From: Escherichia coli | Lineage (GTDB): Bacteria > Pseudomonadota > Gammaproteobacteria > Enterobacterales > Enterobacteriaceae | Length of the DNA stretch: 64,000 nucleotides | NCBI RefSeq assembly: GCF_003018255.1 | Contig: NZ_CP027440.1 | Strand: one strand, 5' to 3' | In this document: positions 1-64,000 of the stretch, one piece after another | Layout of the letters: each line of letters opens with the position of its first letter | How positions within the stretch are numbered: the first letter of the stretch is position 1 | Position numbers and translations under genes: made by a program | Notes under the pieces: model-generated | Databases searched by the model: none | What the model was told of the DNA's origin: nothing | What the model saw: the letters and a program-made list of their open reading frames with translations, nothing else

Positions 1-663
1 CGGGAAGCAAGCGTTTCATCATCGGGCGGCGGTGCTTTGATAACCGGTGCTTCGCCTTGCAGATAACGATTAATATCGCGCAGCAACGCCTGCGGCCCTT
101 TCCAGGTTTCAAAGACCACCTGGGCAATTTCACGCGGCAGCGGGTAGCAGTGGCGACGCCAGAAATCGGCGCAGGCCTGGTAGCGTAGCAGAGACTCATC
201 TTCAATCAGCTGCTGCTCAAACAGCATGCCGGATTCAAAGGCATTCAGGTTGAGCATGCGCTGGCAAAAACCGTGAATAGTAAAGACTGCCGCTTCATCC
301 ATCTGCCGTTCGGCTAACAACAACCACTGCGCGGCTTGCGCTTTATCGTCGATCTCCTCCAGCAGGAGTTTGTACAGTGGATTGTCGGTGGTTTCACGCA
401 GACAGGCGATGCGCAACTCGTGGATATTGCTACGGATACGACCGCGCAATTCTGCCGTGGCAGCCTCGGTAAAGGTGACCACCAGCAGTTCTTCAACGGT
501 CAGCGGGCGGGGAAAGGCGGCAGAACCGCCTAGTCCAAGTAACAGGCGCAAATAGAGCGCCGCAATCGTAAAGGTTTTGCCTGTGCCGGCAGAGGCTTCA
601 ATCAGGCGCTCGCCCTGTAAGGGCAAGCGCAAAGGATCTAGTGTCTCGGCGACATCACTCATT
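1..663 (-). CDS. recB: RecBCD helicase/nuclease subunit RecB, N-terminal fragment; the gene runs off the window start
   Basis: Reverse complement of 641-663 encodes MSDVAET; a Walker A motif (ASAGTGKTF) follows near aa 25-32. The start overlaps the ptrA stop. Confidence 0.9.
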
Positions 664-3543
664 CTTTTCACTCATCAGGGGCATTGTTTGCTGCAACGCG
701 CTGACGTTCTCCCACACTTTCCAGCCTTCAGGATGCACATATTCGGCTTTCCCGTTCTGGCTGCCGGAAATCTGCGACAGAATAGCCATGCCTTGCGGCT
801 CGACCACCGCCTGATGGAAGAAATCAGCAAGTTTTTGCGGCGTCAGCAGTTTTATCTGGGCCACGATTTTATCACGCGAATCGAAGCGCATATTGCCGCG
901 ATCGAAATCTTTACTTAACTTCGATGCTTCTTCGCCGAGCGTTTGCGGTGCCTGCAGCATCTGGGTTATTACCGCCTGCTGGATTTGCGCAAACTCCTCT
1001 GGCTTCATCGCCCGCAATTTTGCCTCTGCGGTTGGGAAAAACGCCTTGTAACGCTCCCACAAGAATGAAGGCTGTTTATCATTGCTTTGCAAAAGGAAGC
1101 CCATGCCCCACTGACGCCCCACGCTCATTGGAAACGCAAACACGGCATAGCCCAACTGTTCTTCGGTACGCAACTGATTGTAGAACCACGGCTGTACGAT
1201 CTGCCCCAACAGAGAGCTATAGGCTGAGCTGGTGTATTCATCGTAGCCAGTCGGTACAAATACCGCTGCCAGTGCGGAGTCGGTGCTGTTACCGGCTTTT
1301 TCAAAGATGACAGATTGTTTTTTATCGACCACGACATCTTTGTTACGGCACCACTCCGAACCATCAGCGCCCAACTGTTTTTGCACATCGCGTGCCAGCG
1401 TTGTTGCCTGGGCTTCGGTCATGTTGCCAATAACCATAAACTCTGGTCGAGCCCCTGATTTTAAGGCGTCGCGATAGGCCAGCACCTCTTTCAAAGTGAT
1501 TGAAGGCAAAATTTTGCGCCGTTCATCTCGCGAGAAGTACGGCACTTGCGAGAGCATCTGCGCGGGCATAATCGCCTGCTCGAACGCTTTGCCCTTTTCT
1601 GCGGAATCCATCATCTGGTTATACCAGGACTTCGCCTGCTCAAGCTGATCTTCCGTAGCGGTATAGCTAAAGTACCCCTCGAGCAATGCCTGGAACAGCT
1701 GCGGCAGACGCTGGGTGTAACCATTAGCATTAACCATAAGGCCGTTGTTAGCGTTGGTGGAAAAACTAATGCCACCAACCGACGCCTGGTTGCTTAACTG
1801 ATCAAGCGCTAGCCCGGCAAGATAATCATTGAGCGCAAACATCACCTGATTGCGGGCGCTGTCCATGGCTTTCGGATTACGCAAAATCAGGCTGACATCA
1901 GCTTTGGGTTCGCTGGAAAAATAACGGCTTGGCGCATAGACCACACGCAGATTCGACTCATCAACAATAAGCTCTGGATGGTCATATTTCTTCTCTGACT
2001 TAATCAGCGAGAAATCGTCAGGAATATAGGGGTTAAGCTCTGGCAAAGAGAGCGCAATGTCGGCGGCTTTTTTCTGCCAGTCAGCGAAAGTTTGTGCGCT
2101 AATTTTATCGACCTGATACGGCGCATCGACAAAGTAAGCCGTTTTGTTGTGCGGCTCTTTCGGGCTGATATACCAGATACGCGCATTCTGCGGCGTCATC
2201 ATCGCCAGGCGTTCTTTTACTGCTTTAGCGTCGTACCGATCGGCAATATTGACTGCATCCAGCGTATGCTCAACAGGAACGCGAATCATGGTATCTGCCA
2301 GCCATTCGACGTAATCCATATCACGGGTGATTGACGGATAACGAAAGTCGATATCCAGCACATTCGCCAGTTCATCGAAGTATTGTTTATCAATCCCTTT
2401 TTCGCGTAACAGATTGAGGTAGCTAAAAATGGCCGCCACAACCTGATCGCGATTCGCCAGACCTTTATCGGTTAAAGACGCAGAGATCGCTAATACGCCG
2501 CTGTTGCCGTTGACGATAGGATCGGAATTGGCGCTAATGCCCTCAACTAATCCCTGCTTTTGCAGCCAGTCAGAAAGTGTACCTGGGCTGCGATTACCGA
2601 TCAGATAGGTAATCAATTCATCCGTTTTACTACGGAACTTCGCTGAATTGTTATCGATGCGAAACTCAACGCGCAGAACTTTACGCGGCAGCGCCGGGAC
2701 GTAATGAATGATAATACCTTTTTGCGCGTCGGTGACTACCGGCACGGTGATTTCCGGTTTTTTGCTCTCTTTGTTCGGCACGCGACCAAAGGTGTCCGCC
2801 GCCATTTTTGCCAACTCCGGCAGCGGTTTATTGCTGTAAATAACCGCCTTCATCAGATTGGCAGAGTAATATTTCTCGTGAAAATCTTTCAGCGCCTGCT
2901 GCACCGGATTTCCGGGTTTGTCGCTTAAAGTTTCGAGGTTACCACCAGAAAACTTTGAACCGGGGTGTGCCGGGTTAATGGTTTCTGCGCTGACCTGTGC
3001 CATGCGCATCCCGTCACGCGTACGCGCCATGGTTAATTCGGCATTCACTGCATTACGTTCACGTTCGGCGTATTTCTTGTCGAGCAAGGGTTCTGCAATA
3101 GCGTCCGCCAGGCGGTCTACCGCACCGGGCAAGGCGTCGTTCTCAACTTCCAGATAGAAAGCCGTGCGATACGGTGCCGTGCTGGCATTGTGACTGCCGC
3201 CGTGCATTTTGAGATATTCGGCCAGACTGTCAGCCTGCGGGTACTTTTTCGACCCCATCAGACTCATATGTTCAAGGTAATGTGCCAGCCCCTGGTACGC
3301 CTCGGGATCTTCCAGCGACCCAACGGGCACTACCAGCGCCGAGAGCGATTTAACCGCCTGCGGATCAGAAACCAGCAAGACCACCATACCGTTATCCAGA
3401 CGTATAGCCTGATACTGGCGGTTATCTTTATCACTTTTACGGATGGTTTCCTGAATCGGCTGCCATCCCGTTTCTGCCTGACTTAAGGGTGCCCAAAGGG
3501 CAACAAACAACAATAATGCTTTGAACCAGGTGCTGCGGGGCAT
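655..3543 (-). CDS. ptrA: Protease III (pitrilysin), periplasmic M16 zinc metalloprotease
   Basis: 962-aa ORF with an N-terminal signal peptide and the inverted zinc-binding motif HYLEH. Confidence 0.93.
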   Translation of the reverse strand: MPRSTWFKALLLFVALWAPLSQAETGWQPIQETIRKSDKDNRQYQAIRLDNGMVVLLVSDPQAVKSLSALVVPVGSLEDPEAYQGLAHYLEHMSLMGSKKYPQADSLAEYLKMHGGSHNASTAPYRTAFYLEVENDALPGAVDRLADAIAEPLLDKKYAERERNAVNAELTMARTRDGMRMAQVSAETINPAHPGSKFSGGNLETLSDKPGNPVQQALKDFHEKYYSANLMKAVIYSNKPLPELAKMAADTFGRVPNKESKKPEITVPVVTDAQKGIIIHYVPALPRKVLRVEFRIDNNSAKFRSKTDELITYLIGNRSPGTLSDWLQKQGLVEGISANSDPIVNGNSGVLAISASLTDKGLANRDQVVAAIFSYLNLLREKGIDKQYFDELANVLDIDFRYPSITRDMDYVEWLADTMIRVPVEHTLDAVNIADRYDAKAVKERLAMMTPQNARIWYISPKEPHNKTAYFVDAPYQVDKISAQTFADWQKKAADIALSLPELNPYIPDDFSLIKSEKKYDHPELIVDESNLRVVYAPSRYFSSEPKADVSLILRNPKAMDSARNQVMFALNDYLAGLALDQLSNQASVGGISFSTNANNGLMVNANGYTQRLPQLFQALLEGYFSYTATEDQLEQAKSWYNQMMDSAEKGKAFEQAIMPAQMLSQVPYFSRDERRKILPSITLKEVLAYRDALKSGARPEFMVIGNMTEAQATTLARDVQKQLGADGSEWCRNKDVVVDKKQSVIFEKAGNSTDSALAAVFVPTGYDEYTSSAYSSLLGQIVQPWFYNQLRTEEQLGYAVFAFPMSVGRQWGMGFLLQSNDKQPSFLWERYKAFFPTAEAKLRAMKPEEFAQIQQAVITQMLQAPQTLGEEASKLSKDFDRGNMRFDSRDKIVAQIKLLTPQKLADFFHQAVVEPQGMAILSQISGSQNGKAEYVHPEGWKVWENVSALQQTMPLMSEKNE

Positions 3544-3718
3544 TCACGGACCTCATAATCAACTTTATTTTCTGGCCAGATTCAACAGGTTAACGCAAAT
3601 CATCTGCCAGAATTTAATCTTGTGCTGAACGAGTCAGCCTATGTCTATATATCCATCAGTCCGTGACTGGTGCGCATCATAAAGCAAGCAGATATATTGC
3701 GCAATTTTTATACAGCAC

Positions 3719-6700
3719 TCATGACTGATTAAAGCGAAACAGCGGTAACAGGAAACGTTGCGACTGTTCAACGATAGCCTCCATTGTCTCTGGTGTTAAT
3801 TGCCGCCAGAGCCGTTGATACCAGATATCATCACCTTCGCCACGCACCATCATGTTGCCTTCGTAAGCCTGAAGGAATTTCGTACGGGCTTTTTGTAACG
3901 TGGAATCGTCATCCAGCATGGCATCGTTTTGCGCGTCATAACAGGTTTTTAGCCACGCGCCGCCACTTTCAGGTAACACCAGCAATGGCGCGGACATTCC
4001 TTCACGATACCCCTCAATCAGTTGTGAGAGGTAATGCAAAGCCTGTTCGGCTGCAAGCGGCGGAAAACGCCACTCGCCGTCTTTGCGTAGAAAAAGGCGA
4101 CTTTCACCATTACCACCGCTGGCACAGTAGACAAGGTGTTCCAGCCAAAGTTGCATTCCCTGCGCCACACTTAATAAAGAGGGACGCCAGCGCAACAGGC
4201 CATCCGGCTGCACCTGCGGCAACCAGCCAGTTATCTGCACACCGTTGCAGGCGAGATCAATTTCCATACTCTGCCCCGGCTGGCGACGTGCAATGACTCT
4301 GTCGGCAAGCTGCTGCATCTCCTGGCACTGTGTTTCCCAGAAAATTTCACCAAAAGCGCCATACGGTAAATCCCCTGCCGCCCGGAAGCGGCGGAATAAG
4401 CGATCGGCATCATCCTGCTCAACCAGTGCATTCAATAACTGCTGATTGATTTGATAACGGCTAAGCCCTTCCAGAATAAATGGCTCGGTGTCGGGGATTT
4501 CGCTGTCTTCAGTACGGAAGTTCACCTGCAAACGCATCTGGAAGAACGCCCGTACCGGATGTGCCCAGAATCGTTGTAGCGTTTCCAGCGGCACGGTTTC
4601 CGGTAAGGTAAACGGCAGCGGCTGAACAAATTCAGAATGTGCTTTACCAGCCTGGCTGGCCGCAGGTAGCCATTCACGAGCATAGCTTTGTCGTTCGCCT
4701 GGCTGGTAGTTTTGCGGATCAAACGGCATCCGGGTATGGAGGCAAGTAAGATGCGCTTTTACCCTTGCCTCGCTTTCATCACAGTTGAGCGCTTCATCGC
4801 CCGGTAGATAATGGCTTTGCCCGATGTAGTCGATCAGTTCCTGCACCAGTACCGACGGGAAACGTTCACTGTTATCCTGAATAGAACGCCCGATATAGCT
4901 GATATAGAGTTTTTGCTGCGCGGAAATTAACGCTTCCAGGAACAGATAGCGGTCGTCATCGCGACGGCTACGGTCGCCACGCTTCGGTTTCTGGCTCATC
5001 AGGTCAAAGCCCAATGGCGCAAGCTGGCGTGGATAAACGCCGTCGTTCATTCCCAGCAGGCAAACCACTTTGAATGGGATGGAACGCATTGGCATCAGAG
5101 TACAAATGTTAACCGGTCCGGCGAGAAAACGCTGGCTGATACGTTCCTGATCCAGGCGCTGTGCCAGTTCATCACGCAATAGTGACAGCGGCACCGCGTC
5201 GCCATACTGCGCACCTAAACCTTCGGCGATAATCGCCTGCCATTGTTGTTCGATCAGCGTCATAGCCGCTTCGGTTTCCGCATCCGGCAGGAAGAAGGCG
5301 TTGAGCATATCGCGACAAACCGGCAACCACTCTTCCAGCGGACGCTCCTGCGCCAGCCCGCGACGCCAGATGTTTAGCTGCATTAGCAGTGAAGCCAGAT
5401 GCCCCACCAGTTCTGCAATTAAGCCGCTCGATTCATCATAAGGTAGAACCGATTGCCACTCGCCCTGCGCGCTCTCCATCGCGTAGCCCAGCAACATACG
5501 CGTCAGGCCAAATCGCCAGGTGTGTTGTCCGGTGGCGGGGAGTTCCAGCTCGCGAACGTTGTCGTCATCTATCCCCCAACGAATGCCGGATTCGTTGACC
5601 CACTGGCGTAAATAACGCAGCCCTTCTTCGGTGATGTCAAACCGCGCCGCCAGCACCGGCACATCCAGCAGCGCCAGCACATCCTCTGACACAAAGCGAC
5701 TGTCAGGCAGTGATAACAGGCTGATAAACGCTTCCAATACCGGATGTGACTGCCGCGCCCGACGGTCGGAAATGGCGTAAGGCAGGTAACGATCCGCAGG
5801 TGCGCTACCAAACACAGCCTGAATAAACGGACTGTAGCTGTCGATGTCGGCCACCATCACGATGATGTCGCGCGGAGTCAGTGTCGGGTCTTCCTCCAGC
5901 ATCGCCAGCAGGCGATCGTGTAAAACTTCAACTTCACGCTGCGGGCTATGGCAAACGTGAAAGGTGATACTGCTATCCAGTGGATCAAGCGGGCGTTTGT
6001 TATCGCTACGGGAAAACTCTTCGATGTTTACACCAGCAACGGCGCGGTTTTCCAGTTCCAGAATGTCAGACTGAATGTTATGCAGCAGGTTATCTGGCGT
6101 AACATCGACAAAAGCGTCCAGCTCCTGGCTGCTCTCCAGATCAGAAAGGAGATAAATGTAGTCGCGCCCAAGCTTGCCCCATGAGGCCAGCAGCGGGTTG
6201 CCGACATCCTGTTCACCATCGCTGTTAAAGAGCTGCCCGGCATTTTCGCTGTCGCGAAATAGCGGTAATTCTCGATCTTCAAAACTGTGTCGGCGCTGGC
6301 GAGTCAGTAGTTTCGCCAGATAAGCAGGATCTTTAATGTCGCCCCAGTAATAACGGCAGGGGTTGGTAAACAGGAGATGGATTTCAATATGTTTACCCAG
6401 CGCCTGGAGTGCCTGGAGATAAACAGGCGGTAACGCGGAAATACCGCATATAAAGACGCGCGAAGGTAACCCCGGCGGGCAGGTCGTCGCGGACTCCAGC
6501 GTTTCGATAAAGCGCTGATAGAGATTGGCGCGGTGCCAGCGCGGTTGCCCGAGTTCATGGGTATATTCCACCAACGCCTTCCACAACGGCGCTTGCCAGG
6601 CCTGTGCTTCTCCCAGCCCTTCAACCAAATGTCCTATTTCCCACTGTGCCAGCCAGTCCGGACGATAGACCAGATACTGGTCAAACAGGTCCGCCGCTTT

Positions 6701-7087
6701 TGAAGAAAGCTGGAACAGTTTTCGCTTGTCGCTATCGTCAGTCAGATAATGCCGCAACAGGGTAAAGTCTTCGCGCTCCAACAGTTGCGGCAGCAGAGTC
6801 ATCAGTTTCCAGCTCATGCTCTGTTTGTTAAAGGCGCTCTCTTTGGGGATTTCCGGTAACACCCGGACGAACATATCCCAGATAAAGCTCGCTGGCAGCG
6901 GAAAATCAATGTTTGCCGCAATACCAAACTTTTGCGACAGGGTCATTTGCAGCCACTGCGCCATACCGGTACTTTGCACCAGAATCATTTCTGGTTCGAA
7001 AGGATCGTCCAGCCGTTCGCGTTCGACGATAAACTCCATCAACGCTTCCAGCACGTCCAGACGATTGGAATGGTAGACCCTTAACAT
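3719..7087 (-). CDS. recC: RecBCD subunit RecC
   Basis: 1122-aa ORF of RecC length, in the conserved recB-ptrA-recC arrangement. Confidence 0.93.
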   Translation of the reverse strand: MLRVYHSNRLDVLEALMEFIVERERLDDPFEPEMILVQSTGMAQWLQMTLSQKFGIAANIDFPLPASFIWDMFVRVLPEIPKESAFNKQSMSWKLMTLLPQLLEREDFTLLRHYLTDDSDKRKLFQLSSKAADLFDQYLVYRPDWLAQWEIGHLVEGLGEAQAWQAPLWKALVEYTHELGQPRWHRANLYQRFIETLESATTCPPGLPSRVFICGISALPPVYLQALQALGKHIEIHLLFTNPCRYYWGDIKDPAYLAKLLTRQRRHSFEDRELPLFRDSENAGQLFNSDGEQDVGNPLLASWGKLGRDYIYLLSDLESSQELDAFVDVTPDNLLHNIQSDILELENRAVAGVNIEEFSRSDNKRPLDPLDSSITFHVCHSPQREVEVLHDRLLAMLEEDPTLTPRDIIVMVADIDSYSPFIQAVFGSAPADRYLPYAISDRRARQSHPVLEAFISLLSLPDSRFVSEDVLALLDVPVLAARFDITEEGLRYLRQWVNESGIRWGIDDDNVRELELPATGQHTWRFGLTRMLLGYAMESAQGEWQSVLPYDESSGLIAELVGHLASLLMQLNIWRRGLAQERPLEEWLPVCRDMLNAFFLPDAETEAAMTLIEQQWQAIIAEGLGAQYGDAVPLSLLRDELAQRLDQERISQRFLAGPVNICTLMPMRSIPFKVVCLLGMNDGVYPRQLAPLGFDLMSQKPKRGDRSRRDDDRYLFLEALISAQQKLYISYIGRSIQDNSERFPSVLVQELIDYIGQSHYLPGDEALNCDESEARVKAHLTCLHTRMPFDPQNYQPGERQSYAREWLPAASQAGKAHSEFVQPLPFTLPETVPLETLQRFWAHPVRAFFQMRLQVNFRTEDSEIPDTEPFILEGLSRYQINQQLLNALVEQDDADRLFRRFRAAGDLPYGAFGEIFWETQCQEMQQLADRVIARRQPGQSMEIDLACNGVQITGWLPQVQPDGLLRWRPSLLSVAQGMQLWLEHLVYCASGGNGESRLFLRKDGEWRFPPLAAEQALHYLSQLIEGYREGMSAPLLVLPESGGAWLKTCYDAQNDAMLDDDSTLQKARTKFLQAYEGNMMVRGEGDDIWYQRLWRQLTPETMEAIVEQSQRFLLPLFRFNQS

Positions 7088-7099
7088 AGCGGCTCCTGA

Positions 7100-7423
7100 C
7101 TACTGACGATTCGGGCAATGCAGGCGGGTCATCTCGCCTTCTCTGCCCCCGGGTGAAACTAGCGTAACGCTGATGCTGACACATCCCGCCTGCGATGTCT
7201 GCATTCGGTTGACCTGCCAGTTAGCAGGTGGCGAAATCGCGCGCAGTTGCGTTTGCTGCCAGCCATGCCGCCAGAGCTGTTGGTACTGGTTTCTGCTGGC
7301 AAGACTGTTCATTAATGTTCGCTGGAAACCCGATAACGCAGTGACAATCATCACCATCAACACCATCGCCAACATTACCTCCGGCAGACTAAAGCCTTGT
7401 TGATTCCTCAGGGAAGCTGACAT
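7100..7423 (-). CDS. ppdC: Prepilin-like protein PpdC
   Basis: Internal start [17 protein letters not shown] gives 107 aa with a prepilin-type N-terminus; the longer 136-aa frame is taken as a spurious upstream extension. Confidence 0.75.
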
Positions 7424-7815
7424 AACGCCCTCTCTTTCAGCGGACAAAAATCGCTCCAGCCGCGTGGCGAAAAAACAATGTTTCCATCGATGACTTCGCC
7501 TGTTCGCCACAACGAAACGCCTTCATAACCAGCAATCAATAAGGCTTCATTATCTGCCAGTAAACGCAGACAAACCCGGGCACCGGTGGCAGCATACAGT
7601 AAGCACTGAACTGCGGGCAGCGTCTGCCAGGAGTGCATTTTTCCCCACTCCAGCGCCGACTGAACGATGGCCTGGCGGCGCAATGACTGACTTTCCATGC
7701 TCACGCGAGAAGCAAAACTGCGATCCTGCTGACTCATTCCTTGCAATAGCAAGCTACCCAAAATCAGCAGCATCAGGACCAGAGCCAGTGACGAAACACC
7801 CTTTTCGCGGTTCAC
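7408..7815 (-). CDS. ygdB: Small membrane-anchored protein YgdB of the ppd operon
   Basis: 135-aa ORF with a hydrophobic N-terminus; overlaps ppdC by 16 nt and ppdB by 4 nt. Confidence 0.75.
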
Positions 7816-8375
7816 AGGTTGGATCCTGTCACGCTATAGCTGGCATCCACCACGGTTTGCGGATCAGCCTTGCTGGCAGCGTGCATATTAACCGTCAACA
7901 CCGGCGAGAAGCCGCTGACATCCTGACGTACGACCTGAAAAGTGTCGATAATGATGGCATCCGGATTAGTGACTTTATCCCAGCCCTTACCTTCACAGGA
8001 TGTCGCACCGCGTAGCGTTTCCAGCACATGCTCCTTCAGACGAAATCCAATCTGGTCGGACTCTTTTACCGGTTCGCGATCCCAGATACCATTACTGTTC
8101 GCATCCCACTGCACAATGACACAGTCACCCTGTCCGACAATTTCCAGCCCTTCGCCCGTACAGCTGCCATGGCAATAACCCGCCCTCTGGAGATGCTTCG
8201 CGACGGTAAATACCCGCAGCCAGATTTCATCTTCCAGCGCCAGCTTACGGGTGTTCGTTAAACTTTCACGCTGTAACGCAGGCAGAAAGCGTGCAGCCCC
8301 CAGCAACAATACGCTACTGATCGCCATAGCAATCAACACTTCCAGCAGAGAAAAACCTTGCTCTTTTACAGGCAT
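7812..8375 (-). CDS. ppdB: Prepilin-like protein PpdB
   Basis: Internal start [19 protein letters not shown] gives 187 aa with a prepilin N-terminal motif; the 267-aa frame is an upstream extension. Confidence 0.75.
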
Positions 8376-8836
8376 CCTTCTGTTTCTCCTTGCTGACAAA
8401 GCCGGAGTCTTCCCCACGGCGAAACCACTAGCCACCACTCGCCCGTTGAGTTTTTGAAGCGAATATGCCCGGCCCATGCGGTATTGCGCAGGCCAAAGAA
8501 AGCAAGCGAAGGTGTCAGGTCGCTCATTTCGACTTCGGGCCAGCGCGGCACAAAGACCAATGGTGAACTGCCATGACAGGTATTCGCCCCAGCAACGGAA
8601 CTCACAAGGCACCATAACGTCCCCTCCCTGATAAGACTGATACTGTGGTCGCGGTTATGCCAGTTGGCATCTTCACGTAAATAGAGCAAATAGTCCCGCG
8701 CCTGGCTGGCGGTTTGCCAAAGCCGTTGCGACTGCTGCCAGTATTGCCAGCCATAAAGCCCACTTGCGCTTAGCATGACCAGAATCAGCATCGCGACCAG
8801 CGTTTCAATCAGCGTATAACCACGTTGTGTTTTCAT
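8366..8836 (-). CDS. ppdA: Prepilin-like protein PpdA
   Basis: 156 aa; N-terminus [16 protein letters not shown] is a type IV prepilin leader with the conserved Glu. Confidence 0.82.
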
Positions 8837-8971
8837 GCCGGCAGTATGGAGCGAGGAGAAAAAAAGACGAGGGCCAGTTTCTATTTCTTCGGCACATCTT
8901 CCGGACTATTTACGCCGTTGCAGGACGTTGCAAAATTTCGGGAAGGTGTCTCGAAGAATTTAACGGAGGGC

Positions 8972-8999
8972 AAAAAAAACCGACGCACACTGGCGTCGG
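8972..8999 (-). terminator. Rho-independent terminator downstream of thyA
   Basis: On the minus strand, a GC hairpin (CCGACGC / GCGTCGG) is followed by T8 (plus-strand A8 at 8972-8979). Confidence 0.6.
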
Positions 9000-9020
9000 C
9001 TCTGGCAGGATGTTTCGTAA

Positions 9021-9815
9021 TTAGATAGCCACCGGCGCTTTAATGCCCGGATGTGGATCGTATCCTTCAATCTCAAAGTCTTCGAAACGGTAGTCGAAGA
9101 TGGATTCGGGTTTACGTTTGATAATCAACTTCGGCAGCGGACGCGGTTCGCGGCTTAATTGCAGATGAGTTTGATCCATATGGTTGCTGTAGAGATGCGT
9201 GTCGCCACCGGTCCAGACAAAATCACCCACTTCCAGATCGCACTGCTGCGCCATCATATGCACCAGTAACGCGTAGCTGGCAATGTTGAACGGCAGGCCG
9301 AGGAAGACGTCACAGGAGCGCTGATAAAGCTGGCAAGAGAGTTTGCCGTCTGCCACATAGAACTGGAAGAATGCATGGCACGGTGCCAGCGCCATTTTAT
9401 CCAGTTCGCCTACGTTCCACGCTGAAACAATAATGCGGCGGGAATCCGGGTCGTTTTTCAGCTGGTTCAGTACAGTAGTGATCTGGTCAATATGACGACC
9501 ATCCGGCGTTGGCCAGGCGCGCCACTGTTTACCATACACTGGCCCGAGGTCGCCGTTTTCATCGGCCCATTCGTCCCAGATGGTGACATTGTTTTCGTGT
9601 AGATAAGCAATGTTAGTGTCGCCCTGCAGGAACCACAGCAGTTCGTGGATGATGGAACGCAGGTGGCAACGTTTAGTTGTCACCAGCGGGAATCCATCCT
9701 GCAGGTTAAAACGCATCTGATGACCAAAAATGGAAAGCGTTCCGGTTCCGGTACGGTCGTTTTTCTGTGTGCCTTCGTCGAGCACTTTTTGCATCAGTTC
9801 TAAATACTGTTTCAT
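9021..9815 (-). CDS. thyA: Thymidylate synthase
   Basis: 264 aa with the active-site region ...[11 protein letters not shown]... and the conserved C-terminus. Confidence 0.95.
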
Positions 9816-9821
9816 GGTTCC

Positions 9822-10697
9822 TCAGGAAACGTGTTGCTGTGGGCTGCGACGATATGCCCAGACCATCATGATCACACCCGCGACAATCATCGGGATGGAA
9901 AGAATTTGCCCCATGCTGATGTACTGCACCCAGGCACCAGTAAACTGCGCGTCGGGCTGGCGGAAAAACTCAACAATGATGCGAAACGCGCCGTAACCAA
10001 TCAGGAACAAGCCTGAGACAGCTCCCATTGGGCGCGGTTTACGAATATACAGGTTGAGGATAATAAACAGCACCACACCTTCCAGCAGCAGCTCGTAAAG
10101 CTGTGATGGGTGGCGCGGCAGCACACCGTAAGTGTCGAAAATGGATTGCCACTGCGGATTGGTTTGCAGCAGCAAAATATCTTCTGTACGGGAGCCAGGG
10201 AACAGCATGGCAAACGGGAAGTTCGGGTCAACGCGGCCCCACAATTCACCGTTAATAAAGTTGCCCAGGCGCCCGGCACCAAGACCAAACGGAATGAGTG
10301 GGGCAATAAAATCAGAGACCTGGAAGAAGGAACGTTTAGTACGGCGGGCGAAGATAATCATCACCACGATAACGCCAATCAGGCCTCCGTGGAAGGACAT
10401 GCCGCCGTCCCATACACGGAAAAGATACAGCGGATCGGCCATAAACTGCGGGAAATTGTAGAACAGAACATAACCAATACGTCCACCGAGGAAGACGCCG
10501 AGGAAGCCCGCATAGAGTAAGTTTTCAACTTCATTTTTGGTCCAGCCACTGCCCGGACGATTCGCCCGTCGTGTTGCCAGCCACATTGCAAAAATGAAAC
10601 CCACCAGATACATCAGGCCGTACCAGTGAAGCGCCACGGGTCCTATTGAGAAAATGACCGGATCAAACTCCGGAAAATGCAGATAGCTACTGGTCAT
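9822..10697 (-). CDS. lgt: Prolipoprotein diacylglyceryl transferase
   Basis: 291-aa polytopic membrane protein with the Lgt signature [12 protein letters not shown]; 6 bp upstream of thyA. Confidence 0.93.
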
Positions 10698-10847
10698 CTG
10701 TCACCACAAGTTCTTGTTATTTCGCTGAAAGAGAACAGCGATTGAAATGCACGCCGCAGGTTTCAGGCGCTCCAAAGGTGCGAATAATAGCACAAGGGGA
10801 CCTGGCTGGTTGCCGGATACCGTTAAAAAATATGTATATGATCCGCG

Positions 10848-13094
10848 CTATAACCCCCCGCGAATCAACCCGCCCATGCCGCGACGCTCCATAAAGGCTG
10901 CAACCTGATGGCGAACTTCGGTCGCCAGTTGCGCTTCCAGACTACGCTGCGCAAGATTTTCTGCTTCAGCAAAATCAATGCGCCGCAGCAGGTATTTTAC
11001 GCGCGCTACAGAACGTCCGTTCATAGACAGATGGCGATACCCAAGCCCAATGAGGATTGCCACGCACATGGGATCGCCCGCCATTTCACCGCACAAACGG
11101 AGATCGATTCCATGTATTTCCGCTTCCCGGGCGATCATCGCCAGAGCTCGTAACATTGCAGGATGAAGACTGTCATAAATGTTCGCCACCCGGGTATTGT
11201 TGCGATCAACGGCCAGGATGTATTGAGTCAGATCGTTGGTGCCAACAGAGATGAAATCGACCCGCTTTGCCAGATGCGGCAGCATAAATACCATTGACGG
11301 CACTTCCAGCATGATGCCGATACGTGGTTTGGGAATTTCGTAACCGATCATCTCCTCGACTTCACGTCCGGCACGTTCAATCAGGCGGCGTGCTTCGTCA
11401 ACTTCATCGAGGCTTGTGACCATCGGCAACAGAATATTCAGGTTGCCCGTAGCGGCATTAGCACGCAGCATCGCCCGCACCTGGATCAAGAAGATCTCCG
11501 GCTGATCGAGCGTAATGCGAATCCCACGCCAACCCAGGCATGGATTCTCTTCGCTAATCGGCATGTAAGGCAGCTGCTTATCTGCTCCGACATCCAGCGT
11601 ACGCAAGGTGACGGGTTTATCATTAAACATTTGCAGCATCCCCTGATACTGCGCCACCTGTTCTTCTTCCGACGGAAAACCACTTTGCAGCATGAATGGG
11701 ATTTCAGTGCGATAAAGTCCTATGCCATCAATACGGCTGCCCAGTTTTTCTTCATGTTCCGGGCTTAAACCGGCATTGAGCATGACTTTAATGCGCTCGC
11801 CGCTTTTTAACTGGGCGGGTAAATTGACGTCATCTTCCGCCAGACGGCTAAGCTCGATCTCTTCACTAATTAGCCGCTGATATTCTTGCAGCAGTACCGG
11901 TTCCGGATCGACCAGCAATTCACCGCGATAACCATCGACGATCAGCGTCCGACGATGCAGTACCGAAGGCTGAATATCCGCGCCCATCACGGTAGGTATC
12001 CCCAGCGCACGTACCATGATCGCAGCATGGGAGTTGGCAGCGCCATCGCGCACGACAACACCGACTAAGCGATCCTGGGGCAGCTCAGCAAGCGTTGTCG
12101 CTGACAGTTCATCTGCCACCAGAATGAAACGTTCCGGCCAGGCGTTCGGCCCTTGATTAGCGTCATCAAGATGAAACAGCAATCGCTGACCCAGCGCACG
12201 TAAATCGCCAGCCCGCTCTTTGAGATAGTTATCGCTTAGCGCGGCAAACTGTTCGGCAAATTTTTCAATGACCGTTTTTACCGCCCACTCTGCCACCGAG
12301 CCTTTATCAACCTCGGCAAACAATTCGCGACGCAGCCGGGTATCCGAAAGCAGGTGTGAGTAAAGATCGAAAATAGCCGCCGTTTCTTTTTGTGCACCGG
12401 CAGCAAAGCGTTTGCTATAGCGGCGAAACTCGTTAGCCGCCTCTTCCAACGCCCCGGTCAGTCGTTCGCGTTCCAGAGCCGGATCCAGCGTTGATGCCTG
12501 ATACACCTGTTCCATTAAAGGTAACGTGGCATCCTGCCAGCCTTCGGCAATCGCCACACCAGGTGCTGCCGGTAATGCACGGATTCGCGTCTGGCGATAT
12601 TGCCCAAACAAGGCAGTCAACTGCGACTGAGAAAGAATAGCTGCCATCTGGGTGGCAAGCGTCACCAGGAAGGATTCTTCACTTTCGTCATACTGGCGCA
12701 ACTCTCGTTGCTGTACCACCAGTACACCAAGCAACTGGCGACGTTGAATAATTGGTACGCCTAAAAACGCGCGGAAACGTTCTTCTTTTACGGAGGGGAT
12801 GTATTTGAAGCTGGGGTGCTTTTGCGCATCTGCAAGGTTTATCGGTTCCGCCAGCCTGCCAACCAGGCCGACGATCCCTTCATCAAACGCGAGCGTTACA
12901 GTGCGACCGCGTGGTTTTTTCAGTCCCCGGGTCGCCATCAGGTAGTAACAACGTCGATCATGATCGGCCAGGTAGACCGAACAGACCTCGGTATCCATCG
13001 CAAGACAGATGTCGGTAACCAGAATATTTAACGCCTCATTCAGGCGTGGTGCGCTGGCTACCTTTTCGACTATTTCGCGCAGGCGAGTGAGCAT
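10848..13094 (-). CDS. ptsP: Nitrogen-PTS enzyme I (EI-Ntr), GAF domain plus PEP-utilising domains
   Basis: 748-aa ORF with a GAF-like N-terminus and EI-type PEP-utilising domains; follows rppH on the same strand. Confidence 0.92.
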   Translation of the reverse strand: MLTRLREIVEKVASAPRLNEALNILVTDICLAMDTEVCSVYLADHDRRCYYLMATRGLKKPRGRTVTLAFDEGIVGLVGRLAEPINLADAQKHPSFKYIPSVKEERFRAFLGVPIIQRRQLLGVLVVQQRELRQYDESEESFLVTLATQMAAILSQSQLTALFGQYRQTRIRALPAAPGVAIAEGWQDATLPLMEQVYQASTLDPALERERLTGALEEAANEFRRYSKRFAAGAQKETAAIFDLYSHLLSDTRLRRELFAEVDKGSVAEWAVKTVIEKFAEQFAALSDNYLKERAGDLRALGQRLLFHLDDANQGPNAWPERFILVADELSATTLAELPQDRLVGVVVRDGAANSHAAIMVRALGIPTVMGADIQPSVLHRRTLIVDGYRGELLVDPEPVLLQEYQRLISEEIELSRLAEDDVNLPAQLKSGERIKVMLNAGLSPEHEEKLGSRIDGIGLYRTEIPFMLQSGFPSEEEQVAQYQGMLQMFNDKPVTLRTLDVGADKQLPYMPISEENPCLGWRGIRITLDQPEIFLIQVRAMLRANAATGNLNILLPMVTSLDEVDEARRLIERAGREVEEMIGYEIPKPRIGIMLEVPSMVFMLPHLAKRVDFISVGTNDLTQYILAVDRNNTRVANIYDSLHPAMLRALAMIAREAEIHGIDLRLCGEMAGDPMCVAILIGLGYRHLSMNGRSVARVKYLLRRIDFAEAENLAQRSLEAQLATEVRHQVAAFMERRGMGGLIRGGL

Positions 13095-13106
13095 AATTGG
13101 CGTGAC

Positions 13107-13637
13107 TTAACCTCTTTTACGTCGATAAGCAGATGCGTTTTGTGGTTTTGGCGTATTTTCCTGCAGTGACATCACCACACTCGCGAACTCTTTCATTACC
13201 CTACGGTAGACATCACGTTTAAATGACACCACCTGTCTGACTGGATACCAGTAACTTACCCATCGCCAGCCGTCAAACTCTGGTGTACTGCTGGTTTGCA
13301 TATTGATTTCTGCATCGCCGCTCACCAGCTGCAAGAGAAACCATTTTTGTTTTTGGCCGATACAAACCGGCTTCGTGTCCCAACGCACCAAACGTTTCGG
13401 TAATTTGTAGCGCAACCAGTTACGCGTTGAAGCAAGGATTCGAACGTCTTTGCGGCTTAATCCTACTTCTTCAAACAATTCACGGTACATCGCCTGCTCT
13501 GCGGATTCTCCGGGGTTGATTCCGCCTTGCGGAAATTGCCAGGAGTGCTGACCAAATCGCCGGGCCCACATTACCTGCCCCTGGCGATTACAAATCACGA
13601 TACCTACGTTTGGGCGGTAGCCATCGTCATCAATCAC
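13107..13637 (-). CDS. rppH: RNA pyrophosphohydrolase (Nudix)
   Basis: 176 aa with a Nudix box ([23 protein letters not shown]). Confidence 0.93.
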
Positions 13638-14321
13638 CGGACTACCTCAAAATAAAGCTTTATATACGAATGATTGTTTCATACTCCAGGAAGACGGTAA
13701 ACCACTCTCTGCAGGGCATTACACACTAATAACAATTGAATAACTCACAGTTATGTGCAGAGTTATAAACAGAGGAAGGGGTGGATAGCCGTTTTTATTC
13801 ACCTTTTCTGTGGATAGAGTTGTGAAGAACTACGGAATTACTACGGGAAAACCCGGAGCATTCTGAATAAGACAGATACAGAGATTTTAAAATATTCATT
13901 ATCAGTCAATGCATTACATGTGATTTGAGTAATAAAAAAGAGTAATTCGTGACCCAGGTCACACCTCTCATTTACGGGTTGGCGAAAGATCAACCAATGC
14001 CGTATTTATCCACAGAATGTGCCACTAAGTTAAGCACTGAACCACTAAAAACTGGAGTTTCGTCGCACGTCAAGGCTGTAAATGGAAACAGTAGTGAAGG
14101 TTTTTCACAGTTATCCCAGCTTTCTGTGGATAACATGGTGTAAGATCCTGTTTATTTTCAGTGACCAGATTTGGAAAACCCGTTGCAGTGTTGCGCAACT
14201 CGATTACCGGCAACCTAAAAAGCAATATAAATCAGAGAATTGAACAACGCATGTGGAAAAAGTTACACTGCGAATATTCGGCACTTAATTGCTGTTTGTT
14301 TTTTAACCAAGGTATCATGAC

Positions 14322-15011
14322 ATGTCCCAACCTCGCCCACTGCTCTCTCCTCCCGAAACTGAAGAACAATTGTTAGCGCAAGCACAACAACTTTCTGGTT
14401 ATACATTGGGAGAACTGGCGGCACTTGCCGGGCTGGTTACGCCGGAGAATTTAAAACGCGATAAGGGCTGGATTGGCGTGTTACTGGAGATCTGGCTAGG
14501 TGCCAGCGCAGGGAGTAAACCTGAGCAAGATTTTGCTGCTCTGGGCGTGGAACTTAAAACTATCCCTGTGGATAGTCTTGGTCGTCCGCTGGAAACAACA
14601 TTCGTTTGTGTTGCCCCGTTAACGGGCAATAGCGGGGTGACCTGGGAAACCAGCCACGTGCGCCACAAGCTCAAACGCGTGCTGTGGATACCGGTTGAAG
14701 GCGAGCGCAGCATCCCGCTGGCAAAGCGTCGCGTAGGATCACCGTTGCTGTGGAGCCCGAATGAAGAGGAAGACCGACAGTTACGCGAAGACTGGGAAGA
14801 ATTAATGGATATGATTGTTCTCGGTCAGATTGAGCGGATCACCGCTCGTCACGGGGAATATTTACAGATACGACCGAAAGCAGCGAATGCGAAAGCGCTG
14901 ACCGAAGCTATTGGTGCCCGGGGCGAACGGATTCTGACGCTGCCGCGCGGATTTTATTTGAAGAAGAATTTCACCAGTGCGCTACTGGCCCGTCATTTTC
15001 TGATCCAGTAG
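14322..15011 (+). CDS. mutH: Methyl-directed mismatch repair endonuclease MutH
   Basis: 229 aa, N-terminus [33 protein letters not shown]. Confidence 0.93.
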
Positions 15012-15079
15012 CCATCGCTTTGACCTGCCGCTTTCCGGGCATATAATTACCGCTTCATTTTTTTGGCAGGGCTTTTTAG

Positions 15080-15793
15080 ATGTTATTTGCATGGATAACC
15101 GATCCTAACGCCTGGCTTGCGCTCGGTACACTGACGCTGCTGGAGATCGTTCTTGGGATCGACAATATTATTTTCCTTTCTCTGGTGGTGGCAAAGCTTC
15201 CCACAGCACAACGTGCTCATGCGCGCCGTCTGGGGTTGGCGGGAGCCATGGTCATGCGTCTGGCGCTGCTGGCATCCATCGCCTGGGTTACGCGCCTGAC
15301 GAATCCGCTTTTTACAATATTCAGTCAGGAAATTTCCGCCCGTGATTTGATCCTGCTTCTGGGTGGCTTGTTCCTTATCTGGAAAGCCAGCAAGGAAATC
15401 CACGAATCCATCGAAGGTGAAGAAGAAGGGCTGAAAACACGCGTTTCATCATTCCTCGGCGCTATCGTGCAGATTATGCTGCTGGATATTATCTTCAGCC
15501 TCGACTCGGTGATTACCGCTGTGGGTCTGTCAGATCACCTGTTTATTATGATGGCTGCCGTGGTGATTGCCGTAGGCGTGATGATGTTCGCCGCGCGCTC
15601 GATTGGTGATTTTGTCGAGCGCCATCCTTCGGTAAAAATGCTGGCGCTCTCTTTCCTGATTCTGGTGGGCTTTACCCTGATTCTGGAAAGTTTCGACATC
15701 CACGTACCGAAAGGTTACATCTACTTCGCGATGTTCTTCTCTATTGCGGTTGAAAGCCTCAACCTGATTCGCAACAAAAAGAATCCGCTCTGA
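15080..15793 (+). CDS. ygdQ: Integral membrane protein (TerC/UPF0053-like)
   Basis: 237 aa, multi-pass hydrophobic profile; gene-order match. Confidence 0.85.
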
Positions 15794-15930
15794 TACTCCG
15801 TACGCTCTCCTGCGGGAGGGCGTACTCACTCCTGTTACCCTCACAGTTTAAGATTTTCCTGCTTTCAAGATATATAACGTCGGTTTATAAACAGACTATT
15901 ATCATAGGTGGGCCAAATGAGGATAACCGG

Positions 15931-16149
15931 ATGAAAAAATGGGCAGTAATAATTTCTGCAGTCGGACTGGCGTTTGCTGTTTCCGGGTGTTCCAGTGATT
16001 ACGTCATGGCGACCAAAGATGGCCGTATGATTTTGACCGATGGAAAACCTGAAATTGATGATGATACCGGGCTGGTGAGTTATCACGATCAGCAAGGTAA
16101 CGCGATGCAAATTAACCGTGATGATGTTTCGCAAATTATTGAACGTTAA
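15931..16149 (+). CDS. ygdR: Small lipoprotein (DUF903-like)
   Basis: 72 aa with signal peptide and lipobox (AVSGC). Confidence 0.8.
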
Positions 16150-16154
16150 CAAAT

Positions 16155-16190
16155 AAGGTCAGCATCCGGCTGGCCTTAAGATTTTTCTCT
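16155..16190 (+). terminator. Rho-independent terminator after ygdR
   Basis: Hairpin AAGGTCAGC-loop-GCTGGCCTT followed by a T-rich tract. Confidence 0.55.
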
Positions 16191-16256
16191 TTCCCTTTTC
16201 CCTTCCCTCTGCCATTTTTATATTCCTTATGTCGTGATTATAAAAAGGAAACGGCT

Positions 16257-17297
16257 ATGCAATATCACCGTATACCCCACAGTTCGCTGGAAGTCAGCAC
16301 GCTGGGGCTTGGCACGATGACGTTTGGTGAACAGAACAGCGAAGCCGACGCCCACGCACAACTCGACTATGCCGTCGCTCAGGGCATTAACCTTATCGAC
16401 GTTGCCGAAATGTACCCAGTACCTCCGCGCCCCGAAACTCAAGGGCTAACCGAAACCTACGTCGGCAACTGGCTGGCGAAACATGGCAGCCGCGAAAAGT
16501 TAATTATCGCCTCCAAAGTGAGCGGACCGTCGCGCAATAATGACAAAGGCATCCGCCCGGATCAGGCGCTGGATCGGAAGAATATCCGCGAAGCGCTGCA
16601 TGACAGCCTCAAGCGTCTGCAGACTGATTACCTCGATCTTTATCAGGTGCACTGGCCGCAGCGCCCAACCAACTGCTTCGGCAAACTCGGTTATAGCTGG
16701 ACAGATTCTGCGCCTGCGGTTTCGCTGCTGGATACACTGGACGCACTGGCAGAGTACCAACGCGCGGGAAAAATTCGTTATATCGGCGTGTCGAACGAAA
16801 CTGCATTTGGCGTAATGCGCTACCTGCATCTGGCGGACAAACACGATCTGCCGCGTATTGTCACCATTCAGAACCCCTACAGTCTGTTAAACCGCAGTTT
16901 TGAAGTAGGTCTGGCAGAAGTCAGCCAGTATGAAGGGGTCGAACTGCTGGCCTATTCGTGCCTGGGTTTCGGCACGCTGACCGGGAAATATCTCAACGGT
17001 GCAAAACCCGCTGGCGCACGTAATACGCTCTTTAGTCGGTTCACCCGCTATAGCGGTGAGCAAACGCAAAAAGCCGTCGCGGCGTATGTTGATATAGCCA
17101 GACGTCATGGCCTGGATCCTGCACAGATGGCGCTCGCTTTTGTACGCCGTCAACCGTTTGTTGCCAGCACTCTGCTGGGCGCAACCACGATGGAGCAGCT
17201 GAAAACTAACGTCGAAAGTTTGCATCTGGAGTTAAGCGAAGACGTATTAGCAGAAATTGAAGCGGTGCATCAGGTTTACACTTATCCGGCACCATAA
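16257..17297 (+). CDS. tas: NADP(H)-dependent aldo-keto reductase Tas
   Basis: 346 aa aldo-keto reductase fold; gene-order match. Confidence 0.9.
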   Translation: MQYHRIPHSSLEVSTLGLGTMTFGEQNSEADAHAQLDYAVAQGINLIDVAEMYPVPPRPETQGLTETYVGNWLAKHGSREKLIIASKVSGPSRNNDKGIRPDQALDRKNIREALHDSLKRLQTDYLDLYQVHWPQRPTNCFGKLGYSWTDSAPAVSLLDTLDALAEYQRAGKIRYIGVSNETAFGVMRYLHLADKHDLPRIVTIQNPYSLLNRSFEVGLAEVSQYEGVELLAYSCLGFGTLTGKYLNGAKPAGARNTLFSRFTRYSGEQTQKAVAAYVDIARRHGLDPAQMALAFVRRQPFVASTLLGATTMEQLKTNVESLHLELSEDVLAEIEAVHQVYTYPAP

Positions 17298-17299
17298 GA

Positions 17300-17325
17300 T
17301 TAACGCCGGTTAAAACCGGCGTTAA
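17300..17325. terminator. Bidirectional hairpin between convergent tas and lplT
   Basis: Inverted repeat TTAACGCCGG ... CCGGCGTTAA immediately after the tas stop. Confidence 0.55.
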
Positions 17326-17328
17326 ATA

Positions 17329-20695
<3,367 letters not shown>

Positions 20696-20761
20696 TCAGT
20701 AAAAGCGAATGGAGGGAGATTACACGAGATAAAGAACGCGAGCGACAGTAAATTAGGTGCG

Positions 20762-20849
20762 AAAAAAAACCTGCGCATCCGCGCAGGTTGGTGCAAGAGA
20801 CAGGGTACGAAGAGCGTACCGAATAATCTCACCAATCAATACCTCTGGG
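20762..20849 (-). ncRNA. omrA: OmrA small regulatory RNA (OmpR-regulated, Hfq-dependent)
   Basis: 88-nt minus-strand sequence beginning CCCAGAGGUAUUGAUUGGUGAG and ending in a CCUGCGC...GCGCAGG hairpin plus U8. Confidence 0.9.
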
Positions 20850-20963
20850 ATCTTGATTGTGGTCTGCACGACGACTCTTCGCCAGTGAGAAAACGCAAAG
20901 GAATGAAGGGAAATGCAACGAGGTGTGTAAATTGTCGGTTACTGTTACAGATTGATGACCGGC

Positions 20964-21045
20964 AAAAAAAACCTGCGCATCTGCGCAGGCTGGTGTAATT
21001 CATGTGCTCAACCCGAAGTTGACTTCACCTATCAATACCTCTGGG
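20964..21045 (-). ncRNA. omrB: OmrB small regulatory RNA, paralog of OmrA
   Basis: 82-nt minus-strand sequence beginning CCCAGAGGUAUUGAUAGGUGAAG and ending in a terminator hairpin plus U8; it shares 5' and 3' ends with omrA. Confidence 0.9.
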
Positions 21046-21258
21046 ATCACCACTTTAGCAACCTGAAGCCAAACGCCACCAGCGGTCAATCGCAACAGCG
21101 TTTCGCAAAGTGTAACCAAAGGTTTGCAATCTCTTTTTTTGTCTTACTTATTTGCGTTTGGCTCACATTCCCACAATGAAAACACGCCGCCCCTTGAACC
21201 AACGGGCGTTTTCCGTAACACTGAAAGAATGTAAGCGTTTACCCACTAAGGTATTTTC

Positions 21259-22290
21259 ATGGCGACCATAAAGGATGTAGCCCGACTGGCAGGCGTTTCA
21301 GTCGCCACCGTTTCCCGCGTCATTAATAATTCACCCAAAGCCAGCGAAGCTTCCCGGCTTGCTGTGCATAGTGCAATGGAGTCTCTTAGCTATCACCCGA
21401 ACGCCAACGCCCGTGCGCTGGCGCAGCAGACCACTGAAACGGTCGGTCTGGTCGTTGGTGATGTTTCCGATCCGTTTTTCGGTGCAATGGTGAAAGCGGT
21501 CGAACAGGTGGCTTATCACACTGGTAATTTTTTATTGATTGGCAACGGTTACCACAACGAACAAAAAGAGCGTCAGGCCATTGAGCAACTGATCCGCCAT
21601 CGCTGTGCTGCGTTGGTCGTCCATGCCAAAATGATCCCGGATGCCGATTTAGCCTCATTAATGAAACAAATGCCCGGTATGGTGCTGATCAACCGTATCC
21701 TGCCTGGCTTTGAAAACCGTTGTATTGCTCTGGACGATCGTTACGGTGCCTGGCTGGCTACGCGTCATTTAATTCAGCAAGGTCATACCCGCATTGGTTA
21801 TCTGTGCTCTAACCACTCTATTTCTGACGCCGAAGATCGTCTGCAAGGGTATTACGATGCCCTTGCTGAAAGTGGTATTCCGGCCAATGACCGGCTGGTG
21901 ACATTTGGCGAACCAGACGAAAGCGGCGGCGAACAGGCAATGACCGAGCTTTTGGGACGAGGCAGAAATTTCACTGCGGTAGCCTGTTATAACGATTCAA
22001 TGGCGGCGGGCGCGATGGGCGTGCTCAATGATAATGGTATTGATGTACCGGGTGAGATTTCGTTAATTGGCTTTGATGATGTGCTGGTGTCACGCTATGT
22101 GCGCCCGCGTCTGACCACCGTGCGTTACCCAATCGTGACGATGGCGACCCAGGCTGCCGAACTGGCTTTGGCGCTGGCGGATAATCGCCCTCTCCCGGAA
22201 ATCACTAATGTCTTTAGTCCGACGCTGGTACGTCGCCATTCAGTGTCAACTCCGTCGCTGGAGGCAAGTCATCATGCAACCAGCGACTAA
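21259..22290 (+). CDS. galR: Galactose operon repressor GalR (LacI family)
   Basis: 343 aa; N-terminal HTH MATIKDVARLAGVSVATVSRVINN. Confidence 0.93.
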   Translation: MATIKDVARLAGVSVATVSRVINNSPKASEASRLAVHSAMESLSYHPNANARALAQQTTETVGLVVGDVSDPFFGAMVKAVEQVAYHTGNFLLIGNGYHNEQKERQAIEQLIRHRCAALVVHAKMIPDADLASLMKQMPGMVLINRILPGFENRCIALDDRYGAWLATRHLIQQGHTRIGYLCSNHSISDAEDRLQGYYDALAESGIPANDRLVTFGEPDESGGEQAMTELLGRGRNFTAVACYNDSMAAGAMGVLNDNGIDVPGEISLIGFDDVLVSRYVRPRLTTVRYPIVTMATQAAELALALADNRPLPEITNVFSPTLVRRHSVSTPSLEASHHATSD

Positions 22291-22296
22291 CCGCAG

Positions 22297-23559
22297 TTAA
22301 AGCAATTCCAGCGCCAGTAATTCTTCAATGGTCTGGCGACGGCGAATCAACCGCGCCTGACCATTATCAAACAGAACTTCTGGTAACAGCGGACGGCTGT
22401 TGTAGTTGGATGACATTGATGCGCCATATGCCCCTGTATCATGCAGTACCAGATAATCACCTGCCTTCACTTCCGGCAAGGCGCGGGTTTCGACATTTCC
22501 CCCTTCCTGCTGGGTAAAGACATCGCCCGATTCACATAACGGCCCGGCGACGACGGTTTCCACCGTTGGTGCGTGTTCCAGAGAACGACCATCAGCTGCC
22601 AGGGCACTGATATGGTGGTAACTACCGTACATTGCCGGGCGCATCAGATCGTTGAACCCGGCATCAACCAGCACAAAGTGGCGGCTACCCATTTGTTTGA
22701 CGCTCCGCACTTGAGTAATTAATACGCCAGACTGCGCTACCAGAAAGCGACCCGGTTCAATTTCCAGTTTCACAGGGTGGCCCAAATGGCGGGCGATTTG
22801 CTGACGCGCGGCATTCCACAGACCATAATAATGCTCGGTATCAACCGCCTCTTCACCCTGTTGATAAGGAACAGAAAGCCCACCGCCCGCAGAAATAGCC
22901 TGTAAATCCTGACCGAATTCGAGGACCTGACGCACCATAGCACCACATACCTGTTCCAGATGGGCATAATCGACGCCAGAACCAATGTGCATGTGAATGC
23001 CGACCAGCTGTAGATGATGACGTTGTATCACGTCCAGTGCGGCGGGCAGATCGGTGTACCAGATACCGTGCTTGCTGTTTTCGCCACCGGTATTGGTTTT
23101 TTGGCTATGCCCGTGACCAAACCCCGGATTAACACGCAGCCATACCCGATGCCCTGGCGAAACCTGACCCAGTTGGTCGAGCATATCAACAGAACCCGCA
23201 TTCACCGGAATTTGCAATTCACTGACGCGTTCAAGCGTCGCCTGATCGATAACATCTGCCGTAAAAACAATATCATCAGGGTGCGTTTGCGGATTGTAAC
23301 CCGCCGCCAGTGCACGCTCTATTTCGCCTAACGAGACGGAATCCACTTTCACGCCCTGCTCACGCATTAAGCGCAAAATATGAATATTGGAACAGGCTTT
23401 CTGTGCGAAGCGCACCACATCAAACTGTTTCAGCGCTGCAATCTGCCGACGAATAATTTGCGCATCGTAGACCCACACCGGGCAGCCAAATTCTGCGGGC
23501 AAACGCAGCAGATTTTCGGCGGTGAGATCGGTATCAGTGCTGAACAGTGAATGTGGCAT
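22297..23559 (-). CDS. lysA: Diaminopimelate decarboxylase
   Basis: 420-aa PLP-dependent decarboxylase, divergent from lysR. Confidence 0.93.
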   Translation of the reverse strand: MPHSLFSTDTDLTAENLLRLPAEFGCPVWVYDAQIIRRQIAALKQFDVVRFAQKACSNIHILRLMREQGVKVDSVSLGEIERALAAGYNPQTHPDDIVFTADVIDQATLERVSELQIPVNAGSVDMLDQLGQVSPGHRVWLRVNPGFGHGHSQKTNTGGENSKHGIWYTDLPAALDVIQRHHLQLVGIHMHIGSGVDYAHLEQVCGAMVRQVLEFGQDLQAISAGGGLSVPYQQGEEAVDTEHYYGLWNAARQQIARHLGHPVKLEIEPGRFLVAQSGVLITQVRSVKQMGSRHFVLVDAGFNDLMRPAMYGSYHHISALAADGRSLEHAPTVETVVAGPLCESGDVFTQQEGGNVETRALPEVKAGDYLVLHDTGAYGASMSSNYNSRPLLPEVLFDNGQARLIRRRQTIEELLALELL

Positions 23560-23680
23560 AACAAACTCCAGATAAGTGCTTTTTTATGATTACGCCACAT
23601 CATAAAAAGAATAAAAAATATCGATTTATGTCGAGTCTATGCAAAAATGATATGGATTACCGGATTGCGAGAGAGCGCTA

Positions 23681-24616
23681 ATGGCCGCCGTTAACTTACG
23701 TCATATTGAAATTTTTCATGCGGTAATGACCGCCGGAAGCCTGACTGAGGCGGCACACCTGCTACACACCTCACAGCCAACTGTCAGCCGCGAACTGGCG
23801 CGCTTTGAGAAGGTGATCGGGCTGAAATTGTTTGAGCGCGTACGTGGACGATTGCATCCTACCGTGCAAGGACTGCGTCTGTTTGAAGAAGTGCAACGAT
23901 CCTGGTACGGACTGGATCGCATTGTCAGCGCCGCAGAAAGTCTGCGCGAGTTTCGCCAGGGAGAACTGTCTATTGCCTGCCTGCCGGTCTTTTCGCAATC
24001 TTTTTTACCGCAGCTCCTGCAACCCTTTCTGGCACGTTATCCCGATGTCAGCTTAAATATCGTGCCCCAGGAATCACCGCTACTTGAAGAGTGGCTCTCG
24101 GCCCAGCGTCATGATTTAGGACTCACGGAGACACTCCATACGCCTGCGGGAACAGAACGTACCGAATTACTCTCTTTAGATGAAGTGTGTGTGTTACCTC
24201 CGGGCCATCCGCTGGCGGTAAAAAAGGTATTAACGCCGGATGATTTTCACGGTGAAAACTACATCAGCCTTTCCCGTACTGACAGCTATCGCCAGTTGCT
24301 GGATCAATTGTTTACTGAGAATCAGGTTAAACGACGCATGATCGTAGAAACCCACAGCGCCGCGTCAGTCTGCGCAATGGTACGGGCGGGGGTAGGTGTT
24401 TCGGTGGTTAACCCGCTCACCGCACTGGATTATGCGGCAAGCGGTTTAGTGGTACGGCGGTTCAGTATTGCGGTTCCGTTCACCGTCAGCCTGATCCGCC
24501 CCCTGCACCGCCCGTCATCAGCGCTGGTTCAGGCGTTTAGTGAGCATTTACAAGCGGGATTACCGAAACTGGTCACTTCTCTTGACGCTATTTTGTCGTC
24601 AGCTACGACAGCATAA
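23681..24616 (+). CDS. lysR: LysR-type activator of lysA
   Basis: 311 aa; LTTR-type HTH ([24 protein letters not shown]). Confidence 0.93.
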
Positions 24617-25295
24617 AAGCGACAGCATCCTCGGCATGGATCGCCGCAGTATCAAACACAGGCAGAACACTGCGCTCTTCTGGCACCAGTAAACCAATTT
24701 CCGTACAGCCAAAAATGACACCCTGTGCGCCCTGTTCTGCAAGGCGAGCAATCACTTGCGCATAATAAGTGCGTGACGCTTCGGTAAATTGCCCCAGACA
24801 CAGTTCTTCAAAAATAATCTGATTAATTTTCGCCCGTTTATCCGCTTCAGGAATGAGACAGTTGATGGAAAATTGTTCCGTCAGCCGCCCGCGATAAAAA
24901 TCCTGTTCCATGGTGTAACGCGTACCCAGCAGCGCCACACGAGTCATTCCAGCCCGGATAATTGCACGTCCAGTGGCATCCGCTATGTGTAAGAAAGGCA
25001 GAGAGCAACGAGACTCAATGGCATCCGCCACTTTATGCATCGTATTGGTGCATAACACAATACCTTCTGCGCCCGCCCGCTGTAAGCCAAGCGCCGCCTC
25101 AGCCAGAATATCCCCGGTTTTGTCCCACTCACCGCGACGCTGGCACTCTTCTATTTCATGAAAATCGACGCTATGTAGCAGCACTTGCGCAGAGTGAAGC
25201 CCACCAAGCCGCTGTTTAATGCCTTCATTTATCAGACGATAGTAAGGAATAGTGGATTCCCAGCTCATTCCTCCCAGCAAACCAATTGTTTTCAT
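24603..25295 (-). CDS. ygeA: Asp/Glu/hydantoin racemase-family amino-acid racemase
   Basis: 230 aa; N-terminus [15 protein letters not shown] typical of Asp/Glu racemases; 3' end overlaps the lysR 3' end. Confidence 0.88.
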
Positions 25296-25384
25296 TCCTC
25301 TCTCCTGATGTGTGTTACCGCAACAAGGCTGAATAAGGAACGAGACAAACGCCTCAACGGCCAGGTGCCTAATCTCTATTAACG

Positions 25385-25417
25385 AAAAAAGGGCCGGATG
25401 TACAGCACATCCGGCCC
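25385..25417 (-). terminator. Rho-independent terminator of araE
   Basis: On the minus strand, hairpin GGGCCGGATGT-loop-ACATCCGGCCC followed by T6. Confidence 0.75.
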
Positions 25418-25423
25418 GTGAAA

Positions 25424-35680: not shown

Positions 35681-36559
35681 ATGTTTGATTTTGCTTCTTA
35701 CCATCGCGCAGCAACCCTTGCCGATGCCATCAACCTGCTGGCTGACAACCCGCAGGCCAAACTGCTCGCCGGTGGCACTGACGTACTGATTCAGCTCCAC
35801 CATCACAATGACCGTTATCGCCATATTGTTGATATTCATAATCTGGCGGAGCTGCGGGGAATTACGCTGGCGGAAGATGGCTCACTACGTATCGGCTCTG
35901 CAACGACATTTACCCAGCTCATTGAAGATCCTGTAACTCAACGTCATCTCCCGGCGTTATGTGCTGCGGCCTCATCCATTGCCGGACCGCAGATCCGTAA
36001 CGTCGCTACCTACGGTGGAAATATTTGCAACGGTGCCACCAGCGCAGATTCTGCCACGCCAACGCTAATTTATGACGCGAAACTGGAGATCCACTCCCCG
36101 CGCGGTGTTCGTTTCGTCCCGATTAATGGCTTTCACACCGGGCCGGGCAAAGTGTCTCTTGAGCATGACGAAATCCTTGTCGCCTTTCATTTTCCGCCCC
36201 AGCCGAAAGAACACGCGGGCAGCGCGCATTTTAAATATGCCATGCGCGACGCAATGGATATTTCAACGATTGGCTGCGCCGCACATTGCCAACTGGATAA
36301 CGGCAATTTCAGCGAATTACGCCTGGCATTTGGTGTTGCCGCGCCAACGCCAATTCGCTGCCAACATGCCGAACAGACTGCACAAAATGCGCCATTAAAC
36401 CTGCAAACGCTGGAAGCCATCAGCGAATCAGTCCTGCAAGATGTCGCCCCGCGTTCGTCATGGCGGGCCAGTAAAGAGTTTCGTCTGCATCTCATCCAGA
36501 CGATGACCAAAAAAGTGATTAGCGAAGCCGTCGCCGCGGCGGGGGGAAAATTGCAATGA
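35681..36559 (+). CDS. xdhB: Xanthine dehydrogenase, FAD-binding subunit
   Basis: 292 aa; FAD-binding motif [12 protein letters not shown]; overlaps xdhC by 4 nt. Confidence 0.92.
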
Positions 36560-37035
36560 ATCACAGCGAAACAATTACCATCGAATGCACCATTAACGGG
36601 ATACCTTTTCAGCTTCACGCCGCACCAGGCACGCCGCTCTCGGAATTACTCCGCGAACAAGGACTGCTAAGTGTCAAACAAGGGTGCTGCGTGGGTGAAT
36701 GTGGTGCCTGTACGGTGCTGGTCGACGGCACAGCAATAGACAGTTGCTTATACCTTGCCGCCTGGGCTGAAGGAAAAGAGATCCGCACGCTGGAAGGTGA
36801 AGCGAAAGGCGGAAAACTTTCTCATGTTCAGCAGGCTTATGCGAAATCCGGCGCAGTGCAGTGCGGGTTTTGTACGCCGGGCCTGATTATGGCTACCACG
36901 GCAATGCTGGCGAAACCACGCGAGAAGCCATTAACCATTACGGAAATTCGTCGTGGACTGGCGGGAAATCTTTGTCGCTGCACGGGGTATCAGATGATTG
37001 TAAATACAGTTCTGGATTGCGAGAAAACGAAGTAA
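36556..37035 (+). CDS. xdhC: Xanthine dehydrogenase, 2x[2Fe-2S] subunit
   Basis: 159 aa with cysteine motifs [19 protein letters not shown] and NLCRCTGY. Confidence 0.92.
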
Positions 37036-37041
37036 AAGGAT

Positions 37042-37065
37042 ATCCGGCCTGAATTCAGGCCGGAT
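37042..37065. terminator. Bidirectional terminator palindrome between convergent xdhC and ygeV
   Basis: Perfect 24-nt palindrome ATCCGGCCTGAATTCAGGCCGGAT. Confidence 0.55.
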
Positions 37066-37074
37066 TCACTGAGG

Positions 37075-38853
37075 TTATGTGTTTAACAACTCATATTTCT
37101 TAATCTTGCGATAGAGCGTAGCAATGCCGATGCCCAGTTCATCAGCAACTTCCTTCTTGCTGTTATGACGTGAAAGCGCCTCGCGGATCATTTGCTTTTC
37201 CATCTCCTCCAGCGCCGTGCCGCCCGCATCATCGAGTGCCAGGTGCGCCTCACTGACCTCTGTTACATCACTTTGCTCCGTTGTGCCATTATTCAGCAGA
37301 TTTGGCGGCAATAGCGTGCTGTCGATAACTTCACCTGAAGGAACCACGTTAACCAGATATTCCATCAAATTGCTTAACTCGCGCAGGTTTCCGGGCCAAC
37401 GATGCTTACGCAATATTTCGACGACATCGGGAGCAATGCCCGGATAAACCGATCCCAGACGACGGGTATGCAGATGTAAAAAGTAATGCACCAGTAGTTC
37501 AATATCTTCCTGACGTTCACGCAGCGGTGGCAGAGTTATCGGGATAACATTAAGTCGGTAGAAGAGATCTTCGCGGAATTTACCTTCGGAAATGAACTGG
37601 GCCAAATTCTGGTTAGTTGCAGAAATGATGCGAATGTCGACTTGTATTGGGCTACTGGCACCAATCGGCAGAATTTCACGTGCCTCAATAGCGCGCAGTA
37701 ATTTAGCCTGCAACATTAATGGCATATCACCTATTTCATCGAGAAACAGCGTGCCCGTATTCGCCGCCTGAATCAACCCTGTTTTACCGTTGGCAGAAGC
37801 GCCAGTAAATGCGCCTTTAACATAACCGAACAGTTCGCTCTCCAGAAGCTGCTCCGGAATCGCGGCACAGTTGATAGCAATAAAAGGTTTATTCCGTCTT
37901 CCGCTCAACTTATGGATTGCACGGGCGACGACTTCTTTACCCGTGCCGCTTTCGCCAACCACCATAACGCTGGATGGGCTGGGTGCAATACGGCTAATGA
38001 GTCGTTTTAATTGCCGCATAACACGGCACTCGCCAACCAATTGTTCAATATGCGGTTCATCAGGTGCATTTGCTACAGAAAAACTGGTATGCGATTGGTG
38101 AAACGCCATTAAAAATAATTGTCGGCCCTGAATGTTATGCAATTGACCAATGATTAATTCACTTTTATCGTCCCACGAAACAATATGCTGCATATGTCCA
38201 TGGGTAAAATTACTCTCAAATGTTAATGGTCTGAAACGAACAGGTTTCCCAATAATATTATTTTGCACAACACCGAGTGTTTTTAAGGCAGTCTGATTAA
38301 CAAACTGAACCCGATTTTCGTCATCAACAACTAAAACGCCCTGATCCATATTATCGATCATGGTCGCGAATATTTTACTGATGTTATCTCCTGGCCCCTG
38401 ATCCTCCAGAAGTTTCGAAACAAAAATGGTGGATATATGGCGAACGTAATCAGAAAATTCGCGTAAATTATCACTGATATGTTCTTGTTGCTCGTGGGTA
38501 ACGGCAATCAAACTTATCACCCCAACACAACGATCCTGTAAAATGACAGGCGTACCCAGAAATGCTTTTTCGCGGCAATTTTCTTTACTATCGCAACCTT
38601 CACAAAGGGGATCGAAGCGAGACTGTGTCACAACTTTTTCAGTTTTCGTTTCCAGGACGTGGCGGAGCAGGCGTGAGTTGCCGCTCAACTGGCGACCAAG
38701 AAACTTCCCATACGCGCCCGTTCCGGCGACGCGACACAAGTTTTCATCAACGATCTCAACCTCAAGCTGCAAAACGCTGGCAAGCATTCTGGCAAAACGC
38801 TGAATTGTCGGTTGAATTTGCATCAATACTGACTGCGTAGTAGCAAGCTCCAT
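37075..38853 (-). CDS. ygeV: Sigma-54-dependent transcriptional activator (bacterial enhancer-binding protein)
   Basis: 592 aa; AAA+ Walker A GESGTGKE, the sigma-54 contact motif GAFTGA, C-terminal HTH, N-terminal sensory domain. Confidence 0.92.
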   Translation of the reverse strand: MELATTQSVLMQIQPTIQRFARMLASVLQLEVEIVDENLCRVAGTGAYGKFLGRQLSGNSRLLRHVLETKTEKVVTQSRFDPLCEGCDSKENCREKAFLGTPVILQDRCVGVISLIAVTHEQQEHISDNLREFSDYVRHISTIFVSKLLEDQGPGDNISKIFATMIDNMDQGVLVVDDENRVQFVNQTALKTLGVVQNNIIGKPVRFRPLTFESNFTHGHMQHIVSWDDKSELIIGQLHNIQGRQLFLMAFHQSHTSFSVANAPDEPHIEQLVGECRVMRQLKRLISRIAPSPSSVMVVGESGTGKEVVARAIHKLSGRRNKPFIAINCAAIPEQLLESELFGYVKGAFTGASANGKTGLIQAANTGTLFLDEIGDMPLMLQAKLLRAIEAREILPIGASSPIQVDIRIISATNQNLAQFISEGKFREDLFYRLNVIPITLPPLRERQEDIELLVHYFLHLHTRRLGSVYPGIAPDVVEILRKHRWPGNLRELSNLMEYLVNVVPSGEVIDSTLLPPNLLNNGTTEQSDVTEVSEAHLALDDAGGTALEEMEKQMIREALSRHNSKKEVADELGIGIATLYRKIKKYELLNT

Positions 38854-39222
38854 AGCTTTACCTTCCAGACTTACTTAAAAGTCGATCATTGAAGACGTTG
38901 ATGGTTCATAGATCATGATGATATTAACTCAGGCGAAATTGGCTTTGATAAAAACATAAGATTTTTATCACTTTCTAATGAAATTATGGAAGAGATATCA
39001 CATTTCTATATCAATATGAGAATTACGGCGGTGAGTTTATCAAACTGAAGAGAGATCGCCTGTCCCTTTATCTTATTTCTGATACTTAGCAGCAAATAAA
39101 TAACGCGATAAAAAAAGCCAAACGTTTTCGTATTTTACAAACAACCAGAAGCTGGCATCAATTTGTGATCAACCCCACACATTATCCGTCAAATTAGTCT
39201 TTTGCAGCCCCGTGGATAATTC

Positions 39223-39237
39223 TGGCACACTTATTGT
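39223..39237 (+). promoter_or_regulatory. Candidate sigma-54 promoter upstream of ygeW (weak -12 element)
   Basis: TGGCAC-ACTTA-TTGT has the correct -24 element and spacing but GT instead of GC at -12; about 92 bp upstream of ygeW. Confidence 0.3.
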
Positions 39238-39328
39238 TAGTCCCAGGTATAGCTGTGAAAACACCAATCACGTTGGCAAGTCACAGTGAAATAAACCACT
39301 TTGCCTGTCATTCCACTACCGGGACTTT

Positions 39329-40519
39329 ATGATGAAAACTGTTAATGAGCTGATTAAGGATATCAATTCGCTGACCTCTCACCTTCACGAGAAAGATTTT
39401 TTGTTAACGTGGGAACAGACGCCAGATGAACTGAAACAAGTACTGGACGTTGCCGCAGCATTAAAAGCACTGCGTGCTGAAAACATCTCAACCAAAGTCT
39501 TTAATAGTGGATTAGGTATTTCCGTATTCCGCGACAACTCCACCCGTACCCGCTTCTCTTATGCTTCCGCGCTTAACCTGCTCGGCCTTGCACAGCAAGA
39601 TCTCGACGAAGGCAAATCACAAATCGCTCACGGCGAAACCGTGCGTGAAACCGCCAATATGATCTCCTTCTGCGCCGACGCTATTGGTATTCGCGACGAT
39701 ATGTATCTGGGCGCAGGCAACGCCTATATGCGTGAAGTTGGCGCTGCACTTGATGACGGTTACAAGCAGGGTGTGCTGCCGCAACGTCCGGCTTTAGTGA
39801 ACCTGCAATGCGATATTGACCACCCGACTCAGTCAATGGCTGACCTGGCATGGTTACGTGAACACTTTGGTTCACTGGAAAACCTGAAAGGTAAAAAAAT
39901 CGCCATGACCTGGGCCTACTCCCCAAGCTATGGCAAACCGCTCTCTGTACCACAAGGCATCATCGGTCTGATGACTCGCTTCGGTATGGATGTCACCCTG
40001 GCCCATCCGGAAGGCTACGACCTGATCCCGGATGTCGTTGAAGTCGCTAAAAACAATGCTAAAGCCTCCGGCGGTAGCTTCCGTCAGGTCACCAGCATGG
40101 AAGAAGCCTTCAAAGACGCAGACATCGTTTATCCGAAGTCATGGGCACCTTACAAAGTGATGGAAGAGCGTACTGAATTGCTGCGTGCGAACGATCACGA
40201 AGGCTTAAAAGCACTGGAAAAACAGTGTCTGGCACAGAACGCGCAACACAAAGACTGGCATTGTACTGAAGAGATGATGGAACTGACCCGTGATGGCGAA
40301 GCCCTGTACATGCACTGCCTGCCAGCTGATATCAGCGGCGTATCCTGCAAAGAAGGTGAAGTGACTGAAGGCGTATTCGAAAAATACCGTATCGCTACCT
40401 ACAAAGAAGCCAGCTGGAAGCCTTATATCATCGCCGCGATGATCCTGTCCCGTAAATACGCCAAACCAGGTGCACTGCTCGAGCAACTGCTGAAAGAAGC
40501 GCAAGAACGCGTGAAATAA
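39329..40519 (+). CDS. ygeW: Carbamoyltransferase (OTC/ATC superfamily, non-canonical substrate)
   Basis: 396 aa with the carbamoyl-phosphate-binding STRTR motif (FRDNSTRTRFSYA). Confidence 0.9.
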   Translation: MMKTVNELIKDINSLTSHLHEKDFLLTWEQTPDELKQVLDVAAALKALRAENISTKVFNSGLGISVFRDNSTRTRFSYASALNLLGLAQQDLDEGKSQIAHGETVRETANMISFCADAIGIRDDMYLGAGNAYMREVGAALDDGYKQGVLPQRPALVNLQCDIDHPTQSMADLAWLREHFGSLENLKGKKIAMTWAYSPSYGKPLSVPQGIIGLMTRFGMDVTLAHPEGYDLIPDVVEVAKNNAKASGGSFRQVTSMEEAFKDADIVYPKSWAPYKVMEERTELLRANDHEGLKALEKQCLAQNAQHKDWHCTEEMMELTRDGEALYMHCLPADISGVSCKEGEVTEGVFEKYRIATYKEASWKPYIIAAMILSRKYAKPGALLEQLLKEAQERVK

Positions 40520-40576
40520 CCCCTCGGGCCGATCAGCTGGTCGGCCCTCTATTTCCAGAGGCCAAAAGGATAGGAT

Positions 40577-41773
40577 ATGTCCGTTTTCTCATTGAAGATT
40601 GATATCGCCGATAACAAATTTTTCAACGGCGAAACATCACCGCTTTTTTCGCAAAGCCAGGCAAAACTGGCACGCCAGTTCCACCAGAAAATTGCTGGTT
40701 ATCACCCAACACCGCTTTGTGCGCTGGACGATCTCGCAAACCTGTTTGGTGTAAAGAAAATTCTCGTCAAAGACGAATCAAAACGATTCGGTCTGAACGC
40801 CTTCAAAATGCTTGGCGGTGCGTACGCCATCGCTCAATTATTGTGTGAAAAATATCATCTTGATATCGAAACGCTGTCATTTGAGCACCTGAAAAATGCC
40901 ATCGGCGAAAAAATGACTTTCGCGACTACCACCGACGGCAACCACGGGCGCGGTGTGGCATGGGCAGCACAGCAACTCGGACAGAATGCGGTGATTTACA
41001 TGCCGAAAGGTTCTGCTCAGGAACGCGTTGACGCCATTCTAAACCTCGGTGCCGAGTGCATCGTCACGGATATGAACTATGACGATACCGTTCGCCTGAC
41101 CATGCAACACGCGCAGCAGCACGGCTGGGAAGTGGTACAGGACACGGCATGGGAAGGTTACACCAAAATCCCAACCTGGATCATGCAAGGCTACGCAACA
41201 CTGGCGGATGAAGCCGTCGAGCAAATGCGTGAAATGGGCGTCACCCCGACACACGTTCTGCTGCAAGCCGGTGTCGGTGCAATGGCCGGTGGTGTGCTGG
41301 GTTATCTGGTCGACGTCTATAGCCCGCAAAATCTGCACAGCATTATTGTTGAACCTGACAAAGCTGACTGTATTTATCGCTCCGGCGTCAAAGGCGACAT
41401 CGTCAACGTTGGCGGTGATATGGCCACCATCATGGCGGGCCTGGCCTGCGGCGAACCTAACCCACTGGGCTGGGAAATCCTACGTAACTGCGCCACCCAA
41501 TTCATCTCCTGCCAGGACAGCGTTGCCGCATTAGGTATGCGCGTGCTGGGTAATCCGTATGGCAACGACCCGCGCATCATCTCCGGTGAATCCGGCGCTG
41601 TCGGTTTGGGCGTTCTCGCAGCGGTTCATTATCACCCGCAACGTCAAAGCCTGATGGAAAAACTGGCGCTGAACAAAGATGCCGTGGTGCTGGTTATCAG
41701 CACTGAAGGCGACACCGACGTGAAGCACTACCGCGAAGTTGTCTGGGAAGGCAAACACGCTGTAGCACCTTAA
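40577..41773 (+). CDS. ygeX: PLP-dependent diaminopropionate ammonia-lyase
   Basis: 398-aa ORF of the Trp-synthase-beta-like PLP enzyme fold, assigned by recognition and position. Confidence 0.88.
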   Translation: MSVFSLKIDIADNKFFNGETSPLFSQSQAKLARQFHQKIAGYHPTPLCALDDLANLFGVKKILVKDESKRFGLNAFKMLGGAYAIAQLLCEKYHLDIETLSFEHLKNAIGEKMTFATTTDGNHGRGVAWAAQQLGQNAVIYMPKGSAQERVDAILNLGAECIVTDMNYDDTVRLTMQHAQQHGWEVVQDTAWEGYTKIPTWIMQGYATLADEAVEQMREMGVTPTHVLLQAGVGAMAGGVLGYLVDVYSPQNLHSIIVEPDKADCIYRSGVKGDIVNVGGDMATIMAGLACGEPNPLGWEILRNCATQFISCQDSVAALGMRVLGNPYGNDPRIISGESGAVGLGVLAAVHYHPQRQSLMEKLALNKDAVVLVISTEGDTDVKHYREVVWEGKHAVAP

Positions 41774-41830
41774 TCACCCTATTGGAACTGCTCCCTGCAA
41801 AACGGGGAGTAAAAAATCTGGAGAAAAATA

Positions 41831-43042
41831 ATGGCTAAGAATATTCCATTCAAACTGATTCTTGAAAAAGCAAAAGATTACCAGGCAGACATGACTCGCT
41901 TCCTGCGCGATATGGTTGCTATTCCCAGTGAAAGCTGCGACGAGAAACGCGTAGTACATCGTATTAAAGAAGAGATGGAAAAAGTCGGCTTCGATAAAGT
42001 TGAAATCGACCCGATGGGCAACGTTCTCGGTTATATCGGCCACGGCCCGCGTCTGGTGGCAATGGACGCTCATATCGATACCGTCGGCATTGGCAACATC
42101 AAAAACTGGGACTTCGATCCGTACGAAGGCATGGAAACTGATGAGCTGATCGGTGGTCGCGGTACTTCCGACCAGGAAGGCGGCATGGCATCTATGGTTT
42201 ATGCCGGTAAAATCATTAAAGACCTCGGTCTGGAAGATGAATATACCCTGCTGGTTACCGGTACTGTGCAGGAAGAAGACTGCGACGGCCTGTGCTGGCA
42301 GTACATTATTGAACAATCCGGCATTCGCCCGGAATTTGTGGTCAGTACCGAACCAACCGACTGCCAGGTATACCGTGGTCAGCGCGGTCGTATGGAAATT
42401 CGTATTGATGTTCAGGGTGTGAGCTGCCACGGTTCTGCACCAGAACGCGGTGACAACGCCATTTTCAAAATGGGTCCGATTCTTGGCGAATTACAAGAAC
42501 TCTCCCAACGTCTGGGTTATGACGAATTCCTCGGCAAAGGCACCCTCACCGTTTCTGAAATCTTCTTCACATCCCCAAGCCGTTGCGCTGTAGCAGATAG
42601 CTGCGCCGTCTCTATTGACCGCCGTCTGACCTGGGGCGAAACCTGGGAAGGCGCGCTGGACGAAATCCGCGCCCTGCCTGCAGTACAGAAAGCTAACGCG
42701 GTTGTTTCTATGTACAACTACGACCGTCCGTCCTGGACTGGCCTGGTTTACCCAACCGAATGCTACTTCCCGACCTGGAAAGTGGAAGAAGATCACTTCA
42801 CCGTTAAAGCACTGGTGAATGCCTACGAAGGTCTGTTTGGCAAAGCGCCGGTTGTTGATAAGTGGACCTTCTCAACTAACGGCGTATCTATCATGGGCCG
42901 TCACGGCATTCCGGTGATCGGCTTTGGCCCGGGTAAAGAACCTGAAGCGCATGCACCTAACGAAAAAACCTGGAAATCTCACCTGGTGACCTGTGCCGCG
43001 ATGTACGCTGCAATCCCGTTAAGCTGGCTGGCAACCGAATAA
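41831..43042 (+). CDS. ygeY: M20-family metallopeptidase / deacylase (ArgE/DapE-like)
   Basis: 403-aa ORF of the M20 peptidase family, assigned by recognition and position. Confidence 0.88.
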
Positions 43043-43058
43043 TTACTCTTCACTTATT

Positions 43059-43084
43059 CCCCTCCGGTTCGCCGGAGGGTTTTT
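43059..43084 (+). terminator. Intra-cluster terminator or attenuator between ygeY and hyuA
   Basis: Hairpin CCCCTCCGG-ttcg-CCGGAGGG followed by TTTTT. Confidence 0.6.
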
Positions 43085-43094
43085 GGAGTTTGCT

Positions 43095-44480
43095 ATGCGC
43101 GTATTGATCAAAAACGGCACTGTCGTTAACGCAGATGGACAAGCCAAACAAGATTTGCTGATTGAGAGCGGGATTGTTCGCCAATTGGGCAGCAATATTT
43201 CGCCGCAGGTCCCGTATGAAGAAATTGATGCCACTGGCTGTTACGTTTTCCCTGGCGGCGTGGATGTCCATACGCATTTCAATATTGATGTCGGCATCGC
43301 GCGCAGTTGTGATGATTTTTTTACCGGTACCCGCGCAGCTGCGTGTGGCGGTACAACAACCATTATTGACCATATGGGATTTGGCCCGAATGGCTGCCGG
43401 TTACGCCATCAACTGGAAGTTTATCGCGGTTATGCCGCCCACAAAGCAGTCATCGACTACAGCTTTCACGGTGTCATTCAACATATCAATCACGCTATCC
43501 TCGACGAAATTCCGATGATGGTTGAGGAAGGACTGAGCAGTTTTAAACTCTATTTAACCTATCAATATAAACTCAACGATGATGAAGTGTTGCAGGCATT
43601 ACGCCGCTTGCATGAATCCGGCGCGCTGACCACCGTGCACCCGGAAAATGACGCAGCTATCGCCAGCAAGCGGGCGGAGTTTATCGCCGCAGGGTTAACC
43701 GCGCCGCGTTATCATGCCTTGAGTCGACCTCTGGAATGCGAAGCGGAAGCCATCGCCCGCATGATTAACCTGGCACAAATTGCCGGTAACGCCCCGCTCT
43801 ATATCGTGCACCTGTCTAACGGCTTAGGTCTGGATTATCTGCGTCTTGCCCGTGCGAATCACCAGCCAGTCTGGGTTGAAACCTGCCCACAATATCTCCT
43901 GTTGGACGAACGCAGTTACGATACAGAAGATGGCATGAAGTTCATTCTTAGCCCACCGCTGCGTAACGTACGCGAGCAGGACAAACTGTGGTGTGGCATC
44001 AGCGATGGTGCGATTGACGTGGTAGCGACCGATCACTGCACATTCTCGATGGCTCAACGCCTGCAAATTTCTAAAGGCGATTTCAGTCGCTGCCCAAATG
44101 GCTTACCCGGTGTGGAAAACCGCATGCAGTTACTGTTTTCCAGTGGCGTTATGACGGGACGTATAACACCGGAACGTTTTGTTGAATTAACCAGCGCGAT
44201 GCCCGCCAGGCTGTTTGGCCTGTGGCCGCAAAAAGGATTATTAGCGCCCGGTTCCGATGGCGACGTGGTGATTATCGACCCACGTCAGAGTCAACAAATT
44301 CAGCATCGCCATCTCCACGACAACGCCGACTACTCGCCATGGGAGGGTTTTACCTGTCAGGGCGCGATTGTCAGAACTTTATCCCGTGGTGAAACGATTT
44401 TCTGTGACGGCACCTTTACAGGCAAAGCCGGGCGAGGTCGTTTCCTGCGACGCAAACCGTTTGTCCCTCCCGTGCTCTAA
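43095..44480 (+). CDS. hyuA: D-phenylhydantoinase-type cyclic amidohydrolase
   Basis: Start MRVLIKNG gives 461 aa; amidohydrolase metal-binding motif GGVDVHTH. Confidence 0.9.
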   Translation: MRVLIKNGTVVNADGQAKQDLLIESGIVRQLGSNISPQVPYEEIDATGCYVFPGGVDVHTHFNIDVGIARSCDDFFTGTRAAACGGTTTIIDHMGFGPNGCRLRHQLEVYRGYAAHKAVIDYSFHGVIQHINHAILDEIPMMVEEGLSSFKLYLTYQYKLNDDEVLQALRRLHESGALTTVHPENDAAIASKRAEFIAAGLTAPRYHALSRPLECEAEAIARMINLAQIAGNAPLYIVHLSNGLGLDYLRLARANHQPVWVETCPQYLLLDERSYDTEDGMKFILSPPLRNVREQDKLWCGISDGAIDVVATDHCTFSMAQRLQISKGDFSRCPNGLPGVENRMQLLFSSGVMTGRITPERFVELTSAMPARLFGLWPQKGLLAPGSDGDVVIIDPRQSQQIQHRHLHDNADYSPWEGFTCQGAIVRTLSRGETIFCDGTFTGKAGRGRFLRRKPFVPPVL

Positions 44481-44527
44481 CCACTGCCAGGGATCTATAC
44501 ACAATCAAGAATGATGAGTGAGGAAAA

Positions 44528-45460
44528 ATGAGTAAGAAAATTGTTCTCGCCCTGGGCGGGAATGCGCTGGGCGATGACCTGGCCGGACAAATGAAAGCGG
44601 TAAAAATTACTTCTCAGGCAATTGTTGATTTAATTGCCCAGGGACATGAAGTTATCGTCACTCACGGTAACGGGCCACAGGTGGGCATGATTAACCAGGC
44701 CTTTGAAGCTGCCGCAAAAACTGAAGCGCACTCGCCAATGCTGCCGATGTCTGTCTGTGTTGCCTTAAGCCAGGGTTATATTGGTTACGATCTACAAAAC
44801 GCATTAAGAGAAGAACTGCTTTCTCGTGGCATTAATAAACCTGTAGCAACGCTGGTTACCCAGGTCGAAGTCGATGCTAACGACCCGGCATTCCTCAACC
44901 CGACCAAGCCGATCGGTTCGTTCTTTACCGAGCAGGAAGCAGAGCAACTGACAAAACAGGGTTACACTCTGAAAGAAGATGCTGGTCGCGGCTATCGCCG
45001 TGTTGTTGCCTCGCCGAAACCGGTTGATATTATTGAAAAAGAGACGGTAAAAGCGCTGGTAGAAGCAGGCCAGGTAGTGATCACCGTTGGCGGTGGTGGC
45101 ATTCCCGTTATTCGTGAAGGGAACCATCTGCGCGGTGCCAGTGCGGTTATCGATAAAGACTGGGCCAGCGCCCGTTTAGCAGAAATGATTGATGCCGATA
45201 TGCTGATCATTCTGACTGCGGTAGAAAAAGTGGCCATTAACTTCGGTAAAGAGAATGAACAGTGGCTCGATCGCCTGTCATTAAGTGATGCTGAACGCTT
45301 TATCGAAGAAGGTCATTTTGCGAAAGGTTCTATGCTGCCTAAAGTGGAAGCTGCCGCCTCGTTTGCTCGCTCTCGCGCAGGTCGTGAAGCACTGATTACC
45401 GTATTGAGCAAAGCGAAAGAAGGGATTGAAGGCAAAACCGGAACGGTGATTTGTCAGTAA
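44528..45460 (+). CDS. yqeA: Carbamate kinase-like protein
   Basis: 310 aa; amino-acid-kinase family N-terminus KIVLALGGNAL. Confidence 0.9.
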   Translation: MSKKIVLALGGNALGDDLAGQMKAVKITSQAIVDLIAQGHEVIVTHGNGPQVGMINQAFEAAAKTEAHSPMLPMSVCVALSQGYIGYDLQNALREELLSRGINKPVATLVTQVEVDANDPAFLNPTKPIGSFFTEQEAEQLTKQGYTLKEDAGRGYRRVVASPKPVDIIEKETVKALVEAGQVVITVGGGGIPVIREGNHLRGASAVIDKDWASARLAEMIDADMLIILTAVEKVAINFGKENEQWLDRLSLSDAERFIEEGHFAKGSMLPKVEAAASFARSRAGREALITVLSKAKEGIEGKTGTVICQ

Positions 45461-45466
45461 TTTAAA

Positions 45467-45502
45467 GGCCGGGTGGGTAATACCATCCGGCCATTTTCAT
45501 TT
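45467..45502. terminator. Bidirectional terminator between convergent yqeA and yqeB
   Basis: Hairpin GGCCGGGTGG ... CCATCCGGCC followed by ATTTTCATTT. Confidence 0.6.
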
Positions 45503-47126
45503 AAGCCACTTCCAGCACTTCTTTCGTCGCTTTAACGCCCTGATGCATCAACATCATTAACGCCTCAAGTACGCCGCCGCCAATCGCCCGGGCTTTATCA
45601 GAAACGCTGGTGAAATCAGCCGTTTCACCACGAGGATCGATATCACCAATTTTAAAACCACCGACCACTGCCAGTCCGTCGTTCAACAAGCCACGCACCA
45701 TCCCCGTCAACGGTGCTTTAATTTCATGCTCACCAATCCAGGCAATCACATCGCCCTCTTTCACCAGATCGCCTAATTTCACGTTGGATCGCATAATGCC
45801 TGCAGCAGGAGCACGGATCACCCGTCGGGTGGTATGCCCCATAATATTGCCAGGAACACCGGTATTCTCCTGCGCACAACCAGAGTAAATCACCTGACCG
45901 AGCCAGTGCCCGCGATTTGTTTCAATTACCGCATGACAATCCTTCCCTGCAGTAAAGCCCGGCCCAAGCGCGATTGTTACTGGTGCCATATCTGCCCGCG
46001 TCCCCAAATTCTGTTTCGCCAGAATAGCGTCCACCACGCAAAGCGGTTTCAGTTCATCAAGCAATGAACAGGCGGGATCTACTATCACAGGGATGAATCC
46101 GCATTCGGTAAGTTTCATCGCCTCCGCAGAGCTGGTTGCCAGGCGGGCGGTGACGCCTTCGACCGTCATTTCGCCATCGAACACGGCCTGGGCAAATGCC
46201 ACGGTACAACGAATCACTGTCGGTTTTTCCACTTCCAGCATGATCACTTTAAAACCCGCATGATACAGACGTAGCGCTACACCACTGGCGATATCCCCCG
46301 CACCACGAATCACCACCAGCTGGTGTCCGGAAGGATGAGAAGGCTTCATCATCAGCCCACCCGGCGCGTTATTTTTCACCTGTAATATTTCTGCCAGCAC
46401 GCTGATGGCGATCTCCTGCGGCGTTTCCGCACCTATGTTGTAACCAACGGGCGCATGTAAACGGGCAATATGTTCTTCAGCCACGCCTTTCTCACGCAAT
46501 TGGCGCAGGAAAAGCTGAACCTTGCGGCGACTTGCCAGCAACCCCAGCCATGCAATGGGTTGTTCAATGAGTTTGTCGAGGGCTTCACGATCCTGATTAT
46601 TCGTGGCAATCAGGACAAAATTATCAGGGCGAATATCCAGTGCTTCCACTGCCGCACCAAACGACTCAGCATGGAGAAGCGTGGTTGATGGTGGGAATAG
46701 TTCAGGATTGAGGCTTTCGCGATAAATATCGGCAACGGCGATATCAAATCCTAATAGCGCCGCACTCTGGGCTATCGCCCGGTTGACATGCCCCGCGCCA
46801 ATCAACACCAGACGTGGACGCATACCATGGACGCTGATAAATACTGACATTGCACCTCCACAATCTGACCCGACAGCATCCGCACCGTTACGAGCCATAC
46901 GTCCATGGAATAATCGCGGCTTACGTTCCTGCAATGCCTGAAGCGACTCTTCAATCACCTTCCGCTCAACCATTCCGCCACCAATTGTACCGACGATAGA
47001 GCCATCGGCGCGCACTAACATTTGTGCAGAATGGCGGGGGGTTGAGCCTCGGCTATCAACAATTTGCGCCATCGCAAACGGACAATTTTGCTCTTCGAGT
47101 TTTGCAGCCTCTGTGAAAATATTCAT
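45501..47126 (-). CDS. yqeB: YqeB-family accessory protein of selenium-dependent molybdenum hydroxylases (XdhC/CoxI-like)
   Basis: 541 aa with XdhC/CoxI-like and Rossmann-like regions (LIGAGHV). Confidence 0.85.
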   Translation of the reverse strand: MNIFTEAAKLEEQNCPFAMAQIVDSRGSTPRHSAQMLVRADGSIVGTIGGGMVERKVIEESLQALQERKPRLFHGRMARNGADAVGSDCGGAMSVFISVHGMRPRLVLIGAGHVNRAIAQSAALLGFDIAVADIYRESLNPELFPPSTTLLHAESFGAAVEALDIRPDNFVLIATNNQDREALDKLIEQPIAWLGLLASRRKVQLFLRQLREKGVAEEHIARLHAPVGYNIGAETPQEIAISVLAEILQVKNNAPGGLMMKPSHPSGHQLVVIRGAGDIASGVALRLYHAGFKVIMLEVEKPTVIRCTVAFAQAVFDGEMTVEGVTARLATSSAEAMKLTECGFIPVIVDPACSLLDELKPLCVVDAILAKQNLGTRADMAPVTIALGPGFTAGKDCHAVIETNRGHWLGQVIYSGCAQENTGVPGNIMGHTTRRVIRAPAAGIMRSNVKLGDLVKEGDVIAWIGEHEIKAPLTGMVRGLLNDGLAVVGGFKIGDIDPRGETADFTSVSDKARAIGGGVLEALMMLMHQGVKATKEVLEVA

Positions 47127-47173
47127 ACCAACCTCAATGGATATCCTTTCAGTAACCCGGAATACCCGGGCCG

Positions 47174-47944
47174 CTAATTCACAAATCTGCGCGCGATTGC
47201 AGGATGTTCTTGTATATCGCCCAGCCAGATTGCCTCTACGTCGTGTTGTTGCAGCGGTTGAAGGAGCTCGCTTTGCGCAATCGCATTCTCACATTGAGAA
47301 AAACGGTTAATGAACCAGACTCGCCGACAACCTTGCGGTACGTTTTTAAACGCCCCCTGAGGGTGGCGAACCAGCGCAACGAGATCGCTCAGTTGCAAGG
47401 TTGCATCAGGTGTTAACCCGGTAATATCAGCAAACTGCGACCAGCGATGGACATTTTCTGTGCTCACTTTCGCACCCAAAATATGTCCTCCCATCACAGC
47501 AATCACGCAGCAACTGCTTTTAGGTATGCAAGGTTCGTGCTCATCAGGCGCTTTTAACGGCATTCCACGCGAGCCATCTGCCTCAATGAGAATTACGTCA
47601 CACTCTGATCGTTGTACCAGTGCATCAATCGCTTCTGGCGTAAATCCCTGCACTTTTCCCTGGTTCGCTTTCCAGCTGTGAAAACAAAATGAAATGGGGG
47701 ATATAAAAGACGCATGAGGAAGCATGGCGGGATCACGACAGAAAACCACGGGCCAGTGAGATGTTGGCATAAACATATGTGTCGTCGTAGTGATTAATAC
47801 ACGCCTGCCGCTCGCCTGGAACAGTTCTGCCAGCCAAAAAAGCAAGCTGGTTTTCCCCCCAGCACCAACAACAGAAATCACAGTGGGACGTTTCTGCGCG
47901 CCTAAATCAATGAATAATGCCGATGGGTCAATTATACTTTTCAC
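47174..47944 (-). CDS. yqeC: YqeC-family accessory protein with P-loop-like motif
   Basis: 256 aa; motif VVGAGGKTS near the N-terminus; directly downstream of yqeB. Confidence 0.85.
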   Translation of the reverse strand: MKSIIDPSALFIDLGAQKRPTVISVVGAGGKTSLLFWLAELFQASGRRVLITTTTHMFMPTSHWPVVFCRDPAMLPHASFISPISFCFHSWKANQGKVQGFTPEAIDALVQRSECDVILIEADGSRGMPLKAPDEHEPCIPKSSCCVIAVMGGHILGAKVSTENVHRWSQFADITGLTPDATLQLSDLVALVRHPQGAFKNVPQGCRRVWFINRFSQCENAIAQSELLQPLQQHDVEAIWLGDIQEHPAIARRFVN

Positions 47945-48047
47945 GCGTCTTTATGGACCTCTCTGGGATAAATTACCCTCAACTTAATCCATCAGGAAGT
48001 AACGCAATTATCAGGCGTTATTAGCTCCTGTAAATAATGGAATCACT

Positions 48048-48626
48048 ATGTCAGCCATCGACTGTATAATTACCGCCGCAGGATTATCATCAAGAATGGG
48101 GCAATGGAAAATGATGTTACCCTGGCAACAGGGAACAATTCTTGATACAAGTATCAAAAATGCGTTGCAGTTTTGTAGCCGAATTATTTTAGTCACCGGC
48201 TATCGTGGTAATGAACTGCACGAACGTTATGCGAACCAGAGCAATATCACTATTATCCACAACCCAGATTATGCGCAGGGTTTACTGACATCAGTAAAGG
48301 CCGCAGTACCCGCGGTGCAAACAGAACATTGTTTTCTCACCCACGGAGATATGCCAACCCTCACCATCGATATTTTTAGAAAAATCTGGTCGTTACGAAA
48401 TGATGGCGCAATACTGCCACTCCATAATGGCATCCCCGGCCATCCGATTTTAGTGTCAAAACCATGCCTGATGCAGGCAATCCAGCGACCCAATGTCACC
48501 AATATGCGTCAGGCACTCCTTATGGGAGAACATTATTCCGTCGAAATAGAAAATGCAGAAATAATTTTAGATATTGATACTCCTGACGACTTTATTACAG
48601 CGAAGAAAAGGTATACTGAAATTTAG
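48048..48626 (+). CDS. ygfJ: Molybdenum cofactor cytidylyltransferase (MobA-like)
   Basis: 192 aa; nucleotidyltransferase N-terminus IDCIITAAGLSSRMG. Confidence 0.88.
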   Translation: MSAIDCIITAAGLSSRMGQWKMMLPWQQGTILDTSIKNALQFCSRIILVTGYRGNELHERYANQSNITIIHNPDYAQGLLTSVKAAVPAVQTEHCFLTHGDMPTLTIDIFRKIWSLRNDGAILPLHNGIPGHPILVSKPCLMQAIQRPNVTNMRQALLMGEHYSVEIENAEIILDIDTPDDFITAKKRYTEI

Positions 48627-48780
48627 AAAACGTAGTTAAACGATTGCGTTCAAATATTTAATCCCTCCAGCACTCTTTATCATAATGATAAGGAATCACT
48701 GATTTTGAGAAAAGAGAAAAAGTGATAAATGGGCTGGCAATAATAATTTTCAGGAGTGATTTTAATTCTCATTTGGCACC

Positions 48781-48796
48781 TGTGAGTTCATTCACA
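48781..48796 (+). promoter_or_regulatory. Candidate CRP binding site upstream of ygfK
   Basis: TGTGAgttcatTCACA, both CRP half-sites with 6-bp spacer, about 150 bp upstream of ygfK. Confidence 0.45.
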
Positions 48797-48850
48797 AAAA
48801 GCCATTAAGTTTCGAGCCGCCTCACATTTTTTTATATTTCCCGCCAAACC

Positions 48851-48866
48851 TGGCAAGAGTGGTGCG
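48851..48866 (+). promoter_or_regulatory. Candidate sigma-54 promoter upstream of ygfK
   Basis: TGGCAA-GAGTG-GTGCG with GG-N10-GC spacing, about 83 bp upstream of ygfK. Confidence 0.35.
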
Positions 48867-48947
48867 ATTGTTGCTCTATCCCCCTAAACCACCGGATTTC
48901 TCAACACCGGTCACTCAATGATATCTGTATAAGCTAAGGAGAGGGTT

Positions 48948-51900
48948 ATGGGGGATATTATGCGTCCCATTCCGTTTGAGGAACTTTTGACGCGCATATT
49001 TGATGAATACCAACAACAACGCTCAATCTTTGGTATTCCCGAGCAACAGTTTTACTCACCCGTAAAAGGTAAAACTGTTAGCGTCTTCGGTGAAACCTGT
49101 GCCACTCCCGTCGGCCCTGCCGCTGGCCCGCACACGCAGCTCGCGCAAAATATTGTCACTTCCTGGCTGACTGGCGGACGCTTCATCGAACTAAAAACCG
49201 TCCAAATTCTTGACCGCCTGGAGCTGGAAAAGCCCTGTATCGATGCCGAAGACGAGTGCTTTAACACCGAATGGTCTACCGAATTTACCCTGCTTAAAGC
49301 CTGGGATGAATACCTCAAAGCCTGGTTTGCCCTGCACCTTCTCGAAGCGATGTTCCAGCCTTCTGATTCCTGTAAATCGTTCATCTTTAATATGAGCGTC
49401 GGTTACAACCTCGAAGGTATTAAGCAACCGCCGATGCAGCAGTTCATCGACAATATGATGGACGCATCTGACCATCCGAAATTCGCTCAATACCGCGATG
49501 CACTTAATAAGCTACTCCAGGATGACGCATTTTTAGCCCGCCACGGCTTACAGGAAAAACGCGAAAGCTTGCAAGCCTTACCCGCTCGCATCCCCACCAG
49601 CATGGTACAAGGGGTTACCCTCTCCACCATGCACGGCTGTCCTCCGCATGAAATCGAAGCCATTTGCCGCTACATGCTGGAAGAAAAAGGGCTCAACACC
49701 TTTGTGAAACTCAACCCGACCTTACTGGGGTACGCGCGTGTTCGTGAGATCCTCGATGTCTGCGGTTTCGGTTACATCGGCTTAAAAGAAGAGTCATTTG
49801 ATCACGACCTCAAGCTGACGCAAGCACTGGAAATGCTGGAACGCCTGATGGCACTGGCAAAAGAAAAATCACTCGGCTTTGGCGTAAAACTGACTAACAC
49901 TCTCGGCACCATTAATAACAAAGGCGCACTGCCCGGTGAAGAGATGTATATGTCAGGCCGTGCGCTGTTCCCGCTCTCCATCAACGTTGCAGCAGTTCTC
50001 TCTCGCGCCTTTGACGGCAAACTGCCCATTTCTTATTCCGGTGGTGCCAGTCAGCTGACTATCCGCGATATTTTTGATACTGGTATTCGCCCTATTACTA
50101 TGGCAACCGACCTGCTGAAACCTGGCGGCTATCTGCGCTTAAGTGCCTGCATGCGCGAGCTGGAAGGCTCAGATGCCTGGGAGCTTAACCACGTTGACGT
50201 CGAACGACTGAACAGACTGGCAGCAGACGCGTTAACCATGGAATACACCCAGAAACACTGGAAGCCAGAAGAGCGTATTGAAGTGGCTGAAGACCTGCCG
50301 CTGACCGATTGCTACGTTGCCCCCTGTGTTACTGCCTGCGCTATCAAGCAAGATATTCCGGAATACATCCGTCTGCTTGGCGAACACCGCTATGCCGACG
50401 CGCTGGAACTCATCTATCAACGCAACGCCCTGCCCGCCATTACCGGTCATATTTGCGATCACCAGTGCCAATACAACTGTACCCGCCTGGATTACGACAG
50501 TGCGCTGAATATCCGCGAACTGAAAAAAGTCGCGCTGGAAAAAGGTTGGGATGAATATAAGCAACGCTGGCACAAACCAGCCGGTTCTGGTTCACGCCAT
50601 CCGGTTGCCGTGATTGGTGCAGGTCCGGCGGGTCTGGCAGCAGGTTACTTCCTTGCCAGAGCGGGCCATCCGGTTACGCTGTTTGAACGCGAAGCCAATG
50701 CGGGCGGCGTGGTGAAAAATATCATTCCTCAGTTCCGTATTCCTGCAGAGTTAATTCAGCACGATATCGATTTTGTTGCCGCTCACGGCGTAAAATTTGA
50801 GTATGGCTGCTCACCGGATCTGACCGTTGAACAGTTAAAAAATCAGGGCTTCCACTATGTTCTGATTGCCACCGGCACTGATAAAAATAGCGGTGTGAAA
50901 CTGGCGGGCGACAACCAAAATGTCTGGAAATCACTCCCCTTCCTGCGTGAATACAACAAGGGCACAGCGCTCAAGCTGGGCAAACATGTGGTCGTTGTCG
51001 GGGCGGGTAACACGGCAATGGACTGCGCTCGTGCGGCGTTACGCGTTCCAGGCGTAGAAAAAGCAACGGTCGTTTACCGTCGTTCACTGCAAGAGATGCC
51101 AGCATGGCGCGAAGAGTATGAAGAAGCGTTGCACGACGGCGTGGAGTTCCGTTTCCTGAATAATCCGGAACGTTTCGATGCTGATGGCACCTTAACCTTG
51201 CGCGTTATGTCGCTTGGCGAACCTGATGAGAAAGGTCGTCGCCGTCCGGTTGAAACCAACGAAACAGTAACACTGCATGTAGACAGCCTGATCACCGCCA
51301 TTGGTGAACAGCAGGATACTGAAGCCCTGAATGCGATGGGCGTGCCGCTGGACAAAAACGGCTGGCCAGACGTCGACCATAATGGCGAAACGCGTCTGAG
51401 TGACGTCTTTATGATCGGCGACGTACAGCGCGGACCATCCTCCATTGTCGCTGCTGTCGGAACCGCGCGTCGGGCGACCGATGCCATCCTGAGTCGGGAA
51501 AATATCCGTTCCCACCAGAACGATAAATACTGGAATAACGTCAATCCGGCGGAAATCTATCAACGTAAAGGCGATATCTCTGTCACTCTGGTGAACAGTG
51601 ACGATCGTGACGCGTTTGTCGCGCAGGAAGCCGCTCGCTGCCTTGAATGTAACTACGTTTGCAGCAAGTGTGTGGATGTCTGCCCGAACCGCGCCAACGT
51701 ATCCATTGCGGTCCCAGGCTTCCAGAACCGTTTCCAGACGCTGCATCTCGACGCCTACTGCAACGAATGCGGCAACTGCGCCCAATTCTGCCCGTGGAAC
51801 GGTAAACCGTACAAAGACAAAATCACCGTCTTCAGCCTGTCGCAAGACTTTGATAACAGCAGCAACCCAGGCTTCCTTGTGGAAGATTGCCGGGTACGCG

Positions 51901-52046
51901 TACGTCTGAATAACCAAAGCTGGGTGTTAAACATCGACAGCGAAGGTCAGTTCAACAACGTACCACCGGAGCTGAACGATATGTGCCGCATCATTAGCCA
52001 TGTCCACCAGCATCATCATTATCTGCTGGGCCGTGTGGAGGTGTAA
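48948..52046 (+). CDS. ygfK: Large Fe-S flavoprotein oxidoreductase (glutamate-synthase-small-subunit / PreT-like)
   Basis: 1032 aa; dinucleotide-binding motif [21 protein letters not shown] and C-terminal 4Fe-4S motifs CLECNYVCSKCVDVCPN and CNECGNCAQFCPW. Confidence 0.9.
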   Translation: MGDIMRPIPFEELLTRIFDEYQQQRSIFGIPEQQFYSPVKGKTVSVFGETCATPVGPAAGPHTQLAQNIVTSWLTGGRFIELKTVQILDRLELEKPCIDAEDECFNTEWSTEFTLLKAWDEYLKAWFALHLLEAMFQPSDSCKSFIFNMSVGYNLEGIKQPPMQQFIDNMMDASDHPKFAQYRDALNKLLQDDAFLARHGLQEKRESLQALPARIPTSMVQGVTLSTMHGCPPHEIEAICRYMLEEKGLNTFVKLNPTLLGYARVREILDVCGFGYIGLKEESFDHDLKLTQALEMLERLMALAKEKSLGFGVKLTNTLGTINNKGALPGEEMYMSGRALFPLSINVAAVLSRAFDGKLPISYSGGASQLTIRDIFDTGIRPITMATDLLKPGGYLRLSACMRELEGSDAWELNHVDVERLNRLAADALTMEYTQKHWKPEERIEVAEDLPLTDCYVAPCVTACAIKQDIPEYIRLLGEHRYADALELIYQRNALPAITGHICDHQCQYNCTRLDYDSALNIRELKKVALEKGWDEYKQRWHKPAGSGSRHPVAVIGAGPAGLAAGYFLARAGHPVTLFEREANAGGVVKNIIPQFRIPAELIQHDIDFVAAHGVKFEYGCSPDLTVEQLKNQGFHYVLIATGTDKNSGVKLAGDNQNVWKSLPFLREYNKGTALKLGKHVVVVGAGNTAMDCARAALRVPGVEKATVVYRRSLQEMPAWREEYEEALHDGVEFRFLNNPERFDADGTLTLRVMSLGEPDEKGRRRPVETNETVTLHVDSLITAIGEQQDTEALNAMGVPLDKNGWPDVDHNGETRLSDVFMIGDVQRGPSSIVAAVGTARRATDAILSRENIRSHQNDKYWNNVNPAEIYQRKGDISVTLVNSDDRDAFVAQEAARCLECNYVCSKCVDVCPNRANVSIAVPGFQNRFQTLHLDAYCNECGNCAQFCPWNGKPYKDKITVFSLSQDFDNSSNPGFLVEDCRVRVRLNNQSWVLNIDSEGQFNNVPPELNDMCRIISHVHQHHHYLLGRVEV

Positions 52047-52048
52047 TC

Positions 52049-53377
52049 ATGTTGATTCTGAAGAATGTCACCGCAGTGCAGTTACACCCAGCGAAAGTGC
52101 AGGAAGGCGTTGATATCGCCATCGAAAATGATGTGATTGTCGCTATCGGCGATGCCCTGACGCAACGCTACCCCGATGCCAGCTACAAAGAGATGCATGG
52201 TCGGATTGTGATGCCAGGAATTGTCTGCTCGCACAACCATTTTTACTCGGGGCTGTCCCGCGGAATTATGGCAAACATCGCCCCCTGCCCGGATTTCATC
52301 TCAACGCTGAAAAATCTCTGGTGGCGACTCGATCGCGCCCTTGATGAAGAGTCGCTCTATTACAGCGGACTGATTTGTTCCCTGGAAGCGATTAAGGGCG
52401 GATGTACATCGGTTATCGATCACCATGCCTCTCCGGCGTATATCGACGGGTCGCTCTCCACATTGCGCAACGCATTTTTAAAAGTTGGCCTGCGCGCGAT
52501 GACCTGTTTTGAAACTACTGACCGTAACAACGGTATCAAAGAGTTGCAGGAAGGTGTAGAAGAAAACATCCGCTTCGCCCGTCAGATTGATGATGCGAAG
52601 AAAGCGGCAACTGAACCGTATCTGGTAGAGGCTCATATTGGTGCTCACGCGCCGTTTACTGTGCCGGATGCCGGTCTGGAAATGCTGCGTGAGGCCGTGA
52701 AAGCCACAGGCCGTGGTTTACATATTCACGCTGCGGAAGACCTTTACGATGTTTCCCATAGTCATCACTGGTACGGCAAAGATCTGCTGGCACGATTAGC
52801 GCAATTCGATCTCATCGACAGCAAAACGCTGGTCGCTCATGGGCTTTATCTGTCTAAAGACGACATCGCGTTGCTCAATCAGCGTGATGCATTCCTGGTG
52901 CATAACGCCCGTTCAAACATGAACAACCATGTCGGCTACAACCATCATCTTTGCGACATCCGCAATCTGGCGTTGGGTACGGACGGTATTGGTTCAGATA
53001 TGTTTGAAGAGATGAAATTTGCCTTCTTTAAACATCGCGATGCGGGTGGTCCGCTGTGGCCTGACAGCTTTGCCAAAGCTCTGGCTAACGGCAACGAACT
53101 GATGAGCCGCAACTTTGGCGCGAAATTTGGCCTTCTGGAAGCCGGTTACAAAGCCGATTTAACCATTTGCGATTACAACTCGCCGACGCCGCTGCTGGCA
53201 GACAATATCGCCGGGCATATCGCTTTCGGTATGGGCTCAGGCAGCGTTCACAGCGTGATGGTCAATGGTGTGATGGTCTATGAAGACCGTCAGTTTAACT
53301 TCGATTGCGATTCCATTTATGCGCAAGCCAGAAAAGCCGCTGCCAGTATGTGGCGTCGGATGGATGCGCTGGCATAA
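52049..53377 (+). CDS. ssnA: Amidohydrolase (chlorohydrolase/deaminase-like)
   Basis: 442 aa; metal-binding motif PGIVCSHNHF; starts 2 nt after the ygfK stop. Confidence 0.9.
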   Translation: MLILKNVTAVQLHPAKVQEGVDIAIENDVIVAIGDALTQRYPDASYKEMHGRIVMPGIVCSHNHFYSGLSRGIMANIAPCPDFISTLKNLWWRLDRALDEESLYYSGLICSLEAIKGGCTSVIDHHASPAYIDGSLSTLRNAFLKVGLRAMTCFETTDRNNGIKELQEGVEENIRFARQIDDAKKAATEPYLVEAHIGAHAPFTVPDAGLEMLREAVKATGRGLHIHAAEDLYDVSHSHHWYGKDLLARLAQFDLIDSKTLVAHGLYLSKDDIALLNQRDAFLVHNARSNMNNHVGYNHHLCDIRNLALGTDGIGSDMFEEMKFAFFKHRDAGGPLWPDSFAKALANGNELMSRNFGAKFGLLEAGYKADLTICDYNSPTPLLADNIAGHIAFGMGSGSVHSVMVNGVMVYEDRQFNFDCDSIYAQARKAAASMWRRMDALA

Positions 53378-53427
53378 ATAACAGCTCCCCTCTTCTTTCA
53401 GAGAAGAGGGGAAATTAAGGAAAGACG

Positions 53428-54207
53428 ATGATTGAACAATTTTTCAGACCCGACTCTGTCGAACAGGCGCTGGAACTGAAGCGCCGCTACCAGGATGAAG
53501 CCGTCTGGTTCGCCGGGGGCAGCAAACTCAACGCTACACCAACCCGTACCGATAAAAAGATTGCCATTTCCTTACAGGATCTGGAACTGGACTGGGTTGA
53601 CTGGGATAACGGTGCACTGCGGATTGGCGCGATGTCTCGCTTGCAAACACTGCGTGATGCGCGATTTATTCCTGCAGCACTGCGTGAAGCTCTCGGTTTT
53701 GTTTACTCACGCCATGTTCGTAATCAGTCGACCATTGGTGGTGAAATTGCCGCCCGGCAAGAAGAGTCAGTGCTGCTTCCCGTCCTGCTGGCACTGGATG
53801 CTGAACTGGTTTTTGGCAACGGCGAAACTCTGTCAATTGAGGAGTACCTGGCCTGCCCATGCGATCGCCTGCTAACCGAAATCATCATTAAAGATCCGTA
53901 TCGCACCTGTGCGACTCGCAAAATTAGCCGTTCTCAGGCAGGTTTAACCGTCGTGACGGCAGCCGTTGCAATAACAGACCACGACGGTATGCGAATTGCG
54001 CTGGATGGCGTAGCCAGTAAAGCACTGCGTCTGCACGATGTTGAAAAACAAAACCTGGAAGGTGATGCCCTTGAACAGGCTGTCGCCAACGCCATTTTCC
54101 CGCAGGAAGATTTGCGGGGCAGCGTGGCCTATAAACGCTATATCACGGGAGTTCTGGTAGCCGACCTTTATGCCGACTGCCAACAGGCTGGGGAGGAAGC
54201 CGTATGA
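53428..54207 (+). CDS. ygfM: FAD-binding subunit of a molybdenum hydroxylase (XdhB/CoxM-like)
   Basis: 259 aa; FAD motif VWFAGGSKLNA comparable to xdhB; overlaps xdhD by 4 nt. Confidence 0.88.
   Translation: MIEQFFRPDSVEQALELKRRYQDEAVWFAGGSKLNATPTRTDKKIAISLQDLELDWVDWDNGALRIGAMSRLQTLRDARFIPAALREALGFVYSRHVRNQSTIGGEIAARQEESVLLPVLLALDAELVFGNGETLSIEEYLACPCDRLLTEIIIKDPYRTCATRKISRSQAGLTVVTAAVAITDHDGMRIALDGVASKALRLHDVEKQNLEGDALEQAVANAIFPQEDLRGSVAYKRYITGVLVADLYADCQQAGEEAV

Positions 54208-64000: not shown

What the first reader, a model, noticed from the sequence alone, without database searches (positions are those of the whole stretch)
39329..45502. ygeW-ygeX-ygeY-hyuA-yqeA block resembles a carbamoyl-phosphate ATP-harvesting route
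A same-strand block of carbamoyltransferase (STRTR motif), ammonia-lyase, M20 deacylase, hydantoinase-type amidohydrolase and carbamate kinase ends at a bidirectional terminator. The combination mirrors fermentative pathways in which a ureido or carbamoyl intermediate is phosphorolysed to carbamoyl phosphate and ATP is made by carbamate kinase. The native substrate of YgeW is not evident from the sequence. A hairpin plus T5 between ygeY and hyuA suggests internal attenuation.
Basis: inference. Interest (0 to 1): 0.58.

Follow-up and report, generated by a model that had tools for sequence, protein, structure and literature searches.

The report
E. coli urate-degradation operon, ATP-yielding branch
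This is the well-conserved E. coli ygeW-ygeX-ygeY-hyuA-yqeA block.

Summary
Five same-strand genes lie at 39332-45460: YgeW carbamoyltransferase with STRTR, diaminopropionate ammonia-lyase, YgeY M20 hydrolase, D-hydantoinase HyuA and carbamate kinase YqeA. A GC hairpin plus T5 sits at 43060-43084, and another hairpin sits between the convergent stops at 45467-45492.

HyuA opens ureidomethyl-hydantoin to 2,3-diureidopropanoate. YgeW phosphorolyses one ureido group to carbamoyl phosphate, and YqeA turns that into ATP. YgeY removes the second ureido group, and YgeX gives pyruvate (bioRxiv 10.1101/2025.04.24.650524; PMC12507026).

What I add concerns the operon's layout:
- A σ54 -24/-12 element (39223-39238) is conserved upstream of ygeW in about 40 genera.
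- The ygeY/hyuA hairpin, and a second unreported one after ygeW (40526-40547), are kept by compensatory substitutions across Enterobacterales.
- The T-run after the ygeY/hyuA hairpin is not conserved, and no competing structure exists.

The hairpin is therefore most likely a leaky terminator or an mRNA-stability element that tunes gene dosage, not a regulated attenuator. No transcript-end data exist. Novelty: already known. Interest is low.

The parts
37075..38853 (-). ygeV, a σ54-dependent transcriptional activator (bacterial enhancer-binding protein) transcribed divergently from ygeW
   Evidence: The ORF is and the σ54-interaction domain matches are. RefSeq annotates it as such. The literature treats YgeV as activator of the purine/urate regulon (PMC10602906).
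38946..39047 (.). Conserved upstream blocks rich in TGATA/TATCA, which are candidate YgeV binding sites. They are the inverted repeat TGATAAAAA-N7-TTTTTATCA (38946-38970), a block at 38982-39022 and a block at 39037-39047.
   Evidence: The invariant columns come from the 18-genus alignment A2. Assigning them to YgeV is inference only.
39164..39179 (.). CRP-like site TGTGA-N6-CCACA
   Evidence: Read from the sequence. GTGA and CA are invariant in A2. The full TGTGA-N6-YMACA pattern occurs only in E. coli and Citrobacter amalonaticus. Li et al. state that a native Crp site lies in this spacer and that glucose represses the pathway.
39223..39238 (+). σ54 -24/-12 promoter element TGGCACACTTATTGTT, with an unusual -12 GT
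   Evidence: It has one mismatch to the consensus. TGGCAY-N5-TTGT is conserved about 82-125 nt upstream of ygeW in 40 of 75 loci (one outlier at 227 nt), including all Enterobacteriaceae, Morganella, Hafnia, three of four Edwardsiella and two of three Buttiauxella loci. A gSELEX RpoN site maps to the ygeV/ygeW spacer (PMC8743547).
39332..40519 (+). ygeW, a knotted catabolic carbamoyltransferase. It converts 2,3-diureidopropanoate plus Pi to carbamoyl phosphate plus a mono-ureido-aminopropanoate.
   Evidence: NF005538 scores 825 bits. STRTR and HCLP are present. It matches PDB 3Q98 at E = 3e-269.
40526..40547 (+). Intercistronic hairpin GGGCCGATC-AGCT-GGTCGGCCC after ygeW, with a poor T tail
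   Evidence: Found. A stable hairpin occurs at this position in 66 of 71 loci, with median z = -3.15. On alignment A4, 91% of cells are paired, and pair 16-31 is C-G in 13 genera and U-A in 11.
40577..41773 (+). ygeX/dpaL, a PLP-dependent 2,3-diaminopropionate ammonia-lyase that yields pyruvate and 2 NH3
   Evidence: TIGR03528 scores 651 bits. Its role in the pathway is described.
41789..41811 (+). Weaker intercistronic hairpin after ygeX, followed by an A-run
   Evidence: Centroid energy is -14 kcal/mol with z = -2.3. It is less conserved, at 47 of 73 loci with median z = -2.1.
41831..43042 (+). ygeY, an M20 (ArgE/DapE-type) hydrolase that removes the remaining ureido group to give 2,3-diaminopropanoate
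   Evidence: TIGR03526 scores 722 bits. No close solved structure exists.
43060..43084 (+). Hairpin CCCTCCGG-TTCG-CCGGAGGG plus T5, with the hyuA Shine-Dalgarno GGAG (43085-43088) immediately after. It is probably a leaky intrinsic terminator or an mRNA-stability element.
   Evidence: Found. A stable hairpin occurs at this position in 73 of 76 loci, with median z = -3.9. Six of 9 pairs show double-sided changes. The T tail is conserved in only a minority (26 of 73, d > 0 in 13 of 59). The stem is invariant in sampled E. coli including K-12. No competing structure exists.
43095..44480 (+). hyuA, a D-hydantoinase-type cyclic amidohydrolase that opens ureidomethyl-hydantoin to 2,3-diureidopropanoate, the substrate of YgeW
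   Evidence: TIGR02033 scores 675 bits. It matches PDB D-hydantoinases at about 1e-109.
44528..45460 (+). yqeA/arcC, a carbamate kinase that converts carbamoyl phosphate plus ADP to ATP, NH3 and CO2
   Evidence: TIGR00746 scores 386 bits. It matches PDB 1B7B at 3e-90.
45467..45492 (.). Hairpin between the convergent stops of yqeA and yqeB, a candidate bidirectional terminator
   Evidence: Found. Energies are -22.6 kcal/mol (+ strand, z = -6.2) and -16.7 kcal/mol (- strand, z = -3.5). The T tails are weak, with d = +1.5 and -9.4.

Best explanation
The block is the ygeW-dpaL(ygeX)-ygeY-hyuA-arcC(yqeA) unit of the E. coli anaerobic urate cluster. It encodes the last four steps of the reductive '2,8-dioxopurine' pathway plus the step that conserves energy.

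Steps shown in the literature:
1. HyuA hydrolyses the hydantoin ring of ureidomethyl-hydantoin, which XdhD-YgfM, YgfK and SsnA make from urate further along the window. The product is 2,3-diureidopropanoate.
2. YgeW uses phosphate to split off one ureido group as carbamoyl phosphate.
3. YqeA transfers that phosphate to ADP, giving one ATP per urate.
4. YgeY hydrolyses the second ureido group to give 2,3-diaminopropanoate.
5. YgeX converts this to pyruvate and ammonia.

Steps inferred here:
- Transcription starts at a σ54 promoter (39223-39238) activated by the divergently encoded YgeV, with a CRP-like site upstream.
- It runs through all five genes to the hairpin at 45467-45492.
- Stem-loops after ygeW and after ygeY, conserved by compensatory substitution, act constitutively. 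In E. coli the second one carries a T5 and probably terminates a fraction of transcripts. More generally the stem-loops probably act as 3' decay barriers. Either way the promoter-proximal genes would be expressed more strongly than hyuA and yqeA, without uncoupling them.
For: Family assignment: all five proteins score above curated cut-offs. YgeW matches PDB 3Q98 and YqeA matches solved carbamate kinases.

Biochemistry and genetics from the literature:
- ATP forms only with YgeW plus YqeA plus 2,3-diureidopropanoate.
- Cleavage by YgeW depends on phosphate, and YgeY plus YgeX yield pyruvate.
- The pathway was reconstituted stepwise.
- A deletion of ygeW through arcC cannot grow anaerobically on urate or adenine.

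Context: the rest of the pathway (ygfK, ssnA, ygfM, xdhD, the transporters and yqeB/yqeC) is in the window, collinear with an annotated genome.

One unit rather than two:
- The gene order ygeV(-)/ygeW-X-Y-hyuA-yqeA is conserved in Enterobacterales, Aeromonas, Shewanella and Vibrionaceae.
- No promoter-like site lies near hyuA, and the 52-nt spacer is filled by the hairpin and the Shine-Dalgarno sequence.
- hyuA sits with ygeW, ygeX and ygeY in the YgeV co-expression module.
- HyuA makes the substrate of YgeW, so the two are needed together.

Promoter: the σ54 element is conserved and a gSELEX RpoN site maps to this spacer.

Hairpins are selected as structures. The E. coli site is terminator-like, with d of about +29. 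The stem is invariant within sampled E. coli.
Against: No transcript map exists for this locus. Published Term-seq tables hold no 3' ends here, and the RNA-seq figure of the promoter-insertion strain could not be read. Co-transcription and the size of any read-through are therefore inferred.

Databases and one paper speak of a 'ygeWXY operon', which would fit a stop at the hairpin. yqeA is not listed in the YgeV module.

The two pathway papers disagree on which ureido group YgeW removes: the 3-ureido group or the 2-ureido group giving albizziin. A commentary flags this as open.

The terminator score uses a formula recalled from memory.
Confidence: 0.9

Rival explanations
1. There are two independent transcription units. 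ygeWXY ends at an efficient intrinsic terminator at 43060-43084, and hyuA-yqeA is transcribed from its own promoter inside ygeY.
For: The E. coli hairpin plus T5 scores as the most terminator-like site in the block, with d about +29 against +1.5 for the end-of-block hairpin. The literature and databases refer to a 'ygeWXY operon'. In vivo studies list ygeW and ygeY but not hyuA or yqeA among the strongest responders.
Against: No σ70- or σ54-like site lies within several hundred bases upstream of hyuA. The spacer is only 52 nt. In most related genera the orthologous hairpin has almost no T-run (13 of 59 with d > 0), yet hyuA-yqeA still follow directly. hyuA co-varies with ygeW, ygeX and ygeY across 1035 RNA-seq samples. 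Other authors treat ygeW through arcC as one operon.
Confidence: 0.12
2. The hairpins are not terminators at all. They are post-transcriptional elements, either 3' stem-loops that block exonucleases after endonucleolytic cleavage or a structured insulator just 5' of the hyuA ribosome-binding site. They would set different mRNA half-lives or translation rates for the cistrons.
For: The structure is conserved with compensatory changes while the T-run is not. In Enterobacteriaceae the stem starts 8-17 nt after the ygeY stop, and the Shine-Dalgarno sequence follows directly after it. The hairpin after ygeW has no usable T tail in most genera (d > 0 in 4 of 64).
Against: In E. coli, Morganella and a few other genera a run of about five T's follows the stem, so some termination is expected there. 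No processing or half-life data exist. The two mechanisms do not exclude each other.
Confidence: 0.4
3. The hairpin plus T5 is a regulated attenuator: a riboswitch, a leader-peptide system or a protein-dependent antiterminator that senses a pathway metabolite.
For: The only support is the position of a terminator-like site in the middle of the operon.
Against: Nothing in Rfam matched at E up to 1. No alternative structure competes with the stem in a 171-nt fold, where both the MFE and the centroid keep the hairpin. No other inverted repeat overlaps the stem. The stop codon of ygeY lies 17 nt upstream, too far for a terminating ribosome to melt the stem. The flanking sequence is not conserved.
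Confidence: 0.04
4. The block serves another pathway: oxalurate/oxamate phosphorolysis in allantoin fermentation, or D-hydantoin/D-amino-acid conversion with diaminopropionate detoxification, as older annotations suggested.
For: HyuA was first described as a D-phenylhydantoinase and YgeX as a stand-alone diaminopropionate ammonia-lyase (annotation). YgeW was once predicted to be oxamate transcarbamylase.
Against: [quoted passage not shown] An allB mutant still uses urate, while the ygeW-arcC mutant still uses allantoin. The urate pathway was reconstituted with these very proteins.
Confidence: 0.02

Closest known systems
2,8-dioxopurine / reductive uric acid degradation pathway of gut bacteria (Liu et al. 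2025 preprint; Li et al. 2025, Life Metab)
   Same: These are the same genes in the same organism. The window's proteins carry the RefSeq accessions used for E. coli, and every family model is met. The enzyme order HyuA, YgeW (+YqeA), YgeY, YgeX matches.
   Different: Nothing differs at the protein level. The papers do not describe the σ54 promoter, the conserved intercistronic hairpins or the transcript structure. They also disagree on whether YgeW removes the 3- or the 2-ureido group.
Arginine deiminase pathway (ArcA, catabolic ornithine carbamoyltransferase ArcB, carbamate kinase ArcC)
   Same: A carbamoyltransferase of the ATCase/OTCase superfamily runs in the phosphorolytic direction and is pulled by a carbamate kinase that makes ATP. 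YqeA meets the arcC equivalog model. The authors draw the same analogy.
   Different: The carbamoyl donor is 2,3-diureidopropanoate from urate, not citrulline. YgeW belongs to a separate knotted clade and scores far below the OTCase cut-offs (133 against 281 bits).
Agmatine deiminase / putrescine carbamoyltransferase route, and ureidoglycine carbamoyltransferase of Rubrobacter (Barba et al. 2013)
   Same: They share the logic of a ureido compound plus Pi giving carbamoyl phosphate and then ATP. The Rubrobacter enzyme also acts in purine catabolism next to a carbamate kinase.
   Different: The substrates differ (carbamoylputrescine, allantoate), as do the carbamoyltransferase clades. YgeW scores 108 against a cut-off of 500 for the putrescine carbamoyltransferase model.
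Anaerobic allantoin pathway of E. coli: oxamate transcarbamylase AllFGH plus carbamate kinase AllK/YbcF
   Same: It occurs in the same organism and also harvests ATP from a purine-derived ureido compound through carbamoyl phosphate.
   Different: AllFGH is unrelated to the ATCase/OTCase fold. The pathway is genetically distinct, because allB and ygeW-arcC mutants have non-overlapping phenotypes.
Leaky intra-operon intrinsic terminators and intercistronic stabilising stem-loops (for example the malE-malF REP and puf operon hairpins; recalled from general knowledge)
   Same: A GC-rich stem-loop sits between cistrons of one operon, placed shortly after a stop codon. In some genera it carries a short U-run.
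   Different: No termination or half-life measurement exists for this locus. The stems are not REP elements and are locus-specific. Conservation of the structure across genera was shown here, but its function was not.

Membership tests
Knotted carbamoyltransferase YgeW (NF005538 / TIGR03316) | Whole-protein score above the curated equivalog cut-off | tested here: met
   825.2 bits against a cut-off of 453, and 675.5 against 500
Knotted carbamoyltransferase YgeW (NF005538 / TIGR03316) | Carbamoyl-phosphate binding motifs of the transcarbamylase superfamily (S-T-R-T-R and H-x-L-P) | tested here: met
   DNSTRTRFS and MHCLPAD are present in the translation
Knotted carbamoyltransferase YgeW (NF005538 / TIGR03316) | Near-identity to the solved E. 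coli YgeW structure | tested here: met
   PDB 3Q98, E = 2.9e-269 over residues 1-395
Knotted carbamoyltransferase YgeW (NF005538 / TIGR03316) | Phosphorolysis of 2,3-diureidopropanoate to carbamoyl phosphate | not testable with these tools
   Shown for the E. coli protein in the literature. The regiochemistry is disputed.
Carbamate kinase (TIGR00746 arcC) | Score above the equivalog cut-off and homology to solved carbamate kinases | tested here: met
   386.1 bits against a cut-off of 358.25. PDB 1B7B at 3e-90.
Diaminopropionate ammonia-lyase (TIGR03528) | Score above the equivalog cut-off | tested here: met
   650.8 bits against a cut-off of 532.25
YgeY family selenium-metabolism-linked M20 hydrolase (TIGR03526) | Score above the cut-off, and genomic linkage to yqeB/yqeC and a selenium-dependent molybdenum hydroxylase | tested here: met
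   721.6 bits against a cut-off of 321.5. yqeB, yqeC and xdhD lie in the same window.
D-hydantoinase / dihydropyrimidinase (TIGR02033) | Score above the equivalog cut-off | tested here: met
   674.7 bits against a cut-off of 393.25. PDB D-hydantoinases at about 1e-109.
2,8-dioxopurine (reductive urate) gene cluster | [quoted passage not shown] | tested here: met
   All are present in window 33372-63819, collinear with an annotated E. coli genome at 99.3% identity
σ54-dependent promoter | GG at -24 and GC at -12, spaced as in TGGCAC-N5-TTGC, plus a nearby enhancer-binding-protein gene | tested here: inconclusive
   The element reads TGGCAC-N5-TTGT, so -12 is GT rather than GC. That variant is itself conserved in 40 loci. 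ygeV lies adjacent, and RpoN binds in the spacer in vitro according to the literature. The transcription start has not been mapped.
Rho-independent (intrinsic) terminator | GC-rich stem-loop | tested here: met
   8 bp, 7 of them G-C, with a UUCG loop, -15.6 to -16.6 kcal/mol
Rho-independent (intrinsic) terminator | U-rich tract of about 7-9 nt directly after the stem | tested here: inconclusive
   E. coli has only U5 followed by GGAG. Most orthologous sites lack a T-rich tail: 26 of 73 stable hairpins have at least 4 T in the next 8 nt, and d > 0 in 13 of 59.
Rho-independent (intrinsic) terminator | RNA 3' ends mapped at the U-tract | not testable with these tools
   There is no entry for these genes in the published Term-seq supplements, and the operon is silent under standard culture conditions

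The most novel reading that the evidence does not exclude
The stem-loops after ygeW and after ygeY are kept by compensatory substitutions from Escherichia to Morganella and Edwardsiella. Analogous stable hairpins occur in the same spacers in Aeromonas and Vibrionaceae. They may form a conserved post-transcriptional dosage system: partial termination where a U-run is present, and a decay barrier or processing site elsewhere. Such a system would fix the stoichiometry of the five enzymes, for instance by keeping HyuA and the carbamate kinase below YgeW, YgeX and YgeY. This layer of control has not been described for the urate operon, and it matters for engineering uricolytic probiotics.
Probability: 0.4. 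Interest if true: 0.3.

Novelty: already known. Interest (0 to 1): 0.15.

Why it matters
The pathway itself matters. It lets gut bacteria dispose of host urate, gives them ATP and a fitness advantage, and is being engineered into probiotic E. coli against hyperuricaemia and gout. All of that was published in 2022-2025, so this finding adds no new biology at the pathway level.

The small new piece is the transcript architecture. It consists of a conserved σ54 promoter with an unusual -12 GT, plus structure-conserved intercistronic hairpins. One of these looks like a leaky terminator in E. coli, directly upstream of hyuA and yqeA.

If that hairpin limits HyuA and carbamate-kinase levels, it could be a bottleneck in strains such as CBT2.0, which overexpress the cluster from a single promoter inserted upstream of ygeW. 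The open question of which ureido group YgeW removes also remains worth settling.

Tried and rejected
- RNAalifold on a MAFFT alignment of the ygeY/hyuA spacers predicted no structure. The cause was arms aligned one column out of register, for example in the E. coli row. I replaced this with per-locus shuffle z-scores and explicit pair counts.
- An Rfam scan of 38500-46000 at E up to 1 found nothing.
- I looked for mapped RNA 3' ends. The supplements of Adams et al. 2021 hold no entry for ygeW, ygeX, ygeY, hyuA or yqeA. No supplements are held for Dar and Sorek 2018.
- I tried to read which genes rise in the promoter-insertion strain CBT2.0. Only the figure legend is held, not the data.
- I considered translational coupling, with the hyuA GGAG pairing to ACUCU just after the ygeY stop. 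The outer helix adds only about 1.8 kcal/mol, is absent from the centroid, and I did not test it for covariation. I did not adopt it.
- I considered a regulated attenuator and rejected it.
- Oxamate as the YgeW substrate is rejected from the literature.
- I did not build a covariance model or predict any structure. The proteins are already solved or assigned, and the pair counts were sufficient.

Full report
**What is in the sequence**

The window is E. coli chromosome. The 6.2-kb stretch 39329-45502 is found whole in 5161 of 5426 complete E. coli genomes at 95-99.7% identity. From base 19328 onward the window is collinear, at 99.3% identity, with an annotated genome.

Five same-strand ORFs fill the stretch. 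Each passes the curated NCBIfam cut-off for its family:
- YgeW knotted carbamoyltransferase (825 bits against 453)
- diaminopropionate ammonia-lyase YgeX/DpaL (651 against 532)
- YgeY M20 hydrolase (722 against 321)
- D-hydantoinase HyuA (675 against 393)
- carbamate kinase YqeA/ArcC (386 against 358)

YgeW carries STRTR and HCLP and matches the protein of PDB 3Q98. YqeA resembles solved carbamate kinases, and HyuA resembles solved D-hydantoinases. YgeY has no close solved relative.

A 10-bp hairpin lies between the convergent stops of yqeA and yqeB at 45467-45492 and folds on both strands.

There are minor corrections. ygeW most likely starts at 39332. hyuA starts at ATG 43095, behind GGAG, not at the TTG inside the T-run.

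**What it is**

The literature answers the main question.
- Kasahara et al. [quoted passage not shown] Anaerobic growth on urate and adenine was lost, but growth on allantoin was not. They already called the YgeW/carbamate kinase pair 'presumably required for ATP synthesis'.
- Liu et al. (10.1101/2025.04.24.650524) and Li et al. (PMC12507026) then reconstituted the pathway with the E. coli proteins.

The reconstituted route runs as follows:
1. Urate is reduced by XdhD-YgfM to 2,8-dioxopurine.
2. YgfK and SsnA convert this to ureidomethyl-hydantoin.
3. HyuA opens the hydantoin ring to give 2,3-diureidopropanoate.
4. YgeW plus phosphate removes one ureido group.
5. YgeY hydrolyses the other ureido group to give 2,3-diaminopropanoate.
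6. YgeX gives pyruvate and ammonia.

ATP was produced only when YgeW, YqeA, ADP/Mg and 2,3-diureidopropanoate were combined. All the upstream genes are in this window.

The idea goes back to the 2011 YgeW structure paper ('knotted ancestral catabolic transcarbamylase') and to the synteny analysis of Barba et al. 2013. [quoted passage not shown]

One biochemical point remains open in the literature. Liu et al. have YgeW removing the 3-ureido group, whereas Li et al. have it removing the 2-ureido group to give albizziin. A commentary notes the discrepancy. I could not resolve it with the tools available.

**The part not covered by the literature: transcript architecture**

I collected 80 loci from other species using YgeY as the query and mapped the genes by tblastn. 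The order ygeV(-)/ygeW-ygeX-ygeY-hyuA-yqeA holds throughout Enterobacterales, Aeromonas, Shewanella and Vibrionaceae.

*Promoter.* A σ54 -24/-12 element, TGGCACACTTATTGTT (39223-39238), lies 109 nt before the ygeW ATG.
- The motif TGGCAY-N5-TTGT, including the unusual -12 GT, is present about 82-125 nt upstream of ygeW in 40 of 75 loci, with one outlier at 227 nt. These include every member of the Enterobacteriaceae, both Morganella species and Hafnia, plus three of four Edwardsiella and two of three Buttiauxella loci.
- In an 18-genus alignment the motif is invariant. Also conserved there are a CRP-like site (39164-39179) and TGATA/TATCA-rich blocks further upstream (38946-39047), which are candidate YgeV sites.
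- This agrees with an in vitro RpoN binding site in this spacer, with the YgeV co-expression module, and with the Crp site and glucose repression mentioned by Li et al..
- Similar σ54-type elements precede xdhA (33302) and ygfK (48860).

*Hairpins.* Three of the four internal spacers carry stem-loops in E. coli. Across loci, the results by spacer were:

| Spacer | Loci with a stable local hairpin | Median z for a perfect-stem hairpin against dinucleotide shuffles | Loci with no more than 1 of 100 shuffles as stable |
|---|---|---|---|
| ygeW/ygeX | 66 of 71 | -3.15 | 64% |
| ygeX/ygeY | 47 of 73 | -2.1 | 31% |
| ygeY/hyuA | 73 of 76 | -3.9 | 74% |
| hyuA/yqeA | 34 of 75 | -0.8 | 16% |

The hyuA/yqeA spacer serves as an internal control.

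The stems differ in sequence between genera while staying complementary. On alignments made by sequence alone:
- The ygeY/hyuA stem has 6 of 9 pairs with changes on both sides. It is 83.5% paired, against 75% in shuffles and 42-63% when the partner columns are slid.
- The ygeW/ygeX stem is 91% paired. One pair is C-G in 13 genera and U-A in 11.

The structures are therefore under selection.

*The T-run is not conserved.* In most Enterobacteriaceae the ygeY/hyuA stem is followed by TCTGGAG or a similar sequence, which is the hyuA Shine-Dalgarno sequence directly. Only 26 of the 73 stable hairpins have at least four T in the next eight bases.

I applied a classical hairpin/T-tail discriminant, with the formula recalled from d'Aubenton-Carafa 1990. 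The E. coli site scores +29, the most terminator-like site in the block. Only 13 of 59 orthologous sites score above zero.

Within E. coli the stem is invariant in the strains sampled, including a K-12 derivative. One strain has T4, and one has a loop change.

No alternative structure competes with the stem, and nothing in Rfam matches.

**Mechanism proposed**

- Shown in the literature: the enzymology and the dependence of urate growth on the block.
- Inferred here: a single YgeV/σ54 promoter drives all five genes.
- Also inferred here: the stem-loops act constitutively. In E. coli the one before hyuA probably terminates part of the transcripts. In general they probably protect upstream message from 3' decay. 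Either way the promoter-proximal genes would be expressed more strongly than hyuA and yqeA.

Complete uncoupling is unlikely for four reasons. HyuA makes the substrate of YgeW. No promoter-like site precedes hyuA. hyuA co-varies with ygeW, ygeX and ygeY across 1035 RNA-seq samples. The five genes also stay adjacent in genera whose hairpin lacks a T-run.

Some observations would fit a drop in expression after ygeY, but they are not diagnostic. The literature uses the term 'ygeWXY operon'. yqeA is absent from the YgeV module list. Two in vivo studies list ygeW and ygeY but not hyuA or yqeA among their top responders.

No transcript-end data exist, so the size of any attenuation is unknown.

**Verdict**

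The attenuation sub-claim is plausible for E. coli, is not a regulated switch, and remains untested.

My contribution is limited to three results: the conserved σ54 element, structure-conserved hairpins after ygeW and after ygeY, and the finding that the T-run is peculiar to a minority of lineages that includes E. coli.

Noticed in passing
window 33302-33316 (+) and 48860-48874 (+): σ54-type -24/-12 matches (TGGCGTAAATCTTGC and TGGTGCGATTGTTGC) lie about 70 nt upstream of xdhA and about 88 nt upstream of ygfK. All three plus-strand operons of the urate cluster therefore carry such an element.
   Followed up: partly
window 40526-40547 and 41789-41811: Two more intercistronic hairpins, after ygeW and after ygeX, were not mentioned in the finding. 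The first is conserved with compensatory changes across genera.
   Followed up: yes
L061, L064, L066-L073, L077-L081 (Shewanella, Photobacterium, Vibrio, Ferrimonas), yqeA position: The gene after hyuA matches YqeA at only about 40% identity over about 220-240 residues. These lineages seem to carry a divergent carbamate-kinase-like protein in this position.
   Followed up: no
L049, L056, L059, L074, L076 (betaproteobacterial genomes): ygeW is followed directly by ygeY with no ygeX between them. In L074 and L076 yqeA follows ygeY without hyuA.
   Followed up: no
window 39329-45502: Only 6 of 5178 matching E. coli genomes are at least 99% identical to this block, so the window comes from an uncommon lineage. 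One of the 5686 matching places is on a plasmid.
   Followed up: no
L083 (E. coli MRY15-131) and L084 (E. coli GCU-H1), equivalent to window 43060-43084: Natural variants of the hairpin region exist: T4 instead of T5 in one strain and loop TTCG changed to TTCA in another. The stem is unchanged. The T4 strain would be a natural test of termination efficiency.
   Followed up: partly
L037 (Serratia sp. H1w), L041 and L043, ygeY/hyuA spacer: L037 has a 19-bp perfect stem (-43 kcal/mol) in a 135-nt spacer. L041 and L043 have spacers of 330-363 nt. These may be inserted repeat elements.
   Followed up: no
window 38946-39047: TGATA/TATCA-rich blocks, including the perfect inverted repeat TGATAAAAA-N7-TTTTTATCA, are conserved upstream of the σ54 promoter in 18 genera. 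They are candidate YgeV enhancer sites with no experimental assignment that I could find.
   Followed up: partly
window 42964-42970 and 43078-43084: AAAAACC inside ygeY is exactly complementary to GGTTTTT at the 3' edge of the hairpin and its T-run, and the two pair in the MFE fold of the longer RNA. This is probably chance.
   Followed up: no
literature, not the window: The two 2025 pathway papers assign opposite regiochemistry to YgeW: 3-ureido cleavage against 2-ureido cleavage giving albizziin. A commentary lists this as unresolved.
   Followed up: partly

What the first reader, a model, noticed from the sequence alone, without database searches (positions are those of the whole stretch)
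45501..48626. Divergent yqeB-yqeC and ygfJ: candidate Mo-cofactor maturation module embedded in the cluster
YqeB (XdhC/CoxI-like), YqeC (P-loop-like VVGAGGKTS) and the MobA-like cytidylyltransferase YgfJ sit between the two catabolic operons, suggesting dedicated cofactor insertion or modification for XdhD and related enzymes. YqeB and YqeC families have been bioinformatically linked to selenium-dependent molybdenum hydroxylases, but their biochemical function is unknown.
Basis: partly seen in the sequence, partly recalled or inferred. Interest (0 to 1): 0.55.

Follow-up and report, generated by a model that had tools for sequence, protein, structure and literature searches.

The report
E. coli selenium-molybdenum cofactor maturation genes
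These are the already annotated E. coli genes yqeB, yqeC and mocA, which most likely build, add selenium to and insert the molybdenum cofactor of the neighbouring purine and uric-acid enzymes; the genes and this idea are published, but how YqeB and YqeC work chemically is still unknown.

Summary
Window 45501-48626 holds yqeB (-), yqeC (-) and ygfJ/mocA (+) of E. coli, and the stretch is present in 5157 of 5426 complete genomes. All three proteins pass NCBI's curated family cut-offs.

RefSeq already names the genes this way. Haft & Self (2008) proposed the role, MocA is a characterised CTP:molybdopterin cytidylyltransferase, and C. difficile yqeB deletion phenocopies selD loss.

- **YqeB** is a fusion of an XdhC chaperone domain and the selenium-linked TIGR03309 domain. 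That domain models as a Rossmann-like part plus a biotinyl-like barrel without the modifiable lysine.
- **YqeC** is a SIMIBI-class P-loop NTPase.
- **Fusions** link the four domains in many combinations: XdhC-YqeB, MocA-YqeB, YqeC-YqeB, YqeC-MocA and YqeC-MocA-YqeB. The genes form one block in 71 of 80 species.
- **No conserved cysteine** is found in either unknown protein, which argues against a cysteine relay for selenium.
- **A sigma-54 promoter** inside yqeC, which drives yqeB, overlaps YqeC's most conserved motif. It is held at synonymous sites across Gammaproteobacteria.

Verdict: a known module whose mechanism remains open. Interest 0.33.

The parts
45501..47126 (-). yqeB CDS (541 aa), a two-family fusion protein
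   Evidence: ORF. RefSeq annotates it as 'selenium-dependent molybdenum cofactor biosynthesis protein YqeB'. It differs from K-12 YqeB at 2 residues.
46386..47093 (-). YqeB N-terminal XdhC-like chaperone domain (residues 12-247), including the CGG motif at C89
   Evidence: Pfam XdhC_CoxI (1e-19) and XdhC_C (1e-32). PDB matches 2we7 and 3on5. It scores below the equivalog cut-offs of TIGR02964 and NF045664.
45549..46316 (-). YqeB C-terminal TIGR03309 (EF2563) domain, residues 271-526: a Rossmann-like part, then a biotinyl-like barrel (about residues 433-501), then a long C-terminal helix
47174..47944 (-). yqeC CDS (256 aa, GTG start), a SIMIBI-class P-loop NTPase
47846..47866 (-). Walker A motif GAGGKTS (YqeC residues 27-33)
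   Evidence: Read from the sequence. G27, G29, G30 and K31 are 98% conserved in 199 YqeC domains.
47573..47584 (-). Walker-B-like EADG motif (YqeC residues 121-124)
   Evidence: E121 and D123 are 100% and G124 is 99% conserved in 199 domains.
47527..47543 (-). Intragenic sigma-54 promoter (TGAGCACGAACCTTGCA) that drives yqeB; it overlaps yqeC codons 134-140 (DEHEPCI)
   Evidence: [quoted passage not shown] Synonymous sites are held in 35 gammaproteobacterial species: Pro138 is CCT in 34/35, against 5/35 at Pro133.
48007..48034 (-). Sigma-70-like promoter candidate for yqeC (TTTACA-16-GATAAT)
   Evidence: Consensus scan only, 10 of 12 matches. The number of such sites in the region is no higher than in shuffles.
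48048..48626 (+). mocA (ygfJ) CDS, 192 aa, CTP:molybdopterin cytidylyltransferase
   Evidence: TIGR03310 216 bits against a cut-off of 186. Pfam NTP_transf_3. It differs from K-12 MocA at 3 residues. TAAG (9-12) and GLLTS (78-82) are visible in the sequence. The K-12 enzyme is characterised (Neumann 2009, as cited).
45467..45492 (.). GC-rich hairpin between the convergent genes yqeA/arcC and yqeB, a likely bidirectional terminator
   Evidence: Terminator-like site with a 10-bp stem, 8 of them GC pairs. The hairpin is duplicated around a 180-bp insertion in K-12.
48859..48875 (+). Sigma-54 promoter of the downstream ygfK-ssnA-ygfM-xdhD operon (context only)
   Evidence: GTGGTGCGATTGTTGCT is listed as the ygfK site OS31 in Bonocora 2015 and was located in the window.

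Best explanation
The three genes encode a four-domain assembly line that makes and delivers the selenium-bearing molybdopterin cytosine dinucleotide (MCD) cofactor. The clients are the cluster's xanthine-oxidase-family enzymes: XdhD-YgfM, which reduces urate to isoxanthine, and probably XdhABC.

1. **MocA** adds CMP from CTP to Mo-molybdopterin, giving MCD. This step is shown for the K-12 enzyme.
2. **The XdhC-like N-terminal half of YqeB** takes up MCD and protects it. This is inferred by analogy with PaoD, which receives MCD from MocA, and with R. capsulatus XdhC.
3. **The C-terminal TIGR03309 half of YqeB** replaces the equatorial oxo (or sulfido) ligand of Mo with selenium while the cofactor sits on the chaperone. 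It most likely uses SelD-made selenophosphate directly, bound by its invariant Arg/Lys cluster, not a cysteine perselenide relay. This step is inferred.
4. **YqeC**, a SIMIBI-class P-loop NTPase, couples or gates the MocA-to-YqeB hand-off, or the release into the apo-enzyme, by nucleotide hydrolysis. This would resemble what MobB, MeaB, UreG and HypB do for other cofactors. It is inferred and is the least secure step.
5. **The loaded XdhC domain** inserts the finished cofactor into the apo-hydroxylase. This is inferred.

Expression of YqeB is set separately from YqeC by a sigma-54 promoter inside yqeC. This is shown in K-12.
For: **Identity.** Curated HMMs are passed for all three proteins, with matching Pfam domains.

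**MocA.** Its activity and the MocA-to-PaoD hand-off are reported in the literature quoted.

**Physical coupling of the four domains.**
- Among the best 150 cluster representatives of the TIGR03309 domain: 28 are fused to XdhC, 23 to MocA, 9 to YqeC and 2 are YqeC-MocA-YqeB.
- Moorella encodes a YqeC-MocA fusion in which both halves exceed the curated cut-offs.
- 119 of 120 relatives of that fusion keep both domains, with YqeC always N-terminal.
- Two TIGR03309 proteins are fused to a MeaB-type GTPase instead.

**Gene order.** In 80 species, yqeC is within 300 bp of a partner gene in 71. All 36 gammaproteobacterial species have yqeC followed by the fused xdhC-yqeB, and a Mo hydroxylase gene lies within 10 kb in 46.

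**Folds.**
- YqeC is a SIMIBI NTPase with 98-100% conserved Walker A and EADG motifs.
- The YqeB domain is Rossmann-like, with GxGxxxxG and an acidic residue at the end of strand 2, followed by a barrel-sandwich.
- Neither protein has a conserved Cys: YqeC C139 is Val in 148 of 199, and the best Cys column in the YqeB domain reaches 65% and is Phe in E. coli.

**Selenium link.**
- C. difficile yqeB deletion phenocopies selD loss on xanthine and urate.
- The C. sporogenes XdhD-type enzyme from a selD mutant is inactive.
- Family members occur in the classical selenium-dependent purinolytic clostridia.

**Client enzyme.** E. coli XdhD-YgfM reduces urate to isoxanthine.

**Regulation.** The promoter is covered.
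Against: - No selenium has been demonstrated in any E. coli molybdoenzyme. Haft & Self themselves flagged this, and the 2025 E. coli XdhD paper did not test it.
- No biochemical activity has been shown for any YqeB or YqeC protein.
- C. difficile yqeC deletion has no phenotype, so YqeC may be dispensable or redundant.
- YqeC has many invariant charged residues (K97, E121, D123, K131, E137, R167, K200, N213). That looks more like an enzyme than a simple switch.
- The selenium donor and the Cys-free transfer are inferred only from the absence of conserved Cys.
- selD is not in the window, and a crude motif search did not find it near yqeC in the 80 loci.
Confidence: 0.55

Rival explanations
1. 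YqeC is not a selenium protein. It is the dedicated NTPase partner of MocA, the counterpart of MobB for MobA, and acts only at MCD synthesis or hand-off. Its co-occurrence with selenium genes would then be indirect, arising because selenium-dependent hydroxylases use MCD. Selenium chemistry would reside entirely in the YqeB domain.
For: - YqeC-MocA fusions are widespread and always in the same order.
- mocA is divergent from yqeC in 33 of 36 gammaproteobacterial species.
- In C. difficile, yqeC sits next to mocA and away from yqeB, and its deletion has no phenotype while yqeB deletion does.
- From my own knowledge, mobB mutants are also nearly silent.
- MobA-MobB fusion families exist in NCBIfam (NF011056).
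Against: - Outside Gammaproteobacteria, YqeC is more often next to YqeB (25 of 44) than to MocA (16 of 44).
- YqeC-YqeB fusions without MocA exist (9 of 150).
- Holophagaceae loci have XdhC-YqeC-YqeB with no MocA nearby.
- There is no sequence-level match to MobB models.
- Published surveys use YqeC together with YqeB as the marker of the selenium trait.
Confidence: 0.3
2. YqeC is a catalytic ATP- or GTP-dependent synthetase or kinase, like the SIMIBI enzymes DTBS, PurA and CTP synthase. It would chemically activate the cofactor, for example by phosphorylating the Mo-oxo ligand or another oxygen, so that selenium can displace it. It would not be a switch or chaperone.
For: - A dense set of invariant catalytic-type residues lies beyond the P-loop: K97, E121, D123, K131, P133, E137, P138, R167, K200 and N213.
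- The P-loop form GxGGKT resembles that of Mur ligases, with weak MurE and LpxK hits.
Against: - The null phenotype in C. difficile is hard to reconcile with an obligatory chemical step.
- The selenophosphate that SelD supplies is already an activated donor.
Confidence: 0.15
3. In E. coli the module handles only the ordinary sulfurated MCD. YqeB would be the XdhC-type chaperone shared by XdhABC and XdhD, and the TIGR03309 domain and YqeC would be structural or regulatory add-ons, with no selenium in the E. coli enzymes.
For: - No labile-selenium enzyme has been shown in E. coli.
- Leimkuhler's group treats YqeB simply as the second XdhC homologue of E. coli.
- K-12 RefSeq still names it 'XdhC-CoxI family protein'.
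- Active XdhD-YgfM was purified without reported selenium supplementation.
Against: - The TIGR03309 domain is 55-60% identical between E. coli and Moorella or spirochaetes and is restricted to selD-positive genomes.
- The orthologous clostridial enzyme needs SelD.
- E. coli has selD (b1764, table).
- From my own knowledge, rich media contain trace selenium.
Confidence: 0.12
4. The genes serve selenate or selenite reduction or detoxification, as accessory factors of the old 'selenate reductase' YgfK/YgfM/YgfN annotation, and do not mature a cofactor.
For: RefSeq still calls YgfK 'putative selenate reductase subunit'. Haft & Self discussed this alternative.
Against: - YgfK is now shown to reduce isoxanthine, and XdhD (YgfN) to reduce urate.
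- Selenate-reductase homologues do not track TIGR03309.
- The fusions to MocA and XdhC point to cofactor handling.
Confidence: 0.03

Closest known systems
XdhC-family Moco chaperones (R. capsulatus XdhC, E. coli PaoD)
   Same: The YqeB N-terminal half carries both XdhC Pfam domains and the CGG motif. PaoD receives MCD from MocA and supports ligand exchange and insertion.
   Different: YqeB scores below the equivalog cut-offs. It is fused to a second, unrelated domain: hhalign against XdhC gives 7% probability. XdhC and PaoD recruit a cysteine desulfurase to deliver sulfur; here the added domain tracks selD, so the element delivered is presumably selenium.
EF2563/YqeB and EF2564/YqeC of Enterococcus faecalis and C. 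difficile (the selenium-cofactor trait)
   Same: The same curated families, TIGR03309 and TIGR03172. The same neighbourhood of Mo hydroxylases and purine catabolism.
   Different: In Firmicutes YqeB is usually a stand-alone protein of about 265 aa, and in C. difficile the genes are dispersed. In E. coli and other Gammaproteobacteria YqeB is fused to XdhC and has its own intragenic sigma-54 promoter.
MobA-MobB (guanylyltransferase plus P-loop adaptor for bis-MGD)
   Same: A MobA-type nucleotidyltransferase (MocA) paired with, and in many lineages fused to, a small SIMIBI P-loop protein. The NTPase partner has a mild or null mutant phenotype (for MobB, my own knowledge).
G3E and other SIMIBI cofactor-delivery NTPases (MeaB, UreG, HypB, CooC)
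   Different: YqeC has no G3E sequence signature and no CxCC or His metal site. Its nucleotide specificity is unknown.
Eukaryotic Moco sulfurase (ABA3/HMCS: NifS-like plus MOSC domains)
   Same: A protein that holds Moco on one domain while another domain exchanges the terminal chalcogen ligand before insertion into xanthine-oxidase-family enzymes (my own knowledge).
   Different: The folds are unrelated: no NifS or MOSC hits appear. The sulfurase uses a cysteine persulfide, whereas YqeB has no conserved Cys.
Biotinyl/lipoyl carrier domains (BCCP)
   Same: YqeB residues about 433-501 superpose on BCCP with rmsd 1.0 A over 63 residues at 32% identity. Johnstone & Self noted 29% identity of C. 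difficile YqeB to AccB.
   Different: The hairpin that carries the modified Lys (E-A-M-K-M) is shortened and not conserved in YqeB (manual alignment; consensus). The domain is therefore an unmodified barrel-sandwich, as in AstE/AspA enzymes and HlyD adaptors.

Membership tests
TIGR03309 (YqeB/EF2563, selenium-dependent Mo hydroxylase system protein) | Full-length match to the curated HMM above its cut-off | tested here: met
   414.5 bits against a cut-off of 220; residues 271-526 cover profile positions 1-256.
TIGR03309 (YqeB/EF2563) | Found only in genomes that carry selD | not tested
   selD is outside the window. E. coli selD = b1764 according to the table in Haft & Self.
TIGR03309 (YqeB/EF2563) | Located in an extended Mo-hydroxylase locus | tested here: met
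   xdhABC and xdhD-ygfM lie within 15 kb. A Mo hydroxylase gene lies within 10 kb in 46 of 80 species loci.
XdhC/CoxI chaperone family | XdhC_CoxI N-domain plus XdhC_C Rossmann domain | tested here: met
   PF02625 9.8e-20 (residues 12-74) and PF13478 1.2e-32 (residues 106-247). PDB 2we7 3.6e-27.
XdhC/CoxI chaperone family | Equivalog-level membership (TIGR02964 XdhC or NF045664 AOR maturation factor) | tested here: not met
   110.6 bits against a cut-off of 161.6, and 201.7 against 350. It is a family member but not an orthologue of the characterised chaperones.
XdhC/CoxI chaperone family | Binds Moco or MCD and is needed for its insertion | not testable with these tools
   Needs purified protein and cofactor assays.
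TIGR03172 / PF19842 (YqeC) | HMM match above the cut-off | tested here: met
   237.6 bits against a cut-off of 73. PF19842 5.4e-42.
SIMIBI-class P-loop NTPases | Fold similarity, with a Walker A Lys and a Walker B acidic residue followed by Gly | tested here: met
SIMIBI-class P-loop NTPases | Nucleotide binding and hydrolysis, and nucleotide-dependent dimerisation | not testable with these tools
   Biochemical. N213-x-x-[D/E] at the G4-equivalent position in 132 of 199 domains (Ser in E. coli) is only a hint of guanine preference.
MobB | Sequence match to MobB models | tested here: not met
TIGR03310 MocA (Mo cofactor cytidylyltransferase) | HMM above the cut-off, plus the MobA-like NTP transferase fold | tested here: met
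   215.9 bits against a cut-off of 186.45. PF12804 2e-28. PDB MobA and MocA-related proteins.
TIGR03310 MocA | CTP-specific motifs TAAG and GLLTS, in place of the corresponding guanine-specific segments of MobA (for example LAGG) | tested here: met
   T9-A-A-G12 and G78-L-L-T-S82 were read from the translation. That these motifs set the specificity is recalled from Neumann et al. 2011, a paper that is not held.
TIGR03310 MocA | CTP:Mo-MPT cytidylyltransferase activity | not testable with these tools
   Shown for K-12 MocA (Neumann 2009, cited). The window protein differs from it at 3 of 192 residues.
Biotinyl/lipoyl carrier domain | Barrel-sandwich hybrid fold | tested here: met
Biotinyl/lipoyl carrier domain | Conserved modifiable Lys at the hairpin tip (MKM or DKA) | tested here: not met
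   The hairpin region (YqeB about 462-470, GEHEIKAP) is shortened and variable in the 65-sequence alignment. It is not a carrier domain.
Sigma-54 promoter | GG-N10-GC core and in vivo dependence | tested here: inconclusive
   The E. coli site has GA in place of GG at -24 and a perfect TTGCA at -12. The identical 17-mer was validated in K-12. Other Gammaproteobacteria have GGCAC/GGCAT-N5-TTGCA. Function was not tested here.

The most novel reading that the evidence does not exclude
MocA, YqeC, the XdhC domain and the TIGR03309 domain form one physical channelling machine. Within it, a cysteine-free Rossmann/barrel-sandwich domain transfers selenium directly from selenophosphate onto chaperone-bound MCD (Mo=O to Mo=Se). 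A new SIMIBI NTPase tethered to the cytidylyltransferase gates the process. This would define a new class of selenotransferase and supply the missing enzymology of the third selenium-utilisation trait. E. coli XdhD would then be its first labile-selenium enzyme.
Probability: 0.3. Interest if true: 0.75.

Novelty: already known. Interest (0 to 1): 0.33.

Why it matters
How selenium is installed on the molybdenum cofactor is described by the field as the least understood route of biological selenium use. The enzymes concerned, urate and xanthine reductases/dehydrogenases of gut bacteria, remove about a third of human urate, which is relevant to gout.

E. coli is the most tractable organism that carries the complete module, and an activity assay for its client enzyme XdhD-YgfM now exists. 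The genes and the hypothesis are not new.

The useful additions here are testable specifics:
- which domain probably does what;
- that no cysteine relay is expected;
- that YqeC is a SIMIBI NTPase physically tied to MocA in many lineages;
- a list of invariant residues to mutate;
- that YqeB expression depends on a promoter embedded in yqeC, so yqeC deletions may be polar on yqeB.

Tried and rejected
1. **Is the TIGR03309 domain a duplicated XdhC Rossmann domain?** hhalign of the 65-sequence YqeB-domain alignment against 51 XdhC domains gave 7% probability, matching only the generic strand-helix-strand. Rejected.
2. **Is YqeB a biotin or lipoyl carrier?** The fold matches, but the modifiable-Lys hairpin is absent. 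Rejected.
3. **Is YqeC a MobB family member?** There is no sequence match and only a generic fold match. It is not filed as MobB, although a MobB-like role remains possible.
4. **Is there a cysteine perselenide relay in YqeB or YqeC?** Neither has a universally conserved Cys. Judged unlikely.
6. **Are there structured RNAs in 45000-49500?** No Rfam match at E <= 1.
7. **Is there a shared upstream activator site among the xdhA, ygeW, ygfK and intragenic yqeB sigma-54 promoters?** Only one AT-rich 10-mer was shared with 1 mismatch allowed, which is not convincing. The ygfT site listed for K-12 is absent from the window in that form.
8. **Is selD near yqeC in the 80 loci?** A crude GxGCxxK motif search found none. 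This is uninformative, because selenocysteine-containing SelD would be split at its UGA codon.
9. **Promoter and terminator scan.** Counts were not above shuffles. Only the hairpin at 45467-45492 and the experimentally known sigma-54 sites are retained.


Full report
**What is there.** The window is E. coli chromosome. The stretch 45301-48826 is 100% identical to strain JNE23-011, and at least 80% of it is present in 5157 of 5426 complete E. coli genomes. The stated coordinates bound three ORFs exactly:
- yqeB, 45501-47126 (-), 541 aa
- yqeC, 47174-47944 (-), 256 aa, GTG start
- ygfJ = mocA, 48048-48626 (+), 192 aa

RefSeq names them 'selenium-dependent molybdenum cofactor biosynthesis protein YqeB', 'selenium cofactor biosynthesis protein YqeC' and 'molybdenum cofactor cytidylyltransferase'. 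They sit between ygeW-dpaL-ygeY-hyuA-arcC and ygfK-ssnA-ygfM-xdhD. Compared with K-12, the proteins differ at 2, 7 and 3 residues respectively.

**Family assignments.** All three pass NCBIfam curated cut-offs. TIGR03309 covers YqeB residues 271-526 (414 bits against 220). TIGR03172 covers YqeC (238 against 73). TIGR03310 covers MocA (216 against 186).

YqeB is a fusion. Residues 12-247 carry the two XdhC Pfam domains and match the solved XdhC-like proteins 2we7 and 3on5, including the CGG motif. This half falls below the equivalog cut-offs for characterised XdhC chaperones. The selenium-linked family is the C-terminal half.

**What is already known.**
- Haft & Self (2008) proposed TIGR03309, TIGR03172 and TIGR03310 as accessory proteins of selenium-dependent molybdenum hydroxylases. 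Their evidence was restriction to selD-positive genomes, clustering with hydroxylases, and frequent fusion to XdhC.
- MocA (YgfJ) is the characterised CTP:molybdopterin cytidylyltransferase. The XdhC-type chaperone PaoD receives MCD from it. From memory of the 2009 abstract, mocA is required for PaoABC, XdhABC and XdhD activity.
- In C. difficile, yqeB deletion phenocopies selD loss on xanthine and urate, while yqeC deletion has no phenotype. The authors state that no mechanism can yet be envisaged.
- In 2025 the flanking genes were shown to encode a reductive urate pathway. E. coli XdhD-YgfM reduces urate to isoxanthine. The orthologous C. sporogenes enzyme is inactive when purified from a selD mutant.
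- Bonocora et al. (2015) showed that a sigma-54 promoter inside yqeC drives yqeB. YqeB protein was undetectable when the promoter was mutated.

**New analysis 1: domain fusions and gene order.** A search of 1.84 billion representative proteins with the TIGR03309 domain gave 3247 hits. Among the best 150, classified with the E. coli and Moorella domains:
- 28 are fused to XdhC
- 23 are fused to MocA
- 9 are fused to YqeC
- 2 are YqeC-MocA-YqeB triple fusions

Others are fused to a MeaB-type G3E GTPase (two, in both orders) or to a ModC-like ABC ATPase.

In Moorella thermoacetica the gene next to yqeB encodes YqeC(14-227)-MocA(262-448), with both halves above the curated cut-offs. Of the best 120 relatives of that protein, 119 keep both Pfam domains, down to 35% identity. 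They occur in Moorellaceae, Thermanaeromonas, other Clostridia and Anaerolineae, and YqeC is always N-terminal.

A scan of one genome per species returned 80 yqeC loci from many phyla.
- All 36 gammaproteobacterial loci have yqeC followed by the fused xdhC-yqeB. In 33 of them mocA is divergent, as in the window.
- In the other 44, YqeC is within 300 bp of YqeB in 25, of MocA in 16 and of XdhC in 7.
- Seven loci show no partner gene.

The four domains therefore behave as one functional and probably physical unit.

**New analysis 2: structures.** Both unknowns gave confident AlphaFold models, with pLDDT 94.3 and 93.0. Neither family has a solved structure.

The TIGR03309 domain has three parts.
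- A Rossmann-like part carries G275-x-G277-x4-G282 and an acidic residue, E298, at the end of strand 2. That is the usual ribose-binding position.
- A long C-terminal helix ends the domain.

The hairpin that carries the biotinyl-lysine is shortened and not conserved, so this is not a carrier domain. The domain is not a duplicated XdhC domain either (hhalign 7%).

Invariant residues are mostly charged: R306, K371, E402, R405, R435, R478, K492, D495 and K511. There is no conserved cysteine. The best Cys column reaches 65% and is Phe in E. coli.

**Most likely mechanism.**
1. MocA makes MCD (shown).
2. The XdhC half of YqeB takes up MCD, by analogy with PaoD.
3. The TIGR03309 half exchanges the terminal Mo ligand for selenium. 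It probably uses selenophosphate directly, because neither YqeB nor YqeC offers a conserved cysteine, and the domain has a cluster of invariant Arg/Lys residues suited to phosphate-bearing ligands (inferred).
4. YqeC uses nucleotide hydrolysis to couple or gate the hand-off between MocA and YqeB, or the release into apo-enzyme. This is the usual job of SIMIBI proteins in cofactor delivery. The YqeC-MocA fusions and the replacement of YqeC by MeaB-like fusions are consistent with it (inferred, least secure).
5. The chaperone inserts the cofactor into XdhD and probably XdhA (inferred).

I put 0.55 on this overall scheme. The main rivals concern YqeC: a pure MocA partner unrelated to selenium (0.30), or a catalytic activating enzyme (0.15). 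A further rival is that E. coli itself uses only sulfur (0.12), because no labile-selenium enzyme has been demonstrated in E. coli. The old selenate-reductase reading is essentially excluded by the 2025 enzymology.

**Regulation.** The validated 17-mer TGAGCACGAACCTTGCA is present at 47527-47543 (-), 400 nt upstream of the yqeB start codon. It overlaps yqeC codons 134-140 (D-E-H-E-P-C-I), the most conserved motif of the protein.

In 35 gammaproteobacterial species the synonymous positions are held:
- Pro138 is CCT in 34 of 35. The control prolines in the same genes give 5/35 (Pro133) and 19/35 (Pro141), and Pro138 is CCT in only 5 of 43 loci from other phyla.
- Codon 139 is TGC in 33 of 35.
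- The third base of codon 135 is G in 34 of 35.

Several genera have a better -24 element (GGCAC) than E. coli (GAGCAC). The Cys139 that is specific to this clade supplies the -12 'TGC'. A practical consequence follows: yqeC deletions in E. coli will abolish YqeB unless the promoter is preserved.

A GC-rich hairpin at 45467-45492 separates the convergent yqeA and yqeB. In K-12 this hairpin is duplicated around a 180-bp repetitive insertion.

**Verdict.** The finding is real and the reading is right, but it restates existing annotation and a 2008 hypothesis that now has genetic support. Novelty: already known. The chemistry of YqeB and YqeC is an acknowledged open problem, and E. coli now has the assay to address it. 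Given that, and the concrete handles added here, I score interest at 0.33.

Noticed in passing
window 47527-47543 (-); loci L007-L054: The sigma-54 promoter for yqeB is embedded in the codons of YqeC's most conserved motif (DEHEPCI). Synonymous sites are frozen across Enterobacterales, Aeromonas, Vibrio and Photobacterium: Pro138 is CCT in 34/35 and Cys139 is TGC in 33/35. The clade-specific Cys139 (Val elsewhere) supplies the -12 element, so the amino-acid choice may be dictated by the promoter.
   Followed up: yes
P0336, P0323: Two representative proteins fuse the TIGR03309 domain to a MeaB-type G3E GTPase, one in each order. This may be a non-orthologous replacement of YqeC by another cofactor-delivery NTPase.
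   Followed up: partly
P0432 and about 8 relatives; L002:6034-6702: Some YqeC-MocA fusions carry a third, C-terminal HAD-IIA phosphatase domain. In Moorella a PpaX-like HAD pyrophosphatase gene overlaps the start of the xdhC gene. It could remove the pyrophosphate released by MocA.
   Followed up: partly
P0275, P0347, P0278, P0301, P0332: The TIGR03309 domain has other partners: a ModC-like molybdate ABC ATPase (one), an RNase-H-like C-terminal extension (three; also seen in AFDB entry A0A3C0WV74) and a Nudix domain (one). Their meaning is unknown, and some may be assembly or gene-calling artefacts (P0337 looks chimeric).
   Followed up: no
window 45461-45500 compared with L087:1895-2114: K-12 has a 220-bp yqeA-yqeB spacer. 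The terminator-like hairpin GGCCGGGTGGGTAATACCATCCGGCC is duplicated there around a roughly 180-bp REP-like insertion. The window strain has a single hairpin and a 40-bp spacer.
   Followed up: partly
L027 (Arsenophonus endosymbiont of Aleurodicus floccissimus): The whole module looks decayed. The Mo hydroxylase, mocA, yqeC and xdhC matches are broken into several short ORF fragments, while the YqeB-domain match is still one piece.
   Followed up: no
L029, L058, L066, L071, L072, L074, L079: Seven yqeC homologues have no mocA, yqeB or xdhC within the fetched flanks. Most are from Desulfobacterota or Bilophila, and two come from loci with a full 20 kb. YqeC may have a second, selenium-independent context, as Zhang et al. 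suspected.
   Followed up: no
L051, L052, L053, L075 (Holophagaceae): A distinct gene order: Mo hydroxylase, xdhC, yqeC, yqeB, with no mocA in the locus. Here YqeC is sandwiched between the chaperone and the selenium domain, which argues against a purely MocA-directed role.
   Followed up: partly
window 48627-48947: The 321-bp AT-rich (about 38-40% GC) spacer between mocA and ygfK contains the published ygfK sigma-54 site at 48859-48875. A second, overlapping GG-N10-GC match (TGGCAAGAGTGGTGCG) lies about 8 bp upstream.
   Followed up: no
window 46103 region (YqeB residue 342): This strain has Cys at YqeB position 342 where K-12 has Arg. The column is not conserved (2% Cys in the family alignment), so the change is probably neutral.
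   Followed up: yes

What the first reader, a model, noticed from the sequence alone, without database searches (positions are those of the whole stretch)
48781..48866. CRP site and sigma-54 candidate in tandem upstream of ygfK
TGTGA-N6-TCACA at 48781-48796 lies about 55 bp upstream of a GG-N10-GC element (TGGCAA-GAGTG-GTGCG, 48851-48866). Together they suggest that catabolite control and RpoN/YgeV control both act on the ygfK operon.
Basis: seen in the sequence. Interest (0 to 1): 0.48.

Follow-up and report, generated by a model that had tools for sequence, protein, structure and literature searches.

The report
CRP sites upstream of ygfK sigma-54 promoter

Summary
The window is E. coli. The finding lies in the mocA-ygfK spacer, upstream of ygfK-ssnA-ygfM-xdhD (reductive urate degradation).

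- **CRP core:** TGTGAGTTCATTCACA is exactly at 48781-48796. It is the only perfect core in 64 kb (0.04 expected). Shimada 2011 already lists this 16-mer as a CRP genomic-SELEX site; this spacer was their third most cloned CRP fragment.
it exists at 48851-48866 but is the wrong register. The ChIP-seq-assigned motif is GTGGTGCGATTGTTGCT at 48859-48875 (GG 48861-2, GC 48873-4; predicted start 48886).
- **Register test:** the published register scores higher (12.75 vs 9.66 bits).

New here: the strong CRP core sits at a fixed -97.5/-98.5 in 35 loci. It is always exactly 30 bp from a second conserved CRP-like box (48811-48826, -67.5). There is no IHF-like site, and three further conserved blocks (candidate YgeV enhancer) lie upstream.

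Dual cAMP-CRP and sigma-54/YgeV control is plausible but untested for ygfK. The direction of the CRP effect is inferred. Already known in its parts; modest interest.

The parts
48781..48796 (.). CRP site 1: perfect core TGTGAGTTCATTCACA, centre -97.5 from the predicted transcription start
   Evidence: Exact 16-mer listed as a CRP SELEX site in PMC3105977 Table S3. 0-1 core mismatches at the fixed offset in 36 of 80 orthologous loci, against 0.5% of control offsets reaching 2 or fewer. Pentamers 86-91% conserved, spacer 62%.
48811..48826 (.). CRP-like site 2: TTCGAGCCGCCTCACA (8 of 10 core positions), centre -67.5, exactly 30 bp from site 1
   Evidence: Its reverse complement TGTGAGGCGGCTCGAA is listed as a second CRP box in PMC3105977 Table S3. 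The form TTnGA-N6-TCAC(A/G) is kept in 64 of 80 loci, including Aeromonas. The spacing to the strong site is 30 bp in 37 of 37 cases.
48859..48875 (+). Sigma-54 core promoter GTGGTGCGATTGTTGCT (-24 GG at 48861-2, -12 GC at 48873-4)
   Evidence: ChIP-seq motif OS31, fold-above-threshold 26, 62 nt from ygfK. Matrix score 12.75 bits. Homolog present in 79 of 80 loci. 92% column conservation in 48 Enterobacterales.
48851..48866 (+).
   Evidence: 9.66 bits. GG-N10-GC kept in 4 of 80 loci, median score -15.4 bits. TGGCA becomes TGGTA in E. whittamii.
48886..48886 (+). Predicted transcription start (19 bp after the motif centre), giving a 62-nt leader; not mapped experimentally
   Evidence: Convention of PMC4591121. 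It reproduces their distances for xdhA (84), ygeW (80) and ygfK (62) on the window sequence.
48677..48691 (.). Conserved block A: palindrome TTATCATAATGATAA, centre -202; candidate YgeV enhancer site (inferred)
   Evidence: 85% column conservation. Similar boxes (2 or fewer mismatches) number 12 in the window against 2.2 expected, and they occur upstream of the xdhA and ygeW sigma-54 promoters.
48702..48712 (.). Conserved block B: ATTTTGAGAAA, centre -179; unassigned, possibly part of the enhancer
   Evidence: 88% column conservation in 48 Enterobacterales.
48754..48772 (.). Conserved block C: GAGTGATTTTAATTCTCAT, centre about -123; TTCTCA here is the inverse of TGAGAA in block B
   Evidence: 89% column conservation. 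Invariant in 10 Escherichia alleles.
48948..52046 (+). ygfK coding sequence, first gene of ygfK-ssnA-ygfM-xdhD
37075..38853 (-). ygeV, the sigma-54 enhancer-binding protein gene of the cluster (coordinates transferred from L001)
   Evidence: RefSeq product 'sigma-54 interaction domain-containing protein'. Offset L001 to window = +28559.

Best explanation
The mocA-ygfK spacer is the control region of an enhancer-dependent sigma-54 promoter for ygfK-ssnA-ygfM-xdhD.

Shown or published: RNA polymerase with sigma-54 occupies TGGTGC-N5-TTGCT (48860-48875). cAMP-CRP binds this spacer in vitro. The consensus CRP core at -97.5 is strongly conserved at a fixed position, and a weaker CRP-like box lies at -67.5, always 30 bp away.

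Inferred: the enhancer protein YgeV binds the conserved blocks further upstream (-209 to -113). The two CRP-bound bends, roughly in phase, sit where sigma-54 promoters usually carry an IHF site; none is found here. They fold the enhancer back onto the closed complex. Transcription would then need both the YgeV signal and high cAMP (no glucose). CRP is therefore proposed as an architectural co-activator.
For: - Identity of the locus.
- CRP core: unique and perfect. In vitro binding of this spacer (9 SELEX clones, third most frequent) with both boxes listed.
- Sigma-54: ChIP-seq peak and motif; matrix score; homolog in 79 of 80 species.
- Fixed geometry: cores with 1 or fewer mismatches are centred at -97.5 (24 loci), -98.5 (11) and -99.5 (1). 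In 4 Morganella morganii loci they are at -109.5/-110.5, with the whole two-box module moved by about one helical turn. In two further loci the strong core is the proximal box, at -67.5. Box-to-box spacing is 30 bp in 37 of 37.
- Selection pattern: pentamers are conserved while the N6 spacer varies freely. Polymorphisms among 10 Escherichia alleles avoid every block.
- No IHF-like site (1 or fewer mismatches to WATCAANNNNTTR) anywhere in the spacer. No sigma-70-like promoter on the + strand.
- Sister promoters of the same iModulon also carry SELEX-listed CRP boxes: ygeW at -77.5 and ygfT at -68.5.
- Direction: urate degradation is glucose-repressed, and the ygeV-ygeW Crp site was removed to bypass that repression.
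- Precedent for CRP activation of a sigma-54 promoter: prpBCDE.
Against: - I found no in vivo data for ygfK in crp, cya, rpoN or ygeV mutants.
- The transcription start is predicted, not mapped.
- Most studied cases show cAMP-CRP inhibiting sigma-54 promoters: glnAp2 (site at -51.5), glnHp2, dctA, Pu and nif promoters.
- In the engineered strain only the ygeV-ygeW spacer was replaced, yet glucose repression of urate degradation was lifted. CRP at ygfK may therefore not be strictly required, or altered YgeV levels may compensate.
- Box 2 keeps a non-consensus T at core position 2 in nearly all species, so it may serve a protein other than CRP.
- The strong CRP core is degenerate or absent in Aeromonas, the Klebsiella oxytoca group and some Enterobacter and Kluyvera, although the promoter is kept.
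- The assignment of blocks A-C to YgeV rests on resemblance among three promoters in a single genome.
Confidence: 0.55

Rival explanations
1. CRP bound at -97.5/-67.5 is an anti-activator. As at glnAp2, dctA and Pu, cAMP-CRP holds the sigma-54 closed complex (contact with the alpha subunit C-terminal domain, or an unfavourable bend) and lowers YgeV-dependent activation.
For: This is the published behaviour of CRP at most sigma-54 promoters examined (PMC3900584, PMC1865078). Replacing only the ygeW-side Crp site was enough to lift glucose repression of the pathway, so ygfK need not be CRP-activated.
Against: The pathway is repressed, not stimulated, by glucose. Those inhibitory cases mostly lack a strong CRP site, or have it close to the promoter (-51.5). 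Here a consensus site sits at a conserved distal position with no IHF site. prpBCDE shows activation is possible.
Confidence: 0.2
2. The CRP sites drive a separate, weak sigma-70 promoter for ygfK (class I type). This would run in parallel with the sigma-54 promoter, as at glnAp1/p2 or glnHp1/p2.
For: Tandem sigma-70/sigma-54 promoters with CRP acting on the sigma-70 one are documented. A TATATT hexamer lies at 48833-48838, downstream of both boxes.
Against: The consensus scan finds no sigma-70-like promoter on the + strand in 48500-49050. The TATATT region is not conserved between genera (51% column conservation). The spacing that is strictly conserved is to the sigma-54 motif.
Confidence: 0.1
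3. The reader's register (GG 48852-3, GC 48864-5) is the functional sigma-54 promoter, or a second overlapping one.
For: It has correct GG-N10-GC spacing and scores 9.66 bits, above the weakest ChIP-bound training site at 8.13 bits. ChIP-seq resolution cannot separate motifs 9 bp apart.
Against: Lower score than the overlapping motif. The published MEME assignment is the downstream register. The ChIP peak centre lies downstream of both, further from this one.
Confidence: 0.03
4. The palindrome, box 2, or both are recognised in vivo mainly by another protein (YgeV itself or another regulator), and CRP binding is only an in vitro property.
For: Box 2 has a conserved non-consensus form, TTnGA-N6-TCAC, that reaches further phylogenetically (Aeromonas) than the consensus box. 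The invariant 30-bp spacing suggests one composite complex. A weak TTTTA-N6-TCACA sits at the same -67.5 in the xdhA promoter.
Against: Site 1 is a perfect CRP consensus, recovered with purified CRP as one of the top SELEX clones. The candidate enhancer palindromes shared by the xdhA, ygeW and ygfK upstream regions have a different sequence, TTATCA-N3-TGATAA.
Confidence: 0.07

Closest known systems
prpBCDE promoter of E. coli/Salmonella (sigma-54, PrpR, IHF, activated by CRP)
   Same: A catabolic operon transcribed from a sigma-54 promoter with a cluster-encoded enhancer-binding protein. It is subject to catabolite repression through direct CRP action (PMC5566544 citing Lee 2005).
   Different: prpBCDE also needs IHF. 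The ygfK spacer has no IHF-like site and carries two CRP-type boxes 30 bp apart. CRP dependence is shown for prp and only inferred here.
glnAp2, glnHp2, dctA and Pu: sigma-54 promoters down-regulated by cAMP-CRP
   Same: CRP acts at a sigma-54 promoter between enhancer and core promoter. DNA bending and contact with the alpha subunit C-terminal domain decide the outcome.
   Different: There CRP inhibits. It is recruited to weak or no sites close to the promoter (-51.5 at glnAp2). Here there is a consensus, SELEX-bound, evolutionarily fixed site at -97.5, and the pathway is glucose-repressed.
IHF-assisted sigma-54 promoters (nifH, Pu)
   Same: A sharp protein-induced bend between upstream enhancer and -24/-12 promoter promotes looping (PMC2709558). 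The CRP boxes occupy that position.
   Different: The bending protein would be a signal-responsive regulator (cAMP-CRP) instead of a nucleoid protein. No IHF consensus is present.
ygeW and ygfT promoters of the same cluster
   Same: Sigma-54 ChIP-seq sites with SELEX-listed CRP boxes upstream: ygeW TGTGATCAACCCCACA at -77.5 and ygfT TGCGACTGAGTTCAAA at -68.5. Same iModulon.
   Different: Each has a single, imperfect box at a different distance. ygfK has the only perfect core, plus a second box.
Class I CRP-dependent sigma-70 promoters (lac type)
   Same: The same CRP recognition sequence. By my recollection, the left half TGTGAGTT matches the lac site.
   Different: There is no sigma-70 -35/-10 at a class I or II distance. 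The conserved partner element is a -24/-12 promoter.

Membership tests
CRP-binding site (cAMP-CRP regulon) | Two-fold symmetric core TGTGA-N6-TCACA | tested here: met
   10 of 10 core positions at 48781-96. Unique in the window, 0.04 expected.
CRP-binding site (cAMP-CRP regulon) | Binds purified cAMP-CRP | not testable with these tools
   Literature only. The ygfJ>ygfK spacer gave 9 SELEX clones (third most frequent), and this 16-mer is listed in PMC3105977 Tables S2 and S3.
CRP-binding site (cAMP-CRP regulon) | Purifying selection on the half-sites and on position in orthologous promoters | tested here: met
   0-1 mismatches in 36 of 80 loci at the fixed offset, against 0.5% of control offsets with 2 or fewer. 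Pentamers 86-91% conserved, spacer 62%.
CRP-binding site (cAMP-CRP regulon) | crp/cAMP-dependent expression of the target gene in vivo | not testable with these tools
   No ygfK-specific data found. Pathway-level glucose repression only.
Sigma-54 (RpoN) promoter, published register 48859-75 | -24 GG and -12 GC separated by 10 bp, with a score within the range of bound sites | tested here: met
   12.75 bits; the training sites span 8.1-20.9 bits; rank 8 of 127,968 positions.
Sigma-54 (RpoN) promoter, published register 48859-75 | Occupied by sigma-54 in vivo | not testable with these tools
   Literature: ChIP-seq site OS31, fold-above-threshold 26; promoter marked 'predicted' in EcoCyc.
Sigma-54 (RpoN) promoter, published register 48859-75 | Motif conserved upstream of orthologous genes | tested here: met
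   79 of 80 loci score 8.13 bits or more, located 57-233 nt before the ATG.
Sigma-54 (RpoN) promoter, published register 48859-75 | Cognate enhancer-binding protein and upstream activating sites | tested here: inconclusive
   ygeV is encoded in the cluster and ygfK is in the YgeV iModulon. Conserved blocks A-C are candidate sites only.
   GG-N10-GC kept in 4 of 80 loci; median score -15.4 bits.
IHF-assisted sigma-54 promoter | IHF consensus WATCAANNNNTTR between enhancer and promoter | tested here: not met
   No match with 1 or fewer mismatches on either strand in 48627-48947.
Class I/II CRP-activated sigma-70 promoter | Sigma-70 -35/-10 hexamers placed so that CRP is centred near -41.5, -61.5, -72.5 and so on | tested here: not met
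   No + strand sigma-70-like site in 48500-49050. The candidate TATATT at 48833-38 is not conserved.

The most novel reading that the evidence does not exclude
In the YgeV regulon, cAMP-CRP has taken over the architectural role of IHF at sigma-54 promoters. At ygfK, a rigid two-box module (consensus box plus TTnGA-N6-TCAC box, always 30 bp apart, about 98 and 68 bp from the start) would make an in-phase double bend that gates enhancer-promoter contact. Catabolite control would then act on loop geometry rather than on polymerase recruitment.
Probability: 0.3. Interest if true: 0.55.

Novelty: already known. Interest (0 to 1): 0.33.

Why it matters
ygfK-ssnA-ygfM-xdhD encodes the first steps of the recently described reductive (2,8-dioxopurine) urate degradation pathway of gut bacteria. 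That pathway is being engineered into probiotics against hyperuricaemia, and glucose repression is a practical obstacle there. Knowing which bases carry the catabolite input and the sigma-54 input at the second operon of the pathway tells engineers what to replace.

For transcription biology, a natural sigma-54 promoter with a consensus CRP site at an evolutionarily fixed distal position and no IHF site would be a clean system. It could test whether CRP can act positively on enhancer-dependent promoters, and how. So far nearly all studied examples are inhibitory.

Tried and rejected
rejected on score, published assignment and conservation.
- **Sigma-70 promoter served by the CRP site:** the scan found none on the + strand. 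The only hit is a 9-of-12 site on the - strand that overlaps the CRP core, within chance expectation of 1.5.
- **IHF site between enhancer and promoter:** none found.
- **Structured RNA in the spacer or leader:** Rfam at E-value 1 or below found nothing in 48550-49050.
- **In vivo CRP or YgeV data on ygfK:** full-text searches found only genome-scale lists. The cap on papers stopped me reading two further candidates.
- **Deriving the YgeV box by comparing ygeW/xdhA/ygfT promoters across species:** Only within-window resemblance is available.
- **PurR-like box as part of the finding:** the 12-mer pattern is not enriched in the window (3 hits against 2.1 expected). I kept it only as a passing note.

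Full report
**Where we are.** The window is E. coli chromosome. A 451-bp query around the finding matches 5171 of 5426 complete E. coli genomes at 95-100% identity, under the annotations mocA and ygfK. The surrounding 40 kb is the purine/urate cluster xdhABC-ygeV-ygeW-dpaL-ygeY-hyuA-arcC(yqeA), yqeB/yqeC, mocA, ygfK-ssnA-ygfM-xdhD, xanQ-guaD-ghxQ, ygfS/ygfT, uacT. In the window, mocA ends at 48626 and ygfK starts at 48948. The finding therefore lies in a 321-bp spacer between two genes on the same strand.

**The CRP observation.** The sequence reads TGTGA (48781-85), GTTCAT, TCACA (48792-96). It is the only perfect TGTGA-N6-TCACA in 64 kb. Dinucleotide-preserving shuffles give 0.04 per window, and 4 of 100 shuffles contain one. 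Allowing one mismatch there are 6 sites against 1.7 expected. One of them is TGTGATCAACCCCACA, upstream of ygeW.

This site is not new. In the CRP genomic-SELEX study of Shimada et al. 2011, the ygfJ(mocA)>ygfK spacer was the third most frequently cloned CRP-bound fragment (9 clones). Their site table lists exactly TGTGAGTTCATTCACA at 3.01392 Mb. It also lists a second box, TGTGAGGCGGCTCGAA, at 3.01395 Mb (PMC3105977 supplement; ygfK appears among the predicted targets in the main text). MG1655 (U00096.2) coordinates equal window coordinates plus 2,965,134. The second box is therefore the reverse complement of window 48811-48826, TTCGAGCCGCCTCACA.

**The sigma-54 observation.** The loose pattern is not above chance, with 7 hits against 4.6 expected. 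The sigma-54 ChIP-seq study of Bonocora et al. 2015 reports a strong intergenic peak upstream of ygfK:
- Site OS31, fold-above-threshold 26.
- MEME motif GTGGTGCGATTGTTGCT, centred at 3,014,001 on the + strand.
- Predicted start 19 bp after the motif centre, 62 nt before ygfK.
- Promoter marked 'predicted' in EcoCyc.

That motif is window 48859-48875, with GG at 48861-2 and GC at 48873-4.

I built a log-odds matrix from the other 49 intergenic motifs of that paper, leaving ygfK out. The published register scores 12.75 bits (rank 8 of 127,968 positions in the window). The training sites span 8.1-20.9 bits.

**Conservation settles the register.** A scan of one genome per species with the first 300 residues of YgfK returned 80 loci. 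They cover Escherichia, Citrobacter, Klebsiella, Edwardsiella, Serratia, Morganella, Aeromonas, Photobacterium and a few beta-proteobacteria. In every locus, the best sigma-54 matrix hit in the 400 bp upstream of ygfK is the homolog of the published register. The consensus is cTGG(T/C)(G/C)(C/T)GATTGTTGCT, 57-233 nt before the ATG.
- Published register: 79 of 80 loci score at least 8.13 bits, the weakest training site.

In a MAFFT alignment of 48 Enterobacterales, the published 17-mer has 92% mean column conservation.

**Anatomy of the control region.** Positions are given relative to the predicted start at 48886. This convention reproduces the published distances for xdhA, ygeW and ygfK.

| Element | Window coordinates | Centre |
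|---|---|---|
| CRP site 1 | 48781-48796 | -97.5 |
| CRP-like site 2 | 48811-48826 | -67.5 |
| Core promoter | 48859-48875 | -27 to -11 |

The cross-species data show that this is a constrained module:
- At the expected offset (+/-2 bp), site 1 has 0-1 core mismatches in 36 of 80 loci. Control offsets in the same spacers reach 2 or fewer mismatches in 0.5% of cases.
- The pentamers are 86-91% conserved, while the N6 spacer varies freely (GTTCAT, GATCAT, GATATT, GCTATT, AGTGTT and others).
- Site 2 keeps the form TTnGA-N6-TCAC(A/G) in 64 of 80 loci. This includes Aeromonas, where site 1 is absent.
- Searching the whole -200 to -40 interval, cores with 1 or fewer mismatches are centred at -97.5 (24 loci), -98.5 (11) and -99.5 (1). 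In four Morganella morganii loci they lie at -109.5/-110.5, and box 2 moves with them. In two further loci the strong core is the proximal box, at -67.5.
- The spacing between the strong box and the TTnGA-N6-TCAC box is exactly 30 bp in 37 of 37 cases.
- Among ten Escherichia alleles, including three cryptic-clade or sister-species sequences, every polymorphism falls outside the CRP pentamers, the -24/-12 elements and the upstream blocks.

**What else is in the spacer.** Three further blocks are 85-89% conserved in Enterobacterales:
- Block A: a palindrome, TTATCATAATGATAA (48677-91, centre -202).
- Block B: ATTTTGAGAAA (48702-12).
- Block C: GAGTGATTTTAATTCTCAT (48754-72).

Boxes resembling block A (2 or fewer mismatches) number 12 in the window against 2.2 expected; no shuffle out of 100 reaches 12. 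They include sites upstream of the xdhA sigma-54 promoter (33169) and the ygeW promoter (39008, 39037). I take these blocks as candidate YgeV enhancer sites. This is inference only.

There is no IHF-like site (1 or fewer mismatches to WATCAANNNNTTR) on either strand of the spacer. There is no sigma-70-like promoter on the + strand, and no Rfam match.

**Sister promoters.** The other sigma-54 ChIP-seq sites of the cluster also have SELEX-listed CRP boxes:
- ygeW: TGTGATCAACCCCACA, centre -77.5.
- ygfT: TGCGACTGAGTTCAAA, centre -68.5.
- xdhA: only a weak TTTTA-N6-TCACA at -67.5.

CRP-type boxes 68-98 bp upstream of -24/-12 promoters are thus a recurring feature of this regulon.

**How it most likely works.** Published: sigma-54 holoenzyme occupies the ygfK promoter in cells growing in minimal medium, a condition in which sigma-54 is typically bound as transcriptionally inactive holoenzyme. 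ygfK was also among the genes responding to sigma-54 overexpression. ygfK-ssnA-ygfM-xdhD co-vary with xdhABC, ygeWXY-hyuA, ygfT and uacT in the 'YgeV' iModulon, and ygfT expression falls in a ygeV mutant. Urate degradation is repressed by glucose, and removing the Crp site of the ygeV-ygeW spacer was part of the design that lifted this repression.

Inferred: YgeV bound to the upstream blocks must loop to the closed complex. The two CRP-type boxes are 30 bp apart, close to three helical turns, and sit where an IHF site normally lies. When occupied by cAMP-CRP they would supply the bend. The operon would then fire only when both the YgeV signal and high cAMP are present. I put about 0.9 on the two elements being a real CRP site and a real sigma-54 promoter, and about 0.5-0.6 on CRP acting positively through architecture.

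**Why the direction is uncertain.** The best-studied cases go the other way. cAMP-CRP inhibits glnAp2 (recruited to -51.5), glnHp2, dctA, Pu and several nif promoters. It does so through contact with the alpha subunit C-terminal domain and an unfavourable bend (PMC3900584, PMC1865078). prpBCDE is the documented positive example. In the engineered strain, only the ygeV-ygeW spacer was changed, yet glucose repression of the whole pathway was relieved. This argues against an absolute CRP requirement at ygfK, unless altered YgeV levels compensate. Box 2 keeps a non-consensus T in nearly all species and is more widely conserved than box 1, so another protein may use it.

**Comparison with what is known, and novelty.** The CRP 16-mer was published in 2011.

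Three things appear not to have been described in the papers I could search:
- The fixed geometry: -97.5/-98.5, the invariant 30-bp two-box module, and its one-turn displacement in Morganella.
- The absence of an IHF site.
- The conserved upstream blocks.

These are extensions of a known kind of system, a CRP-modulated sigma-54 promoter, not a new kind. I rate the finding 'already known' with modest interest. It would gain interest if CRP proves to be a positive architectural factor, which would make this a natural counter-example to the prevailing inhibitory picture. It is also practically relevant for engineering urate-degrading gut bacteria.

**Limits.**
- The transcription start is predicted, not mapped.
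- All protein-binding statements rest on published in vitro SELEX and ChIP-seq, not on tests I could run.
- The YgeV box is a hypothesis from three promoters in one genome.
- The cap on papers prevented reading two possibly relevant papers.

Noticed in passing
window 48634-48649 (- strand reading ACGCAATCGTTTAACT); also 39120-39131 (- strand ACGAAAACGTTT) upstream of ygeW: Just after the mocA stop codon there is a conserved block whose core CGATTGCG is kept in Escherichia, Citrobacter, Edwardsiella, Serratia and Buttiauxella. From memory, it resembles the PurR/LacI-family operator ACGCAAWCGKTT. The only other near-matches in the window include one in the ygeV-ygeW spacer. The pattern is not enriched overall (3 hits against 2.1 expected). 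A purine-repressor input to these purine-catabolic promoters is possible but untested.
   Followed up: partly
window 48677-48691, 33169-33183, 39008-39022, 39037-39051: Palindromes of the form TTATCA-N3-TGATAA occur upstream of three sigma-54 promoters of the YgeV iModulon (ygfK, xdhA, ygeW). They are enriched in the window: 12 against 2.2 expected, and no shuffle out of 100 reaches 12. This is a candidate YgeV recognition sequence, which to my knowledge has not been defined.
   Followed up: partly
window 55926-55942 (+) and 52787-52803 (+): Good sigma-54 matrix hits lie inside genes in the sense orientation: CTGGCGGAACAATTGCA in xdhD (14.5 bits) and CTGGCACGATTAGCGCA in ssnA (13.5 bits). Both score higher than the ygfK promoter. 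Neither string appears in the main-text ChIP-seq tables of PMC4591121.
   Followed up: partly
L066, L067, L068, L073 (Morganella morganii) compared with L069 (M. psychrotolerans): In M. morganii the whole two-box CRP-type module lies 12-13 bp further from the sigma-54 promoter (centres about -109.5 and -79.5). Its internal 30-bp spacing is kept. In M. psychrotolerans it is at -99.5 and -69.5. This is a natural insertion of about one helical turn, consistent with a face-of-helix constraint.
   Followed up: yes
window 47112-47127 and 47286-47300: A one-mismatch CRP core, TGTGAAAATATTCATA, overlaps the start of yqeB. A block-A-like palindrome, TTCTCACATTGAGAA, lies inside yqeC. This hints that the divergently oriented yqeB/yqeC cofactor genes share the same regulators.
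   Followed up: no
L087 (E. coli FDAARGOS_1059) and L084 (E. coli 99-3165); E. coli genomes overall: ygfK is annotated as a pseudogene with an internal stop in one complete genome. In another genome, mocA is annotated as a shorter NTP-transferase-domain protein. The spacer is missing from about 255 of 5426 complete E. coli genomes.
   Followed up: no
window 48786-48759 (- strand): The only sigma-70-like hit in the spacer is CTCACA-16-TAAAAT on the minus strand. It overlaps the left half of the CRP core and points back toward mocA. It matches 9 of 12 positions and is within chance expectation.
   Followed up: no
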